Shown: positions 1-12,415 of the stretch, piece after piece
Position numbering within the stretch: position 1 is the stretch's first letter
How the letters are laid out: every line of letters begins with the position of its first letter
Assembly (NCBI GenBank): GCA_964388035.1
Contig: CAYLZE010000109.1
Location: 1-12,415, forward strand
Origin: an uncultured archaeon
Lineage (GTDB): Archaea > Asgardarchaeota > Lokiarchaeia > Sigyniarchaeales > SOKP01
Direction of reading: 5' to 3'
DNA length: 12,415 nt
Program-made: the position numbers and the translations under genes
Notes under the pieces: model-generated
Databases searched by the model: none
What the model was told of the DNA's origin: nothing
Seen by the model: only the letters and a program-made list of their open reading frames with translations

Positions 1-376
1 CATGAAGCTTAGCCCAATCACGGTAGGGACTGCTTGGTTTCAAACGGGGCTTTATCTTGTCCCCGACTTGTGCAAGCACCCACTTGTAACGGGTTGGAAG
101 TTCTTCCCTAAACCCCAGACCTTTTCGAGCTATTACATAACTCGCTAACACGTGAGTGGATAAGTTATATAATCGCGAATAGTTATATTTATCAATTAAA
201 GAGGTGTAGGCGGGATGCACTTTCTTAATGGCAACCCCTCGCTTAATACATTTCCGTTCTAACAAGTCTAATGCGGAAGTTTTAAAATTGCTTACTTTTC
301 TATTCCTTTGTTTTCCATAAGAGAATTCTTGTTCAAAAGAAAGGTCCTCAATGACAAGTCCTTTCCTTTTATTAAT
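1..376 (-). pseudogene. 5'-truncated IS200/IS605 accessory TnpB-related gene fragment (RuvC-II/III half); runs off the left edge
   Basis: Manual translation from 376 downward gives INKRKGLVIEDLSFEQEFSYGKQRNRKVSNFKTSALDLLERKCIKRGVAIKKVHPAYTSLIDKYNYSRLYNLSTHVLASYVIARKGLGFREELP... It carries VIEDL (RuvC-II Glu), VxPAYTS and SxHxxAxYVIAR(K/R)GLG motifs typical of Zn-finger-less TnpB-related proteins. In-frame TGA at 409-407 and no ATG, so the N-terminal half is missing. Not in the ORF track. Confidence 0.8.
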
Positions 377-492
377 GTGATGAATTAATATACGATGGAT
401 TATAAATCATTATTTCCATAATATTTCTCACAATTTTCTATGACTTATTCAGCTTCATGTTTTAACTTTGAGAATTAATTGTTATATTTCGG

Positions 493-900
493 TTAAAAAG
501 ATAAGACTTTCCTTGAAAGATTTTTTTTCATAGCAATTTCCAATTCCTTTTCTCTGTCAAAAAATATTGCTGCGCCATTTAAAGATTTGGCTAAAGCTAT
601 TGTTAAACAATCAGCAATCGCAATAGCTCTCTCACATTTTATAAGGGCAGCATGTTCTATTAAATTGCTTATAGGGATAATTTTAATTATGTTACTCTTT
701 ATTAAAGCATCGATCTTTACTTTTGCTTCTTCCCAAGATGATTTACGACATAAAATATAGAAAGTTTCTAAAATGGCCATTTCTGAACAATAAGCTTTCC
801 AATCTTCTTTTAATAATTTCTTGAATCTTGTAGCTAAAGCCTCATCTGCTTGAATAGCAATTAAACAGCTTGCGTCAATTGCTACTAATTATTTTTTCAT
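493..900 (-). pseudogene. vapC: VapC-like PIN-domain toxin with premature stop at codon 4
   Basis: The frame of the 493..780 ORF extends up to ATG at 900: MKK*LVAIDASCLIAIQADEALATRFKKLLKEDWKAYCSEMAILETFYILCRK...IADCLTIALA...IFFDRE. PIN acidic residues (AIDAS Asp, LET Glu, IAD Asp) are present. In-frame TAA at 891-889. The start overlaps the 3' end of the upstream small gene, as in vapBC operons. Confidence 0.8.
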
Positions 901-1147
901 CTTCTTTTCTTCCTTTTTTCAGCTCATTAAGCAATTGTTCTTTTGAAATATTTTTTAATGGTTTTAAAAATAATTCAAATTGATCCCAATTTTTTTTCTT
1001 TTCGAGATGTTCCTCAATCAAAAAGGAGATAACTTCGTCAATATTTACGGGCTGACCTGTTTCTTTTTCTATATCATGAGCTATTTGAGTTAATTTAGTC
1101 TTTGTTTCATCTTTTAATTGTATAGTTTCCATTCTATTACTTCCCAC
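875..1147 (-). CDS. Putative VapB-like antitoxin, ribbon-helix-helix type (true start may be ATG at 1132)
   Basis: 90-aa ORF directly upstream of and overlapping the PIN gene. METIQLKDETKTKL...IDEVISFLI resembles a beta-alpha-alpha RHH DNA-binding N-terminus, followed by a charged C-terminus. Confidence 0.7.
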   Translation of the reverse strand: MGSNRMETIQLKDETKTKLTQIAHDIEKETGQPVNIDEVISFLIEEHLEKKKNWDQFELFLKPLKNISKEQLLNELKKGRKEDEKIISSN

Positions 1148-1410
1148 ATCGATGAATTGAAATTCTTTAATTTAATTAGAAATATGAAAAATATATAATT
1201 ATTCCTATTTTAAAAATCGAATAGTTATATAAAAGATATATATAGAATCTCAAAGAATTCTATTTACATGGAAGTTAATTCTATTGCTTTAGTAAATTTC
1301 AACCTTGTTAAAATTCTAATAGATATTATAGATATATTGAAAAATGAGAAAGATTTATGCAAAAATATTGTTAAGATTTGACCAAACGGGTTAATTGTTT
1401 AATTTTAAGA

Positions 1411-2463
1411 TTATTTAAACAAATCAGCTAATACCTTTCCAATTTGCTGAATACTATACTGAATATCTTCTTTACTTATACTATAGTGAGTGACAAATCT
1501 TACACGATGTTTATCAATATTGAGAGCAAGGATACCTTCTTTTCTTATACCAGTAATAAATTTCATGATGCGAACGTCCTCGGGAAAAGAAATAATCAGA
1601 ATATTGGTTTGAGGTTTTGGAACGGAAATAGGAAAGCCAAGATTATCAATACCTTCAGCAAGAAGCTTCGCATTATCGTGATCCTCTTTTAACCTATTTA
1701 TCCATTCCGGTTCGAGAGCCACCAAACCAAAGGAAGCAATTATCCCTGCTTGTCTCATTCCCCCTCCCACCATCTTTCGAAATTTTCTGGCTTTTGAGAT
1801 AAATTCTTTAGAACCAGCAACCATTGACCCTACGGGGCAGGATAATCCTTTTGACAGGCAAAACATTATGCTATCCACATGTTTGGTGAATTCTGATACC
1901 GGAAGTCCAAGTGCTACGGAAGCGTTGAATATCCTTGCTCCATCAAGATGCAATTTTAAATTGTTTTTTTCTGCAAATCGTTTCATTTCGGATATTTCCG
2001 AGGGTTTGATTGCAATTCCTCCGTGAAAATTATGCGTGTTTTCCGTGCATAAGAGTGTGGTAGTAGGCTCGTGAATATCCTCTCCATTGGTAATTAACTG
2101 TTGCAAGTGGTCAAGAGAAGGCACTCCTTCTTTAGATGGATAAGTGCGGATCATTAAACCACCTATACGGGCAGCGCTTCCTACTTCATGACCATAAATA
2201 TGGCTGAGTTCTTCAAGTAAGATTTCTTCTCCTGGATTAGTCTGAGATAACAATGAAACTAAATTTCCTTGGGTTCCAGAAGTAACATAGAGAGCTGCTT
2301 CTTTACCACTTATTCCTGCTGCTTTTTCTTCTAATTCATTTATCGTGGGATCTTCTCCAAATACATCATCCCCTATCTTTGAATTATCTAGCGATTTTAG
2401 CATCTCCCACATGGCCGGAGAGGGCTTGGTAATGGTATCAGAACGTAAATCAACTTCTTTCAT
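1411..2463 (-). CDS. ltaE: Low-specificity L-threonine aldolase (PLP-dependent)
   Basis: Motifs DLRSDT, GDDVFGEDPT, SGTQGN, ENTHN, HLDGARIFNA, CLSKGL (PLP lysine) and GGGMRQAG; 350 aa. Confidence 0.93.
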   Translation of the reverse strand: MKEVDLRSDTITKPSPAMWEMLKSLDNSKIGDDVFGEDPTINELEEKAAGISGKEAALYVTSGTQGNLVSLLSQTNPGEEILLEELSHIYGHEVGSAARIGGLMIRTYPSKEGVPSLDHLQQLITNGEDIHEPTTTLLCTENTHNFHGGIAIKPSEISEMKRFAEKNNLKLHLDGARIFNASVALGLPVSEFTKHVDSIMFCLSKGLSCPVGSMVAGSKEFISKARKFRKMVGGGMRQAGIIASFGLVALEPEWINRLKEDHDNAKLLAEGIDNLGFPISVPKPQTNILIISFPEDVRIMKFITGIRKEGILALNIDKHRVRFVTHYSISKEDIQYSIQQIGKVLADLFK

Positions 2464-2557
2464 TTTCTATTCATCCTTTTTGTGGTAATCTAATTAAGAA
2501 AAGTATATTTAATTATTGATTATTCCATAAAAATAAACAGCAAATATATTTAAAACC

Positions 2558-4138
2558 ATGACAACTAGCAGGATAACAAGCAGGAAAGGCATTTCCATTA
2601 TTCCAGAGCCCGTCCGAATTCAAAATAAGGACGGATTTTTTAAGATAGATGAGAATGTCAATATTTATTTTGAAGATCCTTTCAGGGAGAATTGTCTTTT
2701 TTTAAAAGACTCTTTTTTAAATGATTTTAACTTAAATTTAAACTCATATCAATTAAGAGGAATAAAACCTGAGGGAAAATATATAAAGCTTCTATATCTT
2801 GACATTGAAGAATTTCCTCTGGAAGGATATATGATGGACATAACTCCAGAGTATATTCAGATAAAAGCGAATAACACGATAGGAGGTTTTTATGGAATTC
2901 AAAGTTTAAAGCAATTACTATTTTTGGATTCTCATTTCAAATCAAATCCCGAAGAGCTCATTTTGACAGTTCCATGTGGTAATATTGAAGATTTTCCACG
3001 ATTTAATTGGAGAGGATTTATGCTCGATGAATCGCGTCATTTTTTTGGAAAAGAAGTGGTTAAGAAGATAATAGATATCATGGCATTATTTAAATTGAAT
3101 AAATTTCATTGGCATCTCACCGATGATCAAGGATGGCGCATTGAAATAAAAAAATATCCAAGTTTGATTGAAATTGGTTCTAAAAGAAAAGGTGAAAAGT
3201 TAAGATCAATTAAAAGAAAATTACAGACTAATCAGATTAATGAAGAATATTCCGGTTATTATTCTCAAGAGGAAATCTTGGATGTAATCGAATACGCTAA
3301 GAGGTATAATATCGAGATCATCCCCGAAATCGATATTCCCGGACATACCACTGCAATCCTTGCTGCTTATCCTAAATTAAGTTGTACGGGGGGTCCCTTT
3401 GAAGTGACTACCCATTATGGTATTATTGAGGATGTGTTATGTGCGGGAAATGAAGCGGTTTATTCCTTTTTAGATGGGATACTGGATGAGATTATCAATT
3501 TATTTCCATCAAAAATAGTGCATGTTGGAGGAGATGAAGTTCCCAAAACTCGCTGGGAAAATTGTGCAAAGTGCCAAGCTAAAGTTCAACGAGAAAACTT
3601 AAAAAACGTGAACGCTTTACAACCTTATTTTACGAATAGAATGGCAAAATACTTACTTTCAAAAGAAAAAATCCTCATGGGATGGAATGAAATTTTAAAT
3701 GATAATTTAGTTCCCGAAGCATTATGTCAATATTGGACGCCAGATCTGAGTGCTTTAATAGAGCAGGTTGAAAAGGGGCGGAAAGTGGTGATGTCTGAGG
3801 GGACAAGTGTCTATTTAAATTATGGATATAAAATAATTGATATGGAAAAAGTATATCAATATGAACCCGTGCCTGATACACTTAATGCCTCGTTTCATGA
3901 TAATATATTGGGAATTGAAGCTTGTTTATGGACAGAATTTATCTCTGATCAAGCAACGTTAACTTGGTTGGCTTTTCCTCGTTTAATGGCAGTAGCAGAA
4001 TCCGGATGGACTCTAAAAAAAAACAAGAATTTTGAAGATTTTATGGGAAGACTTCTTCCCTTAATGAAAGTAATCAAGAGATATGATGTTAACCTCCCGA
4101 GTAATGAGGAATTTATAACGGAGAATACCGATACATAG
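2558..4138 (+). CDS. Beta-N-acetylhexosaminidase, glycoside hydrolase family 20
   Basis: N-terminal GH20b-like domain (IIPEP...EGY...GFYGIQSL), then RGFMLDESRHFF, FHWHLTDDQGWR, PEIDIPGHT, catalytic HVGGDE, and LWTE/FPRL motifs. No signal peptide evident. Confidence 0.93.
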   Translation: MTTSRITSRKGISIIPEPVRIQNKDGFFKIDENVNIYFEDPFRENCLFLKDSFLNDFNLNLNSYQLRGIKPEGKYIKLLYLDIEEFPLEGYMMDITPEYIQIKANNTIGGFYGIQSLKQLLFLDSHFKSNPEELILTVPCGNIEDFPRFNWRGFMLDESRHFFGKEVVKKIIDIMALFKLNKFHWHLTDDQGWRIEIKKYPSLIEIGSKRKGEKLRSIKRKLQTNQINEEYSGYYSQEEILDVIEYAKRYNIEIIPEIDIPGHTTAILAAYPKLSCTGGPFEVTTHYGIIEDVLCAGNEAVYSFLDGILDEIINLFPSKIVHVGGDEVPKTRWENCAKCQAKVQRENLKNVNALQPYFTNRMAKYLLSKEKILMGWNEILNDNLVPEALCQYWTPDLSALIEQVEKGRKVVMSEGTSVYLNYGYKIIDMEKVYQYEPVPDTLNASFHDNILGIEACLWTEFISDQATLTWLAFPRLMAVAESGWTLKKNKNFEDFMGRLLPLMKVIKRYDVNLPSNEEFITENTDT

Positions 4139-4180
4139 AACCCGTGAACTTATTTCTCTACTCTTTGTAAATTTTTAATC

Positions 4181-4220
4181 GGGGCGTGATGTATTTAGAA
4201 ACATGACGCCTCTTTTCTTT
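4181..4220 (+). terminator. GC-rich hairpin followed by a T-tract downstream of the GH20 gene
   Basis: GGGGCGTGATGT (4181-4192) pairs with ACATGACGCCTC (4201-4212) with one G-G mismatch and one G-U pair, 8-nt loop, then TTTTCTTT (4213-4220). Confidence 0.5.
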
Positions 4221-4332
4221 ACGCACTCATAAATATATTAATAAGAATAACTAATAATCTTATATTCCAAATTGAAAATTAGAAATTATTTTTAGAATTC
4301 GTATCATCATGTCTAAAAAAGAATTAATAGAA

Positions 4333-4338
4333 AGGTGA
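4333..4338 (+). promoter_or_regulatory. Shine-Dalgarno-like site for the ADH gene
   Basis: AGGTGA 10 nt upstream of ATG 4349; matches the archaeal GGAGGTGA consensus. Confidence 0.55.
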
Positions 4339-4348
4339 AAATGAAGTT

Positions 4349-5644
4349 ATGAGTCGAGAAAATCCCACATGGTATGAAACGCAAACTGTAAAGGATATGT
4401 TTTCAACAATGGGGGGTAGAGCTGTGAGAGGAGTAATGTCTAATTATTTTTCATCGAGAGTATATACGGGAAAATTAGGATTAATTCAAATCACGAATTA
4501 TTTAGCTGCCATGTTAGAACCGGATGAGCGAAGAGCTTTAATCGTCACGGATGATTTTACCCAAAAATTCTCCAAAAGGATCACGGATTATTTGAAAACG
4601 ATAGACATGGAATGGAAGATATGGCCGGGCGCAATTCCAGAGGTTCCAATGGAATGTATCACCGAAGGGGCAAAGGTATGCGAAGAATTTAAACCCACCG
4701 TGATTTTTGGGATTGGGGGCGGAAGCGTAATGGACACGGTAAAAATGGTCTTGGTTAAATATGAAAGACCTAATGAAAATCTCCTCATGATCCTTCCCTT
4801 TTTTGGATCATTGGGATTGCGGAAAAAGGTCAAGGCAGGATGGATCGCAGTTCCCACCACTTCGGGAACAGGTTCAGAAGTTACACAAGCCGCAGTTATT
4901 ACCGATACAGCCCGAAATCCCCCGAAAAAGATTGAAGTGTTAAGCGATGAACTATTTTCGGACATTACACTCTTGGATCCCGATTTTGTGAAAGATATGC
5001 CGCCCTTTTTAACGATGGCTACGGGTTTGGATGCATTAACCCATGCTGTAGGTTCTTACATCTCAAATTGGGGTACCCCTTATGTAGATGCTTTAAATAT
5101 TAAGGCTATAGAAGAAATAATAAAGTATTTACCGAGAGCTTATAAATATGGGAGCAAAGATATCGAAGCGCGAAGTCACATGCAAATGGCAGCCTTAATG
5201 GCAGGAGTTGCTTTCGGAAATACTATTACTGGGATAGACCACTCTCTTGGTCACTCTTTCGGGGCCATGTTTCATACTCATCATGGTTTGAGTGTAGGAA
5301 TATTTCTTCCCTATTCTATTGAATTTCAGTATAAGGTAACTGATAGATGGAAAGATTTATTACCCATATTCAAGGTAAAAGAAAATAACCAAGACAGGGA
5401 TCAGCTTTTTAAAGAATTCATCGAAAAATTAAAAGACTTTATTAGATCAGTGGATGGTCCAACTTGCGTGAAAGAAATTAAGGATCTCGAGATTGAAAAA
5501 GAAGATTATTTAAAGAAATTAGATTTAGTTGCCCAATATGCTGATGGTGATGCTGTTTCTCTCACAAGCTATCGTCCAATCAATAAAGAGCTATTTAGAA
5601 AGATATATGAATATGCTTGGGATGGACAATTTATAAACTTTTAA
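4349..5644 (+). CDS. Iron-containing (type III) alcohol dehydrogenase
   Basis: GGGSVMD nucleotide-binding motif, VPTTSGTGSE, metal ligands DALTH, DHSLGH and HHG; about 30-aa N-terminal extension. Confidence 0.92.
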   Translation: MSRENPTWYETQTVKDMFSTMGGRAVRGVMSNYFSSRVYTGKLGLIQITNYLAAMLEPDERRALIVTDDFTQKFSKRITDYLKTIDMEWKIWPGAIPEVPMECITEGAKVCEEFKPTVIFGIGGGSVMDTVKMVLVKYERPNENLLMILPFFGSLGLRKKVKAGWIAVPTTSGTGSEVTQAAVITDTARNPPKKIEVLSDELFSDITLLDPDFVKDMPPFLTMATGLDALTHAVGSYISNWGTPYVDALNIKAIEEIIKYLPRAYKYGSKDIEARSHMQMAALMAGVAFGNTITGIDHSLGHSFGAMFHTHHGLSVGIFLPYSIEFQYKVTDRWKDLLPIFKVKENNQDRDQLFKEFIEKLKDFIRSVDGPTCVKEIKDLEIEKEDYLKKLDLVAQYADGDAVSLTSYRPINKELFRKIYEYAWDGQFINF

Positions 5645-5665
5645 TTTATGGATGGTGGATAAAGA

Positions 5666-7540
5666 ATGAGTGAAAAATTATATGGATATAATGCAAAAAT
5701 AGCTTATATTAATTTAACTAACGGTAAAGTTGAAATAAAGGATTTAAATCCTCAAATAGCTAGAGATTATCTGGGAGGAACGGGATTAAGTGCTAAAATA
5801 ATATATGATTTATTGTCGGATGAAGATTATGAAACTTTAAAAAAGAATCCATTAGCGGAATTAAATCCCATAATCTTTGCTACAGGACCCGTTACTGGAA
5901 CATTACGACCTTCTTCAGGTAGATATTCTGTTTCGGGAATATCCCCGTTGACTAAAATATGGGGCGAAGGATCTTCCGGAGGCACGTTTTGCATTTCCTT
6001 ACACAATTCCGGGTATGATGCTCTAGTTATCACCGGGAAATCGGAAACCCCCAAATTGGTATACATTCATGATGCTATAATTGACCTGCTCGATGCACAG
6101 AAATATTGGGGAAAAAATACCTATGAAGCCCAGCAACTCATAAAAGAGGACTTGACTAATGATAGAGTTCATGTTGCAACTATCGGACCTGCGGGGGAAA
6201 ATCTGGTAAAATATGCCGCCATTTTTAATGACGAGGGAAGGGCGGTAGGACGATGCGGGTTAGGTGCTTTAATGGGATCAAAAAATCTTAAAGCTATTGC
6301 AATTCACGGAACTAAGAGAGTTGAAATTGCTGATGTCAATACAATGAAAGAAACAGTAAGGCAAGAAGATAATGAAAGACAAACGGATTTTTTAAAATCT
6401 GCAGTTTTTCATACTTTTAGTTTATACGGAACAAATTCCTACTTGGATATTGGCATGGCGCTCGGAGACACTCCGGCATATTATTACACAAAAACTGAAT
6501 TTCTTGCTGAAAAGTTAGCAGGAAAAACGCTTAGGGAGGCATTTCCCGTTTTGGATTATGGATGTGCGGGATGCACTCTTAGATGTGGAAAAACCACAGT
6601 TATCGAAGTGGATGGTAAAGATATTGAAGTGCACGGACCTGAATATGAAAGTGTTGCAGCATATGGGCCCATGGTCGGCGTTTTTGAACCAAAACCAGTA
6701 ATTTTGGCGAATCATAAATGTAATCAACTGGGAATGGATACTATTTCAAGTGGGGTAAGCATTTCCTTCTTGATCTATTTAGTTGAAAATGATCTTGGAA
6801 TTCCGAAAATCAAGGAATATTTGAAGGACGTGAAGCTGGAAGAAATTAAATGGGGGAATGCAGATTTAATACTAAAATTAATTGATAAAATTGCTTTAAG
6901 ACAAGGAATCGGTGCGATTTTGGCAGAAGGAACTAAAGTCATGGCAGAACGATTTGGTGTAGATCCTGAACTAGCCGCTCAGGTTAAAGGACTTGAGATG
7001 CCGATGCATGACCCGAGAGCTTTTGCCGGACAAGCTTTAAGCTACATGACTTGCTGTGTGGGGGCGAATCATGAAAAAGCTGATTGGTTTAGTGCAGAAT
7101 TAGGAAATTTAGGATATCCAAAATTAAGGATTAAGAGTGGAGATAGACAGAGCATTGACAGAAGAGAAAAAGGTGTAATGGCTTTGCAGGATATAAGAGC
7201 TATAGATGATTCAGCGGTTAACTGTAATTTTAGAAATCCTCCATTTGAGAATATCATTACTTATATTAACGCTGCTACTGGATATAGTTATGATAAAAAG
7301 ACTTTAATGCAAGTGGGCGAACGTGTTAATAATATAAAAAGGGTGATAAATTGTAAACTTGGAATCACTCGCGAAGATGATAAATTACCCCGCCATCTTA
7401 CTAAAGTGTTGGGAGAAGGAAAAACTGCGGATGTTAAACTGGATCTGGAGGATAATTTGAAGAGATATTATAAAGAGCGAGGATGGGACTGGAATACGGG
7501 TTTGCCTACCCCCGAAAAATTGAGTGAATTAGGTATTTAA
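5666..7540 (+). CDS. aor: Tungsten/molybdenum aldehyde:ferredoxin oxidoreductase family protein
   Basis: YLGGTG, IGPAGENLV, GRCGLGALMGSKNLKAI, [4Fe-4S] motif CAGCTLRC, GPEYE, GMDTIS, KGLEMPMHDPR and the YYKERGWD...G.P C-terminus; 21 nt after the ADH stop, so likely co-transcribed. Confidence 0.93.
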   Translation: MSEKLYGYNAKIAYINLTNGKVEIKDLNPQIARDYLGGTGLSAKIIYDLLSDEDYETLKKNPLAELNPIIFATGPVTGTLRPSSGRYSVSGISPLTKIWGEGSSGGTFCISLHNSGYDALVITGKSETPKLVYIHDAIIDLLDAQKYWGKNTYEAQQLIKEDLTNDRVHVATIGPAGENLVKYAAIFNDEGRAVGRCGLGALMGSKNLKAIAIHGTKRVEIADVNTMKETVRQEDNERQTDFLKSAVFHTFSLYGTNSYLDIGMALGDTPAYYYTKTEFLAEKLAGKTLREAFPVLDYGCAGCTLRCGKTTVIEVDGKDIEVHGPEYESVAAYGPMVGVFEPKPVILANHKCNQLGMDTISSGVSISFLIYLVENDLGIPKIKEYLKDVKLEEIKWGNADLILKLIDKIALRQGIGAILAEGTKVMAERFGVDPELAAQVKGLEMPMHDPRAFAGQALSYMTCCVGANHEKADWFSAELGNLGYPKLRIKSGDRQSIDRREKGVMALQDIRAIDDSAVNCNFRNPPFENIITYINAATGYSYDKKTLMQVGERVNNIKRVINCKLGITREDDKLPRHLTKVLGEGKTADVKLDLEDNLKRYYKERGWDWNTGLPTPEKLSELGI

Positions 7541-7547
7541 TCAATTA

Positions 7548-7637
7548 TTTTTTTATTTTCTTACTCATGTTAATTTTGCATCTTTTTACTGTTACTTTCC
7601 CTACTTTATTTTATTTTGTGAATTTTAAAAAAAAAAA
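7548..7637. terminator. Opposed oligo-T tracts between the convergent AOR and SCP2 genes
   Basis: T7 at 7548-7554 (+ strand, after AOR) and A11 at 7627-7637 (T11 on the - strand, after SCP2). Oligo-U tracts are typical archaeal termination signals. Confidence 0.45.
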
Positions 7638-7684
7638 GAAGTTCAATTAGATAAAAAGAAACCCCATCTAATTTCAATTATTAG

Positions 7685-8056
7685 TTATTTAATTCTTAAA
7701 ACAACGGTTATTGCTCTTGTGAGTCGAATAACATCCATTACCTTTCCTTTTTCTACAGTAATCTGTTCCCGGCTGATGGCATGGGTAAAATCTCCTTTTC
7801 CTTCACAAATTCTCGCAATTGCAGCGGGATCGCCACTCATTACTATTTCGGCATCTCCAAGCGTTCCTTTACTCATTTTTCCCTTGCGTTGAGTTATTTG
7901 TAAATAAAACGGATCTTCGTTATTTAGGTTGAATTGAAAGCTCATATCCCAATCCACGTCCTTACCTGAAATATTGGTAATAAAAACCGATTGAGCCTTA
8001 CGATTTTCATTTAGCTTTCCCATAATCCTTGATAAACTTTCGAATGCACCACTCAC
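7685..8056 (-). CDS. SCP2 (sterol carrier protein 2-like) lipid-binding domain protein
   Basis: 123 aa; FQFNL...FYLQI..GK...G....AEIVM...G..DF..AI....ITV..G pattern of SCP2 domains. GTG start overlapping the DUF35 stop (GTGA); SD GGAGGT at 8070-8065. Confidence 0.8.
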   Translation of the reverse strand: MSGAFESLSRIMGKLNENRKAQSVFITNISGKDVDWDMSFQFNLNNEDPFYLQITQRKGKMSKGTLGDAEIVMSGDPAAIARICEGKGDFTHAISREQITVEKGKVMDVIRLTRAITVVLRIK

Positions 8057-8553
8057 AATTCATTACCTCCTTCATATTCTGGTTTGCTAATCCAAGTCTC
8101 ATACTCATCTTCGGGCACAAAGAAAAAATCAGTCATCTTTCCTTCTCTGTGTGCAGCAAAAACTGCTCTTACCCGTTTTCCTTTCCTAATTTTTGAAGGT
8201 ACTAAATTCTCGGAAAAGATACCCTGCATTAAAGAAGTACTTGCCCCATCCAGTTTAATGAATCCAATGCCGTAAGGAACTGCTTTAATGAATGCTGATG
8301 TAGTATACCAAACAATCGTGCTCACTTGAATGGTCCCCGTTTGCTTCATTTCGATCCATTCCACGGGGGCATAACATTCAGAACAATTTATTCGAGGAGG
8401 CATCCAAATTTTACCACATTTAGTACATTTCGTCCCTAATAATTTCTTATTCTTCATCAACTCGATGAAAAATTTACTCTGTCCCCCGAAAGTATAGCGA
8501 TATGAAATTTTGATGACATCGCGGACTTGATGGTCTTGGAATTCGTCGCTCAT
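8053..8553 (-). CDS. DUF35 Zn-ribbon/OB-fold protein (thiolase partner)
   Basis: LLGTKCTKCGKIWMPPRINCSEC zinc ribbon, then OB-fold (GTI...PYGIGFIKLDG...G.RVRAVF); ATGA overlap with the thiolase stop. Confidence 0.9.
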   Translation of the reverse strand: MSDEFQDHQVRDVIKISYRYTFGGQSKFFIELMKNKKLLGTKCTKCGKIWMPPRINCSECYAPVEWIEMKQTGTIQVSTIVWYTTSAFIKAVPYGIGFIKLDGASTSLMQGIFSENLVPSKIRKGKRVRAVFAAHREGKMTDFFFVPEDEYETWISKPEYEGGNEL

Positions 8554-9820
8554 GGTTTCTTCAATCCCTCCTCATTTGCCATTATAATAATCGCAGCATA
8601 TGCTGCACCCGGACCTCCAATGGAATGGGCTAAGGCTCTACCATTTTCAATTGTCTTAATTTGGTGTCCTCCCGCATCTCCTCTTAGCTGTAATGCAGCT
8701 TCTCCCGTAGACATGATACCTGTGGCACCCACAGCATGACCGCAACCAATTAAACCTCCACACGGACAACAAGGTAGCTCTCCATCAATCATGGGTCCTC
8801 CTTGTTCAATCCATTTTCCTCCTTCTCCAAATGGAACAAATCCCAATTCTTCATATGATATTACTTCTTGTCCACTAAACGCGTCGTGAAGCTCAGCACA
8901 GTCTATTTGTTGCTTAATTTTACCATAATCCAAGCCAGCCTTCTTATATGCGACTTTGGCCGCATTTATATTTGAATAAAGCCTACCCATATCTTCTCTA
9001 TTTCCGATAAAACAATCAGTATTTGCAGCCCCTACTCCGGTGATCCATATGGGTTTCTCGATTCCTAACTCCTTTACTTTTTCTTCAGGCGCCAGTATTA
9101 GTGCCGCAGAAGCTTCCGAATAAAGGCAACAATCTAACATCTTGAATGGATAGCAGATGATTCGGGAGTTTAGCACATCTTCAACGGTAATTTTCATGGG
9201 AGCCTGTGCCTTAGGATTGTTCATTGCGTTTCCATGATTTTTCACGCTAACAAGTGCCATTTGCTCCTCAGTTGGATTTCCAAATTCTTCAAAATGGGCG
9301 TTTACCATTGACACGTAGGATGATGCTGCCATCATACCCATCGGATATTCTTTCGCTCAAGTAGCAAATGCTATTTGATATACGTCATATCCGCAGAATA
9401 GGCAATGGCATTCAATACTTCTGGAGTGGTGGTCCCAGTTTGCTCGTCATAGCAATCGTTACATTTTTCCACTCCCAAGCACAAACATAAATCGGATAAT
9501 CCCGAGGCTACTTCGGCATATGCCATTCTTACCGTATATCCTCCCGTTGCCCCGCCAGAAGCAATTCTCGTTCCTGGCTTATCGTTCATTCCTATATAGG
9601 AATTTATGAATATATCCGGCATGAATTGTCGCTCAAAAAGTTCGTTGTATATGCCATAAACAGTGGATTCTAGATCTTTGTGGGTAATTTCCGCTCCATT
9701 TTTATTAGCATCTTCAAGGGCTAACTTGGTGGCATCATAAGCAAGTTCAAAATAGGTCTTATCCAAATATCTTGCTCTGAAAGGGGTCACTCCGACCCCG
9801 ATAATCGCTACTTTTCTCAA
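8550..9820 (-). CDS. Thiolase-fold protein (SCPx/Ltp type), intron-interrupted: exon 1 9820-9380, exon 2 9350-8550; 413 aa when spliced
   Basis: The N half (MRKVAIIGVG...GVEK) and C half (KNHGNAMNNPKAQ, DCC..SE..AALIL, ELHDAF, GGLIGCGHAVGATG) of one thiolase sit in different frames. Removing 9351-9379 joins them as SADMTY-EYPMGMMAAS. TTG start. Confidence 0.88.
9351..9379 (-). other. Candidate 29-nt bulge-helix-bulge (BHB/BHL-type) mRNA intron
   Basis: mRNA: CGGAUAU-G-ACGU-AU^A-UCAA-A-UAGC-AUUU-GCUA-C-UUGA-GCGA-AA^G-A-AUAUCCG. Exon stem CGGAUAU/AUAUCCG, central helix ACGU/GCGA (3 of 4 paired), two 3-nt bulges, intron hairpin. Cuts after the second nt of each bulge excise exactly 29 nt and restore the frame. 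Confidence 0.8.
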
Positions 9821-9905
9821 ATTCTCTCAACTTGTTTACTTTTTTCTATACTTTTTAGATTTTATAATTTAGAATTCTAATATTATTAAAATTTGATTTT
9901 AACTT

Positions 9906-9920
9906 TATTTATAGTTTTCC
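9906..9920 (-). promoter_or_regulatory. Putative BRE-TATA promoter of the thiolase operon
   Basis: The minus strand reads GGAAAAC-TATAAATA (9920-9906): a purine-rich BRE followed by a TATA box, about 85 nt upstream of the TTG start. Confidence 0.45.
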
Positions 9921-10242
9921 CTCTTGGAGACATCGATTATAGATAAGCGAACACTGATAAATTTAAGGTAATTCTATATATCTCAAGTTTCATGATTAAA
10001 CATGAATTCATTAATCTTAAGATATTAATTAGAATTGCATAAAAATTCACTTCTTCTTCATATATTAAACTAAAGCTATTTTTAAAGGAGAATTTTTAAT
10101 AATAACTCAAATAAACAAATGAAATTGGCAATACTATTAGTATCATTAGAAATCAATTTTTCAACAAAATTTGATTAAACCTTTATTTTTTCATTTTCTT
10201 TATTATGGTAATTAATTTTAAAAAAAAGAGGGAATAAAAATA

Positions 10243-11610
10243 GTGAGTACTATAACTTCCAACACGGTAATAGAAATCTCAACAAAGGAGATCTATTATG
10301 ATAAGAAGAATAAAGTTATTTCCATTGAATTACCAGATATTACTTTCATCGGGCATTATAATAAATCCACGAAATTGAAAAAATTACTAGACGATATCTA
10401 TTCTTCCATGAAAGATTCTGGAATGAATCGTGAAAATATTAGAATCATCGATCCAGAGTCACATCAAACTTTATCGGAATCTTTAAGTATAAAAGATCTT
10501 TTCTTCGAGGGAGCAGTCCAAAGCTTGAAGAAACCTTCTGAAGGAGAACAAGCAATATCTTCAAAAGAAGATGATCAAAAGGCAAAGAGGAAAAAACAAG
10601 AAGCTAAATCTAGAAAAACTGCCGATAGAGAGCCAATACGACCAAAACCACCCAGTCAACCCCAACCGCTTAAATCATCTCAAGAAGAAGTGGAGTTTGA
10701 TGTAACAACCATAGAGGAAGAAGAGGGAGAATTCGTCCCACCTCCACCGGGAACTGCACCAAGTGCACCTCCCTCGGGTGCGGGTCCTTCAAGATCTGAA
10801 GTTAAAAGGAGTGAAGAATCCGTACTTTTAAGGGATGAACTCGTCTCGAATTTGACAAAGGAGAGAAATGAAGAGGGCGTGGGGGTTAAGGTTAAGGGAA
10901 CTGATTCTCCAATAACTTATGAAATCAACATGGGCTTTCAATATTATTCCGTCATGATGGAGCAAAAAAGCTATTTATTTTATATCTATTTTTCGCATAA
11001 GAAACTAATGATCATGGACGAAGAGGGTAAGACGGTATATGAAACAACAGTAACCATAACTACCACTAAAAAGGAACCTCCCATCTTAGATTTGAGAATT
11101 GAAGGAGATGGTTTTGAAGTGCACCCTCTATCGGGAAAAGTAGAAGTGAAAAAAGATGCTGTCAATCCACCCTTAATGATTTTCTCGATCTCTCCTTTAA
11201 AAAATGAGCATAGAACCCAAGCAGAAAAGAAGATGGGAGAGAGACGCTTTTTAAATATATACATTGTATTTGAAGGAAAAGCAATTAGTCACACGGTGTT
11301 ATCGGTTATTGTTCAACTAAAGCATTTTCATTTAAACCTTGGGCCTTTCCAAATAGAGATAAGTAAAACCATGGCATACTCTATTTCCTTTTTATCCTTT
11401 GCAATTGCTGTTATTTCCGTGATATACTCCATCTTTTCTTTTGAAAGCTCCTCTTCTTCTGTTGAAATCATCGGAGGATTATCTCCCAGTATTGCTACCT
11501 TTATATTTATAATCAGTTATGCCCTGTCAATCGTGAAGGGATTTCGACCGCTGAAGCAAAAATGGAGCAAGTTCCTAAACTTTGATAAATCGGGAACCAT
11601 TGAAAAATAA
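10243..11610 (+). CDS. Hypothetical membrane protein: N-terminal globular domain, Pro/Glu-rich linker, beta-rich domain, two C-terminal TM helices
   Basis: 455-aa ORF (GTG start). Low-complexity linker (PKPPSQPQP, EEEEGE, PPPPGTAPSAPP); hydrophobic segments AYSISFLSFAIAVISVIYSIFSF and IIGGLSPSIATFIFIISYALSIV. Confidence 0.8.
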   Translation: MSTITSNTVIEISTKEIYYDKKNKVISIELPDITFIGHYNKSTKLKKLLDDIYSSMKDSGMNRENIRIIDPESHQTLSESLSIKDLFFEGAVQSLKKPSEGEQAISSKEDDQKAKRKKQEAKSRKTADREPIRPKPPSQPQPLKSSQEEVEFDVTTIEEEEGEFVPPPPGTAPSAPPSGAGPSRSEVKRSEESVLLRDELVSNLTKERNEEGVGVKVKGTDSPITYEINMGFQYYSVMMEQKSYLFYIYFSHKKLMIMDEEGKTVYETTVTITTTKKEPPILDLRIEGDGFEVHPLSGKVEVKKDAVNPPLMIFSISPLKNEHRTQAEKKMGERRFLNIYIVFEGKAISHTVLSVIVQLKHFHLNLGPFQIEISKTMAYSISFLSFAIAVISVIYSIFSFESSSSSVEIIGGLSPSIATFIFIISYALSIVKGFRPLKQKWSKFLNFDKSGTIEK

Positions 11611-11638
11611 TTCTTTTTTATTCACTTTAATTCTATAA

Positions 11639-11650
11639 TTTTTTTTTTTT
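11639..11650 (+). terminator. T12 tract after the hypothetical membrane protein gene
   Basis: Run of 12 T about 28 nt after the stop codon at 11610. Confidence 0.4.
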
Positions 11651-11849
11651 AAAATTTCTTAGATCTAATCTATCTTTAAAGAGGATGATTATTAATTAAA
11701 GTACTTCAAATTTAAATGATATGGGAAGTTTAATCATAATTTTTAATGAATTTAAGGATCGTGATTATTGTTCCAATCAATCTCAGATATTTAATAAGAT
11801 TAACATGTTAAATTTTTTAATAATGTGAGCAAACTTAAGCAAAAGAAGA

Positions 11850-12415
11850 TTATAAGTTAATCAATTCACAATTTTCGCCCCTAAGAAGTATGGTTAATTC
11901 ACCAATCTCTTCGGAGGTTAATTCTGTAGAAGCCGCCACAAAGAAACCTCTAAAAATTTTACTAAATTCTTTTTCGACAAAAGTTTTTTTCTTTAGAAAT
12001 CGTTCAACTTTCTCTCTTTCTTTTAGTATAGAAGTGATTTCAACTATAATGGGAGGATCCATTGAAAATCCATCTATTTCTACCGTCGATCTAGATTCAG
12101 AAACAAACCGTTTAGGGTCACTTAATTCTTTACTTTCTATTTTTACTTCGTTAAATCCTTCTTTTTCCAAGATTTTGGAAACTATATTGCGACCAAATTG
12201 TTCAAATGGTTTTCCAAGTGAATTTTGTATGCTTTTTAACACGTTATCTATTTTATCAAATCTTTTATTTGTAGAACTTAACATTTCTTCGAATCGTTTA
12301 TCTATCGCTTCAAATCGTTTATCCGAGGTTTGGTTCATTTCTTCGAATCGTTTATCCGTTGTTTGGTTCATTTCTTTGAATCGTTTATCCATGGTTTGGT
12401 TCATTTCTTCGAATC
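11850..12415 (-). CDS. Coiled-coil repeat protein with C-terminal PD-(D/E)XK-like domain (5' end outside the window)
   Basis: The frame is open to the right edge. DKRFEEMNQT repeats, then LGKPFE...VEIDGF....PIIVEIT...KVERF...GFFVA, resembling restriction-endonuclease-fold domains found after coiled coils in archaea. Confidence 0.7.
   Translation of the reverse strand, partial: FEEMNQTMDKRFKEMNQTTDKRFEEMNQTSDKRFEAIDKRFEEMLSSTNKRFDKIDNVLKSIQNSLGKPFEQFGRNIVSKILEKEGFNEVKIESKELSDPKRFVSESRSTVEIDGFSMDPPIIVEITSILKEREKVERFLKKKTFVEKEFSKIFRGFFVAASTELTSEEIGELTILLRGENCELINL
12249..12415 (-). repeat. Intragenic tandem repeats of 33-nt and 21-nt units
   Basis: Units begin GATAAACGATT on the - strand: partial 12415-12390, 33-mers 12389-12357 and 12356-12324, 21-mer 12323-12303, 33-mer 12302-12270, degenerate 21-mer 12269-12249. 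Confidence 0.9.

What the first reader, a model, noticed from the sequence alone, without database searches (positions are those of the whole stretch)
9342..9393. Candidate bulge-helix-bulge intron inside a protein-coding (thiolase) mRNA
Seen in sequence: the thiolase is broken by 29 nt (9351-9379; mRNA AUCAAAUAGCAUUUGCUACUUGAGCGAAA) that add an in-frame UAG and shift the frame. The insert is its own hairpin (UCAA/UUGA, A-C mismatch, UAGC/GCUA, AUUU loop). With its flanks it forms a 7-bp exon stem CGGAUAU/AUAUCCG, a G-A mismatch, a 4-position central helix ACGU/GCGA (U-G, G-C, C-G, A-A mismatch), and 3-nt bulges AUA and AAG on opposite strands. Established knowledge: the archaeal tRNA splicing endonuclease (EndA) cuts BHB and relaxed BHL motifs after the second nt of each bulge, and RtcB ligates the exons. 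Applying that rule gives AU^A and AA^G, which fall on codon boundaries and yield ACG UAU|GAA UAU CCG AUG (T-Y-E-Y-P-M), one 413-aa thiolase. RNA structure and reading frame therefore point to the same junction. Archaeal mRNA introns are established mainly for cbf5 in some Crenarchaeota. One in a metabolic gene of a probable Asgard archaeon would be unusual, and would suggest that other 'split' genes in such genomes are spliced (inference).
Basis: partly seen in the sequence, partly recalled or inferred. Interest (0 to 1): 0.95.

Follow-up and report, generated by a model that had tools for sequence, protein, structure and literature searches.

The report
tRNA-type mini-intron in Asgard thiolase-fold gene
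A 29-base hairpin that breaks a metabolic gene of a Loki-type Asgard archaeon has the shape that the tRNA-splicing enzyme cuts, and comparison with 85 relatives indicates it is cut out of the messenger RNA, a kind of splicing that the papers I could search report inside an archaeal coding sequence only for cbf5.

Summary
RNA splicing itself is not shown, because no RNA data were available.

- **The break.** The thiolase-fold gene on the minus strand (8550-9820) is broken by exactly the 29 nt named (9351-9379). In uninterrupted orthologs from related Promethearchaeota (Lokiarchaeia) MAGs the halves abut without a gap (DMTY|EYPMG).
- **The fold.** It is a relaxed BHB: a 7-bp exon helix, a central helix with 3 of 4 pairs, two 3-nt bulges and an inner hairpin.
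- **The cut.** Cutting after the second bulge nucleotide is the only cut that restores the ortholog sequence (413 aa).
- **Conservation.** Seven variants of this intron keep the hairpin through compensatory changes. Carriers share rare exon codons that the pairing needs.
- **The gene family.** Among 85 orthologs I found 20 inserts of 29-34 nt at 10 sites. In all 20 the homology-defined junction has BHB geometry. The central helix is 4/4 in 15 of them, against 0.8% at other offsets.
- **Selection.** dN/dS is 0.02-0.05 in interrupted genes.
- **Machinery.** The genome encodes two EndA paralogs and RtcB.
- **Other genes.** Six further genes of this genome are split at BHB junctions, five of them inside a single Pfam domain.

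The scan had already noted the same phenomenon at other loci of this genome and in other Asgard genomes. Those notes are leads that I did not retest.

The parts
9380..9820 (-). Exon 1 of the thiolase-fold gene (TTG start at 9820-9818; ends ...GAU AUG ACG UAU = DMTY)
   Evidence: (Thiolase_N). It is 88-96% identical to the N halves of orthologs.
9351..9379 (-). 29-nt BHB-type mini-intron (AUCAAAUAGCAUUUGCUACUUGAGCGAAA). It is phase 0, between the Tyr and Glu codons.
   Evidence: Absent from uninterrupted orthologs. Present once in the genome at up to 5 mismatches. No flanking direct repeats.
8550..9350 (-). Exon 2 (starts GAA UAU CCG AUG = EYPM; stop at 8552-8550)
   Evidence: Thiolase_C_1, 5e-27; 84-91% identity to orthologs.
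9387..9393 (-). Outer helix h, 5' strand CGGAUAU (exon 1)
   Evidence: Pairs with 9342-9348. Formed in the MFE. Invariant in 7 variants, although the search pattern fixed 6 of these 7 bases.
9342..9348 (-). Outer helix h, 3' strand AUAUCCG (exon 2)
   Evidence: It needs the rare codons GCG and CCG, which all carriers have.
9382..9385 (-). Central helix H, 5' strand ACGU (exon 1)
   Evidence: Pairs C-G, G-C, U-G with 9354-9356; A9385.A9353 is a mismatch. It needs the ACG Thr codon, found in 2 of 76 non-carriers.
9353..9356 (-). Central helix H, 3' strand GCGA (intron 3' end)
   Evidence: It reads GCGG in five of the seven variants.
9379..9381 (-). 5' bulge AU^A; inferred cleavage between 9380 and 9379
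   Evidence: Geometry and ortholog junction.
9350..9352 (-). 3' bulge AA^G; inferred cleavage between 9351 and 9350. It is flanked by A.A and G.A mismatches, so this side is relaxed.
9357..9378 (-). Inner helix h' and loop (UCAA-A-UAGC AUUU GCUA-C-UUGA)
   Evidence: MFE. Across the 7 variants, 3 pairs have changes on both sides and 95% of cells are paired.
9371..9373 (-). In-frame UAG inside the intron; it ends the unspliced reading frame
8053..8553 (-). Downstream gene of the operon: DUF35/ChsH2-type zinc-ribbon and OB-fold protein; overlaps the thiolase-fold gene by 4 nt
   Evidence: PF01796, PF12172.
7685..8056 (-). Third gene of the operon: small SCP2-domain protein
   Evidence: PF02036.

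Best explanation
The 29 nt at 9351-9379 are an archaeal bulge-helix-bulge (BHB) intron inside a protein-coding mRNA.

Proposed mechanism:
1. In the transcript, exon 1 (CGGAUAU-G-ACGU) pairs with the intron's 3' end (GCGA) and with exon 2 (A-AUAUCCG). The intron's own hairpin stacks on the other side.
2. This presents two 3-nt bulges on opposite strands of a short central helix.
3. The host's heteromeric tRNA-splicing endonuclease (EndA alpha-like and beta-like paralogs) cuts after the second nucleotide of each bulge (AU^A, AA^G).
4. RtcB joins the exons, giving ACG UAU|GAA UAU and a 413-aa thiolase-fold protein. The 29-mer is released, probably as a circle.

What is shown:
- the insert, its fold and the exact junction
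- its conservation with compensatory changes
- the same geometry in 19 other inserts of this gene family and in six other genes of this genome
- purifying selection on interrupted genes
- presence of the enzyme genes

What is inferred: cleavage and ligation in the cell, the enzyme identity, and the fate of the intron. The motif is relaxed at the 3' bulge. That fits the broad-specificity (alpha-beta)2 EndA reported for Asgard archaea (PMC5829648).
For: 1. Junction. In uninterrupted orthologs the two halves abut base to base. Only the cut after bulge nucleotide 2 restores ..DMTYEYPMG.. with no stop.

2. Same intron elsewhere. Seven distinct variants at this site come from independent MAGs and metagenome contigs (28-35 nt). 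For the BHB structure, 97.7% of cells are paired against 26-58% when partners are slid. Three hairpin pairs changed on both sides.

3. Exon co-adaptation. All carriers use GCG..GAT..ACG TAT|GAA TAT CCG. ACG occurs in 2/76 non-carriers, CCG in 5/76 and GCG in 10/76. The combination occurs in 0/76.

4. Family-wide rule. There are 20 inserts of 29-34 nt at 10 sites in 13 of 85 orthologs. In 20/20 the homology-defined junction has H(4)-bulge(3) geometry on both strands. The central helix is 4/4 in 15 and 3/4 in 5, against 3/360 with 4/4 at other offsets and none with 4/4 in the mirror geometry. At site C, GAAC/GUUU becomes GAGC/GCUU, an exon synonymous change matched by an intron change. All spliced products are open.

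5. Selection. dN/dS is 0.02-0.05, with dS saturated, for interrupted genes and for both exons of the window's gene. Uninterrupted pairs give the same range.

6. Machinery.
- There are two PF01974 ORFs. The first best matches the A. pernix EndA chain 3p1z_B (1e-35).
- In the second, Ser aligns with the His of 5x89. I read that His, from memory, as the catalytic one.
- There is one intact RtcB.
- ARAGORN recognises only 22 tRNA genes in a 97%-complete genome, and 15 of them have introns.

7. Other genes of the same genome are split at BHB junctions with contiguous Pfam coordinates:
- MoCF_biosynth 2-66|67-143
- FGGY_N 1-78|79-245
- NAD_synthase 4-143|144-242
- Creatininase 2-101|103-238
- Epimerase 1-126|135-240
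- thymidine/AMP phosphorylase DKHS|T|GG
Against: - There is no RNA evidence. No spliced transcript-derived protein of this lineage was found in the 5.8-billion protein collection, and reads could not be searched.
- The central helix has only 3 of 4 pairs, and the 3' bulge is flanked by A.A and G.A mismatches. The unaided MFE leaves an 8x8 internal loop. No such substrate has been tested with an Asgard EndA.
- The invariance of the outer and central helices among the seven variants is partly forced by my search pattern.
- The window's own variant is seen in one assembly only.
- The same-genus ortholog (L004) lacks the intron, and carriers sit in three separate clades of the gene tree. The history therefore needs many precise losses or transfer, and neither is shown.
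- My motif-only census of the genome showed no excess over a mirror-image decoy. The abundance of such introns is not measured.
Confidence: 0.86

Rival explanations
1. Inactivating insertion. The gene is a recent pseudogene and the 29 nt are never removed.
For: The unspliced frame stops at UAG after 149 aa. The same-genus ortholog has no insert. The genome does hold ORFs with single nonsense codons relative to paralogs.
Against: Exon 2, downstream of the frameshift, has dN/dS of about 0.03 with saturated dS. Homologous inserts persist in seven diverged variants with compensatory changes and co-adapted exon codons. Twenty inserts of the family all obey BHB geometry at the exact junction, which random disruptions would not do.
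Confidence: 0.04
2. Translational recoding. The ribosome bypasses the 29 nt, as in T4 gene 60 or the mitochondrial byp elements, or it frameshifts.
For: It is a short hairpin insert with a stop codon soon after the break, which superficially resembles bypass elements (my knowledge of gene 60).
Against: - No matching take-off and landing codons give the ortholog sequence. UAU...UAU would delete the conserved Glu-Tyr.
- The 20 family inserts share no codon-matching rule, but all share the BHB rule.
- Frameshifting cannot pass the in-frame UAG.
Confidence: 0.02
3. A split gene expressed as two polypeptides (149 aa and 263 aa from the ATG at 9341) that assemble without covalent joining.
For: An ATG lies 9 nt after the junction.
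Against: - In the other carriers of this intron a second insert lies 16 nt downstream and breaks that ORF again.
- L017 would fall into five pieces.
- The break lies inside a conserved strand-like segment, not at a domain border.
- The exact BHB geometry would be unexplained.
Confidence: 0.03
4. The insert is removed from RNA, but not by EndA and RtcB. Some other nuclease/ligase or a self-cleaving activity does it.
For: The enzyme identity is only inferred, and the site is a relaxed BHB.
Against: The geometry that predicts all 20 junctions is exactly the EndA substrate geometry, two 3-nt bulges 4 bp apart cut after nucleotide 2. The mirror geometry fails. 29 nt is too small for any known ribozyme intron. 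There are no Rfam hits.
Confidence: 0.04
5. Assembly or sequencing artefact in this MAG.
For: The window's own variant was seen in one assembly only. The genome shows 7% contamination.
Against: Homologous inserts at the same site occur in ten other contigs from independent samples. An artefact would not form a BHB with the flanks, nor coincide with rare pairing codons.
Confidence: 0.01

Closest known systems
BHB intron in the cbf5 pre-mRNA of Crenarchaeota (Watanabe 2002; Yokobori 2009, PMC2738675)
   Same: It is a short intron inside an archaeal coding sequence. It is recognised through a BHB built from exon and intron, removed by the tRNA-splicing endonuclease in hosts with a heteromeric EndA, and lost in some lineages.
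   Different: - The host phylum differs (Asgard/Promethearchaeota).
- The gene is an ordinary metabolic one.
- There are many sites in one gene family (10 sites, up to four per gene, 16-nt micro-exon) and several other genes in the same genome.
- The cbf5 intron is experimentally spliced; this one is not tested.
BHB intron in the 5' UTR of Haloferax volcanii HVO_1309 (PMC7714728)
   Same: It is an mRNA substrate of EndA, shown in vivo and in vitro.
   Different: It lies in the untranslated leader and does not interrupt the reading frame. That paper states that cbf5 was the only other mRNA case reported to 2020.
Non-canonical and multiple tRNA introns of Asgard archaea (PMC11291895; bioRxiv 10.64898/2026.10.13.758758)
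   Same: Same host group, same motif, similar lengths (ARAGORN introns here are mostly 23-43 nt), and patchy gain and loss. The (alpha-beta)2 EndA with L1 insert is reported for Asgard (PMC5829648).
   Different: Those introns are in tRNA genes. Neither paper reports introns in protein genes; I searched their text for 'protein-coding', 'mRNA' and 'intron'.
Unconventional HAC1/XBP1 mRNA splicing (IRE1 cleavage, RtcB or Trl1 ligation); from my own knowledge, and RtcB/XBP1 is mentioned in PMC8718801
   Same: It is spliceosome-independent cut-and-ligate removal of a short segment from an mRNA that changes the reading frame. Ligation is by the tRNA ligase.
   Different: The nuclease (IRE1) and the recognition motif differ, and it is regulated by stress. 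No regulation is known here.
Translational bypass elements (T4 gene 60; mitochondrial byps); from my own knowledge
   Same: They are short hairpin-forming inserts inside ORFs that do not appear in the protein.
   Different: They need matched take-off and landing codons and act at the ribosome. That rule is not met here, while the BHB rule is.

Membership tests
Archaeal BHB (EndA-type) intron | [quoted passage not shown] | tested here: inconclusive
   Both 3-nt bulges are in the right register. The central helix has 3 standard pairs plus A.A, and the 3' bulge is also bordered by G.A. This makes it a relaxed hBHBh'/BHL form. Fifteen of the 20 family members meet the strict 4/4 form.
Archaeal BHB (EndA-type) intron | Flanking helices h (exon-exon) and h' (intron hairpin) | tested here: met
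   There is a 7-bp outer helix and a 4+4-bp inner hairpin, and both form in the MFE. The hairpin covaries.
Archaeal BHB (EndA-type) intron | Cuts at the symmetric positions in the bulges give the functional junction | tested here: met
   A cut after nucleotide 2 of each bulge is the only 29-nt removal that gives the ortholog sequence. The same holds for 20/20 family inserts.
Archaeal BHB (EndA-type) intron | Host encodes a splicing endonuclease able to cut relaxed motifs, and an RtcB ligase | tested here: met
   - Two PF01974 ORFs and one RtcB are present.
- One paralog aligns end to end with A. pernix EndA chain 3p1z_B, including the KPR stretch. I take that stretch, from memory, to be the crenarchaeal-type loop.
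- In the other paralog, Ser aligns with the His of 5x89 that I take, from memory, to be catalytic.
- The substrate range itself was not tested.
Archaeal BHB (EndA-type) intron | Demonstrated removal from RNA (spliced RNA, circular intron, in vitro cleavage) | not testable with these tools
   No reads or transcript assemblies are accessible. The protein search found no spliced product of this lineage.
Translational bypass element (gene 60 / byp type) | Identical take-off and landing codons flanking the skipped stretch | tested here: not met
   UAU...UAU would drop the conserved Glu-Tyr. No codon-match rule fits the 20 inserts.
Transposon or MITE insertion | Target-site duplication and further copies in the genome | tested here: not met
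   There are no direct repeats at the borders. There is a single copy at up to 5 mismatches in 5.47 Mb.
Thiolase (Cys-dependent acetyl-CoA acyltransferase) | Nucleophilic Cys in the N-terminal domain (AACASG in 6esq/7yvy) | tested here: not met
   The aligned residue is Gly (..A[ST]GGATGG..) in the window and in all 82 orthologs where the segment is present. The fold and the C-terminal GHAVGATG motif are kept.

The most novel reading that the evidence does not exclude
Lokiarchaeia carry a dynamic population of EndA-spliced mini-introns in ordinary protein genes. These introns are gained or moved repeatedly at preferred A-rich sites. In this one gene, 10 sites fall into pairs 3-8 nt apart (P about 0.001), with up to four introns and 16-nt micro-exons per gene. 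Exon codons are held in place by the need to pair. On this reading, interrupted protein genes and obligatory mRNA splicing already existed, by a non-spliceosomal route, in the archaeal lineage closest to eukaryotes.
Probability: 0.6. Interest if true: 0.95.

Novelty: new variant of a known kind. Interest (0 to 1): 0.86.

Why it matters
- **Scale.** The searchable literature treats mRNA introns in archaea as a curiosity of one gene, cbf5. Here the same cut-and-ligate machinery appears to be needed to express an ordinary metabolic gene. My own checks find the same in at least six other genes of the same genome and at ten sites of this gene family across Lokiarchaeia.
- **Annotation.** If this is confirmed, gene callers systematically mis-annotate such genes as split or frameshifted pseudogenes in Asgard MAGs. 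Metabolic reconstructions would then undercount functional genes.
- **Evolution.** The closest archaeal relatives of eukaryotes would have protein genes in pieces, with intron gain and loss, micro-exons and exon sequence constrained by splicing signals.
- **Testability.** A 57-nt RNA, two recombinant subunits, and existing metatranscriptomes are enough to test it.

Tried and rejected
1. **Motif-only census of the whole genome.** I required strict BHB with 4/4 central pairs, at least 3 inner pairs, and fusion of two ORFs of at least 80 codons. It gave 865 loci against 900 for a mirror-image decoy. No excess appeared at any hairpin threshold. Same-strand gene boundaries swamp the signal. Only hand-picked top candidates could be verified, and 6 of 10 held.

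2. **Paralog-based search for split ORFs.**
- It found 44 pairs. Most were natural neighbour genes that are fused in a paralog (HdrA-MvhD type) or single nonsense or Sec codons.
- It missed the window's own gene.
- It picked up two in-frame 30-nt introns only as 'single stop' cases.

3. **Search for a recombination tract carrying the intron.** Sliding identity of L001 to the other carriers, compared with its sister L004, showed no clear tract. Origin by ancient presence with many losses, or by transfer, stays open.

4. **Search for a spliced-transcript product.** I searched the 5.8-billion protein collection. The best hit is 92% identical and is itself a fragment from a gene with a site-B intron.

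5. **Rfam.** No family matched in the window.

6. **Considered and rejected.** Intein (29 nt is not a multiple of 3), group I/II intron (too small), alternative genetic code (the frame is shifted).
Full report
**What is in the window.** On the minus strand an ORF starts at TTG 9820 and stops at UAG 9373-9371 after 149 aa (..SADMTYIK*). A second frame is open from 9350 to the stop at 8552-8550 (EYPMGMMAAS...). The first piece matches Thiolase_N and the second Thiolase_C_1. Both match solved archaeal and SCP2-type thiolases in consecutive parts of those chains. Two more genes follow in an overlapping operon: a DUF35/ChsH2-type zinc-ribbon/OB protein (8053-8553) and an SCP2 protein (7685-8056).

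**Orthologs fix the junction.**
- A search of 41 related genomes found one close ortholog (84-91% identity over exon 2) in about 19 of them. Most are single open frames of 409-434 aa.
- With tblastn, the N and C pieces of the window's gene abut at adjacent bases in every uninterrupted ortholog. The protein therefore runs ..SADMTYEYPMG.. with no residue missing or added.
- Record titles identify the group as Promethearchaeota/Promethearchaeia, that is Lokiarchaeia-type Asgard archaea.
- Only one 29-nt removal reproduces the ortholog sequence: exon 1 ending ..ACG UAU and exon 2 beginning GAA UAU... That is the cut after the second nucleotide of the bulges AU^A and AA^G.
- A cut one base earlier would create UAA.
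- The spliced product is 413 aa with no stop.

**The same intron in other assemblies.**
- A pattern search of the genome and metagenome collections found ten more contigs with an insert at this site. Together with the window these give seven distinct variants of 28-35 nt.
- All share the 5' end (A-U) and the 3' end (GCGAAA or GCGGAA). The hairpins differ.
- On the alignment, the BHB structure has 97.7% of cells paired, against 26-58% when the 3' partners are slid by 1-3 columns. Three hairpin pairs changed on both sides (U-A/A-U, G-C/A-U, U-A/C-G).
- Caveat: my pattern fixed the exon sequence and the intron's 3' end. The invariance of the outer and central helices is therefore partly by construction, and only the hairpin covariation is free evidence.

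**Exon codons are co-adapted to the pairing.** The three carriers in the ortholog set use GCG (Ala), GAT, ATG, ACG (Thr), TAT | GAA, TAT, CCG (Pro). Among 76 non-carriers GCG occurs 10 times, ACG twice and CCG five times. The combination never occurs. The third positions of these codons are the G and C residues that close the outer helix and form the central helix.

**A family of inserts in one gene.**
- Aligning 85 distinct orthologous genes showed 20 inserts of 29-34 nt in 13 genes. They lie at ten junctions, at reference nt 32, 378, 381, 441, 444, 457, 531, 539, 917 and 922.
- One gene (L017) has four inserts. Carriers of the window's intron other than the window have a second intron 16 nt downstream, which leaves a 16-nt micro-exon.
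- For each insert I asked which offset restores the ortholog peptide and, separately, which offset has four exon or intron bases pairing across, followed by a 3-nt bulge on each strand.
- The two offsets coincide in 20 of 20. The central helix is 4/4 in 15 and 3/4 in 5.
- At the 360 neighbouring offsets it is 4/4 in 3, and in the mirror-image geometry at the true site it is never 4/4.
- The inserts are not all independent; there are about 11 sequence families.
- At reference nt 381 the central helix is GAAC/GUUU in two genomes and GAGC/GCUU in a third. A synonymous exon change is matched by an intron change.
- The bulges are A-rich; AA^A is the commonest.
- The junctions are clustered. Four adjacent pairs lie 8 nt or less apart, P about 0.0009 for ten random sites. 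Phases are mixed.

**The interrupted genes are functional.** Pairwise dN/dS is 0.02-0.05 with synonymous sites saturated. This holds for interrupted genes against their nearest uninterrupted relatives, and for each exon of the window's gene separately. Uninterrupted pairs give the same values. This excludes long-standing pseudogenes, but not inactivation in the very recent past of this one lineage.

**History.**
- In a maximum-likelihood tree of the spliced coding sequences the window's gene is sister to the uninterrupted gene of the same-genus genome (SH-aLRT support 99).
- The three carriers of this intron lie in three separate clades.
- Sliding-window identity gave no clear recombination tract.
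- Ancient presence with many precise losses, or transfer of the intron with its pairing codons, both remain possible.

**Machinery and context in this genome.**
- There are two ORFs of about 200 aa with the tRNA_int_endo domain.
- One aligns over its whole length with the A. pernix endonuclease chain 3p1z_B (1e-35).
- In the other, Ser aligns with a His of 5x89 that I take, from memory, to be the catalytic His, as expected of a structural subunit.
- One intact RtcB is present.
- Asgard archaea have been reported to have the (alpha-beta)2 enzyme with the insert linked to broad substrate range (PMC5829648).
- ARAGORN recognises only 22 tRNA genes in a genome scored 97% complete, and 15 of them have an intron. 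This fits the heavily interrupted tRNA genes described for Asgard archaea (PMC11291895; bioRxiv 10.64898/2026.10.13.758758).

**Other genes of the same genome.**
- A motif-only census could not separate introns from same-strand gene boundaries: 865 loci against 900 for a mirror decoy.
- I therefore took ten top-ranked candidates and scanned the two flanking half-ORFs against Pfam. In six the halves continue at the predicted junction, five of them within one Pfam domain.

| Place in G000 | Insert | Pfam continuity across the junction |
|---|---|---|
| C47:27882-27911 | 30 nt | MoCF_biosynth 2-66 / 67-143 |
| C149:3761-3790 | 30 nt | FGGY_N 1-78 / 79-245 |
| C45:19136-19165 | 30 nt | NAD_synthase 4-143 / 144-242 |
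| C50:21722-21750 | 29 nt | Creatininase 2-101 / 103-238 |
| C5:29388-29417 | 30 nt | Epimerase 1-126 / 135-240 |
| C32:9825-9854 | 30 nt | nucleoside phosphorylase, DKHS-T-GG |

- The other four were ordinary neighbouring genes.
- Earlier notes of this scan report further cases in this genome (actin, dnaG, E2, Roadblock and others) and in other Asgard genomes. I did not retest those and use them only as leads.

**Rivals.**
- *Transposon-like insertion.* It is unsupported: no target duplication and one copy in the genome.
- *Ribosomal bypass.* It lacks matched take-off and landing codons and has no rule that fits the 20 inserts.
- *Two separate polypeptides.* This fails in the relatives, whose second intron breaks the downstream ORF again.
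- *Assembly artefact.* It does not explain homologous inserts in independent samples.
- *Another RNA-level mechanism.* It cannot be excluded, but the predictive geometry is that of the EndA substrate.

**What is not shown.**
- No RNA or protein data could be reached. A search of 5.8 billion predicted proteins found no spliced product of this lineage.
- The site is a relaxed BHB. The unaided fold leaves the 3-bp central helix open, and no Asgard EndA has been assayed.

**Literature.**
- Full-text searches for BHB introns in Asgard or Lokiarchaeota protein genes found none.
- The two Asgard tRNA-intron papers do not mention protein-gene introns.
- A 2020 study states that cbf5 was the only mRNA BHB intron reported, and adds one in a 5' UTR (PMC7714728).
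- cbf5 intron gain and loss is described in PMC2738675.
- My library does not cover subscription journals.

**Verdict.** The mechanism is a known one (EndA/RtcB splicing of a BHB intron), so this is a new variant of a known kind. The host lineage is new, the gene is an ordinary metabolic one, and the density and turnover are not described in the papers I could search.

Noticed in passing
L104/L105/L106/L108/L111/L113 (for example L105:4467-4580): All carriers of the site-D intron other than the window have a second BHB intron (31 nt) 16 nt downstream. This leaves a 16-nt micro-exon, GAATATCCGATGGGAA, whose bases serve both introns' helices.
   Followed up: partly
Orthogroup alignment /scratch/genes3.aln; reference nt 378/381, 441/444, 531/539, 917/922: Intron junctions in this gene come in pairs 3-8 nt apart in different genomes (P about 0.0009). 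This points to preferred insertion sites or intron sliding.
   Followed up: partly
window 9380-9820 (residues ..GTRIASGGATGGYTVR..): The thiolase-fold protein has Gly where solved thiolases have the nucleophilic Cys. This holds in all 82 orthologs that cover the segment. It is probably not a Cys-dependent thiolase.
   Followed up: partly
G000 C32:2564, C45:2721, C57:20789, C4:113750, C19:11212: In-frame TGA aligns with Cys of paralogs in four HdrA-like ORFs (FPTDDCxI-TGA-ILGP) and in one other ORF. These are likely selenocysteine codons.
   Followed up: no
G000, about 20 places listed: Single in-frame TAG or TAA codons split ORFs relative to intact paralogs, and four TAG align with Trp. ARAGORN also calls an intron-bearing tRNA with anticodon CUA. 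Pseudogenes, strain mixture or suppression are not distinguished.
   Followed up: no
window 781-900, minus strand: The PIN-domain ORF (493-780) lacks its first strand. The missing LVAIDASCLIAIQ.. continues upstream in frame, up to a TAA that is preceded by ATG AAA AAA. It overlaps the end of the upstream 90-aa ORF. The start codon or recoding is unclear.
   Followed up: partly
window 9338-9351 and 9395-9408: An alternative 14-nt pairing (79% complementary) links exon 2 with a more upstream part of exon 1. It would compete with the 7-bp outer helix.
   Followed up: no
L114:170-215: A JGI metagenome contig carries a further variant of the site-B intron (GAUG AA^A ...CAUGGCUUUUCGCCAUG... CAUU AA^C). 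Its hairpin is again different but fully paired.
   Followed up: partly
window 11850-12404, minus strand: An ORF with tandem DKRFEEMNQT-like repeats at its N-terminus has only weak BAR/YkyA-like hits. The neighbouring 455-aa ORF (10243-11610) has no Pfam match.
   Followed up: no
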